In this document: positions 1 through 64,000 of the stretch, one piece after another
How the letters are laid out: the number at the start of each line of letters is the position of its first letter
Position numbering within the stretch: the first letter of the stretch is position 1
Assembly (NCBI GenBank): GCA_027295305.1
Contig: JAPULC010000024.1
Location: 248 to 64,247, forward strand
DNA length: 64,000 bases
Source of the DNA: Gammaproteobacteria bacterium
GTDB lineage: Bacteria > Pseudomonadota > Gammaproteobacteria > Pseudomonadales > Azotimanducaceae
Direction: 5' to 3'
The notes under the pieces: model-generated
Databases searched by the model: none
Told to the model about the DNA's origin: nothing
Seen by the model: the letters and a program-made list of their open reading frames with translations, nothing else
Program-made: the position numbers and the translations under genes

Positions 1-1
1 G

Positions 2-160
2 AAGGCGCTCCCGTCGGTGAACGGCATGGATGTGATCGTTCGCCACAAGGACTACGCGCCGCTGACTCGAAAGATCCAGCAGATGAGTGAGAGGGTCAGG
101 CGCGTCGAGAGAGCGCGCGAGGTCGAGGACCGACTCGCGCAGGTGGTGGAGGGAACATGA
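2..160 (+). CDS. 3' end of a hypothetical protein (partial, enters from upstream)
   Basis: The frame is open from the window edge (..VIVRHKDYAPLTRKIQQMSERVRRVERAREVEDRLAQVVEGT*). Its TGA overlaps the next ATG as ATGA at 157-160. Confidence 0.4.
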   Translation, partial: KALPSVNGMDVIVRHKDYAPLTRKIQQMSERVRRVERAREVEDRLAQVVEGT

Positions 161-744
161 TCGAGCTGGGAATCCTTGTTGCGATATCGCTGCTGCTCAT
201 CGCCGGCGCCGCATGGCTGATGCGGTTCTTCTGGCGCGGACGTCGGTACCAATGGCCGCAGGGCACACGCAGGCGAGTGGTCTTTCAGGGCTACATCGTC
301 CATGTGATCACACAGGGCGAAGCCGCGAGCCCCGAGCTGCAGGCGGCCTGCATGAAAGCCGTCGCGGCGGCGGGGTTTGCCTGGACGCTTTCCGGCAAGC
401 GCGGCGCCCGCGGCAAGATCGGTGAGGTGGCCATTTGCTTCGTGTCTGACGTGGCCTTTGATAATCACAACTGTGAGCCCCTGCGCCGATCGGCAGCCTA
501 CCTTGATGCGGTGCCCCGCGGCCTGGGCCGACACATGCCGTGCGCGGTGATCCGTACCAGCCTCAAGGCTCACGTGATAGAAAGCGGTGACCCGGTGATC
601 CATGAGGTGATGTGCGTGCTTGATGGCTGGATCGGCCCCTATCCCGAGCCGGACACCTGGGAACTGTCCGAAGCCGCTCGCCCTGTGCAGAAGCGGGCGC
701 TGGAGTGCTATGTGAGTGCAGGGTCCTGGTATATCCAGTACTAA
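157..744 (+). CDS. Hypothetical membrane-anchored protein
   Basis: 195-aa ORF with an N-terminal hydrophobic helix (LGILVAISLLLIAGAAWLM) and GC-rich third codon positions. Confidence 0.6.
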   Translation: MIELGILVAISLLLIAGAAWLMRFFWRGRRYQWPQGTRRRVVFQGYIVHVITQGEAASPELQAACMKAVAAAGFAWTLSGKRGARGKIGEVAICFVSDVAFDNHNCEPLRRSAAYLDAVPRGLGRHMPCAVIRTSLKAHVIESGDPVIHEVMCVLDGWIGPYPEPDTWELSEAARPVQKRALECYVSAGSWYIQY

Positions 745-783
745 GTGGCACGGCCAACCAACCACGCCAGCAGGAGATTGACG

Positions 784-1170
784 ATGACGGATGAACCGAA
801 GCCAGAGGAAAGTCCCCTCAAAGCCGTAGGGCGCGAGTTCGCCCAGATATGCCACACCAGCGGGACCGAGGTCGCCCTCGCCAACCTGATTGCGTTGCAG
901 CAGCGCCAGGCCGCCCGCCTCGCCATCGCGCTCGGGTACACGGACCCGAGTCGGTCACCACCGCCCCCCGGAACCCCGCAGGATGTCATCGATCTGCAGG
1001 GGGACATGGTGCAGGCGTTGCAGCGTGCGGAGACGCGCATGCAGGAATGCGAGTTCTGGCTGACCCAGGCGGCCGCCATCCGCCAGCACATGACTGCCTT
1101 GCTGGGCCGCAAGGCGCCTCCTGCACGCGATGAGCCCGCGCCGGCCGAGGAAGCCGCACCCAATGACTGA
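784..1170 (+). CDS. Hypothetical protein
   Basis: ATG at 784 (MTDEPKPE) preceded by AGGAG. The track start at 745 is a less likely GTG. Confidence 0.6.
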   Translation: MTDEPKPEESPLKAVGREFAQICHTSGTEVALANLIALQQRQAARLAIALGYTDPSRSPPPPGTPQDVIDLQGDMVQALQRAETRMQECEFWLTQAAAIRQHMTALLGRKAPPARDEPAPAEEAAPND

Positions 1171-1636
1171 CCCCGCGAAACTGGAAGCGGCTGCGCGGGC
1201 GTGGATCGCACTGTTCGACAATGACACTTATGGGACCATGCACCTGTCCGATGTCCCGGAGGCAGTCGACCTCCGCGCCGCCCTCGAAGCCGAGCCCACA
1301 CAGGATAGCGTTCCGGGAGACTTCTGTTTTTACTGCGATGGGCCAACTGACTTTCCCACGTGCGATCAATGTGGAGGCCCTCACAACCCGCTGGTCGCCT
1401 GTATTGAGACTTTCCGCACCAAAGCCCATGCAGCCGGCCGGGCTGAGGGGCGGGACGTCGGTCACCGTGAGGCGAGAGACTGGATTCGCAAGCAGGCCGA
1501 CGAGTGGCGAGACGGCGCCAGCAGCGTCAAAGGGCACCATCTCCCGCTCAAGCATGTGTATCGGTGGCTCGACAGGTTGGCGGAGTACGACGCCAAGCTA
1601 CCGGAGGCCGACGATGCCCAGCCCTCCGGTCAATAG
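1163..1636 (+). CDS. Hypothetical Cys-containing protein, paralogue of 12516-13085
   Basis: ATG at 1163 overlaps the upstream stop. It shares LEAEPTQDSVPGD and KAHAAGR motifs with the 12516 product. Confidence 0.65.
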   Translation: MTDPAKLEAAARAWIALFDNDTYGTMHLSDVPEAVDLRAALEAEPTQDSVPGDFCFYCDGPTDFPTCDQCGGPHNPLVACIETFRTKAHAAGRAEGRDVGHREARDWIRKQADEWRDGASSVKGHHLPLKHVYRWLDRLAEYDAKLPEADDAQPSGQ

Positions 1637-1835
1637 CCTCCCCTGCCCCGGCTGCCGGGCCCTGCAGTCCGAGGTGCTCCGGGACCGCCGGGAGTTCAGG
1701 GATGAGGTGCACGAGCTGGAGGGTCGCCTACGCAGGCTGCGACGGGCGGCTGCCGAGCGCTGTGGCATCGTTCCCCTCGCCAGCATGACCGATGCCGAGC
1801 TGATCGAGCGCCTGACGGGGGAGGATGGATCCTAG
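1614..1835 (+). CDS. Hypothetical small protein
   Basis: ATG at 1614 follows GGAGG (1603-1607). The sequence is coiled-coil-like (REFRDEVHELEGRLRRLRRAAAE). It is the only coding-looking frame between 1636 and 1835. Confidence 0.45.
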   Translation: MPSPPVNSLPCPGCRALQSEVLRDRREFRDEVHELEGRLRRLRRAAAERCGIVPLASMTDAELIERLTGEDGS

Positions 1836-2163
1836 CGAGACCAACGAAGCGTTTGCCGACCGCATGCGCCACCGCCGCGACCCCAGCCTGATCCGGACAT
1901 ACCGCACGGACCCCATGCGAGTCAAACGAGGCGAGTCGTCCCGAGCGGTCACCTGGTTTCGAGCGAACTCGCTGACCTGCGCATCGGATGGGAGTTTCAT
2001 GGTGGACCCATACAGAGCCCCGGGAGCCGAGGTAGTCAGATCCGAATGGTTCGAGGCGGACGAGATAGCGCACCACCGAGAGGCTGCTCAGATCCATGTG
2101 GCCATCTATGATGAGCATGTCCCGCCCGGATGGGGCGTGATGGCAATCCCGGACCCGACATGA
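1825..2163 (+). CDS. Hypothetical protein, shared N-terminal motif family
   Basis: 112-aa ORF. Its N-terminus ETNEAFADRMRHRRDPSLIR resembles the N-termini of the 2160 and 2895 products. Confidence 0.6.
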   Translation: MDPSETNEAFADRMRHRRDPSLIRTYRTDPMRVKRGESSRAVTWFRANSLTCASDGSFMVDPYRAPGAEVVRSEWFEADEIAHHREAAQIHVAIYDEHVPPGWGVMAIPDPT

Positions 2164-2474
2164 TGACCACCCACCTATCCGATATCGAGTATGCCGCCCA
2201 CATGAGGGACAAGCGCGACGCCCGGCCGATGCTGACCTTCGTGTGGGATGACGAGTCGAGGCTCTACGCCCACGGGATAGACATGGTAGGCAATCCTACG
2301 GAAGTCCGCATGGGTAGCCCGTCGCTCACGGACATGACGCGCGCCGCCCACATGATCCCGGGCATCATCGTCCATGAGGTCAGCGGCACTCCGAACCACA
2401 ACGGCAATGCCTGGCACCTGCGGGTCGAGTACTCGGCCAAGCGACCCCGAGAGTTTGACAGGCTGGTGCTGTGA
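2160..2474 (+). CDS. Hypothetical protein, shared N-terminal motif family
   Basis: ATG at 2160 overlaps the upstream TGA as ATGA. N-terminus LSDIEYAAHMRDKRDARPML. Confidence 0.6.
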   Translation: MMTTHLSDIEYAAHMRDKRDARPMLTFVWDDESRLYAHGIDMVGNPTEVRMGSPSLTDMTRAAHMIPGIIVHEVSGTPNHNGNAWHLRVEYSAKRPREFDRLVL

Positions 2475-2487
2475 CTCAGGAGAAACG

Positions 2488-2892
2488 ATGACCGACCACG
2501 AACAAGCCAAAGCATTTCTGACCGAAGCCGGCGCCCGCTTCCCGGAACCCTGGATGGGCGAGCCCTTCATACACGTGGAAGCCGCCGAGGAAGTTGACAC
2601 CCAGGTGATCCGCTACGGACCGCCATGCCGTCCGGGCCGTGAAATCTACGAATGGGATGAGATAGCGGACACCGACGTGTATGTGCGCACCTTATCCGAT
2701 GAGGAGTTCGATGCAGAACTCGCACAGTACAATCGAGATGTGAAGCAGTGGAGTAAGGACGGAGGCCAGAAGATAGTGGTGAACGGGCCGCCCAAGCTCA
2801 CCGCCACATTCCGCACGGCCGGCGGCTCATGGTGCGAAGGCATCTGGACGAGCATCGGATGGCAGTGGACAGCATGGGAGATCAGGGGCTGA
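2488..2892 (+). CDS. Hypothetical protein
   Basis: ATG at 2488 (MTDHEQAKAF) with CAGGAG 6 nt upstream. Confidence 0.6.
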   Translation: MTDHEQAKAFLTEAGARFPEPWMGEPFIHVEAAEEVDTQVIRYGPPCRPGREIYEWDEIADTDVYVRTLSDEEFDAELAQYNRDVKQWSKDGGQKIVVNGPPKLTATFRTAGGSWCEGIWTSIGWQWTAWEIRG

Positions 2893-2894
2893 GC

Positions 2895-3227
2895 ATGACC
2901 CAGGACCTATCCAACGAGGACTTCGCCAGGCGGATGCGGGAGCAACGTGGAGAGCCGCGACTGATCCGTCTGCCGGCCGTCATGAGGCAGGGGGAACGGC
3001 TCGCCGAGTTCGCCGAGCAGTGGGAGCGCGTGATGATGAGCGCAGGGCTTTGGCGCAAACCCACTTTGGCGAGCATCGAGAAGACTGTGGAGGCCATGCC
3101 CGGGGTACTGTCCGCAGAGGCCACCGAGACGTCACCAGGAGTCGTCGAAGTCAGCGCGATGGTGCGTGGGCCCGTTATCTACTCGAAGACAATCCGCATA
3201 CCCCTATCATCGGTGCCCCTGCCATGA
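2895..3227 (+). CDS. Hypothetical protein, shared N-terminal motif family
   Basis: ATG at 2895 lies just after the upstream stop. N-terminus LSNEDFARRMREQRGEPRLIR. Its stop overlaps the next ATG as ATGA. Confidence 0.55.
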   Translation: MTQDLSNEDFARRMREQRGEPRLIRLPAVMRQGERLAEFAEQWERVMMSAGLWRKPTLASIEKTVEAMPGVLSAEATETSPGVVEVSAMVRGPVIYSKTIRIPLSSVPLP

Positions 3228-6124
3228 CCAAGAATATCCGAATATACGCGCCTGAGGGCATGGATCGCCTGGAACTCGCCCAGCATGTGATGGGGCCTTC
3301 CTTCCTCCTGAAGGCCGAGCGGCTCAAGTACAGCGAGCGGACCTTTCAGCATTACAAGGCGATGCAGCAGTCGGCGGAGCAGTTTGAGCGCGCCTACCGC
3401 AAGCAAATGGCCAGGATTCTTCAGGCGGTTCGGGCCTACGCGGAAGAAGAGATAATAGATAGCAAACTGAAGAAGGCCGAGCGTAGCCCCTACGATAGTA
3501 TCGCAAATCCCGAGCACCTGAAGGCCATCCGCGCGATCGTCACCGACTACCACCTAGCGTTCATCGCGGCCCGGGTCGGTCCCGAGTACGTGTCGGCCGA
3601 GGACATCCAGCGGATCATCGACAGCGGCATCCTGCCGGCCGACCTGCAGCACACCTACGATCCGGCCCTGGGCGGCGAGCCCGCGACCAGCGCGCAGAGC
3701 ATCGCCGACGCCTACAACTACGGCATTTCCATGGGGCGCGACCCCCGCCTGCGCGGCGTCGCCAGCGTCCTGGGCATCGACCCCTGGCGGACCAAGTACG
3801 GCGATCCGACCCTGTCCAGCCAGGAGCAGGCCGCCCGCACCTGGGCGTCCGGCAACGCGGCCAACACCATCACGGGCCTGGGCAACCGGGTGGGGGACGA
3901 CTTCAGCACCCTGGCCGTCGAGGCCGACGCCGAGCTGCGCGCCAAGTACCAGGCCGACGTCCGCCAGGAGCTGGACATGAACATCGAGCGCCAGCAGTCA
4001 TGGCGGAAGCTCGCGAGCGACCTGGGCCACAGGACCGAGGACTGGTCCCGGGACTTCAAGCGCATCGCGGCGACCGAGAAGCAGGCCGCTATGCAGCAGG
4101 GACTCACCGCGGGGCTCATCGAGCGCGAGGGCGACCCCGACGAGATCAACGTGGCAAAGCAACCGTCGCCTGGCGCCTGTCCAGATTGTGTGCGTTTACA
4201 CTACACCGCAGGTGAAGGCTCACCCCTGCGCATCTTCAAGTTATCTGAACTTCAAGCCAATGGAACGAACGTTGGGAAGAAGCAAAATGCATGGCTAGCC
4301 ACAATTGGGCCAATTCATCCGTGGTGTCACCGGCCGGATGCGGTGGTGGAGACTAGGGAGGGTCCGCGCCCGCTAGCCCTCATCCGGCCGGGTGACCGCG
4401 TGCTCACCCACAAGGGGCGATTCCGACCCGTACAGCGCGTCGCGAAGCGCGCCCACCGGGGCGAGCTTGTGGAACTCCTCAGCGGCGACGAGATCTTCGT
4501 AGCGACGCCAGAGCACCCGTACCTCACTCAGCGCGGATGGGTGGCGGCTTCGGATTTGCAACCGGGCGATCATCTCATGCGCGTTTTGCAACGACCCCTT
4601 GAGGATGTAGGCGCGAATGACAATCCAGCCGAGCGCTTCGAGGTAGGCCGACTTCTGGAGATCCTGGGCGATTTTGCGTTCGGACGAGTGCCACGTTGGG
4701 TCCACCTCTACGGCCGCGAAAATCCCCGGCAGCGCGAGGTCGATGTTGTATGGGCCTACCGCCAGCTGAGGCGTCGGATCAAATCCGTGGCGGCGCAAGG
4801 TGCCGAGCACCTGCTGTTCATACTCCGTCAGGTCGCCGGTTTTCTGTCGCGTCTGAGCCGAGCGGATCTTCTGCACGGCTGGGCGCGGCTTGCCACGGAC
4901 TGCGGCATGAGCGTTGTGTACCATCGCCCGGCGGCCCTCAGCATCCAGTTGATCCCAGAGCAAGCGAGTAGCTTCAGCAGGAGTTCGGATAGTGACGCCA
5001 TTCGCCCGCAACTTGGCGTTGATCGTTTGGGCACAAACCCCATATCTATTTCCGAGTTCGGAAGTCGGAGCGCCAGCAATATAGGCAGCGCACATATCTT
5101 CAATCGGGATGGAAGCAGCCCCGCCTTGGCTGATTTTGATGCCCGCGGCGGCGCTGCGTCGACGGACGGTATTCCCGCTGACCCCAAGCCGGGAAGCGAG
5201 TGCGGACACAGTGATTTCTCCGCGCTCCAAGGGGTCGCGGAATTCCTCAATATCGATGGAGTAGACCATGGCGACACGCTATACCATGGTGTTGAAATTA
5301 ATGAAATCCGTTCACATGAACATGATGGGGAGGTGTATTCGCTGAGCGTTGCCGAGGACGAGTCATATATCGTGGATGGCGTCGTGGTGCACAACTGCGC
5401 TTGTGAACTTATCCATGTGCCCAACGGCTGGGGCTTCAACGAAGACGGCGACCTCATGCCGGAAAGCCTGCTGCGCGCCGAGCTGCTCCCGGGCGACCTG
5501 CGCAAAGCCCACCTGACCTGGGGCAGCGTCGTGCCCGAGCGCGGCGTGGCTGTGCGCCTGGGCGACCCGCAGAAGGTGGCCGTGGCTGACGAGGTCATCG
5601 CGCGCACCCCCCCGGAGATTTTCGACAGGCGCGTGGGCATCACCCTGATCTGCGAAGACGAGCCGCGGGTCGAGAATGCGATGAGCGACCACGACCTCGC
5701 CTACTGGACCGGCAACGAAATCCGCGTGTCGGGCAAGGTCACCGCCGAGATGCTCCGGCACGTGCTCGAACATGAGATAGGCCACTCCCTGAACGTGTGG
5801 CTGATGTACTGCTGGGGCGGCGAGCCGAAGGTCATCGCGTGGCATGCGAAGCTATATCAGGTAAGTGAGGGCGAAGGGTTCGTGAGCGCCTACGCGCAGA
5901 CCGCGCCCATCGAGAATGCGGCCGAGCTGACTCGGCTCTATCTGTACGACCGCAAGCTCATCATGATGCAGTTCCCGCGGGCCTTCGCGATGCTGCACAA
6001 AGCCTACAAAGGGATATGGCGAAAGGGACGCAATGACCGACCACTCGAAGAACGACCCGGCGAGCAAGCCAAGCAACGACAAGACGCCATCGACGAGCGC
6101 AAGCGCGGAGGCGCCCGACTTTGA
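3224..6124 (+). CDS. MuF (SPP1 gp7)-like domain protein with C-terminal HExxH metallopeptidase-like module, interrupted by an intein
   Basis: ATG at 3224 in an ATGA overlap (the track start 3020 is rejected). It has a CPDC...HPW|intein|CACEL MuF signature and HEIGH at 5771-5785. The last ~90 nt overlap the better-coding 6033 frame. Confidence 0.8.
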   Translation: MTKNIRIYAPEGMDRLELAQHVMGPSFLLKAERLKYSERTFQHYKAMQQSAEQFERAYRKQMARILQAVRAYAEEEIIDSKLKKAERSPYDSIANPEHLKAIRAIVTDYHLAFIAARVGPEYVSAEDIQRIIDSGILPADLQHTYDPALGGEPATSAQSIADAYNYGISMGRDPRLRGVASVLGIDPWRTKYGDPTLSSQEQAARTWASGNAANTITGLGNRVGDDFSTLAVEADAELRAKYQADVRQELDMNIERQQSWRKLASDLGHRTEDWSRDFKRIAATEKQAAMQQGLTAGLIEREGDPDEINVAKQPSPGACPDCVRLHYTAGEGSPLRIFKLSELQANGTNVGKKQNAWLATIGPIHPWCHRPDAVVETREGPRPLALIRPGDRVLTHKGRFRPVQRVAKRAHRGELVELLSGDEIFVATPEHPYLTQRGWVAASDLQPGDHLMRVLQRPLEDVGANDNPAERFEVGRLLEILGDFAFGRVPRWVHLYGRENPRQREVDVVWAYRQLRRRIKSVAAQGAEHLLFILRQVAGFLSRLSRADLLHGWARLATDCGMSVVYHRPAALSIQLIPEQASSFSRSSDSDAIRPQLGVDRLGTNPISISEFGSRSASNIGSAHIFNRDGSSPALADFDARGGAASTDGIPADPKPGSECGHSDFSALQGVAEFLNIDGVDHGDTLYHGVEINEIRSHEHDGEVYSLSVAEDESYIVDGVVVHNCACELIHVPNGWGFNEDGDLMPESLLRAELLPGDLRKAHLTWGSVVPERGVAVRLGDPQKVAVADEVIARTPPEIFDRRVGITLICEDEPRVENAMSDHDLAYWTGNEIRVSGKVTAEMLRHVLEHEIGHSLNVWLMYCWGGEPKVIAWHAKLYQVSEGEGFVSAYAQTAPIENAAELTRLYLYDRKLIMMQFPRAFAMLHKAYKGIWRKGRNDRPLEERPGEQAKQRQDAIDERKRGGARL
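4325..5395 (+). mobile_element. Class-1 intein (357 codons) inserted in the MuF HPxCxC motif
   Basis: Starts with Cys (CHRPDAVVET), has a TPEH block-B-like motif, and ends VVVHN followed by Cys+1. Removing it restores HPWCAC. Confidence 0.75.
4373..5269 (-). CDS. Homing-endonuclease-like protein (two HTH units plus Vsr/DUF559-like nuclease core) encoded antisense inside the intein
   Basis: 298-aa ORF with ITVSALASRLGVSGNTVRR, TSELGNRYGVCAQTINAKL and VGPYNIDLALPGIFAAVEVDPTWH. It reads as a real protein, whereas the + frame of the same DNA does not. Confidence 0.65.
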   Translation of the reverse strand: MVYSIDIEEFRDPLERGEITVSALASRLGVSGNTVRRRSAAAGIKISQGGAASIPIEDMCAAYIAGAPTSELGNRYGVCAQTINAKLRANGVTIRTPAEATRLLWDQLDAEGRRAMVHNAHAAVRGKPRPAVQKIRSAQTRQKTGDLTEYEQQVLGTLRRHGFDPTPQLAVGPYNIDLALPGIFAAVEVDPTWHSSERKIAQDLQKSAYLEALGWIVIRAYILKGSLQNAHEMIARLQIRSRHPSALSEVRVLWRRYEDLVAAEEFHKLAPVGALRDALYGSESPLVGEHAVTRPDEG

Positions 6125-6398
6125 GGCGGAGATGGGCTCGCGCCTTCTGTTCCTAATGCTCGGGGATGATAGTGCGGTCCCAGGGTTGTGGTATTCGCAG
6201 CCGGAATGGTGCCGAAGAGCATGGCGGCGCGTGTACGAAGATCGACACGACCCGCGCGCATCGATGAATGCGTATTGGGACGGTGTAACCGCCGATGGCC
6301 GGCCCATTGGGGGATGGGACAAGGTGGCCAAGTCTTTCCGAGATAGATGGGCAAGAGCGCTGGAAGCGTTGCCCGCGCGGATGGCGAGGCAAGTATGA
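6033..6398 (+). CDS. Hypothetical protein
   Basis: ATG at 6033 (MTDHSKND). Third-position GC in 6033-6124 is much higher in this frame than in the overlapping MuF frame. An alternative start is ATG 6132. Confidence 0.55.
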   Translation: MTDHSKNDPASKPSNDKTPSTSASAEAPDFEAEMGSRLLFLMLGDDSAVPGLWYSQPEWCRRAWRRVYEDRHDPRASMNAYWDGVTADGRPIGGWDKVAKSFRDRWARALEALPARMARQV

Positions 6399-6874
6399 CC
6401 GACGAGGCGAAGGGAAGCGCGGAGGTGCCCGACTCTGGCGGGCGTGCCATGTACGAGGGCTTTCTTCGGTGCATGAACGTGGAGGGTCGCCCATGGGGTG
6501 AGCTGGAGGTCGCTGAGATTCGCGCTTGGGGCCGAGCAGCAGCGGTTGCGCTGTGCGCTCCGATTTCTGCGGGGCACGCAGCTTTCATGGCCTACGAAGT
6601 GGACAGCCGCCACGAGTCGAAGATTGCGCTGAGCCCTCCGGCCGCATGGGAGCACTGCCCGGCAGACTTCAGGGCGGCGTGGGAACAGGCAGCCCTGAAG
6701 ATGCGGGACGACGTGGAAGCGCCCGACTCCGAGACCGACCTATTAGAAGCGGCATCCAACATGGTTTGCTATCTGTACGACATGCACAACGATGACGCGG
6801 GCCTTCAAAGCCGACGCGAGATCCTGTGTGTGGCCATCGCGGCCGAGCGCGATCGGCGGAGGGTCAAGCGATGA
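6395..6874 (+). CDS. Hypothetical protein
   Basis: ATG at 6395 (MTDEAKGS) in an ATGA overlap with the upstream stop. Confidence 0.6.
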   Translation: MTDEAKGSAEVPDSGGRAMYEGFLRCMNVEGRPWGELEVAEIRAWGRAAAVALCAPISAGHAAFMAYEVDSRHESKIALSPPAAWEHCPADFRAAWEQAALKMRDDVEAPDSETDLLEAASNMVCYLYDMHNDDAGLQSRREILCVAIAAERDRRRVKR

Positions 6875-7329
6875 GCGACAAGACCTGGCCGGTTTTCGAC
6901 GCAGAGGGGGAGCCCGTCTCTGATGCGGAGCGGGAACGCGTGCTGGCGCTGTTGTCGGATCGGGCGAGGCGATACATAGAGACGGATTTCTCGCAGCGGC
7001 CGCGAGTGCCCATTGGGGCCGACAGCAAGCGCCATGTCACCTGGGACGGCAGCACGGTGATCGAGACGTACGACTCGGAGGTCACGAGCGCCACGGGTCT
7101 GTTGCTGCCAACCGCAACTGTGTTCCTCCCCCTGGACGTCGAGGAGATGGCGCGGCTGTACTTCGGCCTGGTCGAGCTGGACGCCGATGTGGTGGCCGCA
7201 TTCAACGCGGCCGTGGACGACGGGTCGCCGCTGTACCCCGGCGGGGAACCGTCGCTCCAGCGTAGCTACGAGCCTAACCAGGAGCTGCCCATCGTGGACG
7301 ACCTGCGCAGGAGAGGAGTGATCAGATGA
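6871..7329 (+). CDS. Hypothetical protein, tandem paralogue of 7326-7847
   Basis: ATGA overlap. It shares LPLD(V/I)E..(M/I)A....L and FN(A/D)AVD.G motifs with the next gene. Confidence 0.65.
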   Translation: MSDKTWPVFDAEGEPVSDAERERVLALLSDRARRYIETDFSQRPRVPIGADSKRHVTWDGSTVIETYDSEVTSATGLLLPTATVFLPLDVEEMARLYFGLVELDADVVAAFNAAVDDGSPLYPGGEPSLQRSYEPNQELPIVDDLRRRGVIR

Positions 7330-7847
7330 GCAATGACAAGACGACACCAAAGTTCGCCGTGGTCGCAGACGCAAGCCTACCCGAAGGTACGGCCGAGATG
7401 CGTGGCACAGACGGTAGCGTGGTCAGCATCGAGAACCTGAGCAGATCACCCTACATGAGCAAGGGGTCCATCGACTTCGATGAGTCGAAGTTGACCTTCC
7501 AATCGCACATGTACGTGGACGCATGGCGCAAGCAAGCGGGGTTCGCATCCAGGATCCCACTGGGGCCGCCCGGCGAGCGCTATGTCGCATGGACCGACCT
7601 CACCGTAGTCGAGGTGTTCGATTGGCGCGTCTACCGCGAGGTGGTGCCAGGGATGCGGTTCTACCATCTCCCACAGGCGGCCATCTGCCTGCCGCTGGAC
7701 ATCGAGGTGATCGCGGACATGCATCACAAGCTGCAGGTTGGCGACCCGGAGATGCTCGCCAAGTTCAACGATGCCGTGGACCACGGGACTAGCGTGCACC
7801 CGAGCGTCGAGGTTGATGTGGTGCTCAGTTTGGTACCGGTCCCATGA
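7326..7847 (+). CDS. Hypothetical protein, tandem paralogue of 6871-7329
   Basis: ATGA overlap, with the paralogy motifs described for 6871-7329. Confidence 0.65.
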   Translation: MSNDKTTPKFAVVADASLPEGTAEMRGTDGSVVSIENLSRSPYMSKGSIDFDESKLTFQSHMYVDAWRKQAGFASRIPLGPPGERYVAWTDLTVVEVFDWRVYREVVPGMRFYHLPQAAICLPLDIEVIADMHHKLQVGDPEMLAKFNDAVDHGTSVHPSVEVDVVLSLVPVP

Positions 7848-8086
7848 GCGACAAGCGCGTCACGGTACTCCTGATACCCGCTTCGGCGCAGTACTCCGCC
7901 GAAGAGCTGCGCAAGACGGCCGCCAAAGGAACGTACAGCGATACCGTCACCAATGACGCGGGGGAGAGCATCGGCAAGTTGGACCGCATATGGTTCGATG
8001 AAGACGAGCAAGCGCTCATGGGCTTGGCCGTAGTCGATGAGTCGGAACTTCTCCCGAAGACGGATCGTGTGAGGCTGTTGCATTGA
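7844..8086 (+). CDS. Hypothetical protein
   Basis: 80-aa ORF in an ATGA overlap with the upstream gene. Confidence 0.55.
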   Translation: MSDKRVTVLLIPASAQYSAEELRKTAAKGTYSDTVTNDAGESIGKLDRIWFDEDEQALMGLAVVDESELLPKTDRVRLLH

Positions 8087-8229
8087 CCCACGTGATCATC
8101 GAGGTGGGCTGGTACGACGCGCTGCACGTGGGGTTCATGCTCATCGAGGTGAGCTTTATCTGGTACATCCTGAGAAAGAACCCTGGCCAACGGGTGGTCG
8201 ATTGGATGCTCGGAAAGGACAAGCGATGA
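8083..8229 (+). CDS. Possible small membrane protein (48 aa, TTG start)
   Basis: TTGA overlap with the upstream stop and ATGA overlap with the next start. It has a hydrophobic core (VGFMLIEVSFIWYIL). It is below the ORF-track size cutoff. Confidence 0.35.
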   Translation: MTHVIIEVGWYDALHVGFMLIEVSFIWYILRKNPGQRVVDWMLGKDKR

Positions 8230-8453
8230 TACAAAGGCTATGGCTTTGGCTTTGGCTTTGGCTTTGCGGCTACCCCAGGCGCATCGACAATCACACAACC
8301 GAGGTCGCGCCGGGCAAGTACGTCATGACCGGCCGCTTTGTCGAGTCCACCGAAGCACCCCCAGGCTACTACGCTGTCGCATGGCGCAACGGTATCCCGT
8401 ATCAGTTTGCACCCCTTCCAGACGGCGAAAAGGAAAGCGATGATCTGGGATAA
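8226..8453 (+). CDS. Hypothetical protein with an N-terminal (LW)4 repeat
   Basis: ATG at 8226 in an ATGA overlap. N-terminus MIQRLWLWLWLWLCGY. Confidence 0.5.
   Translation: MIQRLWLWLWLWLCGYPRRIDNHTTEVAPGKYVMTGRFVESTEAPPGYYAVAWRNGIPYQFAPLPDGEKESDDLG
8241..8266 (+). repeat. Hexanucleotide tandem repeat (TGGCTT)x4 plus partial unit
   Basis: The sequence tggctttggctttggctttggctttg is read directly. It is in frame and encodes LWLWLWLW. Confidence 0.9.
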
Positions 8454-8465
8454 ACTATACGCGGA

Positions 8466-8873
8466 GTGGATGCGACTGCGCCGGCAGAGGTGGCGGCGAT
8501 GAGTGGCCTGTCCGACCTCGCAAAGATGTTGCTCGCGCGCGCTGGCGGCCGAGTCATCCCCCGAGCGATGACAGGGATCTCCCGTCGTGTCGTGTGGGTG
8601 GACATCAACAAACTCGCGCGGGCCCACGCGGACATGGACATGTGGGCCTCGAACCGCCTAGGTGAGATGTGGGGCGAGGATCGCAAAGACGAGCCTGCCT
8701 ACGCTTGGCACCGAGGCATCAACGGCCCAGTGCTGTGCGGCGCGAAGATGGAGGCCAACCCGCTAGAGATGCGCATGCCACTGGTCGAGCATCAGTGCAC
8801 CGAGTGTCAGCGTATCTGGCATGATCTGCACTGGAGCACAGAGGCGGATGATCCCGCTGGAGGTCCAGCGTGA
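8466..8873 (+). CDS. Hypothetical protein
   Basis: 135-aa ORF with a GTG start at 8466 or ATG at 8499. It has a C-terminal CTEC/HDLH-containing segment. Confidence 0.55.
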   Translation: MDATAPAEVAAMSGLSDLAKMLLARAGGRVIPRAMTGISRRVVWVDINKLARAHADMDMWASNRLGEMWGEDRKDEPAYAWHRGINGPVLCGAKMEANPLEMRMPLVEHQCTECQRIWHDLHWSTEADDPAGGPA

Positions 8874-9058
8874 AAACCCACATGACTAAGATGCCAAGAG
8901 CACTTACACCCTCTGCCGAGAAGCGTCGGAAGAAGCGTTTCCTGTATGTCCGCCGGAAGATGATGCAAATCTGGTGTGGGTTTCACAGGCCGCACATGGC
9001 TCGCTATTACGATCAGGGAATCGTTTATCACAGACACATCAACGTGGTGCTGTCATGA
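8870..9058 (+). CDS. Hypothetical basic small protein
   Basis: GTGA overlap at 8870. The product is Lys/Arg rich and the stretch has lower GC. Confidence 0.4.
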   Translation: MKTHMTKMPRALTPSAEKRRKKRFLYVRRKMMQIWCGFHRPHMARYYDQGIVYHRHINVVLS

Positions 9059-9246
9059 ACCCCAATGCTCATCCAGCAACCACCCACTGGAGCTGGCGCC
9101 GCAAGCGCAAAGGCCTCAAGTGGCACTACTGCAGCCACACCGGACGCCCGCTGTGCGCTTCGGTTCCATGGCTGCGCACAGAGTTCGGTGGCTTCCAGGA
9201 GGCGGAGCACCCGCCGCCGGGTGAATGCTGCGGAAGGTGCGGATAA
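9055..9246 (+). CDS. Hypothetical Cys-rich small protein
   Basis: ATG at 9055 in an ATGA overlap. It carries HYCSHTGRPLC...ECCGRC. Confidence 0.5.
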   Translation: MNPNAHPATTHWSWRRKRKGLKWHYCSHTGRPLCASVPWLRTEFGGFQEAEHPPPGECCGRCG

Positions 9247-9386
9247 GTTTTGCTCGCTTCACAACGTTCCACAGCCGGTCGGTTATCGTCGTTCATTGCC
9301 GGTCCTTGTTCCCGCTGCGCCGCGGGATGTGTGGGTGCCCGCATGCGTAAATGCGTTCAGGCGCGCGGAACTCCCGGCCGGCTTGA

Positions 9387-9590
9387 ATGGTCTCGCCGGC
9401 CGGGGGGTGCCGCGAGATGATCGACCGCAAGGTTCACACGATGAAGTTGAGGATGCTTTCTCAGCTACTTCCGTTGCCCGATCATGTACGCCTCAAGCTA
9501 GTTGCGCGCACGTTATCGCATGGCACCGCCGACCAAGCACAAGCCGCGCTTGAGGCACTTGTGATGCTGCCATCGACTAGGACGGGATGA
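9387..9590 (+). CDS. Hypothetical protein (weak)
   Basis: 67-aa ORF with only a moderate third-position GC signal. Confidence 0.35.
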   Translation: MVSPAGGCREMIDRKVHTMKLRMLSQLLPLPDHVRLKLVARTLSHGTADQAQAALEALVMLPSTRTG

Positions 9591-9791
9591 ATGATAGTCC
9601 GCAACGTGCATCGAGCCGGCCCGATGGTGAAGGGCGCGCAGTGCTGCCGTGACTGTGGGAGGCGGCTGCCGGACCTGCATGAGGCGGGCTGGCGCATCGG
9701 CGCCTACCTCGAAATGCTCGACGACCACCGCGTGAAGCAATGGCACAACCCGCCGCCGGCCCGCCGGCGATGCGATGCGGAGCCCGACTGA
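9591..9791 (+). CDS. Hypothetical small Cys-containing protein
   Basis: The ATG directly follows the upstream TGA. Third-position GC is high, and it has CCRDC plus a distal Cys. Confidence 0.5.
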   Translation: MIVRNVHRAGPMVKGAQCCRDCGRRLPDLHEAGWRIGAYLEMLDDHRVKQWHNPPPARRRCDAEPD

Positions 9792-10007
9792 TGGATTGGA
9801 TCAGCTGGATATTCTCTTGCGTCTGGCAGGGGCACGCATGGTCGCAGCATCTGCACCCATGCAGATGCCTTGTGTGCGGCAAATGGCGCCCCTGAGACTT
9901 ATCATGTAGAGCATCTACGAGGGCAGGCGGCGGATCCTCCTGGTTGGTTCGTGATGGCTCAAGCCGGACGTTTGCCTGCCCTCCTTTCCCAATCGAGGAT
10001 ATTTAAT

Positions 10008-10211
10008 ATGGCCGAAGCAAGTCAGACCAAAGCACAATGGCAGACAATGACGGAAGCAGAAATGATGGAACGGGCAGCGACATGTTTTGAGAAGGCAGCT
10101 ACCGCAATGCAGGGAAGCCCCGAGCACCATGCCTGGAAGAAGGCCGGCGAGCTGTGGCGCAAGCAGGCGGGCGTGAATACGCCACAGAAAGAAGCGGAAG
10201 CCAGCCCCTGA
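10008..10211 (+). CDS. Hypothetical small protein in a lower-GC island
   Basis: ATG at 10008 with GAGGA 9 nt upstream. It is flanked by roughly 200-nt and 180-nt non-coding, structure-rich spacers. Confidence 0.5.
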   Translation: MAEASQTKAQWQTMTEAEMMERAATCFEKAATAMQGSPEHHAWKKAGELWRKQAGVNTPQKEAEASP

Positions 10212-10399
10212 AAACTTCGGAGGGCCGCACATGGGCGAGTCTCACCGCCCGCGGAACTCTGCAGGCCCGCCCCGTGCTATTCCGAGCGGGGGCAAGACCG
10301 GGCCAGTCCCGGGGGTGACCTGTCACATCCTGCCCGTCTGCGGTGGGTAGACTGAGAGCCACCCTCGGGGCAATCGGATTTATCGCGTAGGAGATGGGC

Positions 10400-10696
10400 A
10401 TGCGGGAGGAGATTGACGTGGATGCAGCGCTGTCTCGGCACCGGGAACGCCTGAAGAGCCAAATGGAAGTGGGCCGGCGGATGATGTCGGAATGCCGATG
10501 TCCCGACGATGGCTCCGCTCTCATTCCGAGTCACTATGATGGTGGTTTGAATGTCGTCACGGTGCGTTGTATGCGTTGCCGTTTTTGGATGCGGATATTT
10601 GAACAGGAAGAGCATCGGCCTTGGATGAGGGCCGCATGGGATACTCTCCACGAGAGTCAAGCGGTGCAGGAATGGCAGGAGGAGATAAGCAAATGA
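10400..10696 (+). CDS. Hypothetical zinc-ribbon-like protein
   Basis: ATG at 10400 follows AGGAG. It has the Cys pairs CRC...CMRC. Confidence 0.55.
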   Translation: MREEIDVDAALSRHRERLKSQMEVGRRMMSECRCPDDGSALIPSHYDGGLNVVTVRCMRCRFWMRIFEQEEHRPWMRAAWDTLHESQAVQEWQEEISK

Positions 10697-10953
10697 CTGA
10701 GGGATACGTTACACCAGAAGAACGAGAAGCCTATGCCGAGCGCAAGCGAGAGGGGCAACCGCGGCTCCAGCGGTGGTATCCGCTCCTCTCGCTTCTGATG
10801 ACGATTGCCCTGTGTGCTGTGATTTTCTGGCAGAGGTCAATCATCGACCGCAAGGCGTCCCTCCTTGATCGGGCGGGGTGTGCCATTCTTATCCAAGAGC
10901 GTCGCATCAAAGATCTGGAGGCGGTGGTCGAGTGGAGTGGAACCGATGAGTGA
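10693..10953 (+). CDS. Hypothetical single-pass membrane protein
   Basis: ATGA overlap. It has a transmembrane helix (WYPLLSLLMTIALCAVIFW). Confidence 0.55.
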   Translation: MTEGYVTPEEREAYAERKREGQPRLQRWYPLLSLLMTIALCAVIFWQRSIIDRKASLLDRAGCAILIQERRIKDLEAVVEWSGTDE

Positions 10954-11368
10954 GCCGACAAAGCCGGGGCTGTTCCAAGGCACAGGCTGGGCCATGAATG
11001 CGAAAGCCGGCAAGCTCGATCGGCTCAATGCAGCACTGACAGCCGCCGCCGAGGGGCTCTATGCGCTCAATCTGGGTGCGGCCGCCGAAATCCCGATGGG
11101 TGGCGACACGTATCTAATGTGGGCCAAGCACGACGGCAAGTGGGGCTTGTATGTCTACAGCTACAACGAATCACTGCGTAAGGGAAAGGCGCCTATGAAG
11201 CTTGTGCCTATCCTGCAAGCCGAAGCAGACCACAGGATATTGGCTGCGGGGCACCTGAACGCGCTGCTGGAAGCTGTCCGGGTCGCATCGGGCGAGGCGC
11301 TGCGCGGCATCGAAGATGCGATCAGCGCTGCGCAGTCATTTGCGGAAGGGATGGCAAAGGATGGCTGA
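10946..11368 (+). CDS. Hypothetical protein
   Basis: ATG at 10946 (MSEPTKPG) overlaps the upstream gene by 8 nt. Confidence 0.6.
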   Translation: MSEPTKPGLFQGTGWAMNAKAGKLDRLNAALTAAAEGLYALNLGAAAEIPMGGDTYLMWAKHDGKWGLYVYSYNESLRKGKAPMKLVPILQAEADHRILAAGHLNALLEAVRVASGEALRGIEDAISAAQSFAEGMAKDG

Positions 11369-11420
11369 CATACCCCGAATGGTGTGCGCCGAGATGCGCG
11401 GTTTGTGGGAATGATCGAAG

Positions 11421-11430
11421 ATATCCGGTA
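11421..11430 (+). promoter_or_regulatory. WTATCMSGTA start-associated motif copy (ATATCCGGTA), 26 nt upstream of thyA ATG
   Basis: Read directly from the sequence. It is one of six copies of this motif. Confidence 0.4.
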
Positions 11431-11456
11431 GAAGGGTTTCAACCACACGGAGAACC

Positions 11457-12299
11457 ATGACCATTCAATACCTTGATCTACTCGCGGACATCCTGGACAA
11501 CGGCACGCCGCGCGGCGACCGCACGGGCACCGGGACAACGGCTCTATTCGGCCGCTCGATGCGCTTCGACCTGTCTGAAGGCTTCCCGTTGCTCACCACG
11601 AAGAAGCTCCCGCTGCGCTGGATCGCGGAAGAGCTGCTGTGGATGCTGTCGGGTTCGACCGACGAGCATGTGCTACGCGACAAGAAGGTGCACATTTGGA
11701 GTGAGTGGGCTACCGAGGAGCAGTGCGCGAAGTTTGGTCGCGAGCCTGGCGACCTGGGACCAGCATATGGCCACCTCTGGCGAAACTTCGGCGCGTCGGG
11801 CGCCAACATCGGATACTATCCGAACGGCATCGACCAGATTGCGGAAGTCGTGCGGCAGCTCAGGGAGAGCCCGAATAGCCGGCGCATTATCATCACGGGC
11901 TGGGACCCTCGGGAAGCCACACAAGTCGCACTCCCCCCATGCCACACGCTAGTTCAGTTCGACGTGGACGCGGGCAAGCTGTCCTGCCAGCTCTACATGC
12001 GGTCGGCCGATGTGTTCCTGGGCGTGCCGTTCAACACGGCGAGCTACGCGCTGCTGACCCACATGTTCGCGCAGGTCACGGGCCTCGAAGTGGGCGACCT
12101 GATCATGTCGTTCGGCAACGTCCACATCTACAACAACCATCGCGAGCAGGTACGGATGCAAATCGAGCGCGACCCGCGGCCATTGCCCGAGCTGCTCCTG
12201 GACCCGACCGTCAAGTCGATCGATGACTTCGAGTGGAGGCACATCGAGATGCGGGGGTACGACCCGTGCCCGACGATCAAGGCCGAGGTGTCGGTGTGA
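11457..12299 (+). CDS. thyA: Thymidylate synthase (ThyA type)
   Basis: 280 aa with the canonical ThyA blocks: DRTGTGT, FPLLTTKK, DLGPAYGHLWR, SRRIIITGWDP, LPPCHTLVQF, YMRSADVFLGVPFNTASYALL. Confidence 0.95.
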   Translation: MTIQYLDLLADILDNGTPRGDRTGTGTTALFGRSMRFDLSEGFPLLTTKKLPLRWIAEELLWMLSGSTDEHVLRDKKVHIWSEWATEEQCAKFGREPGDLGPAYGHLWRNFGASGANIGYYPNGIDQIAEVVRQLRESPNSRRIIITGWDPREATQVALPPCHTLVQFDVDAGKLSCQLYMRSADVFLGVPFNTASYALLTHMFAQVTGLEVGDLIMSFGNVHIYNNHREQVRMQIERDPRPLPELLLDPTVKSIDDFEWRHIEMRGYDPCPTIKAEVSV

Positions 12300-12523
12300 G
12301 CGTATTCGAGAGACAGCTGGCAGCATTGACACCGGAGGACCGGCAAGCGGTCGCGGACGGGCTCACGTATCGCGTAGCTCATCCGGGAGGAAGGGTCGAG
12401 TACGCACGCGACCTCCAGCACGCGATCGACATTCGACAGTGCAAGCTCGGAGAGCAGCAGGCGCAAATCACCGCGCTGCCTTGGGAGCGCAAGCCGGCCG
12501 AGGAAGGCGTCCCCAATGGCTGA
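12296..12523 (+). CDS. Hypothetical protein
   Basis: GTG at 12296 in a GTGA overlap with the thyA stop. Confidence 0.5.
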   Translation: MSVFERQLAALTPEDRQAVADGLTYRVAHPGGRVEYARDLQHAIDIRQCKLGEQQAQITALPWERKPAEEGVPNG

Positions 12524-13085
12524 TCACGTGAATCTTGAGGCGACGGTGAAGGCATTGCGAGCCCTCTCTGAATATGCTCGGTTCCAAAAACTAAGCACTT
12601 TGGATATCGGCGACGCTGTTGATCGGGCGCTGCATGACTTGCTCTGCGACTCCCTCGAAGCCGATCCCGCGCAGGACAGCGCCCCGGGAGATGGGTGTGA
12701 GGTCTCCAACCATTTCAATCTTGAGGCTGCGGCCGATGGTGAGTGCGAGTGGTGCGCTGACATCACCAAAGCCCACGCCGCCGGGCGGGATGAGCGGGCC
12801 GCAGAATTTGTGTCTGCGGCGGCGGGGCTTCGCCACGATGGCATCAACAGGCTGGTGGCAGCCCTACTCGTCAAGTTACCGGATGCCGATGACCTCCGCG
12901 CCGCCCTCGGCGGGCGCACGACAGACGGTTACGGGCGTTGCGTGCCGCGATGCCAGTGCGCTGACTGTGGCCGCCCTCGCCTGCTGGCACAGATGCTCGT
13001 GGAAGTGATTGGCTCCGTCGGTCCAGAGTCGGCAGAGGACACCGTTGCGCGCGCCGTTGTGGCCCTAGCTGAGTTCAAGGGATGA
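12516..13085 (+). CDS. Hypothetical protein, paralogue of 1163-1636
   Basis: 189-aa ORF. Motifs LEADPAQDSAPGD and KAHAAGR are shared with the 1163 product. Confidence 0.6.
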   Translation: MADHVNLEATVKALRALSEYARFQKLSTLDIGDAVDRALHDLLCDSLEADPAQDSAPGDGCEVSNHFNLEAAADGECEWCADITKAHAAGRDERAAEFVSAAAGLRHDGINRLVAALLVKLPDADDLRAALGGRTTDGYGRCVPRCQCADCGRPRLLAQMLVEVIGSVGPESAEDTVARAVVALAEFKG

Positions 13086-13246
13086 ACCCTCCCGAGGACC
13101 ATGGTGACATCGATGCCGTTGAGGCATGGGTGCGCGAGACGGTCGAGGCACAGGAGGCGAAGAAAGCTCAGCACATCATGATCCCGATCACGATGATGCG
13201 GACGCTGTTGGATGCAGTCCAAGATCTGAGGGAAGAGTTCGAGTGA
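13082..13246 (+). CDS. Hypothetical small protein (54 aa)
   Basis: ATGA overlap at 13082 and GTGA overlap at its stop. It is below the ORF-track cutoff and was translated by hand. Confidence 0.45.
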   Translation: MNPPEDHGDIDAVEAWVRETVEAQEAKKAQHIMIPITMMRTLLDAVQDLREEFE

Positions 13247-13404
13247 CGGGGATGGCACCGATCGGGGATGGCGAGGACTGCTTGTACTGCGGGACAAGCG
13301 CCAAGGCATGCGACAATCTGCCGTTCCATCAGTGCTGCGATGATTGCCAGAAATACCCGGCCGCCCACCTGAGCGGCCACGAGAAGGACGACAGCAATGA
13401 GTGA
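13243..13404 (+). CDS. Hypothetical Cys-rich small protein
   Basis: GTG at 13243 (or ATG at 13252). It carries CLYCG...CDN...HQCCDDC. Confidence 0.45.
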   Translation: MTGMAPIGDGEDCLYCGTSAKACDNLPFHQCCDDCQKYPAAHLSGHEKDDSNE

Positions 13405-14131
13405 TGAACCACGTGGATGGGATGGCGACCTGAAGAAGGCGCTCGAAGCGAGAGTGACAATGTCGACGAAGGGCGATGTGTTCGCGCAGGTCCGCGCGTT
13501 CTGGGAGATCGGGCACACGGAGAAGCTGGCCGACCGCCCGCAGATGCCGAGCGATGCCAGCCTACAGTTATGCCTGAAACTCATCCGCGAGGAACGGCTG
13601 GAGCTGACCGATGCAATCGATGCCGGTGACCTCGTGGAGATGGCCGACGCACTCGGCGACCTCATGTACGTGACCATAGGCATGGGCCTCGCGTGCGGCT
13701 TCCCCATGCGCGAGGTGTTCGACGAGATCCAGCGGACCAACATGGCGAAGTTCCCCGGCGGAGTTGTGACGCGACGACCCAGCGACGGCAAGGTCATGAA
13801 GCCAGAGGGATGGACGCCACCCGACATCAAGGGGATCTTGGAGCGTGCGACCAATGCCGCGACTCCCTGCGGTCATGAATGGAATGGTAGGGTGTGCATA
13901 GGTCCCCAAGGGCATCCGATATGGCATCGCGATGGCAAGACCTCCTGGCGTGCGGACTATGTTGAGGAACAGTGCCCGGCTGGCGAGACCGTCGTGCTCG
14001 ATTCGACAGACAAGAGCATGGTTGAAGAGCGGACTGGCTGGCGTTGCATCCATCCCGAGAAGCATTCAGGAGACCACGTCGATGAGGACGGGAATGAGCA
14101 CTACAACGCATTCGCGCACACCCGGCCCTAA
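13397..14131 (+). CDS. MazG-like nucleotide pyrophosphohydrolase with C-terminal Cys/His-rich extension
   Basis: The N-terminal ~130 aa have a MazG-type helical EExxE/D pattern (LIREERLELTDAIDAGDLVEMADALGDLMYV). The C-terminus has C..GH..H units. Confidence 0.7.
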   Translation: MSDEPRGWDGDLKKALEARVTMSTKGDVFAQVRAFWEIGHTEKLADRPQMPSDASLQLCLKLIREERLELTDAIDAGDLVEMADALGDLMYVTIGMGLACGFPMREVFDEIQRTNMAKFPGGVVTRRPSDGKVMKPEGWTPPDIKGILERATNAATPCGHEWNGRVCIGPQGHPIWHRDGKTSWRADYVEEQCPAGETVVLDSTDKSMVEERTGWRCIHPEKHSGDHVDEDGNEHYNAFAHTRP

Positions 14132-14153
14132 GTGGACGCATGTCGCCGAACAC

Positions 14154-14594
14154 ATGGGCGGCACGTTCTGGGACCTCGGTCCCCTGCGCGTGAAGTCCGA
14201 GCTGTGCGAGGCTGAATACCCCGACGGCTCGGGCGACGTCGGCCCGCAGTGGATGATCAGCGTGAGCTACAAGCGGCGTCGGCCCACTGACAAACAGCTC
14301 CGCAAGGCGCTGCGAGCGTTCGGCATGGTGGGCGCTGAGGAAGACAACCACATGCCCGGGTCGACTCGACAGTTCTGGCTACCCGTCGACCCCAGCCGGC
14401 GGGTGGACTGCGAGTGCAAGGTCACCGAGGATCTTGTGGTCGAGCTAGACGGCCACAAGTGGACCAACCCCAAGCCCGACGACCCCGAGGGCTGTCGCGG
14501 CTGCCTGTTCGAGAGGATCAGACCGGAGTACCGGTGTTCCATCCACGGGTCGGACGCGCCAGCGACAGTCTTATCAGGTATAGACAAGTTGTAA
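14154..14594 (+). CDS. Hypothetical protein
   Basis: ATG at 14154 (MGGTFWDL). An alternative ATG at 14094 follows GAGGA. Confidence 0.55.
   Translation: MGGTFWDLGPLRVKSELCEAEYPDGSGDVGPQWMISVSYKRRRPTDKQLRKALRAFGMVGAEEDNHMPGSTRQFWLPVDPSRRVDCECKVTEDLVVELDGHKWTNPKPDDPEGCRGCLFERIRPEYRCSIHGSDAPATVLSGIDKL
14571..14580 (+). promoter_or_regulatory. WTATCMSGTA motif copy (TTATCAGGTA), 13 nt upstream of ATG 14594
   Basis: Read directly from the sequence. It lies inside the 3' end of the upstream gene. Confidence 0.4.
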
Positions 14595-14800
14595 TGGCTT
14601 TCAAGAAACCCAGGGCAGGTGACACCTGCAAGTGTGGCCACCGGCGCAGCGCGCACATGAGGATAGGCATGGGCGGAGCCTGCGAGCAGTGCGGCTTATC
14701 CTCGATGTCACAGAATCCGCGCTGCCGCGCATTCGAGTTGCACTACCGATGGGGCGAGCTGCCGCCATTGCCGAAAGGACAACGTCATGACCGACGATGA
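14594..14800 (+). CDS. Hypothetical zinc-binding small protein
   Basis: TAATG overlap. It carries CKCGH...CEQC. Confidence 0.5.
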   Translation: MAFKKPRAGDTCKCGHRRSAHMRIGMGGACEQCGLSSMSQNPRCRAFELHYRWGELPPLPKGQRHDRR

Positions 14801-15074
14801 TGGCAAGCCACGCAAGGTGAGTTACTTCGAGGCGCAGCCCATGGGCGGTCGCCTGATCATCCCTAAGCGGCCCAAAGACGATAGGACCGCTGGCCAGGTC
14901 GCCTACGAAGCGTTCATGCAGGAACGATGGGGCCATCCAGGCGACTGGATACGAGGGGCCAGTGTCAAGCAAAAGGCATCGTGGGAGGTGTCCGCGAAGG
15001 CTGTGCTCGACGCTGCCGGCGGCCTAGTGGACCTTGATGGTCTGGTGGACGATGGCTTTGAGGGACCGGGGTGA
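14787..15074 (+). CDS. Hypothetical protein
   Basis: 95-aa ORF starting MTDDDGKP. Confidence 0.55.
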   Translation: MTDDDGKPRKVSYFEAQPMGGRLIIPKRPKDDRTAGQVAYEAFMQERWGHPGDWIRGASVKQKASWEVSAKAVLDAAGGLVDLDGLVDDGFEGPG

Positions 15075-15256
15075 CCGACGTCTGCGGCTACTGCATGCAG
15101 GCCCTGGGCAGCACGGTAGGGTGCTCAGGGTGCGACCCACTCGTTAGGATGATGAGCGAATACAATGGCCAGTGCTATGCGTTCATGCTGTTCGGAACTT
15201 GCGCGAAGCCGAGAGGATATGATCTATGGTTGAGTCTACGAAAGAAGACGCGGTGA
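15071..15256 (+). CDS. Hypothetical Cys-rich small protein
   Basis: GTGA overlap. It carries CGYC...CSGC. Confidence 0.45.
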   Translation: MTDVCGYCMQALGSTVGCSGCDPLVRMMSEYNGQCYAFMLFGTCAKPRGYDLWLSLRKKTR

Positions 15257-15471
15257 CCGCGGCCGCTGAGGCTGCCGTGGAAGCTGGAGATACACATCAC
15301 GTGCGCCTGTCCCGCCTCGCCAACGCCGCGACCATGCTGCACACCCGGATGAGTGAGCTGACCGCGGAAGAGCGAGAGATGGTCGACGACTGGGTGGAGG
15401 AACAACCGCTTGGACCCTTTGATGCTGATGCGCTCGAAGAGATCTTGGTCACGCTCGGTGCGGCCGAGTGA
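15226..15471 (+). CDS. Hypothetical acidic protein
   Basis: 81-aa ORF with good third-position GC. Confidence 0.5.
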   Translation: MVESTKEDAVTAAAEAAVEAGDTHHVRLSRLANAATMLHTRMSELTAEEREMVDDWVEEQPLGPFDADALEEILVTLGAAE

Positions 15472-15662
15472 GCAAGCGCTGCAAGCTCTGCGGGTGCATC
15501 CGAACCGAAGGGTCTCACCGCGAGAACCCGAGGTGGCAAGGCGACGCTGGCAAAGGCAAGACGTTCCATAACTTCACCCCCGTGGAACGAAAGAAGAAGC
15601 GCGCCGGATCCACCGCTCGCGCCCTCGCAGACGAATGGAAGAACGGGAGAGCTGACCGATGA
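15468..15662 (+). CDS. Hypothetical basic small protein
   Basis: GTGA overlap. It carries CKLCGC. Confidence 0.45.
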   Translation: MSKRCKLCGCIRTEGSHRENPRWQGDAGKGKTFHNFTPVERKKKRAGSTARALADEWKNGRADR

Positions 15663-16729
15663 ACGATGGCAATGTGAAGGAACAATGCGGATCGCATACG
15701 TGTGTGCAGGCGCTGGGTCACCCGGGAGAACACACAAACGAACTCGGCGGTCACTGGGGCGAGCCCAAGTGTGGCTTGCGAGGTTGTGATAACCATCCCG
15801 CGCCTCGCGAGGCCGCAATCCTGTGCATGCGGTGCGAGGCGGACGTCGCCAAGAGCCTGCAAGGCACCATCCCCATCCCCAGCAAGATCGTTGGCGACTT
15901 CGTGGAAGGCGAGCGGATCAAGCCACTGTGCACAGCGAGTGCGGCCGGCCACCCAAAGGCGGTCTGTTCACTCTACGACCCGCACCCAGGCAACCATCGC
16001 TCTGCGGGCGGCCTGGAGTGGTGCCCCCCCCGGCATCTGGCAGGCAGCAAGCCGCACCCTATGCACGGGCCTGGGCACACTCTGGCCTGCTACCAGGAGC
16101 AGGATACGCCGATCTGTGGTTGCAGTTCGTGGATGACCCCGACGGTGGTCTGTGGAAAAGACAGGGGCCATGATGACGGCGTCCACGGTCGGCGGCACGG
16201 GGGCGAGGACAGCGAGGGCTACGCTCACTACTGGGGCGATGACACGGCGGTGGCCGCCGGGTTCAAGCGTTGTGATTCCGTCCAGCCAGGCAGCACCAAA
16301 TCATTGCGCTGCGGCAAGCCCGAGGGGCACTCGCATCAGCACCAGTCCCTGTACGTGCAGGGAGTCAACAATGGCGATGTGTACACATGGGATACGCCAT
16401 GCGGGCACGTTGGTCCCGAGGGCGCGACCTGCACCACAGGTCACCCCCACAAGGGTTCACACCTGGACCGTGGCCGCCTCGACACGGTCCAGGGGAGCAG
16501 CTCCGTATCTGGCTACTTCGAGTGGCCCCAGGACGACCTCCCCGACGGGTGGACCGAGACCTGGTGCCCCGACCACGGGCCGGACGTGAGCGTCGACGAG
16601 GATGGGCTGTGCAACGCATGCGGAGTGACATCCGTTGGCAAGGCTGCCGAGCGCGCCGCCAAGCTGGAGAAGGCGTTCGAGGAGCTGTTGCCCATCGTGA
16701 AGGGGGTAGCGAAGGGGCATATCTGGTAA
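15659..16729 (+). CDS. Cys/His-rich repeat protein (5 or more C-x-GH-x-H...W units)
   Basis: 356 aa. Repeated units include CVQALGHPGEHTNELGGHW, CSLYDPHPGNHRSAGGLEW, CGKDRGHDDGVHGRRH, CGKPEGHSHQH and CTTGHPHKGSH. Confidence 0.65.
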   Translation: MNDGNVKEQCGSHTCVQALGHPGEHTNELGGHWGEPKCGLRGCDNHPAPREAAILCMRCEADVAKSLQGTIPIPSKIVGDFVEGERIKPLCTASAAGHPKAVCSLYDPHPGNHRSAGGLEWCPPRHLAGSKPHPMHGPGHTLACYQEQDTPICGCSSWMTPTVVCGKDRGHDDGVHGRRHGGEDSEGYAHYWGDDTAVAAGFKRCDSVQPGSTKSLRCGKPEGHSHQHQSLYVQGVNNGDVYTWDTPCGHVGPEGATCTTGHPHKGSHLDRGRLDTVQGSSSVSGYFEWPQDDLPDGWTETWCPDHGPDVSVDEDGLCNACGVTSVGKAAERAAKLEKAFEELLPIVKGVAKGHIW

Positions 16730-16738
16730 TGAGATGTT

Positions 16739-16948
16739 GTGGTCTGTGATCGGCACTCGAAGTCTCAGGTAACGTCGGGTGGCATGTGCCTGACGTGCCT
16801 GATCGTCAGTGCCGCGCGGATGAAGGCGGGGGGCCTCGATTTGGGCATGCCCCCGCATGTGGACAGGTGGATCGCGGCCGAGTTGGTGCGCAGGGAGGAC
16901 ATGGACGGTGAACCGAAAAAAGCGCCACAAGGCGAAGAAGAAAGCTGA
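16739..16948 (+). CDS. Hypothetical small protein (GTG start)
   Basis: 69-aa ORF with a CDRH...CLTC pattern. Support is weak. Confidence 0.35.
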   Translation: MVCDRHSKSQVTSGGMCLTCLIVSAARMKAGGLDLGMPPHVDRWIAAELVRREDMDGEPKKAPQGEEES

Positions 16949-17132
16949 GCGGAACGCAGCGCGCCGGGAGCGCCAAGCGCTCGGCAGGTGGGCGGACCGC
17001 TTCGCAGGGGAGTGTGCAGAGTTCGAGGCCACGCCCGATGAAGAGATACCGCGTAGTGGGCTTGCGGAAGGCCGAACCGGGGCGCCGGTCAGCCTAGGCG
17101 ATATCACCCAAGAGTTTTTGAAAAGCCGGTAG
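16908..17132 (+). CDS. Hypothetical basic protein
   Basis: GTG at 16908 (VNRKKRHKAKKKAERNAARRERQ). It overlaps the previous ORF by 41 nt. Confidence 0.4.
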   Translation: MNRKKRHKAKKKAERNAARRERQALGRWADRFAGECAEFEATPDEEIPRSGLAEGRTGAPVSLGDITQEFLKSR

Positions 17133-17160
17133 CGACCGGCACAGCAACGGAGATAGACAG

Positions 17161-17559
17161 ATGGCAGCGAAGAAGAAGAAGGTCACGAAGAAAAAACCGA
17201 CACCGCGCATCACGCGAAAGGCTCCCGAGAAGACCAAAGAAGAGTTGATGGCAGATAGCCTGAATGAGCAGGCGCGCATTGGCCAAGAGATCGATGCGCT
17301 CACTGAGCAGATCATGGACCTGGTCGACGGCGCGAGCGCCGACCAGGTCAGGTCGAATGCACTGACACAGGCAACAGCGCGCTTCTGCCTGACCTCAGAC
17401 GTCACGAGCAGCCGGCTGGCTCAGATGGTGACGATTCACCTGGAATCAACCGCGAAGGAAATGCTCACCAATAAAAAAGGGGCCCTGAAGAAAACTCTAG
17501 CCAAGAGAAGGGCGGAGACGAAGGAAGCGAAATCCAAGAAAAAACGGCGCAAGCGTTGA
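17161..17559 (+). CDS. Lys-rich, histone-like or nucleic-acid-binding protein (putative)
   Basis: Both termini are poly-basic (MAAKKKKVTKKKPTPR..., ...KEAKSKKKRRKR). ACGGAGA lies upstream. Confidence 0.6.
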   Translation: MAAKKKKVTKKKPTPRITRKAPEKTKEELMADSLNEQARIGQEIDALTEQIMDLVDGASADQVRSNALTQATARFCLTSDVTSSRLAQMVTIHLESTAKEMLTNKKGALKKTLAKRRAETKEAKSKKKRRKR

Positions 17560-17646
17560 TAGCAAGGGGGCTCCTGTGGCAGACGACAGTCAGATCGATG
17601 TCTACGTTTGCCGCAGGGCCAGCTGCTCGCCCCGAAGTCTGCCTGA

Positions 17647-17656
17647 TTATCCCGTA
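17647..17656 (+). promoter_or_regulatory. WTATCMSGTA motif copy (TTATCCCGTA), 10 nt upstream of ATG 17667
   Basis: Read directly from the sequence. It sits in a 107-nt intergenic gap. Confidence 0.45.
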
Positions 17657-17666
17657 TAGAGTAGGC

Positions 17667-18137
17667 ATGACAAAGAAGATAGGTAGCCCGAAGTCGCGCC
17701 GGGCAATCAGTGCAGCGACGAAACGACTCCTGAAGCTCACGAAGGGCATGACCCACGCGGAAGCTGCCGACAGGCTGAGCCTGGGAATCAACGATGTGTG
17801 CAACCTTCGGCAAGGCAACTCCAGGCTGTCGGTGCCGATGCTGCTCAAGATGGTGCGCATTGGGCGATACGATCCCGCGTCTGTCCTCGTGGGGCCGGAG
17901 CTGAAGCACATGTCGGCCGATAAGTCGGTGCGGGGCGCACAGCAGAGGCTGATCAACGCTCGCATTGCCAGGCTCGCGCGCCTACGCTCGGGCGAAGAGA
18001 CAGCTCGGCTCACCGGCCTGTCGGTCACAGGGGCGTTTGGCCTGCGGTACAGACCCGATGCCAACGTCACGCTCTACACAGTGATGGGCTTCTGGCACGC
18101 CGGCCACGACTTCGACGCGATGATCTTTGGAGGCTAG
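17667..18137 (+). CDS. XRE-like helix-turn-helix protein (putative regulator)
   Basis: ATG at 17667. The segment MTHAEAADRLSLGINDVCNLRQGNSRLSVPMLLKMV looks like an HTH_XRE unit. Confidence 0.6.
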   Translation: MTKKIGSPKSRRAISAATKRLLKLTKGMTHAEAADRLSLGINDVCNLRQGNSRLSVPMLLKMVRIGRYDPASVLVGPELKHMSADKSVRGAQQRLINARIARLARLRSGEETARLTGLSVTGAFGLRYRPDANVTLYTVMGFWHAGHDFDAMIFGG

Positions 18138-18143
18138 CCCCAA

Positions 18144-18341
18144 ATGGAGAATAGGACAGCAACGGAGGAAGACCGGTTCTACGTGCATCCGAGTGATCGC
18201 GGCGCTCAGGGCGATGGGGCAACCATCCACGACCGCCATCGGGGAGACGTGCGGTTCGCGGAGTGCGCCCCGGAGAAGGCCGATTGGCAGTGCGCCGCGT
18301 TCAACGCACACCACAAGCGAGATCAGGAGAGCGAAGCATGA
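18144..18341 (+). CDS. Hypothetical protein
   Basis: 65-aa ORF whose stop overlaps the next ATG as ATGA. Confidence 0.4.
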   Translation: MENRTATEEDRFYVHPSDRGAQGDGATIHDRHRGDVRFAECAPEKADWQCAAFNAHHKRDQESEA

Positions 18342-18538
18342 AAGTCAAAATCCTAGTTGAGTTCAACGTCCCGGGTACGGACGACGAAAGCGTGGCCCGA
18401 GGCGCGGCGAGCATGGCCGCCCACGAATGGTTGACGGTCTGCGAGATTGGCGGCGGCAGCATGCGCATTGACAAGTGTACGGTGCATGTCGATGGGCATG
18501 GCGAGTTCGAGGTTATGGTTGGTGATGACCATGACTAG
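18338..18538 (+). CDS. Hypothetical protein
   Basis: ATG at 18338 follows AGGAGA. Confidence 0.5.
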   Translation: MKVKILVEFNVPGTDDESVARGAASMAAHEWLTVCEIGGGSMRIDKCTVHVDGHGEFEVMVGDDHD

Positions 18539-18722
18539 GCGGACCACCCGTCGACAGAAGCTGTCGGTGGCCTGCCCCCGCTGCGAGTCGACTCCGGGCC
18601 AACGATGCCGAGCCCGTCAGAGGTGGAGCGTGGCCGGCGCGTCGGTGTCGTGGACGCTGCCCTACCCGCTGTCTGAGTCGCACCGCGAGCGCCGCCTGAA
18701 GTACATTAAGGAGAATCCATGA
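18525..18722 (+). CDS. Zinc-ribbon small protein (CPRC-x3-PGQ-x-C family)
   Basis: It carries ACPRCESTPGQRC...H..R and is a paralogue of 27368-27574. Confidence 0.5.
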   Translation: MTMTRRTTRRQKLSVACPRCESTPGQRCRARQRWSVAGASVSWTLPYPLSESHRERRLKYIKENP

Positions 18723-18940
18723 ACTCGATCGCTGAAATCCTCGCCCACCTCGACGACGACACGCAGCCCATCAAGCGCGCGGATCTGGCGGCCGCCATTC
18801 GGCGATGCATGGGCGATGATGAGCCCAAGCGCCTGTGGCACCGCGTGTTCGCTACCAACTACGCGTTGTGCAAGGACTACGACCAGGCGATGGAGACGGC
18901 CGACAACGCGGTAGAAGACGGCAAGGAACGGTTCCCATGA
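18719..18940 (+). CDS. Hypothetical protein
   Basis: 73-aa ORF in an ATGA overlap. Confidence 0.55.
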   Translation: MNSIAEILAHLDDDTQPIKRADLAAAIRRCMGDDEPKRLWHRVFATNYALCKDYDQAMETADNAVEDGKERFP

Positions 18941-19629
18941 AGCGCGCAACGCGTCCCCCCATGCCCGACCGCGAGATGCGCAAGGTCAAGCCGGTCTCGA
19001 AGTGGAAGGTGTACGGGTGGAGTGGCTTCCGCACGTTGCCCGGTGACGAGCTGGTCCAGAGTTGCGAGTTTGCCATCGCCCCCTCGAAGGCAGCGATCGT
19101 CCGTGGCTCGGGGGGCAACCATCGTTCCGAGGACATCGGCGAGATGGAAAACTCGGCGGAGATGGATAAGGCGCGAAGCAAGCCCGGGACGATCTTCTAC
19201 TGCAGTCTCAACGCGCGTCGAGATGATCAGTGCGAGTGGTTCGAGGCGCAGCCCGAGGTGCCGTTCGATCAGCCCTTCAAGAAGAAGGGCGAGCCCACGC
19301 AGGTCACGCTGTGGGTGGTGACTGCCGGCAGGTTCGCTGAGAAGGGCGAGCCGCCGAAGCTCTACAGCCTCCTGTGCAAGAAGCACGTGAACCACTACGC
19401 GATGGTGACGAGTCCACGCGGCCGGTACGCCGGTGATGCGTTCGGGTTCCGGCATAAGTTCGAGTTCGGACAGTACGAAGAAGACCCGCAGAACGCCATC
19501 GCCCGCTATATCCGGGAGAAGGAAGACAGCGCGGTGTGTGCGCGAGCAGAGGCAGACGAGTGCGACGCGCTGGCGGGCAAGGCTGCCCTGCTCTACCTGA
19601 GAGAACCTGACGGCATATCCGGTAACTAA
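18937..19629 (+). CDS. Hypothetical protein
   Basis: ATG at 18937 in an ATGA overlap, 230 aa. Confidence 0.65.
   Translation: MKRATRPPMPDREMRKVKPVSKWKVYGWSGFRTLPGDELVQSCEFAIAPSKAAIVRGSGGNHRSEDIGEMENSAEMDKARSKPGTIFYCSLNARRDDQCEWFEAQPEVPFDQPFKKKGEPTQVTLWVVTAGRFAEKGEPPKLYSLLCKKHVNHYAMVTSPRGRYAGDAFGFRHKFEFGQYEEDPQNAIARYIREKEDSAVCARAEADECDALAGKAALLYLREPDGISGN
19615..19624 (+). promoter_or_regulatory. WTATCMSGTA motif copy (ATATCCGGTA), 10 nt upstream of ATG 19635
   Basis: Read directly from the sequence. It overlaps the last codons of the upstream gene. Confidence 0.4.
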
Positions 19630-19634
19630 GAGTC

Positions 19635-19976
19635 ATGCCTAACGCACTCAACTGTAGAGGGTTCAGCCCGTCCGGAAACGGGGGCTTACTTTGCGGGCAC
19701 TGTGGCGCTCCCATAGACCAACACAGTTCGCCGCAGGATGTGCCGAAGCTGGAAGCCGCGGCCGACAAGGTGATCGCGCTCTGCAACGAGCTGGGCCTCA
19801 CCGTCGATGAGGTTGCGACCATGACGCACACCATTGCAGTCAATCACTTCGTGGCATCGGGCGTTACGGAGCAACGCGCAGCGCGGGCAACACAGCTCGC
19901 GCATCGCTGGCGAGTGAGCCAGGGGCAGAATGACCGGGTGCTCGTGAAGCGCCCCCCTAGAATCGAGGGAACATGA
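19635..19976 (+). CDS. Hypothetical protein
   Basis: 113-aa ORF with an N-terminal C..(x)..CGHC pattern. Confidence 0.55.
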   Translation: MPNALNCRGFSPSGNGGLLCGHCGAPIDQHSSPQDVPKLEAAADKVIALCNELGLTVDEVATMTHTIAVNHFVASGVTEQRAARATQLAHRWRVSQGQNDRVLVKRPPRIEGT

Positions 19977-20230
19977 CAGAGCGAGTAGCAGGCGGGCAGT
20001 CCCCGAAGGTCCAGAAGAACCGCAACAGCAAGGGCGTCCGAGTGCCCGCGTTGGCGCTCATTGAAGAGAATGGCTGGAAGGTCGGTGACTTCCTCACCGG
20101 CGGCAACTGGAAGGCTCCGCGGAGCATCGAGCAAATCGATGGCGGCGAGGTGAAGCTACGTAGCCCCAAGGGGTGTGGGTACTCCTGGACGGCGTCTCTG
20201 CCGGCGGATGCGCGGAAGGTCAAGGCATGA
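19973..20230 (+). CDS. Hypothetical protein
   Basis: 85-aa ORF in an ATGA overlap. Confidence 0.55.
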   Translation: MTERVAGGQSPKVQKNRNSKGVRVPALALIEENGWKVGDFLTGGNWKAPRSIEQIDGGEVKLRSPKGCGYSWTASLPADARKVKA

Positions 20231-20379
20231 CGCCGCCGACGGATGTTGAGAAGTTGAATGACGACCAGATGGCGAAGGTGCTGGCAGAGATCATCGCCAG
20301 CGGCCGAGAACTATCCAGCGATCAGCGCGACCGCGTGCTCATGACGCTGCGCGTCTTTTGGGGCTTCAGTGACGGCTGA
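20227..20379 (+). CDS. Hypothetical small protein
   Basis: ATG at 20227 in an ATGA overlap, 50 aa. Confidence 0.45.
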   Translation: MTPPTDVEKLNDDQMAKVLAEIIASGRELSSDQRDRVLMTLRVFWGFSDG

Positions 20380-20426
20380 GTCTCAGTGTAAGCTTGTGCC
20401 GCGGGACGAAACATTGGAGTTGGTTC

Positions 20427-20651
20427 ATGAGCACACCACCACACCATGATGACAGGCACACCGACTGCGGGGGTATGTGGATCGGTGGCATCTGCGCGCG
20501 GTGCCAGAAGGCGTGCGAATGCCTGCTGTGCCTGCGGCTGGATGCGCGGAGCGTGCTCGGTCGAAGCATGGGTTACGTGGACAAGCCCACGCGCATGGTC
20601 GAGCCCCAGGATGTGAAGCCAGGCAGGTGGAGCGAGTACGACGGTGAGTGA
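20427..20651 (+). CDS. Hypothetical Cys-rich protein
   Basis: ATG at 20427 follows GGAG. It carries CGG...CARCQKACECLLC. Confidence 0.5.
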   Translation: MSTPPHHDDRHTDCGGMWIGGICARCQKACECLLCLRLDARSVLGRSMGYVDKPTRMVEPQDVKPGRWSEYDGE

Positions 20652-20853
20652 TCCCATGATGGACAACCTGCGGCGCCTGCAGTTTCCCGCGAAGGTCAAA
20701 GAGATATTCGACATTGCGACCTCGCGCGGTTGGAGGGTGAAGCTCGTGATCTGGAAGCCTGACGGCGAGGAATGGGAGCTGAACCCGTCGGGTTCCCGCC
20801 AGATCAGCGAGGCCCGCCGGCCGGCCGATCGCGTGCAGGCGACGCAGCGCTAG
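20644..20853 (+). CDS. Hypothetical protein
   Basis: GTG at 20644 or ATG at 20656. It converges on the - strand gene and their ends overlap by 4 nt. Confidence 0.5.
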   Translation: MSDPMMDNLRRLQFPAKVKEIFDIATSRGWRVKLVIWKPDGEEWELNPSGSRQISEARRPADRVQATQR

Positions 20854-21212
20854 ATTGCGTCCTGGGCGAACTTGCGCTTGAGGGCCGCGAGATGCAGCAT
20901 GTGGCTCGGCACCGGTGCCGCGTCGGCGATGTAGGCCCGGATTGCTTCGAGTCCCTTCAGGGTCATCGAGATGGTGGCCTCTTCCCCGGAGCCCTCGCAG
21001 TGGACCAGCCCTTTCTTGGACAGGCTGGAAGCGATGCCCCCCGCGCTCTTTCCGAAGCCCTCCGCGGGGCTCCAATCCCACACCGGAGTTCCGACGATGA
21101 GGTCAGCGTCCCCGGTCATGATGTCCTGCCCCTCGGCGTAGTCGCTCTCGATGATGCCCACGAGGTAGGCGGCTTCGTTTTCGGTGATGCGGGTTGTTTC
21201 GTTGTTGTCCAT
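20850..21212 (-). CDS. Hypothetical protein, possible winged-helix regulator, divergent from rusA
   Basis: The real start is MDNNETT at 21212; the 290-aa track ORF is an upstream extension. The SLSKKGLVHCEG...TLKGLEAI segment is wHTH-like. Confidence 0.6.
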   Translation of the reverse strand: MDNNETTRITENEAAYLVGIIESDYAEGQDIMTGDADLIVGTPVWDWSPAEGFGKSAGGIASSLSKKGLVHCEGSGEEATISMTLKGLEAIRAYIADAAPVPSHMLHLAALKRKFAQDAI

Positions 21213-21321
21213 ATCCAGAACCCTACTAGCCCATCTGTACGGACGCAAGACATTCGTACGTTTGAAATAAGATGTACGGAAGTGCTTGACGGTACGGACG
21301 GTCGGGTGCAGGATGGTGCTC
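21213..21321. promoter_or_regulatory. Divergent intergenic control region with phased GTACG(GA) direct repeats
   Basis: GTACGGA occurs at 21237, 21274 and 21292, and GTACG at 21256, spaced 18-19 bp apart. TTGACG lies at 21286-21291. Confidence 0.5.
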
Positions 21322-21756
21322 ATGAACAACAAGGTGATGCGCGTCGAGTTCACCATCCCCGGACCCCCTCGCTCCTGGAAGCGTCGGAACACGGGCCGGT
21401 CGCGGTCCACGGGCAAGTCGGTGTCGTTCAACGATCCGAAGTACGAGCAGCACAAAAAGCATGTCGCGTGGCTTATGATCCAGCACACCACCGAGTCCGA
21501 GCGCCAGCTCATCCGCGGGTCCCGGCTTTCGCTGCAGCTCGCGATGTACTTCCCATCCTTCCGAGTGCAGGACGCCGACCGCGTTTTGAATCTGGTCCTC
21601 GATGCCGGGAAATCGCTGTTCTGGGTGGATGACACATGGACCACATTCGAGGGGGGCGAGATTGTTCTGCGTCCTGCCCTAGACCGAAAAAACCCGCGAG
21701 TCGAAGTTGTCGTGGATTGCATAGCTCCGCTAACTCGCGAGATGGAAGCGGAGTAA
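21322..21756 (+). CDS. rusA: RusA-like Holliday junction resolvase
   Basis: It shows FTIPGPPRSWKR..., ...LSLQLAMYFP...DADRVLNLVLDAGKSLFWVDD, matching the RusA pattern (D.DN..K...DA......DD). The start could be 21313, 21322 or 21337. Confidence 0.75.
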   Translation: MNNKVMRVEFTIPGPPRSWKRRNTGRSRSTGKSVSFNDPKYEQHKKHVAWLMIQHTTESERQLIRGSRLSLQLAMYFPSFRVQDADRVLNLVLDAGKSLFWVDDTWTTFEGGEIVLRPALDRKNPRVEVVVDCIAPLTREMEAE

Positions 21757-21821
21757 AAGTTCGGACGCCCGTTCAGAAGCGAGGGGGCGGTCCGTTGTAG
21801 ATGCGCGATCGAGGGGACGCC

Positions 21822-22274
21822 ATGAAAAAATATGACGCAGAGGTAGTAGGGCTAATCGCGGAACGCGTGCATGCCCGCACGGCCAGACTAAACGGTACGG
21901 ATGGGCTTGTGGGTTGTACGGACTTCGTGCCAAGATTGGATAAGACAATGAAACGACAACCCAGAACAGTGCGACTCGCCGTCAATCCTGACGAGATGGT
22001 GCTCATTGGAGAACACATGGCATCGAGAGAAGACCCGCAGTGCGCCCGCATCGAGATCCGCACCGACAAGAAAACCAAAGATGCGCTGCAGGCGCTCGCG
22101 GAGGAAGCTGGAGCGGACAGCTTGACCGCGTTCATGTTGGATCGAGCGATTGCAAGGCCAACCCAGAAGGAAATCCGCGAGTGGAGAAAGCGCTCAAACT
22201 CAAAGGTCGCCGTCGCGAAGCGCGGGGTTCGGGATGCTCAGAAAAAGTTGAGGGAAGCGCAAGGCAATGGCTGA
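21822..22274 (+). CDS. Ribbon-helix-helix (DUF1778/CopG-like) domain protein
   Basis: ATG at 21822 follows GAGGGG. The segment RIEIRTDKKTKDALQALAEEAGADSLTAFMLDRAI fits an RHH pattern. Confidence 0.55.
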   Translation: MKKYDAEVVGLIAERVHARTARLNGTDGLVGCTDFVPRLDKTMKRQPRTVRLAVNPDEMVLIGEHMASREDPQCARIEIRTDKKTKDALQALAEEAGADSLTAFMLDRAIARPTQKEIREWRKRSNSKVAVAKRGVRDAQKKLREAQGNG

Positions 22275-22575
22275 CGGACCCAACACAGTCATCGTGCGAC
22301 GCTACCGCCCAGCGTTCTTTGAAGGGTTCAAAGTCGAGGCGGTGACGGTGACGAGCATGGAGCAGCTCGTTGAGATTCCTTGGATCGCGCAGCACGCAAA
22401 GGCCGACGGGTTTGAAAGGTACGACGTCCATGTCAGCGAAGCTTGCGGCGTTACGCAGGTGACTATTTCCGCGATCTGCGCAGAAGTCCACTGGGTGATC
22501 GCCATGCTCGAAGGTCCAGGCGCAAAGGCGTTATCGGGTAGCTGGTCGTACGAGCCGGTAGAAAGCGAGGGGTAG
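22267..22575 (+). CDS. Hypothetical protein
   Basis: 102-aa ORF. Confidence 0.55.
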   Translation: MADGPNTVIVRRYRPAFFEGFKVEAVTVTSMEQLVEIPWIAQHAKADGFERYDVHVSEACGVTQVTISAICAEVHWVIAMLEGPGAKALSGSWSYEPVESEG

Positions 22576-22576
22576 G

Positions 22577-23056
22577 ATGGTTGAGTTCAGAAAGATTGTT
22601 CGGAATGGGATTGTTGATGAAGATGGCTACGGTGGTTTCGTGATCAGCGAGGTCAGCGGCGAACCTGAGGGCGACTTTGATGACGGCCCATGTGAGGCGC
22701 TGGAGCCGCCAAGCTATGGGATCTTACGAGACAGCGACGGTGGGTTCGTTATGCATCCGGTCACCGAAGTCGACCCGGACCGTTGGGATGACGGTAGTGG
22801 GGAGCTAGCGAAGGTGCCCGTTGGGCTATGGCAGGTGGTGCTGGTGTTTCCTCTAGCGCCGCGTGGCTTCCGGTACGTCCACGGGCAGACACTGTATGCG
22901 AAAGCGGAGTATGCAGAGTCCGCTTACCGAGAAGGCGAGCGCCCTGTGACCTGGGTCGGGATGACCGCCGTCAGGGAGTACTTCGCTTATGCTATTCGGC
23001 AGGGTGCCAAGTTGCTGGACACGGGGTGTGTGTTGCTTGGTGAGGGTCGGCTATGA
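22577..23056 (+). CDS. Hypothetical protein
   Basis: 159-aa ORF with GAGGGGTAGG upstream. Confidence 0.55.
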   Translation: MVEFRKIVRNGIVDEDGYGGFVISEVSGEPEGDFDDGPCEALEPPSYGILRDSDGGFVMHPVTEVDPDRWDDGSGELAKVPVGLWQVVLVFPLAPRGFRYVHGQTLYAKAEYAESAYREGERPVTWVGMTAVREYFAYAIRQGAKLLDTGCVLLGEGRL

Positions 23057-23232
23057 ACCGCAATCGCAAAGCCAGGTCAGTCCGATGGCGGCACCCGGTG
23101 CGGCAGCCCAGGGAGTTCGTCACCGCCAACAGGCTCGACCTGGAGAACAAGTTTGATATACATGCCGGAACAGTCCACGTGGATTGGCTCCCGCCGGTCA
23201 AGCTACGATTGGTAGAGGGAGGACAGTCATGA
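23053..23232 (+). CDS. Hypothetical basic small protein (59 aa)
   Basis: ATGA overlaps at both ends. It was translated by hand and is below the ORF-track cutoff. Confidence 0.4.
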   Translation: MNRNRKARSVRWRHPVRQPREFVTANRLDLENKFDIHAGTVHVDWLPPVKLRLVEGGQS

Positions 23233-23744
23233 AACGCAGAGGGTTTTTGAAGCTGATCGGGATCGGGGCTGCGGGGACTGCGGTCGCCCCGCTGGTTGGC
23301 GCAAACGCGCAGGAAACGGTCGAGCGTGATGCCGGCGTGAACTGGAATCCCGCTTGCCCGAACCCGCTGGCGGTGAAGCTGGATGGCCCGACACTGATTT
23401 CGGTTGGGGATGTTCCGCGATTGATTTCGGGCGGCATCGTCACGTTGAGCGATGGCAATCCGTCAGAGTTCGATGTCGGCGCGGGCGAGGTGGTTTTCCC
23501 GCTCTATACCGATGACCCATGGGTACCGTTCAGCTCCTTTGTTTCGATAGGTTTCCTCTGGCACAAGGACTACAGCTGCGTAGGCATCAACCACAGTGGT
23601 AAGTTAGAGGTGCATGGCTTCGACGCTCCCAAGTGGCTAACTCCCATCGACCAACGACGGCTCGTGCACCTCGCCACGGTCTACCATTGGGACCACAACA
23701 CGGTCACCTCGATCGAAGTTCCGCAGAGACTGGCAGCCCTATGA
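23229..23744 (+). CDS. Secreted protein with twin-arginine (Tat) signal peptide
   Basis: ATG at 23229 follows GGGAGGA. N-terminus MKRRGFLKLIGIGAAGTAVAPLVGANA|QE matches the Tat consensus RRxFLK. Confidence 0.65.
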   Translation: MKRRGFLKLIGIGAAGTAVAPLVGANAQETVERDAGVNWNPACPNPLAVKLDGPTLISVGDVPRLISGGIVTLSDGNPSEFDVGAGEVVFPLYTDDPWVPFSSFVSIGFLWHKDYSCVGINHSGKLEVHGFDAPKWLTPIDQRRLVHLATVYHWDHNTVTSIEVPQRLAAL

Positions 23745-23771
23745 CACAGCAAGGCGACCACGGCGCGAACT

Positions 23772-23781
23772 ATATCCGGTA
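23772..23781 (+). promoter_or_regulatory. WTATCMSGTA motif copy (ATATCCGGTA), 10 nt upstream of ATG 23792
   Basis: Read directly from the sequence. It sits in a 47-nt gap at the head of junction-motif array 1. Confidence 0.45.
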
Positions 23782-23791
23782 AGGGGTAGGC

Positions 23792-23977
23792 ATGGAAATC
23801 GGAAGCGAAGAATGGGTGAGGTCACAGAATCGAGCGCAAGGGCTGTTCCTCTTGCTTGTGTTCCTGGCCGGCCTAGCTGTGCTGTTCACGATGCGGTCCA
23901 TCGTTGACATGAACGACCTGATCGTCGAGCAGCGGCAACGGCTGTCCGACTGCGACTGCATGGAAGGAACCCCCTGA
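23792..23977 (+). CDS. Small membrane protein
   Basis: It has a transmembrane helix (GLFLLLVFLAGLAVLF) and ends in junction motif 1. Confidence 0.5.
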   Translation: MEIGSEEWVRSQNRAQGLFLLLVFLAGLAVLFTMRSIVDMNDLIVEQRQRLSDCDCMEGTP

Positions 23978-24153
23978 TGCCGAGTGACGAACTGAAGCCA
24001 TGCCCCTTCTGCAGGGGCGGCTGGGTCGTAATCGTAGGAACGGACAAGGGTGTGTGGGCTAAATGTTTCGAGTGCGACGCACAGGGGCCCAGACATCCAG
24101 AGGCGGATGCAGCCCTGGAGAGCTGGAACCGCGCGACCAAGGAGACCCCCTGA
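23977..24153 (+). CDS. Lar-like restriction alleviation protein
   Basis: 58 aa. The sequence ELKPCPFCRGG...WAKCFECDAQGP...EADAALESWNR matches the Lar family pattern (CPFCGG...C..C...GP....A...WN). Confidence 0.65.
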   Translation: MPSDELKPCPFCRGGWVVIVGTDKGVWAKCFECDAQGPRHPEADAALESWNRATKETP

Positions 24154-24428
24154 TGTCACGGCACTACGACGCGAGGAGAGTGGTGGACGCGGTCCCGGGG
24201 CGGCTTGGCCCCGCCCACCGCCAGGGCGAGCTCTGGTGGGTGCTGCTGGAGTGCGGCTGCATCTGCTGGCGTGCGTGTAAGCCGGGTCGGGGCCTGAAGT
24301 GCGAGACGCATGAACTCGGGCCCGTCACCCTCACTGGCCTGACGGAGATCGGCAAGCAATGTCCTGCATGTAGCCGCCCGATCCAAGCATGTGAGGACCA
24401 ATGCTGGCTATGCCGGAGGACCCCCTGA
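24153..24428 (+). CDS. Hypothetical Cys-rich protein
   Basis: Bounded by junction motifs. It carries CGCICWRAC...CPAC...CEDQCWLC. Confidence 0.5.
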   Translation: MSRHYDARRVVDAVPGRLGPAHRQGELWWVLLECGCICWRACKPGRGLKCETHELGPVTLTGLTEIGKQCPACSRPIQACEDQCWLCRRTP

Positions 24429-24637
24429 TGCAGATCAAGTTCTGGAAAATCTACGCCAAGATCATGGCGGTGCTGCTCGGCATGGTCGCCTTTGCCGCTG
24501 GCACGAACCTCGCCGCGCATGTGATTGAGCTTGTCACCGGCGTTGGGTCGGGGTGGGTGATGTTGGCGTTCGGAGCCGCCTACATCGTAATCGGCGTTGG
24601 AGTTGCCGCACACCAGGTAACCAAGGAGACCGACTGA
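24428..24637 (+). CDS. Small membrane protein (2 TM)
   Basis: Bounded by junction motifs. It has two hydrophobic helices. Confidence 0.55.
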   Translation: MQIKFWKIYAKIMAVLLGMVAFAAGTNLAAHVIELVTGVGSGWVMLAFGAAYIVIGVGVAAHQVTKETD

Positions 24638-24671
24638 TGCCGATAGCCACCCAGACAGAGAAAGAACCGAC

Positions 24672-25139
24672 ATGCTAATCGACCCAGAGAACCTGAGAGC
24701 ACCAGATCCTGTTCTAGCCGTGATCGCGGGTAGCGGCGCTGGCCCCATACGTTTGGCGGAAGGACAGTACGAGATAGGTCATTTCAGCTTTGACATGTTG
24801 CTCAGCGCGCGCGGTGGAAATCTAGCAGGTGGGGACCTATGGTCGGACCACCCCGAGTTTCCGTGGGGCTACGGCGAAGGCAAGCCCGACTGTTATGGGG
24901 TGTGCGACTCCCCCGTTCAGTTCATGGATGACCACGGCGCCTGGCTCAACGAGACCGACAGGAAGTTCTGCATCTCGTTCACCCCCATTCACAAAGCTGA
25001 GCAAGGGCCCGATGGAGGCTGGCGTTGGCACAAGTGGGGCGCTTACGTAGGGCGCGGGACGCCCACCTACGAATACCTCTACGACGAGCCCGACTTTGAG
25101 ACGGTGTATTGCTTCCACATCTACGAGCGGACCGACTGA
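24672..25139 (+). CDS. Hypothetical protein
   Basis: 155-aa ORF. It is preceded by a 13-codon MP-ORF that starts in junction motif copy d. Confidence 0.6.
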   Translation: MLIDPENLRAPDPVLAVIAGSGAGPIRLAEGQYEIGHFSFDMLLSARGGNLAGGDLWSDHPEFPWGYGEGKPDCYGVCDSPVQFMDDHGAWLNETDRKFCISFTPIHKAEQGPDGGWRWHKWGAYVGRGTPTYEYLYDEPDFETVYCFHIYERTD

Positions 25140-25471
25140 TGCCGATCACATGGTGCAAAGACTGTAGCGAAAGCATTTTCGACTACGATGGCGCGAGGCC
25201 GCACAAGTGCCCGCCGGCGTTCCTCGTTTGGTACGAGGGTCACGGCGATGACCCCGAGGTCGATCACGATGTGGTGCACTCGCACGATGCCGAGTCGGCT
25301 GCCGAGAAGTGGGCCGAGGAGAGCGACGGCCAGGGCGACTACACGATCGTCCAGGGTAGCGACGAAACCGTGAAGGTGCGCCCGCGCGATGGTGGTGCGT
25401 GGGAAACCTGGACGGTGAGTGGCGAGACCGTCGCGCAGTACTCCGCGACGAAGGTCAAGGCGACCCCCTGA
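25139..25471 (+). CDS. Hypothetical protein
   Basis: Bounded by junction motifs, starting MPITWCKDC. Confidence 0.55.
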   Translation: MPITWCKDCSESIFDYDGARPHKCPPAFLVWYEGHGDDPEVDHDVVHSHDAESAAEKWAEESDGQGDYTIVQGSDETVKVRPRDGGAWETWTVSGETVAQYSATKVKATP

Positions 25472-25683
25472 TGCCGGAACGCGGATACACAGTGGCGGAG
25501 CTGTTGGCCATACCAGGTTGCGAAAGCGTGTCCTTGTTCGGCGCAGACGGTTCCGGTGTGAAGGTGACACGGCCCCCGGGGAAGTGGGTGCCGGCGCTGC
25601 GGGAAATCTGTCGTCACGATATCAAGGGGCACTGTGAGGACTGCATGATTCACGGGCCCGACATGGAATGGGAGACCGACTGA
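25471..25683 (+). CDS. Hypothetical protein
   Basis: Bounded by junction motifs. Confidence 0.5.
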   Translation: MPERGYTVAELLAIPGCESVSLFGADGSGVKVTRPPGKWVPALREICRHDIKGHCEDCMIHGPDMEWETD

Positions 25684-25970
25684 TGCCGATAGTACACAAG
25701 CTCAAGACATGGTCAGACGAATGGGACGCGGTCTCACGCCGCGACAAGCGCTTCGAGTTCCGACGCAACGATCGGGACTTCAAGGTAGGGGATGTGCTTC
25801 GGCTCCAGCGGTGGAACCCCGTGCTGGGCGAGTACACAGGTGCGCTCGATATTCTGGTGCCAGTCACCTACGTCCTACACGGAAACCACCATCACGCATT
25901 CGGAGTGCCTGAGGGCTACTGCGTGATGTCGTTGGATTGCAACTTTGAACAGGTCGCGAGGACCGACTGA
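25683..25970 (+). CDS. DUF3850/ASCH-like (PUA-fold) protein
   Basis: The sequence HKLKTWSDEWDAVSRRDKRFEFRRNDRDFKVGDVLRLQ matches the DUF3850 pattern (H.LK....F......K.FE.R.NDRDF.VGD.L.L). Confidence 0.6.
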   Translation: MPIVHKLKTWSDEWDAVSRRDKRFEFRRNDRDFKVGDVLRLQRWNPVLGEYTGALDILVPVTYVLHGNHHHAFGVPEGYCVMSLDCNFEQVARTD

Positions 25971-26128
25971 TGCCGATCGACTTCACCGTTACGCTGGACC
26001 TCATCAAGTACACGTTCACAGTCGAGGAGCTACGGCGGTGCGAGCGGTCAGTCTCTCAGGTCTTGGCTGAGCGTCACGACCGTGCCCTGCTGAGGGTGCT
26101 GTTTCCCCACCCACCGGAGACCGTCTGA
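25970..26128 (+). CDS. Hypothetical small protein (52 aa)
   Basis: Bounded by junction motifs. Translated by hand. Confidence 0.4.
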   Translation: MPIDFTVTLDLIKYTFTVEELRRCERSVSQVLAERHDRALLRVLFPHPPETV

Positions 26129-26376
26129 TGCCGAGAATCAATCCCGACTGGGGCCACATCGAAACGGAAGCCACAGCAGCGCTTGTCCCGCATGGGCGCC
26201 GTGTACCGCTCAGGGAGTGCCCAACCGGACCCTACCAGTTCTCCGGGGGGTTCGCGTGGATGTCGGAGTATGGAGGCGAGTCCTACCTTACCAGTGGGGA
26301 ACGTTGCGTCATTGCCAAGGATACGATGGTGCAACCTCTGGTGGTTGTTGCCCACACAATCGAGGAGACACCCTGA
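26128..26376 (+). CDS. Hypothetical protein
   Basis: Bounded by junction motifs. Confidence 0.5.
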   Translation: MPRINPDWGHIETEATAALVPHGRRVPLRECPTGPYQFSGGFAWMSEYGGESYLTSGERCVIAKDTMVQPLVVVAHTIEETP

Positions 26377-26534
26377 TGCCGAGCACGAAACGCAAGATGC
26401 GGATGCAGTGGATTGGGGACGCGGCCACGTTCGTTGTGTTCGTGATTGTATTTTTCCCGTTCATCATCATGGGCGGGTTCGCGTGGCTGGCGTTTGACCT
26501 CCCGGAGCGACTAGGGCTTTGGAGGGTAGAGTGA
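26376..26534 (+). CDS. Small membrane protein (52 aa)
   Basis: It starts at the last junction motif and has a hydrophobic core (FVVFVIVFFPFIIMGGFAWLAF). Confidence 0.45.
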   Translation: MPSTKRKMRMQWIGDAATFVVFVIVFFPFIIMGGFAWLAFDLPERLGLWRVE

Positions 26535-26539
26535 AGAGG

Positions 26540-27196
26540 ATGCCTGAAGCACCACGCCGCGTCGCCATCTACGTGCGCGTGTCCACACGCGACCAACGCC
26601 TGCTCCAGCAGTTTCGCGAGGTGCGTCGTATGGTCGAGCGCAAGGGCTGGACCATCGTCAAGGTCTACCGCGAGCGTCGTAGCGCCAAGCAGGGTGCCTA
26701 CCGACCCGAGTGGGAGCGCCTACGGAAAGACGCCGCACGTAAGCGCTTCGGGGCCGTCGCTGTCTGGTCAATCGATCGGATGGGCCGTAGCACCCTAGAC
26801 GTGCTCAAGGGCGTAGAGGGGTTCGAGAGGCGCGGCGTCGAGCTGCTGATCGTCAAGCAGAAGGTGGACACCACGTCACCGCTCGGCAAGCTCCTGCTGA
26901 CCATCCTGGCAGCGTTCGCACAGATGGAACGGGAGCTGATCAGTGAGCGCACCAAGGCAGGCATGGCGGCGCGGCGTGCAGCGGGCCTGCCTCTGGGTCG
27001 GGTTGCCGTCCTGGTACCACGCGAGCACATCGATGCGGTTCTTAGTGAGGAGAAGTCAGCGGCCCAGGTGAGCCGCGAGACAGGTATCGGAGTCGGTACC
27101 ATCCGGGCTCGGGTGAGGGCAGCGAAAAGGGAGGGGGGTCACGCCGTGCAAACGTCCGCTGGCACCCGACAGCAGAAAGGGCTCCCCCATGGTTGA
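26540..27196 (+). CDS. Small serine recombinase (resolvase/invertase family) with C-terminal HTH
   Basis: It has VAIYVRVSTRDQ (catalytic Ser), VWSIDRMGRS, LLTILAAFAQMERELISERTKAG, and the HTH AAQVSRETGIGVGTIRARV. An alternative GTG start at 26531 gives a GTGA overlap. Confidence 0.85.
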   Translation: MPEAPRRVAIYVRVSTRDQRLLQQFREVRRMVERKGWTIVKVYRERRSAKQGAYRPEWERLRKDAARKRFGAVAVWSIDRMGRSTLDVLKGVEGFERRGVELLIVKQKVDTTSPLGKLLLTILAAFAQMERELISERTKAGMAARRAAGLPLGRVAVLVPREHIDAVLSEEKSAAQVSRETGIGVGTIRARVRAAKREGGHAVQTSAGTRQQKGLPHG

Positions 27197-27371
27197 GCAA
27201 CCGAACGACCTGTGGACGGTCGGCAGTGACGGTCGAATCGTGGCCATCCCAGGACGCCCCGCCCCAGACTGGCACTACGATTGCGGCTGTTCGGGCACGG
27301 CCATTCAGTTCGTATGTACGGCGGGGTGCTGGCGGGAATACGTGCGACAGCAGAAAGGGCTCGGCAAATGA
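27189..27371 (+). CDS. Hypothetical Cys-containing small protein
   Basis: 60-aa ORF between motif-2 copies a and b. Confidence 0.45.
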   Translation: MVEQPNDLWTVGSDGRIVAIPGRPAPDWHYDCGCSGTAIQFVCTAGCWREYVRQQKGLGK

Positions 27372-27574
27372 GTGCTCACCCCACCAAGCTAGCAAAGACT
27401 ATGTTGATGCAATGTCCGCGCTGCGATGCACCGCCAGGCCAATCGTGCCAAGCGTATTCGGGGTGGCGTGCGGGTCTGCGTGCAGGTGCGAACCGCCTTT
27501 CCTATCAGAACCTCCACCCACACGCCGAACGGTGGAGAGCGTACCTCGACCAGCAAGAAAGGCTCGACGGATGA
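27368..27574 (+). CDS. Zinc-ribbon small protein (CPRC-x3-PGQ-x-C family)
   Basis: ATGA overlap. It carries QCPRCDAPPGQSC...HPHAER and is a paralogue of 18525-18722. Confidence 0.5.
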   Translation: MSAHPTKLAKTMLMQCPRCDAPPGQSCQAYSGWRAGLRAGANRLSYQNLHPHAERWRAYLDQQERLDG

Positions 27575-27927
27575 CTCACCCCATGGAGGATGCGGTAGCG
27601 GCTACTCGCGAACTCAAGCCCGGGCTCGTGCTTACGCGAGCACAGCGTTCGGCACTAAGCGCTCTCGCGTGGGGGCAGTACTACTTCGGTGGCCTGCTAA
27701 CCGGCGGGAACACGCGTCGCGCAGTTGTCCTTGCGCTCTGCAAGAAGGGCCTCGCTGAAAGTCAGGGAATGGTGGAGCAGTGCGACGGCGACGGCTTCAT
27801 CTTGCACGGTCGCCAGATGCGCGAGGCGTTCGGACTCACCAGCGCCGGCCTCGACGAGGCCGTAAGGCTCGATTGCTATTACGCGAAGGAGTTGGTCAAG
27901 CGCGACCAGCAGAAAGGGCTCCAATGA
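27571..27927 (+). CDS. Hypothetical protein, possible winged-helix
   Basis: ATG at 27571 in an ATGA overlap. The VVLALCKKGLAESQG segment is wHTH-like. The 244-aa track ORF upstream of 27571 is a shadow frame. Confidence 0.55.
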   Translation: MTHPMEDAVAATRELKPGLVLTRAQRSALSALAWGQYYFGGLLTGGNTRRAVVLALCKKGLAESQGMVEQCDGDGFILHGRQMREAFGLTSAGLDEAVRLDCYYAKELVKRDQQKGLQ

Positions 27928-28178
27928 AGAAACGTGACGCCAAGCGATACGCCTACCAACTGGCGGCCGAGATCCTCACGCGCAACCAGCAATCGGGCGT
28001 GGTGGCCGAGGACGTGACCGATGTGTCCGTGGGGGGCTACGGGGAGCGAGAGGTAGTGATGGTGGAGGCCGCTATGTCCGAGATCATAGCGGCACTGGAG
28101 GCGCGCGGGGACAGGCTCTACCCGCCGGGGAGCAAAGGCGCTGCGGCGTGTCAGCAGAAAGGGCTCGGTGAAGGATGA
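27924..28178 (+). CDS. Hypothetical protein
   Basis: ATGA overlap, lying between motif-2 copies d and e. Confidence 0.5.
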   Translation: MKKRDAKRYAYQLAAEILTRNQQSGVVAEDVTDVSVGGYGEREVVMVEAAMSEIIAALEARGDRLYPPGSKGAAACQQKGLGEG

Positions 28179-28570
28179 GGTCCGTACTGACAAACCGCGA
28201 TTTGGATGCGATGCGGCACATCGCCGACAGCATTCGCCAATCCGCGCAGGAGACTGGTTACGGGTTTTTCCCAGGGGGTGACCCGCGTGAGTTTTTCCCC
28301 GACGGAGAGTCGTGCAGTAATGAGGAGCTGGAAGCGCATCGGGTAGCTTGTGCAGAGTGGGATGCGGGAACTGGCCAGGACATTGGCGGCCCCTGCACCG
28401 TCGAACACGTCGAGATTGAGAGGAAGGATGGCAGCGTGCTCTCGGGTCCGGCACTGGTCACCCGCGCGCACTATGGCATTGGTACCTACACGATGTCCGA
28501 TCCCGACATCGAGAAGCTGGCCCAGCAGCTTGACGACTGGATGGACGCAGCAGCGCAGGCGGGCATATGA
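28175..28570 (+). CDS. Hypothetical protein
   Basis: 131-aa ORF. Confidence 0.55.
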   Translation: MRSVLTNRDLDAMRHIADSIRQSAQETGYGFFPGGDPREFFPDGESCSNEELEAHRVACAEWDAGTGQDIGGPCTVEHVEIERKDGSVLSGPALVTRAHYGIGTYTMSDPDIEKLAQQLDDWMDAAAQAGI

Positions 28571-28598
28571 CCCGACAGCAAGAAAGGCTCGGTGAAGG

Positions 28599-28835
28599 AT
28601 GAGTGGCGAGCAGGAGGACAATCTAGAGCTCTGCGTGCTGTCGTATGGGCGCGCGGGCTATGACGGGGCGGGTTGGTACTACTGGGACGCTGAGTATCCG
28701 GCAGAGGGTTCGGTGGGTGCGTTTGTGACGCTGGACGAGGCCTGCGACCACGCGGTGGAGGCCGGGTATGTGCGCCCCAAGCCCAGTGCGGACGACCTGA
28801 AACGGGAAGCGGGTGAACATGTATTCGGCGACTGA
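28599..28835 (+). CDS. Hypothetical protein
   Basis: 78-aa ORF preceded by an intergenic motif-2 copy. Confidence 0.5.
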   Translation: MSGEQEDNLELCVLSYGRAGYDGAGWYYWDAEYPAEGSVGAFVTLDEACDHAVEAGYVRPKPSADDLKREAGEHVFGD

Positions 28836-28865
28836 CATCGATCAGCAAAAATGGCTCGGTGAACG

Positions 28866-29117
28866 ATGAGCATGATGGACGTGTACTGTTCCGTTTGCAG
28901 GAATCCGTTCTCGACGGGGTGTATCTGCAGCGTCTTCGTGGCGGGGGGCGAGGCACCAGTCGCTTCCTGTGTGCGGTCCCCGGAGCAGCTTCGTTTGGTC
29001 ATTGAGTATGCGCGGCGTGAATGGCGAGATGACGGGGCTGATGGTGAGTCGGTGCATGCCCTCTGCGATGCATTGGAACTGCGGCTCGACAGTGAGCAGC
29101 AAGAAGGGCTCAAATGA
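28866..29117 (+). CDS. Hypothetical Cys-rich protein
   Basis: 83-aa ORF preceded by an intergenic motif-2 copy. Confidence 0.5.
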   Translation: MSMMDVYCSVCRNPFSTGCICSVFVAGGEAPVASCVRSPEQLRLVIEYARREWRDDGADGESVHALCDALELRLDSEQQEGLK

Positions 29118-29746
29118 GAATCAGAATGGAGATCATCGACCTGGTGCGGGGCCTGCGCGCGGTCGCCCTCGCAACTGGTGGAAAGCAGTTCCCGGACATG
29201 CTCATCGATGTGGTCGATGGTGAGCTGCATTTCGTCGCCACCGACGGCTGTTGGCTCATCGAGTGGCAGCATGATGTCGGTCGCAGTACCGAGGATGCCC
29301 GTGTCGGCGTCTGTGGCCTCTCTCTGGCGGCTGCCATTCCGACGCTCATCCAGTTCGCGGAAGGCCAGGAAACTCAGGGAGACCTGCTGCTGGGCGACGG
29401 AGCGGCGTTCGTGGAGGATGGGGTGAAACCGATCCGCATCGAACATGGCCTGGGCGCCGTGACCATCAACGGCGCGGCCCTGTCCGGGCTGACATTTGCG
29501 GACAAGTATGAGGCGCTGATGCGACCCGCTCGCCATCCCGCGCCCGCGCCGTATTTTGCAGGCACGGCGGGCTATCTGACGAAGGTCGCGGAGGCGTTCA
29601 AGATCGTAGGAGGAAGGGCCGACCCGAATCTGCTGCTCCGTGTTGGCGGAGCCATGGATCCGATCCATGTCACCTGCCCTGACCTCCCCGAGCTGACAGC
29701 GATTCTGATGCCCGTGCGACTATCGGATCGCAGCCCGAAGTCTTGA
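29114..29746 (+). CDS. DnaN (beta sliding clamp)-like protein, truncated two-domain-like form
   Basis: LHFVATDGCWL resembles the DnaN VATDGHRLA motif. GLTFADKYEALMRP resembles G.FPDYRRVLP, and the near-C-terminal ILMPVRL (9 residues before the stop) resembles the terminal MPMRL of DnaN. It is only 210 aa. Confidence 0.6.
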   Translation: MRIRMEIIDLVRGLRAVALATGGKQFPDMLIDVVDGELHFVATDGCWLIEWQHDVGRSTEDARVGVCGLSLAAAIPTLIQFAEGQETQGDLLLGDGAAFVEDGVKPIRIEHGLGAVTINGAALSGLTFADKYEALMRPARHPAPAPYFAGTAGYLTKVAEAFKIVGGRADPNLLLRVGGAMDPIHVTCPDLPELTAILMPVRLSDRSPKS

Positions 29747-29777
29747 CGGCCGTCGTCCCATCCGCGACCGTTCGCGG

Positions 29778-30071
29778 ATGGTCTCCCAGGCCGACAAGCG
29801 ACCGCGGGGCATCTGCCCGGTGTGCCTACTCGACGTCGCGCTCCGTCTGACGGGGCATTGCGTCAAGCATGGCCGAAAGTCCCACAATCCCGACAGAATG
29901 GCCCCTAAAACTGGCTGCCAGGGGACTGGGCGGCAGGCTCTCCACAATGTAATCGTGCGCCCCTGCCGCAAAAAATGCGGCAATCTTGTGTGTTATCCGA
30001 AAAGTGCTACGGTCACGGGGATAGCTATTTGCTCGGAGTGCAGAGATAACGTATCCAAGGGGGCATCATGA
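29778..30071 (+). CDS. Hypothetical zinc-finger-like protein
   Basis: 97-aa ORF with CPVC...HC..H and C..C...CSEC. Confidence 0.45.
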   Translation: MVSQADKRPRGICPVCLLDVALRLTGHCVKHGRKSHNPDRMAPKTGCQGTGRQALHNVIVRPCRKKCGNLVCYPKSATVTGIAICSECRDNVSKGAS

Positions 30072-30268
30072 CGACTCAACTCGAACAGCTTGTGGACCAG
30101 GGCCACACGATGGAAGAGGCCGAACTGGTCGTGCGTCTCACCGCGACCGCATTCGCCGATCGGGCCGCGGCGGTGCGTACGGGCATGTGCGCGTGCGGCG
30201 CCCGCATGGCACGCGTGGGACATGGTCGGATCGAGTGCTTGAGCTGCGACGCGGTGCACGCGGCGTAG
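30068..30268 (+). CDS. Hypothetical small protein
   Basis: 66-aa ORF in an ATGA overlap, carrying CACG...CLSC. Confidence 0.45.
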   Translation: MTTQLEQLVDQGHTMEEAELVVRLTATAFADRAAAVRTGMCACGARMARVGHGRIECLSCDAVHAA

Positions 30269-30502
30269 TCAAGGTACGCGGTACAAAGTCGCGTCGTCTG
30301 TGAACACCATAGTCCTGATTTCCCCAGACTCAAACTTAGCGATGGCGTCGATCGCCAGCTGCATCTTTTCGCGTGACCAGCTCGACGGGATGCGCGCGAC
30401 GAGTTTGTCTGCGCGGATTTCGGTCTCCCCGTCTTCCAGCGGCGGAGCTGCGGCCAGTAGAGGGAGGGCGGGTAGCGACTTCAGGAAGTTCCGGCGATTC
30501 AT
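30269..30502 (-). CDS. Small exported protein with Tat-like signal (77 aa)
   Basis: The real start is MNRRNFLKSLPALPLLAAAPP at 30502; the 127-aa track ORF is an upstream extension. Confidence 0.55.
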   Translation of the reverse strand: MNRRNFLKSLPALPLLAAAPPLEDGETEIRADKLVARIPSSWSREKMQLAIDAIAKFESGEIRTMVFTDDATLYRVP

Positions 30503-30516
30503 GCAAGGAATGTAGC

Positions 30517-30542
30517 GGATATGGCGCCGGTTGAACATATCC
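30517..30542. promoter_or_regulatory. Inverted repeat GGATATG-N12-CATATCC in a divergent gap
   Basis: The 7-bp arms are perfect. The repeat lies between the - gene start (30502) and the 5' end of the + ORF. Confidence 0.4.
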
Positions 30543-30946
30543 ACTATGGGGTGGGTATGGAACACGAAATCACGCGCCATCGCCGGACCGGCGGCTCGGC
30601 CAATCCTGCCATTCGGATCACGGCGAAGCCAAAGGTCGACGGGCATTGCCACGAGTATGAGTTCAACATGCTGCCCATGCGCATCGGCGATGGGACCATG
30701 ACGCCGAAGGTCTTCGCCTGTATCCTATTCCAGGATGGGATACCTGCGGAGGTCGGCATCAACGGCACCACGGAGGAAGCGCTGATCGCCATCCTCATCG
30801 ATCGGCTGGAGCGCTTCAACAAGGGGCCATACGCTTGTCGGCAGAACAGCCTTGCGATCACCAGCCTGGAAACGGCCATGCACTGGCTGGGCGACCGGAC
30901 GGCCGAGCGGTCGGAGCACGGCGTTGAAGGGACCATGGCGCCATGA
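30521..30946 (+). CDS. Conserved phage protein of unknown function
   Basis: The pattern ILFQDGIPAEVGINGTTEEALIAILIDRLERFNKGPYACRQNSLAITSLETAMHWLGDRTAERSEHGVEGT recurs in phages. I cannot name the family with confidence, and the start is uncertain. Confidence 0.6.
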   Translation: MAPVEHIHYGVGMEHEITRHRRTGGSANPAIRITAKPKVDGHCHEYEFNMLPMRIGDGTMTPKVFACILFQDGIPAEVGINGTTEEALIAILIDRLERFNKGPYACRQNSLAITSLETAMHWLGDRTAERSEHGVEGTMAP

Positions 30947-31131
30947 GCACCGGCGGCGTCTGGAGAGAGGGAGCCTATGCAGCCCTCATGCGCGAGCCGC
31001 GGCGATGTCCCGGCAAGGTGGATGAGACCCCCATCCAGCACGTGCAGGCTTGGTACAATGGATTTGACGATGCCCGGGCTCGCCTGGCAGCTCTGGAGGC
31101 GGAGATGATCCGCGGAGAGGAACCGAAATGA
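30943..31131 (+). CDS. Hypothetical protein
   Basis: 62-aa ORF in an ATGA overlap. Confidence 0.5.
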   Translation: MSTGGVWREGAYAALMREPRRCPGKVDETPIQHVQAWYNGFDDARARLAALEAEMIRGEEPK

Positions 31132-31475
31132 CGATCAAGTGCGATGTGATTCTGGATAGCGAGCAGGTCGATGCCTTTCTGACGGAGCATGACCACGAGC
31201 GCGAGTTCGGCCCGGTCGCGGTCGGTGATGATCCCGAGGCCGGCGCGTTGGAGCGCAACGGGCTCACCCACATCCTGCTAGGCAAGAACCGCGGCGGGGT
31301 AGCGACGGTGCTGCTCTGCCACGAGGTGCCATCCCCTCCCGAGAACAAAACCCAATACGAAGTCATCCCCACAAGCCTTGCGCTGCTGGAGCACGTGGTC
31401 GGCGAGATGCGCGCGGCTGTGGGCGAGGATTCCCGCCTGGATGGCGACCCCGCAGTCATCGAGGAAGGCTCGTGA
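31128..31475 (+). CDS. Hypothetical protein
   Basis: 115-aa ORF in an ATGA overlap. Confidence 0.55.
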   Translation: MTIKCDVILDSEQVDAFLTEHDHEREFGPVAVGDDPEAGALERNGLTHILLGKNRGGVATVLLCHEVPSPPENKTQYEVIPTSLALLEHVVGEMRAAVGEDSRLDGDPAVIEEGS

Positions 31476-31819
31476 GCGAGCAGCTCGACATGTTGCAAGG
31501 GGACCTCGATCTGTTTGTGAGGGAACAGCGAGTCGAACGCGACTCGGCGCTCAACATGCTGGAGAAAACCCGCAAGCGGGTCATAGAGGTCGCCCGGGAG
31601 ATTGCGGTCGAGCTGGTCGGGAAGCATGGCGAGGTCACGAGCCCGCATGTCCTGCGTGTGATGCGCGAGCGCGGCCACGGGAATGCGCTCGATGCGGTTG
31701 ATGCAAGATTCATGGGCGCCGTATTTCGCGCGGGATGGCTGAAGAATGGATATCGATGCGATGGCGCTAGCCACAATCGGCCGGTCGCCGTCTGGATTCG
31801 ATCGCCTGAAGGCGTGTAA
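31472..31819 (+). CDS. Hypothetical protein
   Basis: 115-aa ORF in a GTGA overlap. It is the last gene before the 240-nt gap. Confidence 0.55.
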   Translation: MSEQLDMLQGDLDLFVREQRVERDSALNMLEKTRKRVIEVAREIAVELVGKHGEVTSPHVLRVMRERGHGNALDAVDARFMGAVFRAGWLKNGYRCDGASHNRPVAVWIRSPEGV

Positions 31820-31998
31820 TCTTTGTAATATCCTATTTGCGCAAGACGTTCCCTAGCCGCGATTTACGGCGATAAGCCCTAGGAAGTTGGGGCGGCGACT
31901 GTCGCTCTTTGCGGAAACCCGCAGGTCGGCTACCGTTTATTTCAGAGCCTTGCTGCATGTTGTGGGCCTGGTTCCTCCGTAGCACCCCCGGTAGTACG

Positions 31999-32043
31999 CG
32001 CCCGCTGGTCCACACATCCCCCCCGGACCGGCGGGCGTTTTTT
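31999..32043 (+). terminator. Rho-independent terminator
   Basis: A 13-bp stem pairs CGCCCGCTGGTCC with GGACCGGCGGGCG (one G-U pair). The loop is 13 nt and TTTTTT follows at 32038-32043. Confidence 0.8.
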
Positions 32044-32059
32044 ATGGCATGCTGCGCCC

Positions 32060-32791
32060 ATGCAGGTCTACAGCGTCGCGGAACTAGTCAAAGCGCGGAA
32101 GCTGGACCGCCGCCGCAAGTTCCAAGGGCTGGACATCTCAGTCGAGACGCAGCGCGGCGCCTACCGTCATTGGCATGACCCGCACACGGGTCGAGACGGC
32201 AAGACCAAGATGCCGTGGGACTACGGATATATCCGTGGCAGCGTGGGCGCCGATGGGGACCATGTCGACGCCTACATCGGGCCAGATCCCAACGCCACGC
32301 ACGCGTATGTGGTCGACCAAATGAGAGCACCTGACTTCCAGATATTTGACGAACAAAAGGTCTTTCTAGGGTTTGAGTCTGCCCAGGATGCGCGCGCAGC
32401 CTATGCGAGTTGCTATGATAAGCCCGGTTTTTTCGGCCGCTTGAAGGCCGTTCCGATGGGGGAGTTCCGCCGCCAAGTCCTGAACACCTCGAAGGACGCC
32501 CCACTGATCAAGGCTGGCGGCGACACGAGTCTGGTCCACGAGATCTTCGAGGATGCGACGCCGGGCTACCCCGTGGTCACCCACGTTTTCACGGGCAAGG
32601 ACCGCGCGGAGGTGCAGGGATACTTCGATGCGCACATGAAGACCGATGCCTTCATGCGGGGCATGGAGAATGCCGGCGAGTGGAACGGGGTGAAGGGCCG
32701 CGCGGTCAAGCGCTGGTCGGCCGCGGGGATGGGTCTACGGAAGGCGGCTAGGAAGCGGCTGGGCTTGCGGCTGGATCTTCCGCGCCTGTGA
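32060..32791 (+). CDS. Hypothetical virion-module protein with pyrophosphatase-like DGDxxD motif
   Basis: 243-aa ORF with GADGDHVDAYIG. It is the first gene after the terminator. Confidence 0.6.
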   Translation: MQVYSVAELVKARKLDRRRKFQGLDISVETQRGAYRHWHDPHTGRDGKTKMPWDYGYIRGSVGADGDHVDAYIGPDPNATHAYVVDQMRAPDFQIFDEQKVFLGFESAQDARAAYASCYDKPGFFGRLKAVPMGEFRRQVLNTSKDAPLIKAGGDTSLVHEIFEDATPGYPVVTHVFTGKDRAEVQGYFDAHMKTDAFMRGMENAGEWNGVKGRAVKRWSAAGMGLRKAARKRLGLRLDLPRL

Positions 32792-33248
32792 GGAATCCGA
32801 ACACCTGACGCTTTGCTTCGGCAGCACGCGTCGCTTCTTCGATGGTATCGAAGGTTCCGACATGATGAAGCGTTCCTTGATATCCGACTCGGGACCGGTA
32901 TTTTCCCGATGGCCGAAGTGAAACGCCGCGCACGCCCGTAAAGGAGTTTTTGTTAGCCCCGCGCCTGTTCTCGCTATTGCCTCTGCTATTGGTGATTCGC
33001 AGATTGCTGCGCCTGCAGTCCAGTTTATCTCCACTGACATGATCGACCATCTTGCCCATCGGGCTCCCCATGATCTCGCGGTGCAATAACAGAGTTTCGC
33101 TGCCCGATCGCCTTTCGGCATATCCCTTCGAGTGAAGGCGCCAATGGGCATTTCCAAGGTGATCGCTCTCACCAAGATACGCGTCTTGGTCATCGACCGT
33201 TGCCTTCGCGACAACGACCCCGTGTTTCCAGACATCGATTTCAACCAT
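32748..33248 (-). CDS. HNH homing endonuclease with AP2-like DNA-binding domain
   Basis: It has LLLHREIMG...VDHVSGDKLDCRRSNLR...N (HNH) followed by GVRGVSLRPSGKYRSRVGYQGTLHHVGTFDTIEEA (AP2-like). Confidence 0.8.
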   Translation of the reverse strand: MVEIDVWKHGVVVAKATVDDQDAYLGESDHLGNAHWRLHSKGYAERRSGSETLLLHREIMGSPMGKMVDHVSGDKLDCRRSNLRITNSRGNSENRRGANKNSFTGVRGVSLRPSGKYRSRVGYQGTLHHVGTFDTIEEATRAAEAKRQVFGFLTGAEDPAASPAAS

Positions 33249-33285
33249 CGCAGCAGATTACCCGATTTTGGGGTACCGTCTAGCG

Positions 33286-33525
33286 ATGCCCCCCAGTACC
33301 GGCAACGCCTGCCCCCATTGCCAGCAGATGCTGTTCCGCAAGAGTGAGGCGGGCGACAGAATGAAGCTCGGCAGGACGATGGTCGTGCTCCACAAGTCTG
33401 GTGATATCGAGGTGAACTGCGTTCGTTGTAAGCGCGCGGTTATCATCGGCAAGCTCGAAGCCGGGGCGCAACTCCGCAAGGCCGGCCCGCGTCTGCATAT
33501 CCGCGTCCGAGCAGATCAGGCTTGA
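33286..33525 (+). CDS. Mu Com-like zinc-finger protein
   Basis: CPHCQQMLFRK...IEVNCVRCKRAVIIG parallels Mu Com CKNCNKLLFKA...IEIRCPRCKRHIIM. Confidence 0.55.
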   Translation: MPPSTGNACPHCQQMLFRKSEAGDRMKLGRTMVVLHKSGDIEVNCVRCKRAVIIGKLEAGAQLRKAGPRLHIRVRADQA

Positions 33526-33589
33526 CATCGGCGGCACCCGCCGCCCAGTATCTGTCACGTAGGCCCGTCTCTCGTTGGTTCGAGGATCA

Positions 33590-33630
33590 GGGGCGCCCCC
33601 GCAGAAGATGCGGTCGGGCAACGCCCCTTT
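33590..33630 (+). terminator. Possible terminator-like nested hairpin
   Basis: GGGGCG...CGCCCC encloses CCGCA-gaaga-TGCGG. Only TTT follows. Confidence 0.3.
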
Positions 33631-33645
33631 CGATCCCGACCAACC

Positions 33646-34395
33646 ATGTTGCAACACGCACCTACCGCCCGTCCGACCGACCCCTCGGCCATTTTCCAGT
33701 TTGATATGGAGATGGAGTCGATGGAGAAGTCCCGGGTCGACGGGCGCGATGGTCGGTTCATCGGCGGATACATCTCCACCGACCACATGGACCGTGCGGG
33801 CGAGACGCTGATCCAAGATGGGCTGGATTTCGAGCCCTTCCTGAAGAAAGGGTGGTTCAACGATAACCATGACGGCGCGGGCGATTCGCTCGTGGGCTAT
33901 CCGACCATGGTCCGCTTGGACAACCTCGCGAAGGGTCATAAAGGATGGTACGTCGAGGGCGAACTGCTCCCCGACGGCGCCAACCCGCGGGCCGATTCGC
34001 TCTGGAAGATCGCGCAGGGCCTGCACAAGGGCGCCAGCGGCCGCAAGCTCGGGTTCTCCGTTGAGGGCAGCATCCTCAAGCGCGACGCGAAGGATTCCAA
34101 GATCGTGCGTAAGGCGGAGGTCCGCGAGGTCGCCATAACTAGGTGTCCTGTGAACACGCAGACGAGCCTGGATGTCCTCGCGAAGTCGCTGGCCGTGGGC
34201 ATCCCCGCGGGCGAGCCCGGGAGCGCGGAGCCTCTGCAGACCGAAGCGCTCGAAGGCGTCGGCACCAAAAAGAAGAAGAAAAAGAAGCTCACCAAGGGGG
34301 CGGCTGTCGAGCTGATCCTCGCGATTCGACCTGGATTCAGCCGCGCACTCGCGGCGCAGATTGTGGACTACACGGCGCGGCATCACGCCGCTTAG
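33646..34395 (+). CDS. Prohead serine protease (HK97 gp4/S78-like)
   Basis: It has FIGGYISTDHMDRAGETL...NDNHD...VGYP...GWYVEGEL...GFSVEGS and a Lys-rich C-terminus. The start is 33646 or ATG 33706. Confidence 0.72.
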   Translation: MLQHAPTARPTDPSAIFQFDMEMESMEKSRVDGRDGRFIGGYISTDHMDRAGETLIQDGLDFEPFLKKGWFNDNHDGAGDSLVGYPTMVRLDNLAKGHKGWYVEGELLPDGANPRADSLWKIAQGLHKGASGRKLGFSVEGSILKRDAKDSKIVRKAEVREVAITRCPVNTQTSLDVLAKSLAVGIPAGEPGSAEPLQTEALEGVGTKKKKKKKLTKGAAVELILAIRPGFSRALAAQIVDYTARHHAA

Positions 34396-34413
34396 CCCCG
34401 AGAGGAAGAGATC

Positions 34414-35448
34414 ATGCCCGGAACACAAACTCCCGAAGATGGCGTCACGCCCGAAAGCCTCGGCGCTTCGCTCGATGAACTCGTCAAGGCGGCCGCGGCC
34501 ACCGATCTCCTGAAGGGTGGCGCCACCGTGGATGCCAACCGCGTCGAGTCTTCGGGCCGTGTCGAAGGCGAGGACGCCAAGACCGCGACGGTCACGGGCG
34601 GCGGCCGCGCGCCGGTGCCCAAGGCCATGGACAGCATGATGATCGGCAAGCTCGCCGACCTCGGATTCGACGCCGGTGACATCGCCGCCATGGCAGGTGC
34701 CCTCACAGGCAAGGCGAAGGATGACGAGGAAGAGGAAGACGACAGCATGGAGGGTTACGTCGGCAAGATGACCGCACATGCCAAGGGCTACGCTGACAAG
34801 AACGGTGGCTCGATGAAGGGCTACATGGGCTACCCCGGTGCCCATGACGTCACCCCGAAGATGGACAAGGCGGGCACGGTCGGCGGCGAGCCGCTGGCGA
34901 AGGCAATGGATGCTTACAACGCCGATCCAGACATGGGACCGCTGCTCGATGGCACGGATTTCTTTGCGGGCTTCGTGAAGACGACCGCCGATCAGCTGGA
35001 CGGCGTCAATGCCACCCTGAAGAAGGGTTTCGGCAATCAGGAGCATGTCAACGCCGCGATGGCCGGAGCCATCCACCAGACGGGCACGCTCATCAAGAGC
35101 CAGTCGGGCATCATCGAAGCCCTGGGCGAGCGCCTGGGCCTAGTCGAGCGGCAGCCGCAACAGCCTCGCGGCGCGACCTCCGCAAGCGCGGCGGCCACGC
35201 TGGCGAAGTCCATGCCAGGCGAAGCGGGCGCGGGCGGCGGCGAGCCGCTGAAGAAGCACGAAATCCTTTCGACCCTTTCCTACATGAACCTGGAGAAGGG
35301 CATGCGCGAGATCGGCGGGGAGCGAACCGCGCAGATCATCGGGTTGCTCGAAGGTGGCAACCAGTGCTCAGAGCAGGCCCTGGCGGCCGTCAACGACTTC
35401 CTCATGGCCAACCCCACCGAGGTCCAGGCCGCTCGGACCTACCAGTAG
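34414..35448 (+). CDS. Scaffolding protein (putative)
   Basis: It lies between the protease and capsid genes, is acidic with low complexity, and has GAGAGGAAGAG upstream. Confidence 0.55.
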   Translation: MPGTQTPEDGVTPESLGASLDELVKAAAATDLLKGGATVDANRVESSGRVEGEDAKTATVTGGGRAPVPKAMDSMMIGKLADLGFDAGDIAAMAGALTGKAKDDEEEEDDSMEGYVGKMTAHAKGYADKNGGSMKGYMGYPGAHDVTPKMDKAGTVGGEPLAKAMDAYNADPDMGPLLDGTDFFAGFVKTTADQLDGVNATLKKGFGNQEHVNAAMAGAIHQTGTLIKSQSGIIEALGERLGLVERQPQQPRGATSASAAATLAKSMPGEAGAGGGEPLKKHEILSTLSYMNLEKGMREIGGERTAQIIGLLEGGNQCSEQALAAVNDFLMANPTEVQAARTYQ

Positions 35449-35516
35449 GCCAACCTCAAACGATTCAACTGCGCTGAAAACGCACCCGCAAAGAGACCCG
35501 TAAGGAGATACGCATC

Positions 35517-36929
35517 ATGACTGTCGGAGCATTCATTTCGGCGCAGGACTACCGCGATTACAGTGGCTATGGCTCGTCCAGCACCAACGAAATCGCGGAG
35601 CTACGCAAGGCCCTCGTCGCAGGGAACGACGTCAACGATCCGGGTGTAGCGCCTGGCGTTGGCTTCCCGCTGCGCGTGGAGTCGCTCGAAGCGACGATGA
35701 AGAACCTCACCTACGAGATGGATGAGATCAAGCTCTTCAAGACCATCCCGAAGATACCCGCGACCAACACGGTCGAGGAGTTCAACCGGTTGCTGGCTTA
35801 CGGCCAGGGCGGTTCGACCCGGTTCAACCTGGGCTTCATGGGAGAAGGTGACCTGCCCGAGGAAGAGGACAGCACCTACGAGCGCGTCACGATGCTGATC
35901 AAGTATCTGGGCGTGACCGGTCGCGTGACTCACGTCGCGAACACCATCCGGGCAGCGACCGGCAACGTGATCGCGCTGGAGACCATGAACAAGACCATGG
36001 ACCTCCTGAAGAACAACGAAAACGCCTTGTTCTTCGGCGACTCCACGCTCATCCCCGAGCAGTTCGACGGGCTCCAGAAGCTCATCACGGACGGTGCGCC
36101 CGACAACGTCATCGACCTGCGCGGCGCGCCGCTCAGCGAGAACGCGCTCAACGACATGTTGCTGCGCATCCGCCAGAACTTCGGCACCGCGACGGATGCC
36201 TACTTCGCGACCGGCGCCTTCGCCGACCTCGCAAAGCAGGTCTACGACCGGCAGCGGTTCGCCTACTCGCCGGCCCCCGGCGTGCTCGGAGCGACCGTCA
36301 CAGCCTTCCAAGGCCAGCACGGCCGCATCAACCTGCATGACCACGTGTTCATCCAGGAGGGCCCCGCGTCTCCCGCCACCGGACTGGGCAAGACCGACAA
36401 GCGCCCGAACGTTCCGAGCATCACCGTGGCGCCAGCAGCGGCCGCCAATGCGGCTTCGCAGTTCATCGCGGCCGACGACGGGACCTACATCTACCAGGTG
36501 GTTGCAGGCAACCGCTTCGGTCTGTCCGCCCCCGTGGACAGTGCTGGTGTGGCCGTGGTCGCAGGCGAGCAGGTGACGTTCACCATCCAGGACAACGGGC
36601 AGAGCCCGACGTACTACGAGATCTACCGCTCGACGATCGGCGGCGCCGCCAGCACCGCGCGGCTCATGGTCCGGGTTGCCCGCACGGGTGCGACCCAGGT
36701 GATCACCGACAACAACGACGACATCCCAGGGACCAGCATTGGCTTCGTGCTCATGCAGAACCAGCGTTCGTTCAGCTGGGCGCAGCTTCTGCCGATGACG
36801 CGCATACCCCTCGCGGCCATCGACACCAGCATCCGATGGGCGCAGGTGCTCTACGGTGGCGTCAAGATGTACACGCCCGCCAAGAACATCGTGGTCAAGA
36901 ACGTCGGACGCGCGGCCGGCTCGCTGTAG
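35517..36929 (+). CDS. Major capsid protein (putative)
   Basis: 470 aa, positioned after the protease and scaffold genes. It has a strong AAGGAG RBS and is followed by a hairpin terminator. Confidence 0.62.
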   Translation: MTVGAFISAQDYRDYSGYGSSSTNEIAELRKALVAGNDVNDPGVAPGVGFPLRVESLEATMKNLTYEMDEIKLFKTIPKIPATNTVEEFNRLLAYGQGGSTRFNLGFMGEGDLPEEEDSTYERVTMLIKYLGVTGRVTHVANTIRAATGNVIALETMNKTMDLLKNNENALFFGDSTLIPEQFDGLQKLITDGAPDNVIDLRGAPLSENALNDMLLRIRQNFGTATDAYFATGAFADLAKQVYDRQRFAYSPAPGVLGATVTAFQGQHGRINLHDHVFIQEGPASPATGLGKTDKRPNVPSITVAPAAAANAASQFIAADDGTYIYQVVAGNRFGLSAPVDSAGVAVVAGEQVTFTIQDNGQSPTYYEIYRSTIGGAASTARLMVRVARTGATQVITDNNDDIPGTSIGFVLMQNQRSFSWAQLLPMTRIPLAAIDTSIRWAQVLYGGVKMYTPAKNIVVKNVGRAAGSL

Positions 36930-36954
36930 TAGCTGAACCAGACCGCTGGTAGAG

Positions 36955-36990
36955 TCGGGGCGGTGGGCGCAGGCTCGTCGCCCCGATTTC
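36955..36990 (+). terminator. Hairpin terminator after capsid gene
   Basis: TCGGGGCG-N16-CGCCCCGA forms a perfect 8-bp stem and is followed by TTTCTATAT. Confidence 0.55.
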
Positions 36991-37012
36991 TATATCAACG
37001 AAAGGCTCAGTC

Positions 37013-37651
37013 ATGAAGAACGTTCAGAACAAAGCACTCGCGAACACAGTCCTCAGCATAGGAGGCGCCTCCTACACAGGCGACCATGGCGGTGTTTTCG
37101 CGATGGATGGTGCGCACGCGGATATGCTGCTTGCGACTCCAGGGTGGTCGAACAGCGCGCGGGGACCCGAGGAGGCGCCCGCGGCATTCGATCCCGTTGC
37201 GGCCATGGCGGGTGGGGCCGATGCCGGTGAACTGCAAGCTGTGAAGGCACAGCTACAGCAAGCACTGGGCGCCGCGGATGCTCTCCGGACGAAGCTGCGA
37301 ACCTCCGAATCCCTACGGGCGGATCTCCAGCTGGCCGTGAAGAGCAGAGATGCGGAGATCGATCAGCTGAAGGCCGCGGCGGCCGACGCGGATGCTCCTG
37401 CGGACCCTGTGGCACCCGCGAGCGCTCCGGTACCTCCCGCACCGGGCGCAACGTCCGCGCCTGCGACGCCTACGGCTGGCGACGGGAGTGATGAGGCGGC
37501 CGACGATGAGGGTCCGCAGCTCGACGGGATGGATAAGAAGCAGCTCCTGGCAGCCGCGGAAAAGTGGGAAGTCGAGTTGACGGCGCCCCAGAAGAAGCTC
37601 GGCGCTGACAAGCTGCGTCCGATCTTGGACAAGGCGATCTACGGCGACTGA
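37013..37651 (+). CDS. Ala/Pro-rich coiled-coil protein with C-terminal HeH/Rho_N-like motif
   Basis: It has a coiled-coil mid region, an APAPAP linker, and the C-terminus MDKKQLLAAAEKWEVELTAPQKKLGADKLRPILDKAI. Confidence 0.55.
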   Translation: MKNVQNKALANTVLSIGGASYTGDHGGVFAMDGAHADMLLATPGWSNSARGPEEAPAAFDPVAAMAGGADAGELQAVKAQLQQALGAADALRTKLRTSESLRADLQLAVKSRDAEIDQLKAAAADADAPADPVAPASAPVPPAPGATSAPATPTAGDGSDEAADDEGPQLDGMDKKQLLAAAEKWEVELTAPQKKLGADKLRPILDKAIYGD

Positions 37652-37668
37652 AAGCAACGAGGGATGAG

Positions 37669-38055
37669 ATGGCAGCGAATGCAGACGACCTAAAGCATTT
37701 CTACGCTGAGCGCATTGGGATCAGCGTCATCCTCAGTGTCGGGGACGCTGCTTCCGTGCCCCTTGCCGCGCCCCTTGCTCCCGGTCGGTACCGACTCAGC
37801 ACGAAAGTTGTCGCAGGGGGCGCCACGCTGTTGTGGGTGAGACAGGGGCCGTTCGCCGGCCTCCCGGATGCAGTCGCGGCGGCCCCGCTCCTCCCCATCG
37901 ACCTGCTGGAGGATCCCAGGTTCAAACCCATCTTCATCGCGCGGCCGCCAGGGCAGGGAAACGTCGGCCCGGCGACGGCATCGGACGGTCTCACGTTCAT
38001 CACGGACGCGGGCACCGTCGATGTGGTGATCACGAGGATTTCAGCTGATGGCTGA
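37669..38055 (+). CDS. Hypothetical virion protein
   Basis: 128-aa ORF in the late module. Confidence 0.55.
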   Translation: MAANADDLKHFYAERIGISVILSVGDAASVPLAAPLAPGRYRLSTKVVAGGATLLWVRQGPFAGLPDAVAAAPLLPIDLLEDPRFKPIFIARPPGQGNVGPATASDGLTFITDAGTVDVVITRISADG

Positions 38056-38422
38056 AGCACGCAGAGGTGACGACGATATTGCGTTCTTCGCAGCTTCGCT
38101 CGGCCGTACGCGCGCGCTTGCGGTGACCGACACTGCAGCGGAGATCACCGATCCCGACGGCGCGCTCGTCCCGGGTCGGTATTTGCTGCACGTCGCCAAC
38201 CTGAGTGCGGGCGCCGTAGTGTGGGTGGCGACTGGGAAGTTCGAGAAGGGCGCCGCACCGCTCACGGTCGTTGCAGCTGCGCCCCACTTCCCCATGTCAG
38301 CCGCGACCATTGTTGCCCTTGAACTGAACATCCTGAAGGAAGACAACGACCGCATCGCAGCGATTGCTACGGGGGGCGGCACGGGCACGCTCTACATCAC
38401 GCAAATCTCCAGAGGTGCCTGA
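38048..38422 (+). CDS. Hypothetical virion protein
   Basis: 124-aa ORF. It shows weak similarity to the preceding gene (both end ...I(T/S)R(I/G)...). Confidence 0.55.
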   Translation: MAEARRGDDDIAFFAASLGRTRALAVTDTAAEITDPDGALVPGRYLLHVANLSAGAVVWVATGKFEKGAAPLTVVAAAPHFPMSAATIVALELNILKEDNDRIAAIATGGGTGTLYITQISRGA

Positions 38423-41400
38423 ATGCCAATTCTGACCCGAGCGCTCACAGCTGGTGGCGGTGGTGGTGGTGGCGGTGATGGGGAGATCAACACTGGCTTC
38501 AACTTGGGCGCAGGACCGGGTGAAGTCTTCGCGCAGAAGAACGGTGTCAATCTAGAGTTCCGTAGCCTTCAGGGCACGAACGACATCGGCATCACGCAGA
38601 GCGCCACCGAGATAGCGATCAGTGGTGCGTTGCTGCTCCCGCTCGACGGTTCACGCGCGATGACGGGCGCCCTGGACATGGGGTCGCAGATCATCTCGAA
38701 CGCCGGGGCCATCAACGGCGCCTTGTTGAGCAGCTCTGGCGTTGCCACGGACTACTTGGATGAAACCGGGAGCTACAGCACCCCGAACTCGGTCTTTACG
38801 AACGTGGCGGCTGTCACGGGAATCATCTCCGGAGGTTTGGTCACTGCGAATGTTGATACCACCAAGTTCGATGTGGCTGCCGGCGTCGCTCATCACGCAG
38901 ACCCGAATGATCCTACAGCTATACCGACTTCTGTCGCGTTCGGTCCGTTCGTTGGCATAACCCCGGACGACATAGCGACCCAGACAGCCACGATACTGTC
39001 CATCTCACCTGCAGGCTTGCTCCTCCAGCAGATCCCATTTGAGACACCAGAGGATCGAAGAACCAACGCGCTCCTCCAAGATGTTAGTCATGCGGACCTC
39101 ACGAACATCACTAGCATATCCACGTCGCAGCAGCCGGCGTTCAATGTGCAGCAGTCACTGATTGACTATGTAAAGCTCCTTGGAGCGATAAACTCGGGAA
39201 ACCAATACGCCGCCGCCGCTTCAGACCTGACTATTTCTAAGTCTGCGGGCACTTCAAATCTGCCATTTTTGAATGGTGCGCTCAGTGCGACAAACCCAAA
39301 CGAGCAGATCAATGCAGCTGCTGATCCCACTGGGTTTTTGCAGATATACATAGACTCCACGCAGCCAGGCGGCTTCAACATCTCCCCCCAGACCGACGTA
39401 CCCGCAGGGTCGTGGGACGACGGATCCGACACGCTGGCTACCGTCGGCATGAACAACTGGGCCATCTACTGGATGGACTTCTTCAACAACGTTTCTGCGC
39501 TCACGATAGGGCAGGCCGAATACAACACACTGGCTGCTGCAGAGGCTGCGCTCTTCACAGAGAATCCGATCACGCTTCCAGCGATCGACGCCGTTCCAAA
39601 CACGCGTCGGACTGCAATCATCGTCAAGGGGAACGCGAGCGACCTGTCGGTCCAGCCGGGACAGGCGAAGTTCGTACCGATTCAGATGGGCGTCACAGGC
39701 GGCGCGAGTGCGGTGCTCAGCGTGTTCGGTCGCACGGGCATCGTCACCTCAGCCGCTGGCGACTACATCGCGTCGCAGATCACGTTCACACCCGACGGCG
39801 ACATCGCAGCGGTTGAAGTGCAGGCGGCCATCGTCGAGGTGCGTGACGACACTGACACGAAGCTTGCGCTGAAGGCGGACGCGTCAGTCGTCATCACGGC
39901 TGGCGCTGGACTGACAGGCGGCGGCGATCTATCCGCGAGTCGCACGCTTGATGTGGTGGCGACGGACGCTTCCATCGTCGTCGTTGCCGACAGCCTCGCT
40001 GTGGGCGTCCTGCAGACCGATGCAATGCACGGTGTGCGCGGGGGCGGTACGCAGCATGCGGACGTCATCGCTGGTGGCGCCGACGGTTTCATGACGGGGG
40101 CCGACAAGACCAAGCTCGACGGCATTGCGGCCGGTGCAGCTGCGCTGACCGCGGCCGCGCCTGCAGACGTTACGAAGGCTGCAGCCGCGGTTGGCGTCGC
40201 CACCCTCGCTGCCAGGGCGGATCACAAGCACGACATCTCCACAGCTGCGGCAGTGAATGTCGGAACGGCGAATGCTGAAGGTTCAGCCACGTCGCTGTCC
40301 CGTTCGGATCACGTCCATGCGCATGCTGCGCAAACCGATGGCACTCTGCACGCGGACGTCATAGCGGGCGGTGCCGACGGCTTCATGACTGGGGCTGATA
40401 AGACGAAGCTCAATGGTATCGAAGCGCTTGCCGATGTCACCGACTTGGCGAACGTGACTGCCGCGGGGGCCGCCATCTTGGCCGGGCAGGCCGGCGGACA
40501 GATCCTGATCGGCGGAACAGCTACAGGCGACGACCTGACTCTTGAGTCAACTTCGTTCGCGACGAAGGGTGACGTGATTGTCGCTGCAGGCAGCGCATTC
40601 CTGCTCAACGACATGGCTGCGCCCGCCAACCCCTCAGCAGGTCAGGGCCGGCTCTACAAGAAGACTGGCGATGATGGGGTGTTCTGGAAGCCGGACGCGG
40701 CAGGCCCCGAGGTCGACCTGACTGCCAACACGGGTGAGGTCAACACCGCCAGCAACCAGGGCACGGTTTCCTTGGTGCTGACTAAGTCGGGCGTGGACCT
40801 TCCGTTCCGCGGCCTCGCAGGCATCAACAACATTGGTGTAGCGATCAACGGTAACGATGTTGAGATAAGTGGATCTCTGCTCGCTATTGCTGCGCGCGAC
40901 ATGATTGCCGGCGCCGGTCTCACAGGTGGCGGTGACCTCTCGGCCGACCGCACGTTCAATGTGATCGCGAATGGTGATGCATCGATCGTAGTCAATGCCA
41001 ACGACATCCAGGTTGGTGTTTTGGCGACAGACGCACAGCACGGTGTGCGGGGTGGAGGTACACAACACGCCGACGTCATCGCAGGCGGCGCCGATGGCTT
41101 CATGACCGGTGCCGACAAGACAAAGCTTGATGGCATAGCTACTGCTGCAGCTGCGTTGACCGGCGCAGCGCCCGCCGACGTTACGAAGGCCGCAGCCGCG
41201 GTCGGCGTCGCCACCCTCGCTGCCAGAGCGGACCACAAGCACGATATCTCCACAGCCGCAGCAGTGAATGTTGGTACGGTGAATGCTGAGGGTTCGGCGA
41301 CATCGCTGTCGCGCTCGGACCACGTGCATGCTCATGCCGCACAGACTGATGGCACCCTGCACGCCGACGTGGTCGCTGGCGGCGCTGACGGTTTCATGAC

Positions 41401-41920
41401 GGGGGCTCGGGCACAGCTACAAGACGACATGGCGCTATTCCGCGAGTGGGTGCCCGGGGGTAAGCTGATCAGCATCACAAACTCCAGCTGGGTGATCACC
41501 GTCAATGCGCCTGCGGTGGCGAGTGCAGCCAACGCGGAGAAGACGGTGCGCGTGTTCGACGACACCGACGACGAAGGCGCTGGCTACGAGCTGTTCGTAC
41601 CGACGGGCGCTACCGACGTGGTGTTCACGATGGTCACGCGGCCCGTGTCGTCACCAGGCGGCGCTGTCACATCGACGTGGGCAGTGTATGAAAAGGACTT
41701 CGGCGACGATGCGGTGCCGGGGTCATGGAGTGCCGCCAACGCGCTCACCACTGCTAACCACGCGTCCGGGAATCTCAATGTCCAGTACGATGAGACGTCG
41801 TTCACGTTGGCGGGGCTGGGCGTCGCCGCTAACCAGCTGCACCTACTGGAGTTCGTCCGCAGCGGAGGCACGCTCACTGGCGACGCCGAGCTGCTAGGCG
41901 TGCTGGTGGAGGTAGTCTAA
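38423..41920 (+). CDS. Fibre-like repeat protein (phage tail fibre repeat motifs)
   Basis: 1165 aa with an N-terminal Gly run. It has four GGADGFMTGADKTKL(D/N)GI-type motifs and a large internal duplication. Confidence 0.7.
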   Translation: MPILTRALTAGGGGGGGGDGEINTGFNLGAGPGEVFAQKNGVNLEFRSLQGTNDIGITQSATEIAISGALLLPLDGSRAMTGALDMGSQIISNAGAINGALLSSSGVATDYLDETGSYSTPNSVFTNVAAVTGIISGGLVTANVDTTKFDVAAGVAHHADPNDPTAIPTSVAFGPFVGITPDDIATQTATILSISPAGLLLQQIPFETPEDRRTNALLQDVSHADLTNITSISTSQQPAFNVQQSLIDYVKLLGAINSGNQYAAAASDLTISKSAGTSNLPFLNGALSATNPNEQINAAADPTGFLQIYIDSTQPGGFNISPQTDVPAGSWDDGSDTLATVGMNNWAIYWMDFFNNVSALTIGQAEYNTLAAAEAALFTENPITLPAIDAVPNTRRTAIIVKGNASDLSVQPGQAKFVPIQMGVTGGASAVLSVFGRTGIVTSAAGDYIASQITFTPDGDIAAVEVQAAIVEVRDDTDTKLALKADASVVITAGAGLTGGGDLSASRTLDVVATDASIVVVADSLAVGVLQTDAMHGVRGGGTQHADVIAGGADGFMTGADKTKLDGIAAGAAALTAAAPADVTKAAAAVGVATLAARADHKHDISTAAAVNVGTANAEGSATSLSRSDHVHAHAAQTDGTLHADVIAGGADGFMTGADKTKLNGIEALADVTDLANVTAAGAAILAGQAGGQILIGGTATGDDLTLESTSFATKGDVIVAAGSAFLLNDMAAPANPSAGQGRLYKKTGDDGVFWKPDAAGPEVDLTANTGEVNTASNQGTVSLVLTKSGVDLPFRGLAGINNIGVAINGNDVEISGSLLAIAARDMIAGAGLTGGGDLSADRTFNVIANGDASIVVNANDIQVGVLATDAQHGVRGGGTQHADVIAGGADGFMTGADKTKLDGIATAAAALTGAAPADVTKAAAAVGVATLAARADHKHDISTAAAVNVGTVNAEGSATSLSRSDHVHAHAAQTDGTLHADVVAGGADGFMTGARAQLQDDMALFREWVPGGKLISITNSSWVITVNAPAVASAANAEKTVRVFDDTDDEGAGYELFVPTGATDVVFTMVTRPVSSPGGAVTSTWAVYEKDFGDDAVPGSWSAANALTTANHASGNLNVQYDETSFTLAGLGVAANQLHLLEFVRSGGTLTGDAELLGVLVEVV
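39896..40396 (+). repeat. Internal duplication, copy 1 (protein-level repeat of the fibre gene)
   Basis: AGAGLTGGGDLSASRT...DASIVV...HADVIAGGADGFMTGA. The 144-aa core at 39965-40396 is about 90% identical to copy 2. Confidence 0.85.
40904..41407 (+). repeat. Internal duplication, copy 2
   Basis: It has the same architecture 1011 nt downstream (core 40976-41407). Many synonymous differences separate it from copy 1. Confidence 0.85.
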
Positions 41921-43269
41921 TGCGGTGGAACGGAGACGGGCTGGAGCTCGACCGGGGACTAGGTAGGTCACCTGCAGCGTTCGATAACATATGGGACGGC
42001 GGTGCGACGTTGTCGTGCTGGGTGCTGCTGGACTCGTTTGGAGTGTCCGAAGGACCGCGGCTGCTCAGCAAGACCGGAGCCCTCGCCAGCAATGACGCCG
42101 GGTGGGTGGTAAGCCTTATCGATGCAGGTGGCGGCTTCGCCCTGCAGTACGGATTCTCAGGCGATGACGGAGGCTGGTGGCCTAATGCGCAGGCGCTCAC
42201 GATAGACGTGTGGATGCACCTGGTGCTGACCTACAACGCCGACAGTGCCAGCAATAATCCCATTTTCTACGTCGACGGGGTGGCCGAGACCACCACCGAG
42301 TTTGGCACGCCCACGGGCACGCGCGAGAGCGATGCCGATTCCAACATGCTGATCGGCAACTTTGATGGTGACGCCCAGCGGTGTGTGGATGGGCAAATAG
42401 AGGACCTCAGGCTATACAACCGGATACTGCCGCCGTCGGAGATCTTGGACCTCTTCACGCTAAACGGGGGCGACGGCATCGTTGACGGGCGGATCTTCCA
42501 CTTGCCGCTGGACGGCATTGTAGGGCACGCGGGCGCTAGCGAGTTCGCCAGCGGTACCCTTGACGAGGTGAGCAGCTCGACAACGCTCACCATGAATGTG
42601 CCTACGGGCACAGTAGAGGGCGACAAGCTGATCATTGTGATAGCCAGCGGGGGCAACGGCAGCACCCCGGAGAACATGACTACGCCCAGTGGCTGGACGC
42701 TGGTCAACTCGGGCAACACAGACCTGCCCTCGTCTACTAATACATCGAGCGTTTGGGTATTTGAGCGCGACGCGCCAGCAAGCGTACCCGCTACCTACGT
42801 GGTCACCGGCGACCTGACGACGGACAAGACAGGTACCATGATTCGAGCGCCGCGCGTGGGCGCGCTTGACGTGTCATCGTCGATCAACACGGGAACGTCG
42901 AGCAGCCCAGTGGCGTCCAGCATCACAGCCGGCGGCGACGCCTATTGCCTGCGTATCTGCGTCATGGACGGCGATGTACTGCCCACGTACGATGTCGACA
43001 TGATTCCCGAGGGCGTGAATCGTCGCGCCACAGCAGCAGGCTCTGACGTGCTGCTGGCCGTAGCCGACGAGATGGTGTCATCGGGCTCCACGGGCACAGC
43101 GACGTTCGCGCCCACGGGCTCTGACGAGTGGGGTTGTCTGACCATCACATTTGACGCACCCAGCGGTGATGAGCCGGGCGAGCTGCGCGACATCGGGCCC
43201 AATGGCCTACACCTGGATTTCTCGGGCACTGCCCCTGTAGCGGAAACTGAACTGGAGCAGATTTCATAA
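41920..43269 (+). CDS. LamG/concanavalin-like lectin domain protein (fibre or receptor-binding accessory)
   Basis: TAATG overlap. The sequence WMHLVLTYNADSASNNPIFYVDGV...IGNFDGD...GQIEDLRLYNRILPPSEI is LamG-like. Confidence 0.6.
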   Translation: MRWNGDGLELDRGLGRSPAAFDNIWDGGATLSCWVLLDSFGVSEGPRLLSKTGALASNDAGWVVSLIDAGGGFALQYGFSGDDGGWWPNAQALTIDVWMHLVLTYNADSASNNPIFYVDGVAETTTEFGTPTGTRESDADSNMLIGNFDGDAQRCVDGQIEDLRLYNRILPPSEILDLFTLNGGDGIVDGRIFHLPLDGIVGHAGASEFASGTLDEVSSSTTLTMNVPTGTVEGDKLIIVIASGGNGSTPENMTTPSGWTLVNSGNTDLPSSTNTSSVWVFERDAPASVPATYVVTGDLTTDKTGTMIRAPRVGALDVSSSINTGTSSSPVASSITAGGDAYCLRICVMDGDVLPTYDVDMIPEGVNRRATAAGSDVLLAVADEMVSSGSTGTATFAPTGSDEWGCLTITFDAPSGDEPGELRDIGPNGLHLDFSGTAPVAETELEQIS

Positions 43270-43850
43270 TGGCAAATGTACTGAACCGAAGGACACTGGA
43301 GTACATACCAAGTGCACACACGCCCAAGTACCCAGTTGCTACCTGGTTGGGCGGCATGAATCTTGACGGCACAAAGTCTGCCTCGATAGACCGGAGACCT
43401 ATCGATGGCGAGACGCCCAGTCCGCTCAGACACGCGTTGGACGGGGATGTTCTGCGCTACCTCACTGACGTGGAGCTCAGCGCGTTGACCCCGCTCAACG
43501 AATACAAGCGCACACGAAGTAAGAGTATTACCCAGACGACAGAAGCTTTGGTCAGCCAGGGCTTCGAGTACCCACCAGGCTCCGGTCAGATTTTCAGCAT
43601 GTCGGAAAAAGCGCGAATTGACTTGATGGAGCTGTACCAAGCGCGCAACGAAGTGGCTTATCCACTGAGCTATCCGTTTGCTGATGAGAGCGGGTATCTG
43701 GATATCAAGGATGCTGCCGACATGAGTGCCCTGCTAGCGGCTATGACGGCAACCAAGCGAGGGTTCGATAGTTCCGATAGCACATTGAAACGAGCACTCA
43801 TCGCTGCTGCAGACAAGACCGAGGTTGATCTCGTTGTGGATGAACGGTAG
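43269..43850 (+). CDS. Possible tail-fibre assembly/DUF4376-like protein
   Basis: TAATG overlap, positioned after the fibre genes. The similarity call is weak. Confidence 0.45.
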   Translation: MANVLNRRTLEYIPSAHTPKYPVATWLGGMNLDGTKSASIDRRPIDGETPSPLRHALDGDVLRYLTDVELSALTPLNEYKRTRSKSITQTTEALVSQGFEYPPGSGQIFSMSEKARIDLMELYQARNEVAYPLSYPFADESGYLDIKDAADMSALLAAMTATKRGFDSSDSTLKRALIAAADKTEVDLVVDER

Positions 43851-43942
43851 CGGCGCTTCTGGGTCTTTCCCTTTCGGGGCTCGGTTCATTGAGGACGTCC
43901 AACTCGATGGGTTGGGTACTACGGAGTTCGCTGGAGTGGCGA

Positions 43943-44455
43943 TCAGCGCGACCCGAGGCGTCTCGCGATTGGCATCGGCTTGGCTGGGCCGAGGGGTTGG
44001 TCTGCTATTAGATGGTCATCGATGTACTCGTCAACGTCGGGCCAAATGTCATGGGGCGCATCGAGGCAATCTCGCTGGACCAGTTTCACTGTGTCGGCTG
44101 GATCACTACGCACGCCGATGATGTCGAGGATGATGCCATCGTCCGACATGACGATGCTGTGTTTCTTAGCGTTCACGATGTGCCATTCGTTTTTCGGGAG
44201 TGCCCGCTGTGCGAGATCCAGCATGGGGGCCACGATCACATGGCAATATCCGATCATCTGAAAGGCGCCGGCACATTCCCGAGTGCGCGGCCATGGATAA
44301 TCGATGGTGTATCCCGCTTCTCTGGGGATGTGGATGGCTGGGTCATAGTCATAGCGGATGGTGCGGATCGCGCGGCGCAATGTGTTCTGCACATCGGGGA
44401 TATGGGGCCAGAACTTTCGGCGCCACATCTTGTTGATGGGATATATCATTAGCAC
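43943..44455 (-). CDS. Hypothetical protein, downstream partner of HNH gene in an antisense-oriented insert
   Basis: 170-aa ORF with lower GC than its surroundings. It overlaps the HNH gene stop by 7 nt. Confidence 0.55.
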   Translation of the reverse strand: MLMIYPINKMWRRKFWPHIPDVQNTLRRAIRTIRYDYDPAIHIPREAGYTIDYPWPRTRECAGAFQMIGYCHVIVAPMLDLAQRALPKNEWHIVNAKKHSIVMSDDGIILDIIGVRSDPADTVKLVQRDCLDAPHDIWPDVDEYIDDHLIADQPLGPAKPMPIARRLGSR

Positions 44456-44958
44456 CGAGTTGTGCCAGATTGGGCGCCGACATGCGCCCAGTTTTTTCGA
44501 TTCACGATGACGCTGATGAGCGCCTGGCTAACGCCGAAATCCTTTGCGAGTTTGCGCTGTGAAATACCACCAGAGGCATATCGCGTTCTGATGGTGTTCA
44601 CGTCGGCCTCGGTGAGTTTCGATCGGCCGTTCGTTTCGCCACGTTGGCGTGCCGCCCGCTGCTTCATGACCATGTCAGCAGTGTTATCGGGATTCGTACC
44701 CAAAAAAAGATGCGAGCCTCGGACGCATGGGCGATTATCGCAGTGATGCAATACGCAAAGACCGGCCGGGATGCCGCCGCGCTGGATCTGCCATGCCACG
44801 CGGTGGGCATACTGCGGCCATCCATCGAGGCTGAACTTGCCATAGCCGTCTTCGTTGCAAAAGGCCGCCCACACCCAGCACGGTCCCGGCCGATGCTTCG
44901 GCACGGGACCGTCTTTGTCGACCTTCGACCAGAAGCGCTGTAGAGTTTTATCATCCAT
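44449..44958 (-). CDS. HNH endonuclease with C-terminal HTH
   Basis: It has CWVW...DGYGKF...AHRVAW...VLHHCDNRPCVRGSHLFLGTNPDN followed by GISQRKLAKDFGVSQALIS. Confidence 0.75.
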   Translation of the reverse strand: MDDKTLQRFWSKVDKDGPVPKHRPGPCWVWAAFCNEDGYGKFSLDGWPQYAHRVAWQIQRGGIPAGLCVLHHCDNRPCVRGSHLFLGTNPDNTADMVMKQRAARQRGETNGRSKLTEADVNTIRTRYASGGISQRKLAKDFGVSQALISVIVNRKNWAHVGAQSGTTRC

Positions 44959-44987
44959 GGGGAACTGAACCTTTCCTGTGGGTCAAT

Positions 44988-45022
44988 GCCTCCGGCTGCT
45001 GATACAGCGCGGGGGCTTTTTT
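44988..45022 (+). terminator. Hairpin plus T6, + strand orientation
   Basis: GCCTCCGGCTG...CAGCGCGGGGGC forms an imperfect stem and is followed by TTTTTT (45017-45022). It lies just upstream of the - strand HNH start. Confidence 0.5.
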
Positions 45023-45197
45023 ATAGCACGTTTGCCCCAACCAAAGCTGCTACGACGCGGTCATAGATCCTCGTGAGCGGTTGCACTCTGTAGGGGAAAA
45101 CCGACCTTGTGTCACCCCGAGGGGTGGCATTCGAGGTCGAGGTGCTTGGTGAGTATGAGCCGTTCGGTTTAGGCTTTGTGGTGGAGGTCACAGCAGT

Positions 45198-45710
45198 ATG
45201 TCCGCGCATGATCCAGGCTTCGAAGCCCACGTCACCAACCCGCCGCCCGGCAAACGCCCGACAAGCATCAATGTCGACGAGACGGGCATCTCGATGTCCT
45301 GGAGAACGGCCGTAGCGATCATCGGTTTCGTCATCTTCCTCATGCTGACCTGGAACACCTTCGCGCAGAGCTTGCTGAAGGCGGCGGACCTGGCCGAGCA
45401 TGACGCGCTCCCGACCGCGCACGCGAAGCACCCCGCCCTTCTGGACCCTATCAAAAAGGCGGAAGTCATCGCGATGGTTGAGCCCATTCGCACGCAGGGG
45501 GAGCAAACGGCCCGGGTGGTCGCCAAAGTCCAGGACGGCATCTACGAGCAACGGGCGGATGATTTGGCCTATCGCGCGATCGAGCAGCTGCCCAAAGGCG
45601 CCGGACGGCGCAGGATCAGCACGCATTTCGAGAAGGTGAAGAAGCGGGCCCTGGTGAATCAGAAGGCTGGGCGCAACATACGCGACGGCATCGACGTTCC
45701 CGTGATGTAG
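45198..45710 (+). CDS. Single-pass membrane protein
   Basis: 170-aa ORF with a transmembrane helix (WRTAVAIIGFVIFLMLTW). Confidence 0.5.
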   Translation: MSAHDPGFEAHVTNPPPGKRPTSINVDETGISMSWRTAVAIIGFVIFLMLTWNTFAQSLLKAADLAEHDALPTAHAKHPALLDPIKKAEVIAMVEPIRTQGEQTARVVAKVQDGIYEQRADDLAYRAIEQLPKGAGRRRISTHFEKVKKRALVNQKAGRNIRDGIDVPVM

Positions 45711-45725
45711 GGGTACGCTGCAGGG

Positions 45726-46841
45726 GTGGCTGTCGCATCGACACTCGACCAGCAGAATCAGATCCCCATCGGCCTGGTGGAGGGCGCGAACCCAGGCGTG
45801 GGCGCGCAGGCCCTGGGCTCGGTCATCCGGCTGACCACGACCGACGACAACATCGCCGCAGTCGTCGCGGCCGGCTACGAGCGCCTGGTGGTCGAGCGCA
45901 GCACCGACGGCGGCATCACCTTCGCCGAGATCACCGTGCCGTCCGAGCGCCCCGTGCTCAAAGCCGACCAGCCGGTGATGGAGTTCTTCGACCGCCGGGG
46001 CAACCTGACCTTCTTCTACCGCTTCCGCTACATCGGCAAGATTGCAGGCCAGACGGCCCTCACAGATCCGTCGGTGGCCATCGAGGGGGCTGGGCTAGCC
46101 CTGCTCGGGATCCTCACCGTCGAGCAGCTGAAGGCACGCTACTTCTTCGGCGTTGATATAACGGACAACGATGGCAAGCCGCTCGCGGATGCCGTGTTCC
46201 AGCACTACATCCTGTCGGCGATCAAGTGGTTCGAGACCGAGCTGGACATTGCGATCCTGCCCACAGCGTTCAGCGAGTTTCACGACTATTATCGAAATGA
46301 TTACGAAGCCTTCAATATCATCCAGCTCGACAACTATCCGATCATCTGCATCGACGAGTTCCGCGTGCAGTACCCATCGGGTCAGAGCGTCATCGTGTTC
46401 CCCAACGAGTGGCTGCGCATCGATCCCGCGGGCGGCACGGTCCAGATTGTGCCGACGGCCGGCACGTTGTCCGAGGTACTGATTGGACAAGGCGGCAGCT
46501 TCCTGCCGACTATCTACAATGGCTTGGATTATTTGCCCCAGCTATTCAATCTGGTCACCGTGGCGGGCTTCGAGTCGGGCAAGGTCCCACGCAATATTAT
46601 CGACTTGATTGGCATGGCCGCGTCGTTCGGTCCGTTTAATTTGTTCGGCGACCTCATCGCGGGTGCGGGCATTGCGAACGTGAGCCTGTCCATGGATGGA
46701 CTGAGCCAGACCATCGGCACCACGTCATCGGCGACGAATAGCGGATACGGCGCGCGCCTCATTCAGTATGGCAAGCAAATCAAGGATCAGATCCCCGTAC
46801 TGAAGAGATATTATCATGGTTTGCGAATGATCGTGGCATGA
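45726..46841 (+). CDS. Virion structural protein (head-tail region, putative)
   Basis: 371-aa ORF with a GTG start, placed by context only. Confidence 0.55.
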   Translation: MAVASTLDQQNQIPIGLVEGANPGVGAQALGSVIRLTTTDDNIAAVVAAGYERLVVERSTDGGITFAEITVPSERPVLKADQPVMEFFDRRGNLTFFYRFRYIGKIAGQTALTDPSVAIEGAGLALLGILTVEQLKARYFFGVDITDNDGKPLADAVFQHYILSAIKWFETELDIAILPTAFSEFHDYYRNDYEAFNIIQLDNYPIICIDEFRVQYPSGQSVIVFPNEWLRIDPAGGTVQIVPTAGTLSEVLIGQGGSFLPTIYNGLDYLPQLFNLVTVAGFESGKVPRNIIDLIGMAASFGPFNLFGDLIAGAGIANVSLSMDGLSQTIGTTSSATNSGYGARLIQYGKQIKDQIPVLKRYYHGLRMIVA

Positions 46842-46896
46842 ATATCCGCTCAGTTCTCCAGAGCGGAAAGGCCCGCGCGATGGCACGGGGTGCCGC

Positions 46897-47778
46897 GTGA
46901 CCGACGGCGGCTTCCGCCCACCGCCGCCGGGCAACGCCGTACCGTTCACCGCCACCCGGCAGTTCGCCAATGCGGTGCCGGGAACGGCTGGCGACGTCGA
47001 TCCGATCGCGCAGAGCAACGACACGCTCCCGCTGAACAAGCTGCGCGCTGACTTCAAGCCTGAAGAGTTTGACCGTGTGCTCCTGCAGCATGGCAAGCGG
47101 ATCACCTGGCGGAAGGCGATGCTGTGCCCATGCCTGCGCGATGAGACGCAGCAGGCAGACCTCGCGTGCACCGACTGCGATGGTTCGGGCTACTTCTACG
47201 TGGACCCGTTGAACATCCAGGCGCTGATGTTCGCGTTCTCGGACAGCACGCGACTCTACGAGAAGTTCGGCCTGTGGGCGTCCGGCGAGGTCGCAGTGAC
47301 GACGCAGGCGCCGCACCGCCTGTCCTGGCGTGACTCGCTGGAGATGACCGACGACCTGATGAGCTACAACGAGTTGCTCAAGAAAGACAACCGTCGCGGC
47401 CGCCGGCAGAACCTGCCCGCGAACACTGACGTCGCACGCTATCGGATCTCGCATCTCACGAAGGCGATCGTGAAGACGGCGGCGAGCGGGAGTTTCGCCA
47501 CGCTGGAGCAGGGCATCGACTTCAACGTGAACGACCAGGGGCATATCGTCTGGACGACCGCGGGTGATGCCAAGGTGCCAGCGGGCACTGTTGTGAGCGT
47601 CCACTACGACTTTCATCCCGTCTGGATCGTGATGAGTCATCCGCATGCTGTGCGCTCTGATATAAAGGGATTCAAAGAGAGCCCCGACAAGGTGCAGCCG
47701 CTGCCGCTGCAGGCCTCCGCGCAGCTGGACTTTCTCACGGATTCCGAAACCATCCTGCCGGTGACCGGGGCATGCTGA
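46897..47778 (+). CDS. Virion structural protein with CPC...CTDCDGSG motif
   Basis: 293-aa ORF. Its GTG start is coupled by GTGA to a 6-codon upstream mini-ORF. Confidence 0.55.
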   Translation: MTDGGFRPPPPGNAVPFTATRQFANAVPGTAGDVDPIAQSNDTLPLNKLRADFKPEEFDRVLLQHGKRITWRKAMLCPCLRDETQQADLACTDCDGSGYFYVDPLNIQALMFAFSDSTRLYEKFGLWASGEVAVTTQAPHRLSWRDSLEMTDDLMSYNELLKKDNRRGRRQNLPANTDVARYRISHLTKAIVKTAASGSFATLEQGIDFNVNDQGHIVWTTAGDAKVPAGTVVSVHYDFHPVWIVMSHPHAVRSDIKGFKESPDKVQPLPLQASAQLDFLTDSETILPVTGAC

Positions 47779-48576
47779 ATGGTGGTCAAAGTCGACATCG
47801 GGCAGATCTCGCTGGCTGTGCTTGGGATGCTGCCCACGCGCTCTGACCAGGAGCGCATGGTCCACGGCATGGGTGCGGCGGCGCTGGCGTTCTGGAAGCG
47901 GCAGGCGCAGCAGAACCTCAAGTCAACGAGCCGCGAGTACGTGCAGGCGCTCACGAGCGAGGAGGGCGATCGCAAGTTCACCATCACGCTGTCTGGCGTG
48001 CTGCCGAATCTCATCGAGCAGGGATTCCAGGGTGGCGACATGCGCGACTGGATGCTGAGCGGGCCGAAGGCGAAGCAGGGCAAAAACGGAAAATATCTCA
48101 TTATCCCATTCAGCCATGGCGCCGCGGGTTCGAGCGGACGCAACACGGGACCCGCGATGCCCGTGAGCATCCACGCGGCGGCCAAGCGGCTCGCGCCGTC
48201 CCTTTCGCGCCCCGCGCGGGGGACCGCTGCCGAGGCGCACAAGACGCGCCCGGGGGAGCGCCTGAGCGCCGCGAGCGCCCATGTCGATCGCCAAGCGCAC
48301 AAGTTGCTGACCACGAAGGCCAAGCCCTGGCATGCGAGCAGCGTGTACCAGGGCATCGTTCGCCAGGAGAAAAAGTACAAGCGCGCGACGCAATCGAGCT
48401 ACACCTCGTTTCGCGTGATCAGCGAGAACGTCAACCGCGGCGAATCGGATAAAGAAGGCAAGGCGACACAGCACTGGTTCCACCCAGGCATCCGCGCGGT
48501 TCACTTCGCTACCAAGACACAGAAGCATGTCGGCATGATCACGACCCAGATGTTCCGCGCGTCCACGAAGGGATAA
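47779..48576 (+). CDS. Virion structural protein (putative)
   Basis: 265-aa ORF directly abutting the upstream stop. Confidence 0.55.
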   Translation: MVVKVDIGQISLAVLGMLPTRSDQERMVHGMGAAALAFWKRQAQQNLKSTSREYVQALTSEEGDRKFTITLSGVLPNLIEQGFQGGDMRDWMLSGPKAKQGKNGKYLIIPFSHGAAGSSGRNTGPAMPVSIHAAAKRLAPSLSRPARGTAAEAHKTRPGERLSAASAHVDRQAHKLLTTKAKPWHASSVYQGIVRQEKKYKRATQSSYTSFRVISENVNRGESDKEGKATQHWFHPGIRAVHFATKTQKHVGMITTQMFRASTKG

Positions 48577-48578
48577 GC

Positions 48579-49364
48579 ATGGCCAACCGCAAAGACCCCG
48601 CGAACCTCGGCGGCACGTTCGAGAATGATAAGTTCCCGCCTGATGATCCCGTGCTCGACTTCGAGCAGGCGGCAGGTGCGCACAGCGTCGTCATGCCCGA
48701 ACGGGTGATCCTGGCGCTGCTGCGCAGTGAGACGGATCGACTGTCGAACCTCGCCAACGTCGGTGAGCTGAGGCGGTTTTTCAGCTTCTTTTTCGATCCG
48801 ATGATCACCGAGGATGAGCGGGAGAGCTACATCACCAGCTTCCAGAGGACCCCGCCGGTGCCGATTCTGGGATACCCGCGTTCGAGCAGCGAGTTCCCGT
48901 GCATGGCGGTGGTCTTGGAGCGCGACGCCGAAGACCAAGCCGCTCTATCCCATTACTTGGGGCAGACGCGAGCGGGAGATCCCGTTGAGCAGGCTTCCGA
49001 GTTTCAGGGGTCGATGTACGAGAAGACCTACGGCGTCTACATCTACGCAACGCATCCCGACCTGTGCCTGTATCTCTACCACTTCGCGAAGGCCGTTCTG
49101 ATAGGCTCCAACGTGGCCATGCAGCGCTGTGGCATGGTGGAGACGCGCTACGATGGGAACGAGCTGAATCCGCAAGATACTTATCTCCCCGAAAACATGT
49201 TCGTGCGGCGCCTGGGCGTGACCGTGAAGTCGCTGGAGACCGTGCCGATCTTCCTGGGCGTCGACGGACAGAATGTTCAGATCACGGGTATCTGGGCCGA
49301 CGACATCATGGTGGCGGGCGTCCGCGGCGGCGTACACCCCATCGATCCCTCCGAGGAACCTTGA
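48579..49364 (+). CDS. Virion structural protein (putative)
   Basis: 261-aa ORF followed by a strong terminator. Confidence 0.55.
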   Translation: MANRKDPANLGGTFENDKFPPDDPVLDFEQAAGAHSVVMPERVILALLRSETDRLSNLANVGELRRFFSFFFDPMITEDERESYITSFQRTPPVPILGYPRSSSEFPCMAVVLERDAEDQAALSHYLGQTRAGDPVEQASEFQGSMYEKTYGVYIYATHPDLCLYLYHFAKAVLIGSNVAMQRCGMVETRYDGNELNPQDTYLPENMFVRRLGVTVKSLETVPIFLGVDGQNVQITGIWADDIMVAGVRGGVHPIDPSEEP

Positions 49365-49425
49365 CAGCGATCGGTAGGCACGGACAGTATTGCTGTTGAG
49401 GCCCGCGTCTGCCAAAGGCGCAAGG

Positions 49426-49457
49426 GGCAGTTCCACTTTCGTGGGGCTGCCTTTTTT
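49426..49457 (+). terminator. Rho-independent terminator
   Basis: GGCAGTTCCAC-tttc-GTGGGGCTGCC forms an 11-bp stem with two G-U pairs and is followed by TTTTTT (49452-49457). Confidence 0.8.
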
Positions 49458-49476
49458 GCGTTCCGAGGAACCGAAT

Positions 49477-49809
49477 ATGTCACCACGAAAGCCTGCTGAT
49501 AAGACGGAGCCCGAGCCGGCCAAGACCGACCCTCTGCCACCTTCGACCGGGCGGCCGTTGACGAGTGGTCAACTCCGCGCGAAGGCAGCGGCGTCGGTAC
49601 TCAAGGAGGCCCCGAGCGGGAAGGTCGCGGCCCGGCCGGCGCCGACCGTGGATACTCGGGAGCTGACCGTGAGCCATTGGGCCCGGGGGCGCCGTGATGC
49701 ATTGCTCACCGCATTCGTATCTCAGCACTCGGCCGGGCGCACTGTGAAGCGGCAGCCTGCCGCGTGGATGAAGATGTATCGGGACTTCCTGACGGAGCCG
49801 AGGGGCTGA
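49477..49809 (+). CDS. Hypothetical basic protein
   Basis: ATG at 49477 with GAGGA 7 nt upstream. Confidence 0.5.
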   Translation: MSPRKPADKTEPEPAKTDPLPPSTGRPLTSGQLRAKAAASVLKEAPSGKVAARPAPTVDTRELTVSHWARGRRDALLTAFVSQHSAGRTVKRQPAAWMKMYRDFLTEPRG

Positions 49810-49901
49810 TGGCCGGAGTCATCAACGGACGAACTTGGGCCGTGCCCAACTAGAAAGGCAAGGATTCCATCGCCACTGCAATCTTCTTTAACGGACGTCG
49901 T

Positions 49902-52160
49902 TTGAACATCCCACAGGCGGTAACTCGCGTCGACGCGTCGGCGTTGGCCGCGGTCTCGCCGGCATCTATAGGCATCGTCGCGCTCATCGGCACGGCCGAG
50001 GGCGGTGCGCCGCTCACCGTCGATGAGAGCCTGGCGGACGCCAACAGCCCGAACACGGTCCAGGAGCGCTACCGCTCGGGCGACCTGCGGACCGCGGGCA
50101 TCTTCTGCTTCGAGCCCAGCCAGGACGATGCGGTGCCGGGCGGCGCGCAGAAGGAGATCCTGGTAAAGGTGAACCCGGCCACGCAGTCGGGCGCGAGCCT
50201 GCCGGATGGCAACGGGGCGGACGCGCTTGATGTGACCTCCGCGGACTTCGGCCTGTTCACGGCGCAGATCAACATCGAGGTGTCGGCGGGCACGAACATC
50301 GGCCTCAAGTACACCGTGGTCTTCGAGAGCACGACCGAGGTATTCGACGATGTGGGCGGCGAGGCTATCTTCGACGTGACCTATACGCCGGGCGCCGACG
50401 GGTACGATACGGCCCTCGGCACCATCAACGCGACTACGTTCACCATCGCGGCCACGAAGGCCGAGTCGGGCCTGGAAGCCGAGCGAGCCGCGGACATTCC
50501 TGCCCCGGGCGTGCTCGACGTGGTGAGCAGCAACGCGGGCGACACCACGCAGAGCATCACGGTCTTCGGGCTCGACGGCGTGGGTGCCGTGATCAATGAG
50601 GTGATCGCCCTCAATGGCACCACGAATGTGCAGGGCACGACCAGCTTCACCAAGGTGCTGGCCATTCGCCTGAGCGCGTCGGCCGCGGGCACCGTGACTG
50701 TCTCGGACTTCCCGATCTCGGTCACGCTCTTCACCGTCCTGACGACCGTGCTTACGCGCGGCCTGGTGGACCTGACCAACGCGCCCGCCGCGGGCGTGGT
50801 GACCGTGGCCGCAGTGGCGGACTTTGCGGCCGATGCGGTCATTCTGGGCACCGACGCGGCGGGTACGCCGGTCAACGAGGTCTTCGACCTCACGGCAGCT
50901 CTCACGACCCCAGTGGTTGGAACCGTGTCGTTTTCCACCCTGACCACCCTGCTACTGGGCGATGTCCCGGGCGGCAACGGCGTCGCGCTGAGCCTCGATG
51001 CGGTGGTCACGAACCACACGCAGTTCACGACGGTAGCGCTGGTGGTCGACCGCCTGAACGCCATTCCAGGCCTCGCGGCGACGTCGCTGGTCAGCAACTT
51101 CACCACGTTCCTGATGGTCGATGCGGACTACAACGTGGCGGCGACGCGCCCGCCCACGAATGTGCTGTCGGTGGCCGGCGAGTTCTTCGCGGACCTGTTC
51201 GATGCGATCACCACGCTGACCCAGCAGAGTCAGTTCGTGAACGCCGCGCGGGCGACCGGCGGCGACCTGCCCCCGCTCGCGACCGCGGCCCCCGTGTTTC
51301 TCGTGGGCGGCATCGAGGGCGTCGTGACGATCACCGAGTGGCAGACCGCTTTCAAGCTGCTGGAGAAGCGCCGCTACAACATCGTGGTGCCGCTATCGTC
51401 CGACCCGGCCATCCACAACCTCGCGCTGACTGCGCTCATCGCAAAGACCGGCCGGCTGAAGAGCGAGGCCAACGGATACGTGGGCATCGGCAAAATCGCA
51501 GATGGGAGCGGCGAGACGCGCGCGAACATCCAGACGCAGATCCTCGCGCTCAACACGCGGCATCTGTCGGCGATCAGCCAGGAGATCGAGCGCTTCGACC
51601 CCATCACGGGCGTATCGACGTTCTTTCCCCCCTACATCTTCGCGGCCATCGCGGCCGGCATGCAGGCGGGGAGCGCCATCGCGGAGCCGCTCACGCGCAA
51701 GCTCGTCATCGGCAACGGCATCCGCAACGATGCCTCGTGGGATGTCGAGGAGGACGCGAGCGACCTCATCGATCGCGGTCTGATGATCTACGAGCAGGTC
51801 GACAATGTGGGCATCCGGTGCATTCGTAGCATCACGACCCACCTCGCCGACGACAACCTGGCGTTCGTCGAGATGTCGAGCAACGAATCGCTCAACACCT
51901 TCGTGTTCGAGTTCCGCACGGCGCTCGACCAGAAGATCGGCCAGCGCGGGCTCGGCAACAGTGTGGGCGCGATCAAAGCACTCGCGATCGAGGTGGCGAA
52001 TCGTCTCGTCTCTGAAGATAAGATTGTGGCGCACCGATCGCTGCAAGTGGAGCAGGTCGGGGACGTGTTCCCGGTCAGCATCGAGGTGGCGCTGGTCAAC
52101 CCGATCAACTTCATCCCGATCACCGTACACCTGACCCCGACAGTGGCTGTAGCCGCGTAG
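49902..52160 (+). CDS. Tail sheath protein (putative)
   Basis: 752 aa, directly upstream of the tube gene. The N-terminus (..GIVALIGTAEGG) and C-terminal region look sheath-like. TTG is the only canonical start in the frame. Confidence 0.68.
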   Translation: MNIPQAVTRVDASALAAVSPASIGIVALIGTAEGGAPLTVDESLADANSPNTVQERYRSGDLRTAGIFCFEPSQDDAVPGGAQKEILVKVNPATQSGASLPDGNGADALDVTSADFGLFTAQINIEVSAGTNIGLKYTVVFESTTEVFDDVGGEAIFDVTYTPGADGYDTALGTINATTFTIAATKAESGLEAERAADIPAPGVLDVVSSNAGDTTQSITVFGLDGVGAVINEVIALNGTTNVQGTTSFTKVLAIRLSASAAGTVTVSDFPISVTLFTVLTTVLTRGLVDLTNAPAAGVVTVAAVADFAADAVILGTDAAGTPVNEVFDLTAALTTPVVGTVSFSTLTTLLLGDVPGGNGVALSLDAVVTNHTQFTTVALVVDRLNAIPGLAATSLVSNFTTFLMVDADYNVAATRPPTNVLSVAGEFFADLFDAITTLTQQSQFVNAARATGGDLPPLATAAPVFLVGGIEGVVTITEWQTAFKLLEKRRYNIVVPLSSDPAIHNLALTALIAKTGRLKSEANGYVGIGKIADGSGETRANIQTQILALNTRHLSAISQEIERFDPITGVSTFFPPYIFAAIAAGMQAGSAIAEPLTRKLVIGNGIRNDASWDVEEDASDLIDRGLMIYEQVDNVGIRCIRSITTHLADDNLAFVEMSSNESLNTFVFEFRTALDQKIGQRGLGNSVGAIKALAIEVANRLVSEDKIVAHRSLQVEQVGDVFPVSIEVALVNPINFIPITVHLTPTVAVAA

Positions 52161-52170
52161 GATCTGACCG

Positions 52171-52356
52171 ATGGCTGACTTGGGTAAAGCACTTTTCGAC
52201 CTGTGGAGCCGCCTTGTAAGGGCGGTCCCAAGGGTCTCGCTCTACTCGGAAGAGATCGACTACGACCCGGTGGAGGTGGCCGGCCGAATAGTTCGATTCA
52301 ACCCGATCTCGTATCGGAAAACTTACAGGGTGGAATGGAGTTTGACCGATGGCTGA
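52171..52356 (+). pseudogene. Truncated paralogue of the tail tube gene 5' end (61 codons)
   Basis: MADLGKALF...VSLYSEEIDYDPVEV...ISYRKTYRVEW parallels tube MADLGRVLS...NYSEEIQYDPVEV...VAYRVTFTAQW. The same TGACCGATGGCTGA start context occurs at both. Confidence 0.45.
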
Positions 52357-52792
52357 TCTAGGCAGAGTTCTTTCCGGCGCGCGTGCCCGGCTTCTCATCG
52401 AAGGCGTGCCCGTCCTGTACTGCACGAACGTCAACTACTCCGAGGAGATCCAGTACGACCCGGTTGAGGTGCTGGACCAGCTCGAAGTGGCCGAGTTCGT
52501 CGCGGTCGCCTACCGTGTGACGTTCACGGCGCAGTGGGTCCGGGTGGTGACCAACTCGATCAAGAACCGCGACGGCATCCGCATCTTCCCGCGGCTCACG
52601 GATATCATCCAGGCGCCCGACCTCACGGGCAGCGTCGAGGACAACATCACGGGCGAGGTGCTCGCGTCGATCCAGCGCGTGAAGGCGTCCCGCTACACGG
52701 TCAACATCGGGGCCCGGGGCATCGTGCTCACGGATACCGAGTTCGTGGCGGTCCGCATCCAGGACGAGAGCGAGATCGGGCAGACAGCATAG
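52349..52792 (+). CDS. Tail tube protein (putative)
   Basis: 147-aa ORF following the sheath gene. Confidence 0.62.
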   Translation: MADLGRVLSGARARLLIEGVPVLYCTNVNYSEEIQYDPVEVLDQLEVAEFVAVAYRVTFTAQWVRVVTNSIKNRDGIRIFPRLTDIIQAPDLTGSVEDNITGEVLASIQRVKASRYTVNIGARGIVLTDTEFVAVRIQDESEIGQTA

Positions 52793-52800
52793 GGCACTAC

Positions 52801-52810
52801 TTATCAGGTA
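52801..52810 (+). promoter_or_regulatory. WTATCMSGTA motif copy (TTATCAGGTA), 10 nt upstream of ATG 52821
   Basis: Read directly from the sequence. It sits in a 28-nt gap. Confidence 0.45.
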
Positions 52811-52820
52811 TGTAGGGATC

Positions 52821-53402
52821 ATGCCAACTGAGCGACCCATCCTGTTCAACGGCGCCATGGTCCGGGCACTGCTCGACGGCACCAAGACGCAGACGCGGCG
52901 GATCGTGAAGGCCCCGAAGGGGTTCACCGTGGGGACCATGACGTCTGGCGGGGTCGTCGAGATGATCAGCGTGAAGCCCGACGGCAACCCGTGGGACGTC
53001 ATCCGCTGCCCCTACGGCGTACCCGGGGACCGGCTGTGGGTGCGCGAGACATTCCGGTATGAGCGATGTCCCGCTGGTGCTGCCGTGCGCTACCGTGCGG
53101 ACAACCATCTCCGCGAGCTAGGAGAACCGGTCAGGCGCGACACCGTTCCCAACGGCCGCTGGCGCCCATCCATCCACATGTTTCGGTGCGATTCACGCAT
53201 CACCCTGGAGGTGACCGACGTCCGGGTGGAGCGGGTGCAGGATATCACCTGGGAGGACGTCGAGGCCGAGGGCACTGAGGGGGCCGACTCTGCGGCATTC
53301 GCCGATCTCTGGGACAGCATAAACGCCAAGCGCGGGTACGGCTGGGAAGCCAACCCGTGGGTGTGGGTGGTGGAGTTCAACGCCATAGATCTGGTAGGGT
53401 GA
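52821..53402 (+). CDS. ASCH-like (PUA-fold) phage protein inserted between tube and chaperone genes
   Basis: It has PILFNGAMVRALLDGTKTQTRR...PYGVPGDRLWVRE...RWRPSIHMFR...ITLEVTDVRVERVQDI...ANPWVWVVEF, a pattern widespread in prophages. Confidence 0.6.
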   Translation: MPTERPILFNGAMVRALLDGTKTQTRRIVKAPKGFTVGTMTSGGVVEMISVKPDGNPWDVIRCPYGVPGDRLWVRETFRYERCPAGAAVRYRADNHLRELGEPVRRDTVPNGRWRPSIHMFRCDSRITLEVTDVRVERVQDITWEDVEAEGTEGADSAAFADLWDSINAKRGYGWEANPWVWVVEFNAIDLVG

Positions 53403-53442
53403 CCAGACCGCCGGGGCTCAACCGGCGCTGAAAGGGAACCCT

Positions 53443-54033
53443 ATGGAACAGCCAGTAAGCCGGAAGAGCGCGGCAGAGGTGGGCGCCGATTTGCGCAAGC
53501 CTGCCGAGGAAGAGGATAAAGCGTTGTCGCCGAAGACAGTGCTCGTCCTGGATCAGACGAGTATCGACGGGCGGCGGAAGTACGCGGGAAATTTCCCGTT
53601 CACGGTACCCAACATGGGTCATCGCGTGGACGTCGGCAGGCTGCGCACGCAGTTCTTGCAAGAGGTGGCGAACGTCGAGGGGGAGGCGCAGAGCATCGCG
53701 GAAGCGCTGGCCTATCTCAACACCACGCTGGACCATGACAACTGCCCGCAGTGGTGGCGCGACAGCAAGCTGGGAATCGATTTGTACGACTATCCACCCT
53801 TACTGAGTTTGTATGCCCAAGCGAGGGCATACGAGGCCACGTTTCTCGGGGCGCCCCTTGAGCCTGTCGGGGATGAAAGCTCAGATGAAGGAGGATCCGG
53901 AGCTGATGGTGGCGGGGATGTGGAGCCTGACGTTCAATCTCCCCCCGAACGATCCCAGACTCTTGCAAGTTTCGGCCCGGGAAGCGATGGAACACATGGT
54001 TCTGTTCCAGGCGGCGAAGGCTCTGGAGACTGA
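53443..54033 (+). CDS. Tail assembly chaperone (gpG-like, putative)
   Basis: It lies between the tube and tape measure genes. The last ~50 codons are Gly/Ser/Asp low complexity and overlap the next ORF. Confidence 0.5.
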   Translation: MEQPVSRKSAAEVGADLRKPAEEEDKALSPKTVLVLDQTSIDGRRKYAGNFPFTVPNMGHRVDVGRLRTQFLQEVANVEGEAQSIAEALAYLNTTLDHDNCPQWWRDSKLGIDLYDYPPLLSLYAQARAYEATFLGAPLEPVGDESSDEGGSGADGGGDVEPDVQSPPERSQTLASFGPGSDGTHGSVPGGEGSGD

Positions 54034-54274
54034 GAATATCTCGGCCGCTGCCAAGCAATCCGAGACACAGCGACATCACGACAACGATCCGTACTCTCCG
54101 AACTTCCGACCCGATACCAAGACGGTCGTGGGCGAGGAAGCCGAGAAGGTAGCGGATAAGCCGCTGCCGTTGACTGGAGATGCCGAGTGGGACGAGGTGG
54201 AGCTTGCCGAAACTGACCCCATGCGGGAACCTTTCGATGATGCCTTTGTGGCGGATTTCCTGAAGGGCGCGTAG
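53873..54274 (+). CDS. Tail assembly chaperone second ORF (gpT-like), in the +1 frame relative to 53443
   Basis: ATG at 53873 lies inside a GGGGATG run. The ORF ends 1 nt before the tape measure start. Confidence 0.45.
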   Translation: MKAQMKEDPELMVAGMWSLTFNLPPNDPRLLQVSAREAMEHMVLFQAAKALETENISAAAKQSETQRHHDNDPYSPNFRPDTKTVVGEEAEKVADKPLPLTGDAEWDEVELAETDPMREPFDDAFVADFLKGA

Positions 54275-56119
54275 TTGCCAAACGAGAAGCACAAAACCAC
54301 CCTAGAAATCTCGGTTGAGGACCGGCTGCTCCGTCAGTTCGGGTCGACCCTCAAGCGTGTTTTTTCGACGGAGCCCATTGATCGCTTCCGGCGGGCGCAA
54401 GCTGGGGTTACTCAGGAGCTGGACAGACAGACTAGGGCAGCAGAGCGGGCTGGCGCGATGGGGGGCGCCGCAGGCGGAGGCGGCGGGGGCCGGGACAGTC
54501 GGGGCCGCTTTATTGCTGGATCGGGGGGCCGGGGGGCCGGGGCTGGCGGCGGAGGTGGGGGGACCGCCGGCCGCCAGCCTTTGAGCTTTGGGCAGACCGT
54601 CGGCGCGGGCGCCCTGGGTGGCATGCTTTCCCAGGGTGTGGGGCGTGGCAGTCAGGCTATGGCGGGCATCGCGCGGGGGCAGGGCGCGACATCGATGGCC
54701 CTGGGCGCCATTCCCTTCGTCGGCCCAGCCCTGCAGGCGGCTGTGCAGGCCGCGGAGAGCCTCACGGACATCGCCATAGGCCAAGCGCAGGCGCAGGCGT
54801 CTACGGCCGGTGTGACTGGCGCCCTCGGGACGGCCGGCGGTATGAGGATGGCCGGGCTCGGCCTGAACCGCACGCAGGTCACTGGGCGCATGGCTGCCCT
54901 CGCGCAGGCGAGTGGGATGCGTGGGAAGAACTTGGCGGCGCTCGGGCCCGAGGCGCTGCGCATGCAGGAGCTGACCGGCATCAACGCGGGGGGCATGGCT
55001 GGCGCCCTCGGGACGGCCGGCGGTGGGCAGAACCCCCGGCAGGCCATGAAGCTGACAGAGGAGGCCATCGCGGCCGGGCTCAACGCGGGCATCCGCGAGG
55101 GGAAGCTCCCGCAGTTCATCGCGGCCATCGCGGCCAACATCGAGTCCATGCGGAAGCAGGGCATCCAGGTGGACCCCCGGGGACTCCCGAGTCTCGTGCG
55201 CCAGCTATCGAAGGCAGGCCCCAGCCTACAGGGCGCTGCCGCTGTTACAGCTGCAAAAGGAGGCGTTGCGGCGATAAAGGGCGCGGGAAAAGGCGGGGGC
55301 TTTATGGACGCCCTGGCGCTGCAGGTGGCCATGGGGACCACAGACCCCGAGACGGGCAAGAAACTGACTGCTTTCCAGGCCGAGCTGGCGCTGGAAGCGA
55401 ACCCGGAGAAGTTCATACCCTTGATGATGGATAGGATTGGTCAGATGGGGGGCACTGACGAAGGGAAAGCTAAGCTGATACAGCGATGGCAAGGCGGATC
55501 GCTAGCGCAGGCATTTGATATAGCGCGTGGTGCGACCGCGGGTAAGTTTGCTGGGGGGCCGGGGGCCGCAAGCGCGGGAGCAGGAGCAGCCTTCGTAAAC
55601 CAAGAGGAGGCGGCGCAGGCCGGCGGCCGAGGTTTGGCGGGCCAAGTGGCTGCACAACAGAATAGGAAGATCGCAGCGGGTAAGAAGATCTCAGGTCAGA
55701 TGATGAAGGTCCGGGAGCAAGAAATCGGGATGGGGATCGGGGGCGCAAAAGTCGGCGCCGCTGCAGCTGGATTGGTTTCGGGCGCGGTAGGTCGGTACAG
55801 CGACGCGCTCACGTCCAATGACCCGATCGGCGCAGTCATGGGGATGTTCGCCGAAGACATGCGTTCGATGTTTTCGGGCGTGTTCGAGGACCTGAGCACG
55901 CAGCTGGGTAAAACTGTCAAAGGCGCTTTCGGCCTCGATCCGGAGTCAGCGGGCGCCGAGCTGCAAAAACTTCTGTCGACCCCCGAAGGCCGTGAGGAAG
56001 GCTGGAAAGCCATCACGGACATCCTGTCGAAGATTTTTGCATGGCTGCAGCAGCTGGTTGTTGATGTTCCCTTCATCGGCAGCCCAGGAGGCGGCCCCAC
56101 TCTCGTAGCCGGAGAGTAG
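54275..56119 (+). CDS. Tape measure protein
   Basis: 614 aa, Gly/Ala rich, positioned after the chaperone pair. It has a TTG start. Confidence 0.7.
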   Translation: MPNEKHKTTLEISVEDRLLRQFGSTLKRVFSTEPIDRFRRAQAGVTQELDRQTRAAERAGAMGGAAGGGGGGRDSRGRFIAGSGGRGAGAGGGGGGTAGRQPLSFGQTVGAGALGGMLSQGVGRGSQAMAGIARGQGATSMALGAIPFVGPALQAAVQAAESLTDIAIGQAQAQASTAGVTGALGTAGGMRMAGLGLNRTQVTGRMAALAQASGMRGKNLAALGPEALRMQELTGINAGGMAGALGTAGGGQNPRQAMKLTEEAIAAGLNAGIREGKLPQFIAAIAANIESMRKQGIQVDPRGLPSLVRQLSKAGPSLQGAAAVTAAKGGVAAIKGAGKGGGFMDALALQVAMGTTDPETGKKLTAFQAELALEANPEKFIPLMMDRIGQMGGTDEGKAKLIQRWQGGSLAQAFDIARGATAGKFAGGPGAASAGAGAAFVNQEEAAQAGGRGLAGQVAAQQNRKIAAGKKISGQMMKVREQEIGMGIGGAKVGAAAAGLVSGAVGRYSDALTSNDPIGAVMGMFAEDMRSMFSGVFEDLSTQLGKTVKGAFGLDPESAGAELQKLLSTPEGREEGWKAITDILSKIFAWLQQLVVDVPFIGSPGGGPTLVAGE

Positions 56120-56122
56120 TCG

Positions 56123-58045
56123 GTGACGTTCCTTGGGGCACTCAGTGATGCGGTGACAGGCGCCCTCTCCCCTTCGACAGCCAAAGGGGAGTCGGCGTCC
56201 CACCACACGCGGTGCTATGTCAGCTTCCACACGGACGATGGTTTCGATGGTGCAGTGGATTCATCACCAGGCAGTGCAGAGGATCAGCCTTTCCGTATCA
56301 TTGGGCTGAGCACAAACAAGATATTCGGACAGGCCGCCACTTGGACGCTCACCGTGAAGGGCCGCGGCAAAGAACAGGGTCCGCTGTCTAGCCGGGACGT
56401 GATGGACCTGTGGGAGGACCCCGAGGACGTGTGGGTGCGCATCGTTGTCGTGAAAGACGGCGTACCGACGGAGGTGCTGTTCGGGCTGATGAACACGGTC
56501 ACCGAAAGCATGACGCGCGATGGCGCGGGCGCGCGCAATGAGACCTACACCCTGACGGGCCAGGACTTCCACAAGGTATTCGACCGGACGCAGCTCTACA
56601 TCAATATCCATGAGAACGCTGGCCAACTCCCGATCATCCCGCTGTACGACGCGGTCTCTGAGAATCTGATCGGGACGCCGGACGAAGTGATGTCGGTGCT
56701 CCTGCGTGCGTGGCTCGGCAACAACGGCGTGGCCGACAAGCAATGGGCGCTCCCGCAGAGCCTGGGCGGCAAGTTTTTCTTCGACTTGCTGGGGCTCGAC
56801 TTCGGCGACCTGCGGGGGAACATCTTCGATCCATCGCTGTACAGTCCCGACCAGATGATGGGCCGCTCGCTGTGGCAGACCATGACCGAGTACTCCAACG
56901 GAATGCTCAATGAGATGTACACCGAGACATTCGAGGATGTGCCGTTCGATCGCAACCGGCCGCCGCGGCCACGCCTGACCCTGCGCGAGCGACCGTTTCC
57001 CACCCGCGATAAAAACAATCGCAGCTGGGAGGATTTGCTCACGCATGACCTGGGGCTCGGCGACATCAAGGCCAGAAACATGTCAAAGGGTGCACCCGAA
57101 AGTCGGTTCAACTATTGGCTGCTCGACTCGAAGGGATTGGTGGGAGATGGCCTCGGGACGCTGATGCAAATCCAGCAAGCATCGAATCGTGAGCTGGGGG
57201 TTCCAGGGTCTGCGCCGATCTACAACATCGAAGATATTCGCCGGCATGGTTTCCGGAAGTTCACACAGAGCACGCGCTATTTTCCATTCCGTGAGGATCC
57301 GAAGTGGCTCACGCACTCAGCGCGTTGGTTGCAGATGCTTCACGATTGGTATGCGGTCGCGCCGTTTGAGCTTTCAGGCACGCTCACCACGACCTCGATA
57401 TTCCCGGGCATTCGGATCGGCCATCGCGTGCGTGAGGCGCGGCGTGGGGGTTCGTCCATCGTCTACTATGTCGAAGGCGTCACCCAGAACTGGCAGTTTC
57501 CGGCGGCCGGCAGTACGACACTGAACCTCACGCGCGGCGAGGCCGAGGGAAAGCACTTGCTCGACATGGTCTACGACAAGATCACGGGCAGCGGTACGGG
57601 CGCATTGGATAGCATGCTGGAAGCAGCTACGGGGTTGGTGGTGGGTACGCCGCTCGGCGATGCTGTGCCGCATGGATCGGGACCCCGCTTGGACAAGGCA
57701 GTAGGCCAGGTCAAGACAGCGGAGCGGATCTATTTGGACACGCAGGGCGTGACCGTGGACGACCAGCAGCACATTGCGCGCGGCGAGTTGACCGGCAAGC
57801 ACGAAGAAGACATCCCTGATCTGCGGCCGGCTGATTTACCGGATCAGCAGACCACCTTGGAGCAGGAAATCCTTGTCGGACGTGCGGAGCCTCGGGAGCG
57901 AACACAGGGCGGCAATCTCACGCAACGCGAACTGGAGTCGGGGCGTCGACTGCCTGCGCTGGAGCCGACGGACAATGAGACCGAGAATGCGGATCTGACG
58001 CGCGATCAGCAGGATCTGAAGTGGCGGCGACGGAGGCAGCGATGA
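56123..58045 (+). CDS. Baseplate hub-like / tail-associated protein (putative)
   Basis: 640-aa ORF with a GTG start, lying between the tape measure and spike genes. Confidence 0.55.
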   Translation: MTFLGALSDAVTGALSPSTAKGESASHHTRCYVSFHTDDGFDGAVDSSPGSAEDQPFRIIGLSTNKIFGQAATWTLTVKGRGKEQGPLSSRDVMDLWEDPEDVWVRIVVVKDGVPTEVLFGLMNTVTESMTRDGAGARNETYTLTGQDFHKVFDRTQLYINIHENAGQLPIIPLYDAVSENLIGTPDEVMSVLLRAWLGNNGVADKQWALPQSLGGKFFFDLLGLDFGDLRGNIFDPSLYSPDQMMGRSLWQTMTEYSNGMLNEMYTETFEDVPFDRNRPPRPRLTLRERPFPTRDKNNRSWEDLLTHDLGLGDIKARNMSKGAPESRFNYWLLDSKGLVGDGLGTLMQIQQASNRELGVPGSAPIYNIEDIRRHGFRKFTQSTRYFPFREDPKWLTHSARWLQMLHDWYAVAPFELSGTLTTTSIFPGIRIGHRVREARRGGSSIVYYVEGVTQNWQFPAAGSTTLNLTRGEAEGKHLLDMVYDKITGSGTGALDSMLEAATGLVVGTPLGDAVPHGSGPRLDKAVGQVKTAERIYLDTQGVTVDDQQHIARGELTGKHEEDIPDLRPADLPDQQTTLEQEILVGRAEPRERTQGGNLTQRELESGRRLPALEPTDNETENADLTRDQQDLKWRRRRQR

Positions 58046-59175
58046 GGAATCGAACCTACGTGGACCCGCGCACAGGCCGCACGATCAAAAGCGGCCTGAA
58101 TCTGCAGGAGGAAGGGAAGCAAAGCAGCTTCATCCCGCGAGGCACCATCTATCGCGCGGTGGTGTTGCGTACGTTCGCGACCGACGACAGCGTTCGCACG
58201 GAAGGTCTGCGCAAAGACAGCACGCGTCTATACGAAGTCGAGTGCGATATCTTGCTCACGTCGACGAGGGTGCCCAAATCGCGCGTTCCTGTCATGCAGT
58301 ACAACCATGGCGTCAACGACGCGCGGTTGTGGATCCCACGCCCGAGCACGCGCGTAGTCGGCAATGCTTCGCCACTGAATCTGACGCGTGTGTCGCGCCG
58401 CGGCACGCTGCAAAGTCTTCCGCCGAACTTTGAAGATCTCGACGGCGACCAGGTGCTGGTGCAGTTCATCGAGGGTGATCCGGAGAAGCCGATCATCGTC
58501 GGCGCGATGAGTCATGCGAAGACGAAGCGACTGGTCACCGATGGCAGTGGGTGGACACCGGGCACAGGCGGGGCAGGCCAGCGGGGCGGGCCAGAGCTTC
58601 TGGAAAACTACATGCGCTTTCGCGGATTCGAGATGCGCATCAACGACGCAGGGGATGTCCTGTTCGACACGGTGGGATCCAATCCCATCGATGGCGACAC
58701 GGAGACGCCCAACCCGGTAGTGGGCGGCCAGGTACGGTTTCGCCTCAAGGGTCCGACCACTGGCGTTGTGGACTCGCAGCGCTATGTCGTCGAGATCGAC
58801 GGTACCGATATCCTGGAGGTGTTCCAGGCGCTTGATGGACTGCTGCAAATCCAGATGGTGGGCGGAAGCGAACAGTTTATCCGGGGCACCACGCATGCGG
58901 CCAACCTGAGCACGCTCATGACGGCAGCGCAGACATTCACCAACGTGGCCGCGATTGCATGCAGTTCGGGTGCCGCGCTGTCGGTCGGCCCCCTGGCGGC
59001 GTTCAAGCCGGTTTGGATTGCGCTGGGCAACGCCTTCAATGTGTTTGGTGGCATGATAGGCCCATCGCTGGACCCGGGCATCGTCCCGATTCCTCCGGCG
59101 ACTGCCCCTGTGGGCGTCTTTTCCGCGACCCTCGTGGACGGGCAAGCGCTGTCCACGAAGATTCGCGGAGATTGA
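58042..59175 (+). CDS. Baseplate central spike (gpV/gp5 OB-fold-like)
   Basis: ATGA overlap. It has the motif GDQVLVQFIEGDPEKPIIVGAMSH, typical of gpV/VgrG N-domains. Confidence 0.65.
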   Translation: MRNRTYVDPRTGRTIKSGLNLQEEGKQSSFIPRGTIYRAVVLRTFATDDSVRTEGLRKDSTRLYEVECDILLTSTRVPKSRVPVMQYNHGVNDARLWIPRPSTRVVGNASPLNLTRVSRRGTLQSLPPNFEDLDGDQVLVQFIEGDPEKPIIVGAMSHAKTKRLVTDGSGWTPGTGGAGQRGGPELLENYMRFRGFEMRINDAGDVLFDTVGSNPIDGDTETPNPVVGGQVRFRLKGPTTGVVDSQRYVVEIDGTDILEVFQALDGLLQIQMVGGSEQFIRGTTHAANLSTLMTAAQTFTNVAAIACSSGAALSVGPLAAFKPVWIALGNAFNVFGGMIGPSLDPGIVPIPPATAPVGVFSATLVDGQALSTKIRGD

Positions 59176-59193
59176 TCGTGTAGGCTGGGTCTG

Positions 59194-60975
59194 ATGGCAC
59201 TTCTCTCCGATGCCCGAACTTCGCTCAATGCGGTGGTCCCCGGATTGCCGCTGGGTGACGTCCTGCTGGGTGACATCGGCGCGTTCCGAAAAGGCTTCGT
59301 CTTCGAGATCATCGACACACTCGATGATAAGGCCGGCAAAGAAGCGTTGATGACCAAGAGCCTCGTGCTCAACCCGCGGGTCTACACGATATCCGAGCCC
59401 TTCGTGAGCACGCTGACACCGTCGGAAGACGATACGATCGTCACCGAGGAAAACGGCATCCTCATCCGCGAGATTGTGCTCGAAGGCACCACCGGGATCA
59501 CCAACAAGACAGAGGATGCGCTCAGCCGCGGCAGCACCATCGGCACCAACGCCAGTGGCATTGAGCACTTCCATGAGTTGCGGGATATGTTCCGTCGGTA
59601 TGGCGAGTTGAAGAAGGACCCGCTCCGGTCATCGCGTATCCGAATGATCTTCCACAACGTCAAAGAAGATGATCATTTCGTGGTGGTGCCTCGGATGTTC
59701 GAGACCCCGCGCGACGCCAAGAGCAACCGGTTTCATCTGAACTACAGGATCACACTTGCTGCCATCCAGCCGTACCCTCCCCCTCCCCCACAACTGGATT
59801 TTCTGGGCCTGCTGGGCGGGTTCGGGCAAGCGATCAAGGATATCACTTCGTCGGTCAACACCGCCCGCGCGAACTTGGTGGAGCTGATCGATGCGGTTGA
59901 CATCCTACGGGACAGGATAAGAAATCCCGATCAGTTCTTCGTCGACACCGCGCTGTGCACCAATGCGTCGCATGATCTGATCGACGGTGTGACAGTCACG
60001 ATCGCCTTGTCCCAAGAGTTCTTCGCAGCAACCAACGATTTGCTCGAAGAGGTGCAGGAAGATCTGGAAAACGATATCGATTCACCGCCAACCGAAGATG
60101 AGTTCCGTTTGGCTCGGTTGATAAAGTCTACGCGCGCGCAGATGGAGCAGATACAGCAGCACACCGAGCAGTTTTCTCCGCCACTAGGCGACGACATCGC
60201 GGCGCCGTTCGCGGGAGACCGCAATCTGACCAATGCGGATCTGCGGGACAATACGGCGGGCGCCTCAAAGGGCACGCGCACGCGCCTCGCGTTGGGTTCC
60301 GCGCGCAGATCCGGGCTCGACCTGGGGGCCTTCAACAGCAGCCGCCTGGGCAGCATCGCGGCCGGCGACACGATCGATGGCATCGCAACCCGCGAGAATG
60401 TGCCCCGCGAAGTGCTCATCGCGATCAACGACCTGCGGTTTCCGTACATCGCGCGCGGGGGCGGCCCGGGCACACTTGAGCCAGGCGCAACGATCCTTAT
60501 TCCGGTGCTGGCGGCCGGCCAGTCGACCAACACGACACCGAGCGGGGTGTACCTGACCCCTGAAGAGATCCTGTACGGCGTCGATCTCGCGCTGGATCCG
60601 GATTTGGCGGAGGCCGGCATTTTCGATGTTCTCGTGGACACCACGCACGGATCCCTGGATGCGCAGCAGGTGAAAGGCGTCAACAACGCGACCCAGGGTA
60701 TCCAGATCATCGTGAGCACGGAGCGCGGCGCCACGGATTTCATCTCTGATCTAGGCATCAAACGCACGCCTGGGGTAAAAGGCACCGTCGCCAACATGCT
60801 CGTCGCGAGCATGTACCTGCGTGAGGCTATCTTGAGCGACCCGCGCGTGGAGCTGATCCAGAGCACTCGAATCACGCTGGCGGGTGATGTATTGAGCCAG
60901 GAAATCTCGCCGCAGTTGATCGGCGACCGGGACGGCGTCACTGTCGTGGTGCCATTCGGAAAGGCCGCGCAATAG
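59194..60975 (+). CDS. Baseplate protein with LysM-like segment
   Basis: 593 aa. The segment GDTIDGIATRENVPREVLIAINDLRFPYI...LEPGATILIPV resembles LysM. Confidence 0.55.
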   Translation: MALLSDARTSLNAVVPGLPLGDVLLGDIGAFRKGFVFEIIDTLDDKAGKEALMTKSLVLNPRVYTISEPFVSTLTPSEDDTIVTEENGILIREIVLEGTTGITNKTEDALSRGSTIGTNASGIEHFHELRDMFRRYGELKKDPLRSSRIRMIFHNVKEDDHFVVVPRMFETPRDAKSNRFHLNYRITLAAIQPYPPPPPQLDFLGLLGGFGQAIKDITSSVNTARANLVELIDAVDILRDRIRNPDQFFVDTALCTNASHDLIDGVTVTIALSQEFFAATNDLLEEVQEDLENDIDSPPTEDEFRLARLIKSTRAQMEQIQQHTEQFSPPLGDDIAAPFAGDRNLTNADLRDNTAGASKGTRTRLALGSARRSGLDLGAFNSSRLGSIAAGDTIDGIATRENVPREVLIAINDLRFPYIARGGGPGTLEPGATILIPVLAAGQSTNTTPSGVYLTPEEILYGVDLALDPDLAEAGIFDVLVDTTHGSLDAQQVKGVNNATQGIQIIVSTERGATDFISDLGIKRTPGVKGTVANMLVASMYLREAILSDPRVELIQSTRITLAGDVLSQEISPQLIGDRDGVTVVVPFGKAAQ

Positions 60976-62358
60976 ATGCCCCTGTTCAAGCCCCGCACTC
61001 GACCAGAGATCCTGCGCGAGATGATCGCGCGCGTGATCGCGCGCTCCACCCTCGTGGGACTGTTGCGCAACAGTGTCGTGTTCCATACGCTGGCGGCCGC
61101 CGCAGACGAGGACGCTGAGCAGTACTTCCAGCTGGTGAACCTGCGCGCGGTGTTTTCGATCGACAAGGCGACCGGATCCGACCTGGACGAGCGCGCCGCG
61201 GAGATCCAGCCCGCTACGATCAAACGTCGCCGAAGCCTGTTTAGTAGCGGGAACATGTCGTTGTTCCGCGAGGGCACCGTCGGAAATCTGAATATCCCGG
61301 CAGGCACCATCGTGGCCGCCGAGGATGCCGAGGGGCAGATCAAGTACCGCACCACGGTCGCGGCCACGATCCTCGATGGGTTCAGCCAGGTGATCGGGAT
61401 TGGCGTAGTGGCGCTCGAAGCGGGCGCGCGCGGCAATGCGGCCGCGGGGACCATCGTGCAGATCGTGAGCCGCACGCCGGGCCTCACGGCGGTCTCGAAC
61501 CCCGCATCGTTCGATAATGGGCAGGATCGCGAGGGAGACGATAGATTCCGTGCGCGGCTCAAGCTCTACGTGCAGGGTCTATCCCGCGGGACGCCGGTTG
61601 CGATCCGGTCTTTCGCGCTCAATGTTCAGCTCACCGACGGCCGTCGCGTGCTGTTCGCGAGCGTATCCGAGCCGGTCGTGCCGACAGGCACCTACGATGT
61701 GTTCATCGACGATGGCACGGGATTCATCACCGAGACCGACAACGGTTTCCAGTTTTCGCTCGATACGCTGATCAGCCCAGCGCTCGGGGGTGAGACCAAT
61801 CTGTTCACTTCTGCCCGCCCGCTTGTCCCCGGGTCCCTCGTGGCATTCAAAAATGCCGTGGCAATGGTGGAAAATGTCGATTTCGTCGTGAACACAGCCA
61901 ACGGACAGCTCGAACTGCTCATCCCGCTCGTGGCCGGCGACATCGTCACCGCAAACTACGTGTTTTTCATAGGGCTCATCCAGGAGACGCAACGGGTTAT
62001 CGATGGCGATCCGGGCGCTTTGTTGACCTTCCCAGGCGTGCGCGCCGCGGGCACGCGCGCGATCGTGAAGGCTGCGACGCCAATACCGCAGACGCTGGCG
62101 GCGTCCGCGTCGGTGGCCAACGACTTCGATGCGGCCACGGTCATTGAGCAAGTAATCGCGGAGATTCAGAGCTACATCAACAACCTGGATATCGGCCGAT
62201 CAGTCATCGTGGCGGAGATCATTGAGCGCGCAATGGCGGTACCTGGGATGTTCAACTTCCAGATCACCGATTTGAGCGGTACATTTCCAGCGGTGGACCA
62301 GTTCATCCTACCCAACCAGGTGGCCCGCATCGTGTCGGCCAACATATCCGTCGTCTGA
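60976..62358 (+). CDS. Baseplate J-like (gpJ/gp6-like) protein
   Basis: 460 aa. It follows the N-terminal pattern of the J family (ATGSDLDERAAE...IPAGTIV...). Confidence 0.62.
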   Translation: MPLFKPRTRPEILREMIARVIARSTLVGLLRNSVVFHTLAAAADEDAEQYFQLVNLRAVFSIDKATGSDLDERAAEIQPATIKRRRSLFSSGNMSLFREGTVGNLNIPAGTIVAAEDAEGQIKYRTTVAATILDGFSQVIGIGVVALEAGARGNAAAGTIVQIVSRTPGLTAVSNPASFDNGQDREGDDRFRARLKLYVQGLSRGTPVAIRSFALNVQLTDGRRVLFASVSEPVVPTGTYDVFIDDGTGFITETDNGFQFSLDTLISPALGGETNLFTSARPLVPGSLVAFKNAVAMVENVDFVVNTANGQLELLIPLVAGDIVTANYVFFIGLIQETQRVIDGDPGALLTFPGVRAAGTRAIVKAATPIPQTLAASASVANDFDAATVIEQVIAEIQSYINNLDIGRSVIVAEIIERAMAVPGMFNFQITDLSGTFPAVDQFILPNQVARIVSANISVV

Positions 62359-62370
62359 AGGCACCCGAAT

Positions 62371-63429
62371 ATGACCGCACAACTCGTATTTGACGCAGGA
62401 GGGGGGCCATTTCCCGGTTCGATCACGCTGCCTGGCGTCGACGTGGGTACAGCGGTCACCGTATCGAACCTGGACAATACGGGGGTGGCGGGCTGGCGGT
62501 TTGAGATCCTGGATGCTCCGTCGCCGAGTCCCACACTGAATCCGCTGCCGGCTCCAGTCTTCACCAGCACGACCGTCGTCACGCCGGACGTGAAGGGTCA
62601 TACCGTCATGATGCGGCTCACGACCTACACGGACGTGGCGCGGACCATCATCGATGCCATCGCGACGGGCACCATTCGGGTACGCTTCGACCCGCCCTTC
62701 GATTGGGTTATCCCTGCAGCGCAGGAGTCCATCGAATCCAATGAGATCCGGGGTTGGGCGAATGACGTCAACCGCATTCTGCGCGACGTACATGGCATCA
62801 TCCAAGACGCCGGGGCGGGCCAGAGCTTCCGCGTGATCACCCCCACGGATACGAAGACGGTCGGCCCCAACTCGCGGTCGTTCTTCGGCCCTGATATCAC
62901 CATCCAAGACGGTGGTGATATCAATCTCTCCGATCCGCTGGGCGACCTGCTCGGGTTCACTCACCGCGAGAATCACACGGTGGAGCAGATCCCCTACGGT
63001 GCCCACCGGGTTATCCAGGCCCAGGAGATCATGCGTGTCGAGTCCCTGACGGTGGGGGGCACGTTGACGATCTTCGGCACGCTGCAGGAAATCGCGACGG
63101 CCGATGCGCAGCTGCCCGACCACACCACGCTCGATTCGATCGTGCGCACCAGCAACTTTTCGATGTTGCCGAAGCGCCGCCATCCCGTGGACATCAGCGG
63201 CGGCAATGTGGTCGCCGAGCTGCCGCAAGCGGGCTTGGTTCCCGTAGATACGGAATCGTGGGTCATCGTCCAGGGGGACGCCGGGGGCAACACGCTGTCG
63301 GTGGTGACACAGTTCGGGGATACGCTGGGCAAGCTCGCGTCCCCGAAGACGACCGAGCCGCTGATCACGGACCTGGCATTCGCTGGATTCCGAAGCAATG
63401 GCGTCAACGTTTGGTACCAGTTCGCGTAG
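62371..63429 (+). CDS. Baseplate/tail fibre-associated protein (putative)
   Basis: 352-aa ORF after the J-like gene. Confidence 0.5.
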   Translation: MTAQLVFDAGGGPFPGSITLPGVDVGTAVTVSNLDNTGVAGWRFEILDAPSPSPTLNPLPAPVFTSTTVVTPDVKGHTVMMRLTTYTDVARTIIDAIATGTIRVRFDPPFDWVIPAAQESIESNEIRGWANDVNRILRDVHGIIQDAGAGQSFRVITPTDTKTVGPNSRSFFGPDITIQDGGDINLSDPLGDLLGFTHRENHTVEQIPYGAHRVIQAQEIMRVESLTVGGTLTIFGTLQEIATADAQLPDHTTLDSIVRTSNFSMLPKRRHPVDISGGNVVAELPQAGLVPVDTESWVIVQGDAGGNTLSVVTQFGDTLGKLASPKTTEPLITDLAFAGFRSNGVNVWYQFA

Positions 63430-63444
63430 TCTAGAGGGAGAGCG

Positions 63445-64000
63445 ATGAGCACACTCACACAAACCAAAACCGATCCTTCGGCCATCCCGACGCCTGCCAC
63501 CGGTCAGACCTCCAATGTGGTCGACCTTGCGGGTGTCCTCCGACAAAAGCAGGATGATGGTTCGGTCACCCCGGCCAGCCCCAATGTCGCGACGTCCATC
63601 GAGCCGAGCAGTCCCAGCACACCGATCCCGATCACCGGCGGCGCTGGCACCGTCGGCGACGTGCTTGCCAAGACGACAGATTCGGGCGCTGGCGAGGTCG
63701 GATTGGTCGAGCCGCGGGTCCAGGGCATCAGTCAGAACGTGCGCCAGCTGCGCGCGGTCGTGACCGCGGGCGCGCAGACCAATGACTTGGTGCTCGGCGA
63801 GTTGCTGGTGGTCGACCTCGAAGCCATCGCGGGCCCGCATGAGGTGCTGCTGCCGGCCGCGCCGACAGCCGATTCCAACCGCTCGGTCTGCATCAAGATC
63901 TTCGGCGACGCCGCCGGCCAGACGCTCACGATCACGCCCGATGGCGCCGACTTTCTCGACAAGGATCAGACCACCCGGGCGATCACCAACACACGCGAGT
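63445..64000 (+). CDS. Tail fibre-like protein, 5' part (runs off window)
   Basis: ATG at 63445 follows AGAGGGAG. My hand translation shows the frame open to the window end. It is absent from the ORF track because it has no stop. Confidence 0.55.
   Translation, partial: MSTLTQTKTDPSAIPTPATGQTSNVVDLAGVLRQKQDDGSVTPASPNVATSIEPSSPSTPIPITGGAGTVGDVLAKTTDSGAGEVGLVEPRVQGISQNVRQLRAVVTAGAQTNDLVLGELLVVDLEAIAGPHEVLLPAAPTADSNRSVCIKIFGDAAGQTLTITPDGADFLDKDQTTRAITNTRE

Follow-up and report, generated by a model that had tools for sequence, protein, structure and literature searches.

A standardised gene junction in uncultivated myoviruses that probably serves in both translation initiation and cassette exchange

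Results

A variable block of single-gene cassettes is joined by eight copies of one element

The window, by which we mean the whole 64-kb stretch of DNA analysed here, contains two adjacent gene arrays, each with its own family of repeated junction sequences, separated by a recombinase gene. The features of the locus are as follows.

23977–26540, + strand: family-1 array (junctions of the type GGAGACCSMCTGATGCCGA), adjoining the recombinase on its upstream side; this order holds in all relatives
26540–27196, + strand: small serine recombinase of the resolvase/invertase type, 218 aa, separating the family-1 array from the family-2 array
27189–29117, + strand: seven single-gene cassettes (27189–27371, 27368–27574, 27571–27927, 27924–28178, 28175–28570, 28599–28835 and 28866–29117)
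29114–29746, + strand: conserved gene of 210 aa flanking the array on the right, a synteny anchor with contigs L048, L049 and L050

The serine recombinase (PF00239, E=2e-38; phrog_125, DNA invertase) was the only recombinase found when about 40 window proteins were compared with PHROGs and Pfam, a search in which no RNA polymerase was recognised, and its last codons form the first copy of the family-2 element. The seven cassettes that follow show no kinship to one another and are missing from the closest relatives. That at 27368–27574 encodes a phage zinc finger, while the gene at 28175–28570 has homologues in unrelated temperate phages without the motif. Counter-defence genes are found in such accessory regions, here a Lar-like and an Acb2/Tad1-like gene. 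The junction copies are listed below, each with its conserved sequence, its spacer and its start codon context.

27170–27196, + strand: copy 1, CAGCAGAAAGGGCTC, 4 nt, ATG (27189); upstream stop TGA at 27194–96
27348–27371, + strand: copy 2, CAGCAGAAAGGGCTC, 5 nt, ATGA
27551–27574, + strand: copy 3, CAGCAAGAAAGGCTC, 5 nt, ATGA; AGAAAGG retained with a 1-nt shift; peptide QQERL
27907–27927, + strand: copy 4, CAGCAGAAAGGGCTC, 2 nt, ATGA
28152–28178, + strand: copy 5, CAGCAGAAAGGGCTC, GGTGAAGG, ATGA
28576–28602, + strand: copy 6, non-coding, CAGCAAGAAAGGCTC, GGTGAAGG, ATGA; upstream gene stop at 28568–70
28843–28869, + strand: copy 7, non-coding, with one mismatch, CAGCAAAAATGGCTC, GGTGAACG, ATGA; upstream gene stop at 28833–35
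29097–29117, + strand: copy 8, CAGCAAGAAGGGCTC, 2 nt, ATGA; right edge of the variable block

The sequence CAGCARRAARGGCTC has seven exact matches in the window (27170, 27348, 27551, 27907, 28152, 28576 and 29097), where shuffled sequences lead us to expect 0.01 and none of 100 shuffles reached seven. The eighth copy, at 28843, reads CAGCAAAAATGGCTC and departs from CAGCARRAARGGCTC at a single position. Together the copies span 27170–29111 on the + strand; allowing up to two mismatches to CAGCARRAARGGCTC across the 64 kb adds just one unrelated match, on the minus strand at 33832. The eight copies of the original prediction are therefore all present where it placed them, with no motif away from the junctions of the window. 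Its layout, a spacer of 2–8 nt followed by ATGA, is borne out for the distance from GGCTC to the start codon (2–8 nt), and for the start context in seven of the eight copies, copy 1 having ATGG instead. The C-termini that it read from the coding copies (..QQKGLPHG, ..QQKGLGK, ..QQERLDG, ..QQKGLQ, ..QQKGLGEG and ..QQEGLK) are correct, and the two copies that it called non-coding, at 28576 and 28843, do follow the stops of their upstream genes (28568–70 and 28833–35).

The element recurs at the homologous arrays of related phages

Contigs of related uncultivated myoviruses yielded 100 distinct copies on 10 contigs, some 12 times the number in the window, and all related contigs recovered have the motif in their homologous arrays. 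The lineage comprises at least 40 recombinase clusters. The consensus junction is ~17–24 nt long and reads CAGC-ARRAARGG-CTCGA, a few bases, then ATGA; it recurs along the whole of a single, presumably polycistronic, array of small accessory genes. Across the 100 copies the conserved block extends from -10 to +6 around GGCTC and has sharp edges. A start codon lies no more than 9 nt from GGCTC in 95 of the 100 (mode 5 nt); the spacing is 5 nt in 53 copies and 2, 4 or 8 nt in a further 34. The start codon is ATG in 79 of the 100, and in most copies (7/8 in the window) stop and start overlap as ATGA or GTGA. Copies within one genome resemble one another more than copies from different genomes (0.727 versus 0.665; 0/2000 permutations).

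In the relatives, which were found through the recombinase, the family-2 array begins at the 3' end of the recombinase gene with the family-1 array upstream; contig L137 makes the transition from family 1 to family 2 with another gene in the place of the recombinase. The switch between the two families, described originally as abrupt, is so in the window and in all relatives. When genome contigs were scanned with the recombinase, a single close relative emerged, L218, which is a contig from a Planctomycetota MAG; the other matches were unrelated resolvases. As a negative control, 81 loci with such unrelated resolvases (1.07 Mb) contained 0 copies of the motif, so resolvase loci do not carry it as a rule; these control loci have no bearing on the lineage's own recombinase. 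A megablast search with 20 kb as the query found no match among 50,697 phage records. In IMG/VR, exact 15–17-mers of both families gave single chance-level matches and no arrays, and protein-guided scans with the recombinase and the 210-aa gene as queries gave distant resolvases or nothing.

Conservation is of the nucleotide sequence

Because the element normally forms the 3' end of the upstream gene, it is also read as protein, and ~89 of 100 copies share one reading frame, giving tails of the form Q-[QR]-[KEQ]-[GR]-L. Such uniformity would be expected if selection acted on a shared C-terminal tag (..QQKGL..), for example a degradation, targeting or partner-binding signal. The codons make the likelihood of such a tag next to negligible. 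Among tails picked by peptide alone (74/90 array genes), Lys is encoded by AAA in 40/40 (versus 14% in this genome), Glu by GAA in 28/28 (26%), Gly by GGG in 54/55 (17%), Arg by AGG in 18/18 (5%) and Leu by CTC in 74/74 (30%). The sites that do vary are codon positions 1 and 2, with changes of amino acid (K/E/Q, G/R and Q/R). The peptide tag was rejected on this basis: synonymous sites are frozen on rare codons and amino-acid-changing sites vary. Moreover, in ten array genes the stop codon falls just ahead of a copy, which is non-coding; variants with a single-base indel, like the L218 resolvase, carry the same bases in a different reading frame; and homologous proteins are known both with and without the tail.

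Codon counts, non-coding copies, frame-shifted variants and tail-less homologues all agree with the original view that selection is on the nucleotide sequence rather than on the C-terminal peptide, as judged from these sequences. The preference for one frame has its own explanation. Only one of the motif's reading frames runs into the TGA of the ATGA overlap, so that the upstream gene nearly always reads CAG CAG AAA GGG CTC; the QQKGL-type tails arise because an ATGA overlap at fixed spacing forces one frame. Most array proteins would thus receive a functionless ..QQKGL-type tail as a by-product. This role of the spacing to ATGA goes beyond the earlier reading of the locus, as does the role as a recombination joint described below.

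The conserved core resembles a ribosome-binding site

The core AGAAAGG(G), 8–9 nt before the start codon, would act as the Shine-Dalgarno sequence of the downstream gene by pairing with the extreme 3' tail of 16S rRNA (CCUUUCU-3'). Both main variants of the element keep AGAAAGG, either as CAGC+AGAAAGG+GCTC or as CAGCA+AGAAAGG+CTC. The core is perfectly complementary to a CCUUUCU-3' tail, and the predicted duplex with GAUCACCUCCUUUCU amounts to -10 kcal/mol as against -5.3 for a UUA-type tail. Tails of 16S rRNA ending UUUCU are common, and the terminal bases take part in pairing (PMC6288834). Other genes of the phage have GAAAGG or GAAAGGCTC at the same spacing. We infer both this function and translational coupling: since the start usually overlaps the upstream stop (ATGA), ribosomes would terminate and then re-initiate.

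Pairing with rRNA accounts for just 7–8 of the ~17 conserved bases. The original prediction had noted a purine-rich, Shine-Dalgarno-like core with conservation beyond it, and CAGC and GGCTCGA are indeed conserved as well; these flanks may point to a binding factor. It is conceivable, if unlikely, that a factor acting in trans, from phage or host, recognises the 17-mer as its operator, and that recombination is a by-product. The factor would be either an RNA-binding translational repressor or activator governing the whole array at once, or a DNA-binding repressor. Models for such factors are T4 RegA, for translational control, and the stoperator-binding repressors of the cluster A mycobacteriophages. 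An operator would suit the extension of conservation past the Shine-Dalgarno core into CAGC and CTCGA, the single orientation of copies that all lie at gene starts, the motif flavour particular to each genome and the presence of two families in two gene blocks, as expected of two regulons. The same possibility of a binding factor was raised for the start-associated sequences (SAS) of mycobacteriophages by their authors (PMC3203893). Nevertheless, the site is without symmetry, no candidate binding protein was identified, and the shifted variants preserve AGAAAGG and not the register, as would be expected of rRNA pairing more than of a site for a protein. Nor would an operator alone account for the breakpoints within the motif.

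Its occurrence at every junction in one orientation, its purine-rich and unpaired core and the two families for two gene blocks would also be compatible with an RNA-processing site, at which cleavage of the polycistronic mRNA by an endoribonuclease would set the timing of expression or shut it off. T4 RegB, which cuts GGAG in early ribosome-binding sites, is the precedent. We regard this as improbable: no nuclease candidate was found, and processing would account neither for the constant distance from the start codon nor for the DNA breakpoints. A covariance check with RNAalifold on 40 copies returned a 3-bp hairpin only (AGC/GCT, -1.27 kcal/mol) with no covariation, and in the window nothing reached the Rfam gathering score and there are no tRNAs.

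That a ~20-bp conserved block adjoins each ATG, and that a sigma-70 region-4 protein is encoded after the array in L214, might suggest promoters recognised by a polymerase or sigma factor of the phage's own, with short-leader or leaderless transcripts. This reading, or that of the copies as tandem-duplication leftovers, is extremely improbable. GC-rich copies inside coding sequence, one per 130–700 bp, are unlike known promoters, and no phage RNA polymerase was recognised; a scan of the arrays for sigma-70-like promoters and terminators found no excess, with counts equal to those in shuffles. Tandem gene duplication was excluded because the cassette proteins are unrelated to one another.

Cassettes are gained, lost and moved at the element

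We compared cassettes and genes between relatives using the collection's own gene calls. Contig L048 has two additional cassettes with respect to L049, bounded by motif copies, and identity between the two contigs is 89% to the left of the motif and 100% over 981 bp to the right. L210 differs from L211 and L212 by one extra 224-bp cassette, with breakpoints inside an identical 16-mer. Between the same flanks there are seven cassettes in the window, three in L048 and one in L049, and homology of the window to its relatives resumes at 29113. The limits of a cassette termed K (81% identity) coincide exactly with motifs in both L213 and L214; the order is D then K in the former and K then D in the latter, and L213 has cassette B on the upstream side of its recombinase gene. 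L216 and L218 contain dispersed 99%-identical duplicates bounded by motifs. Homology of the recombinase gene between phages stops 0–13 nt from the motif in most pairs. The crossover is pinned inside the motif only by the two recent cassette indels and the one identity switch; in older events homology ends at gene junctions, no finer.

These comparisons suggest how the arrays would evolve. Identical 16–19 bp patches of DNA at every junction would act as linkers, and copies recombining within a genome or between co-infecting relatives would delete, insert, duplicate or swap single-gene cassettes, with each exchange leaving frame, stop and ribosome site intact. We infer that this recombination is homologous and not site-specific, and that the flanks CAGC and CTCGA are kept by concerted evolution or by selection for exchangeability; co-evolution with a factor acting in trans could account equally well for the variants particular to each genome. 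Patches of 16–19 bp are short for homologous recombination. Since the crossover point is hidden within 16–19 bp of identity, homologous and site-specific exchange are not separable by sequence alone.

The adjacent enzyme raises the question of whether the motif is its crossover site, in an integron-like cassette system run by a resolvase/invertase. The recombinase heads the family-2 array in every relative found, with copy 1 in its own 3' end; its homologues (48–93% identity) nearly all have a motif-encoded C-terminal tail; and the motif bounds cassette indels and dispersed duplicates. We judge this very improbable all the same. The relatives were found via the recombinase, and the association is hence partly one of ascertainment, while the L137 transition carries a different gene. 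The motif has a 3-bp AGC/GCT inverted repeat only and no dyad symmetry of the kind seen in res, hix and gix, all copies are direct repeats, and one recombinase would have to serve two unrelated motif families. The ATG spacing and the rRNA complementarity, moreover, indicate translation. A broader version, also quite improbable, takes both junction families as sites of a serine-recombinase 'phage integron', in which the recombinase, or another factor recognising CAGC..CTCGA, excises and inserts single-gene cassettes. If that were true, many cassettes may be counter-defence genes, and insertions, their sites lying within ribosome-binding sites, would be expressed at once.

Our preferred reading is that the element is probably a standardised junction, combining the translation-initiation region of the downstream gene with a DNA recombination linker.

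Discussion

Relationship to known junction sequences

The closest analogues are the start-associated sequences of the cluster K mycobacteriophages and the PeSL (promoter-early stem-loop) cassettes of T4-type phages. The SAS (Pope et al. 2011, PMC3203893) are 13 bp long with the consensus 5'-GGGATAGGAGCCC, occur in 11–19 copies per genome, lie 3–7 bp before starts that are mostly ATG and are absent from other phages and from the host. Like the element described here, they are short, asymmetric, (nearly) all in one orientation and confined to non-structural genes, are tied to genes of different families and join a Shine-Dalgarno core to conserved positions unable to pair with rRNA. The two are unrelated in sequence, however, and host and phage type differ (here uncultivated myoviruses). 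SAS are mostly intergenic, whereas our element normally makes up the last 5–9 codons of the gene upstream and goes with an ATGA overlap; its two families occupy neighbouring blocks, its arrays are far denser, and ESAS-like inverted repeats are absent. Recombination joints, present at the element, are unreported at SAS. The element is thus of the same kind as SAS and not of the same family.

With the PeSL cassettes (Arbiol et al. 2010, PMC2839356; PMC4122927) the element shares conserved regulatory junctions flanking small genes, in that case ORFan genes in hyperplastic regions, and indel or replacement ends between close relatives within the repeats (here L048/L049, L210/L211/L212 and cassette K). 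The mechanism proposed for PeSL is that neighbouring copies recombine homologously and so shuffle self-sufficient gene cassettes (PMC2839356; PMC4122927). A PeSL is ~100 bp, AT-rich and intergenic, with a sigma-70 promoter, a terminator stem-loop and a Shine-Dalgarno sequence, whereas the element is 17–24 nt, GC-rich and in coding sequence, with no promoter or stem-loop; the autonomy preserved by the element is translational, that by PeSL transcriptional. PeSL mini-circles have been shown by experiment, while our element is known from its sequence.

Stoperators of the cluster A mycobacteriophages are many 13–14 bp asymmetric sites in one orientation to transcription and near gene starts and stops, which bind the immunity repressor and are spread over a whole temperate-phage genome; the ATG spacing and rRNA complementarity of our element indicate translation instead. 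In integrons, the recombination sites (attC) are imperfect inverted repeats; they fold as single-stranded DNA, and the enzyme that recombines them is a tyrosine integrase. Integron and element arrays alike consist of promoterless single-gene cassettes in one orientation, with a repeated site and an adjacent recombinase gene, but the element has no such inverted repeat and its neighbouring enzyme is a small serine recombinase.

Implications for phage mosaicism

The modular theory (Susskind and Botstein; Clark et al.) held that short conserved boundary linkers allow homologous recombination between modules, and linkers are usually not found at mosaic boundaries (both discussed in PMC3029335). 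The element arrays match the linker idea, homologous exchange at short conserved sequences, and differ from the usual mosaic boundaries in that essentially all junctions within a block carry the sequence, at single-gene resolution, in a form compatible with the reading frame. A second consequence is that a DNA signal with regulatory and recombinational roles can give most of the proteins encoded at a locus the same C-terminal ending, seemingly without meaning of its own; annotation and the clustering of proteins by motif should take account of this. It is an old argument whether phage mosaic joints arise by homologous exchange at linkers or by random illegitimate recombination followed by selection. 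Here is a lineage with linkers at essentially every junction of two gene blocks, and with recent breakpoints inside the linker, so that the arrays lend themselves to tests, in a natural setting, of linker-guided gene shuffling in accessory regions with fast turnover.

A second junction repeat downstream of the recombinase gene

The window comprises nearly the whole genome of a phage, a myovirus, filed as one contig within a 'Gammaproteobacteria' MAG. Among its products are a major head protein, tail sheath, baseplate proteins, thymidylate synthase and a MazG-like enzyme. No close relative was found among 50,697 phage records, nor in IMG/VR. The element CAGCARRAARGGCTC (family 2) is present in eight copies, seven of them exact (0.01 expected from dinucleotide shuffles) and the eighth with one mismatch; no comparable site was found elsewhere in the 64 kb at up to two mismatches, bar one minus-strand match. 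A start codon lies 2–8 nt 3′ of every copy, and for seven of the copies it forms an ATGA overlap with the stop of the preceding gene. Re-location in the window confirmed the coordinates and sequences of the original prediction, together with its division into six copies that form the coding 3′ end of the upstream gene (..QQKGL.., ..QQERL.., ..QQEGL..) and two, at 28576 and 28843, that sit directly past the upstream stop codon.

Features of the family-2 array and its surroundings
27165–29117, one strand: family-2 array
3′ end at the start of the array: serine recombinase, 218 aa (PF00239), with the family-1 array (GGAGACCSMCTGATGCCGA) upstream
Between recombinase and 210-aa gene: seven small genes, mutually unrelated, one with a Pfam match (phage zinc finger)
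Start at the end of the array: conserved 210-aa gene
In or around the arrays: Lar-like restriction-alleviation protein (PF14354, E=3.8e-10)
In or around the arrays: DUF3850 protein
In or around the arrays: Acb2/Tad1-hairpin-like protein (24.8 bits, under the Pfam cut-off of 27; the orthologue in the related phage L048 was flagged too)

Likely counter-defence or accessory genes lie in and around the arrays at 23977–24153, 25683–25970 and 30521–30946. Further afield, a 1034-aa ORF (3020–6124) carries an intein (Hint/intein splicing domains, residues ~434–792) inside a protein of unidentified function. About 270 bp at 30268–30536, overlapping a minus-strand ORF (30269–30652, 127 aa), have no counterpart in L048, in which the homologous flanks adjoin. 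Another minus-strand ORF between plus-strand blocks (32748–33248), whose L048 counterpart (4849–5175) has a weak HNH_3 match, may be a homing endonuclease.

Family-2 arrays in related phages

Relatives were drawn from Logan, ENA, JGI and GTDB assemblies via the 210-aa gene, a motif-based metagenome scan and the recombinase, giving phage contigs L048, L049, L137, L159, L206, L208, L210–L212, L213–L216 and L218 (L159 is identical to the matching part of L215). Relatives carry the bin labels Planctomycetota or Deltaproteobacteria. Family-2 arrays were found in every recovered relative (the largest, in L208, has ~20 copies in 7 kb), in line with the original prediction, against which their absence would have counted.

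Wherever the recombinase occurs the block order is constant, with family 1 upstream and family 2 downstream, and the motif-encoded tail ends recombinase homologues down to ~50% identity but is missing from more distant ones; 81 loci with unrelated resolvases (1.07 Mb) contained no motif copies. That the element is a site for the adjacent recombinase is possible but disfavoured and, in our estimate, highly improbable: the motif has no dyad symmetry, there is one enzyme but two motif families, the features of the motif fit translation, and in L137 the transition between families lies in a different gene, without a recombinase. A promoter and a duplication remnant were both effectively excluded.

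The family-1 junction ([R]GGAGACCGACTG ATG CCGA) is conserved across all relatives at least as well as family 2. Its block is always upstream of the recombinase (window 23977–26540; L206 4098–10001; L208 995–10001; L213 2680–5049; L216 4974–10001; L218 114–2892), and the junction determines how the upstream protein ends (..ETD or ..ETP) as well as how the downstream one begins (M-P-).

Anatomy of the element

In a set of 100 distinct copies, conservation is confined to the sharply bounded block CAGCARRAARGGCTCGA and to the start-codon region, which forms a second peak. The distance from GGCTC to the start is 5 nt in 53 copies and 2, 4 or 8 nt in 34. The main variants, CAGC-AGAAAGG-GCTC and CAGCA-AGAAAGG-CTC, both retain the heptamer AGAAAGG, shifted by one base in the second.

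CAGCAG, in the commonest variant, is what we take to be the EcoP15I type III restriction site. It always has the same orientation, and the match is probably coincidental given the variants that break it (CAGCAA and CAGCGA). Some copies (L210 1196–1212; L215 12783–12798, repeated identically in L159) lie inside genes and have no start codon behind them; they may be remnants of two cassettes that fused once the start had been lost. After one of them comes its own complement (GGGCTCGACGACGAGCCC).

Constraint acts on nucleotides

Tails chosen by peptide alone (74 of 90 array genes) use essentially invariant codons, those that the genome otherwise employs rarely, and their variable positions are first and second codon positions, so that the residue is altered.

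Codon use in 74 motif-encoded tails and share in the genome
Lys: AAA 40/40; 14%
Glu: GAA 28/28; 26%
Gly: GGG 54/55; 17%
Arg: AGG 18/18; 5%
Leu: CTC 74/74; 30%

In ten genes a stop of their own precedes the copy, which is then non-coding. A different frame is used for the same bases by three or four variants with single-base indels and by the recombinase of L218, and protein families B and C each include members that have the tail and members that lack it. The window gene 28175–28570 has homologues in unrelated temperate phages, where the junctions are ordinary. On this basis the constraint lies on nucleotides, bearing out the original prediction, and a peptide tag is effectively excluded. The bias towards one frame (~89 of 100 copies) can be attributed to the unit of motif, spacer and ATGA, in which TGA ends only the CAG CAG AAA GGG CTC reading.

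A putative ribosome-binding and re-initiation site

AGAAAGG(G) is the complement of CCUUUCU-3′, the end of one type of 16S tail, and stands at canonical aligned spacing from the ATG. Tails of this type occur widely, and Shine–Dalgarno pairing involves their last bases (PMC6288834). The predicted duplex is −10 kcal/mol, compared with −5.3 for a UUA-type tail, and reaches −15 kcal/mol in copies also carrying GGTGA. Since UUUCU-ending tails match these sites more closely than does the UUA tail usual in Beta-/Gammaproteobacteria, the Gammaproteobacteria host assignment is doubtful.

The arrays are not enriched in promoters or terminators, and no conserved RNA structure was found (the consensus folds into a hairpin of 3 bp that shows no covariation, with zero Rfam matches). 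From the rRNA complementarity and spacing and these negative results, the element is best read as a ribosome-binding and re-initiation site of what would be one long polycistronic unit, a translational role that is well supported but indirect. GAAAGG, or even GAAAGGCTC, stands at equal distance before other genes of this phage, as in the structural region, where GAAAGGCTC, 5 nt and ATG (36996–37015) precede gene 37013–37651; with GAAGGCTCGTGA before the gene at 31472 (31460–31474), this indicates that ribosome sites of the GGCTC type also occur outside the array. The CAGC and CTCGA flanks are unaccounted for by a ribosome site; a trans-acting factor binding the 17-mer may explain them, and is plausible though rather unlikely. 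An RNA-processing site is an improbable reading.

Motif copies as recombination joints

L048 and L049 share 89% identity left of the motif and 100% on its right, there over 981 bp, and L048 has two extra cassettes (single small genes between motif copies) between two motif copies. L210, L211 and L212 come from three independent assemblies, and a single 224-bp cassette sets the first apart from the other two; the ends of this indel lie within an identical 16-mer. Assembly chimeras are unlikely because the repeats are shorter than the Logan k-mer, which we take to be 31. For most pairs of more distant phages, homology in the recombinase gene ends 0–13 nt from the motif. Motifs bound shared cassettes at both ends (cassette K), the positions and orders of shared cassettes vary, and the same flanks enclose seven cassettes in the window, three in L048 and one in L049. 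Dispersed duplicates within one array, at 99% and 68% identity, are also bounded by family-2 motifs; both L216 and L218 contain duplicates that are 99% identical.

Duplicate cassettes within single arrays
L216: 10813–10970, 12339–12496, 13349–13506
L218: 4162–4291, 5068–5197

Motif copies are more similar within than between genomes, as expected under concerted evolution. Solid evidence supports the repeat, the constraint on its nucleotides and the recombination joints; a DNA-level function as a recombination joint is partly shown.

Relation to known systems

The element behaves at once as both the start-associated sequences of cluster K mycobacteriophages and the promoter-early stem-loops (PeSLs) of T4-type phages, and belongs to neither family. 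It is set apart by its own sequence and host, by having no promoter or stem-loop, by lying within coding sequence in an obligatory frame and by comprising two families in adjacent blocks; no occurrence of the motif was found in the literature searched. Linker-type exchange has been demonstrated for the PeSL elements, which are much larger. The joints described here behave as has been suggested for linker or boundary sequences, and the motif copies would act as such in the exchange of cassettes between these phages.
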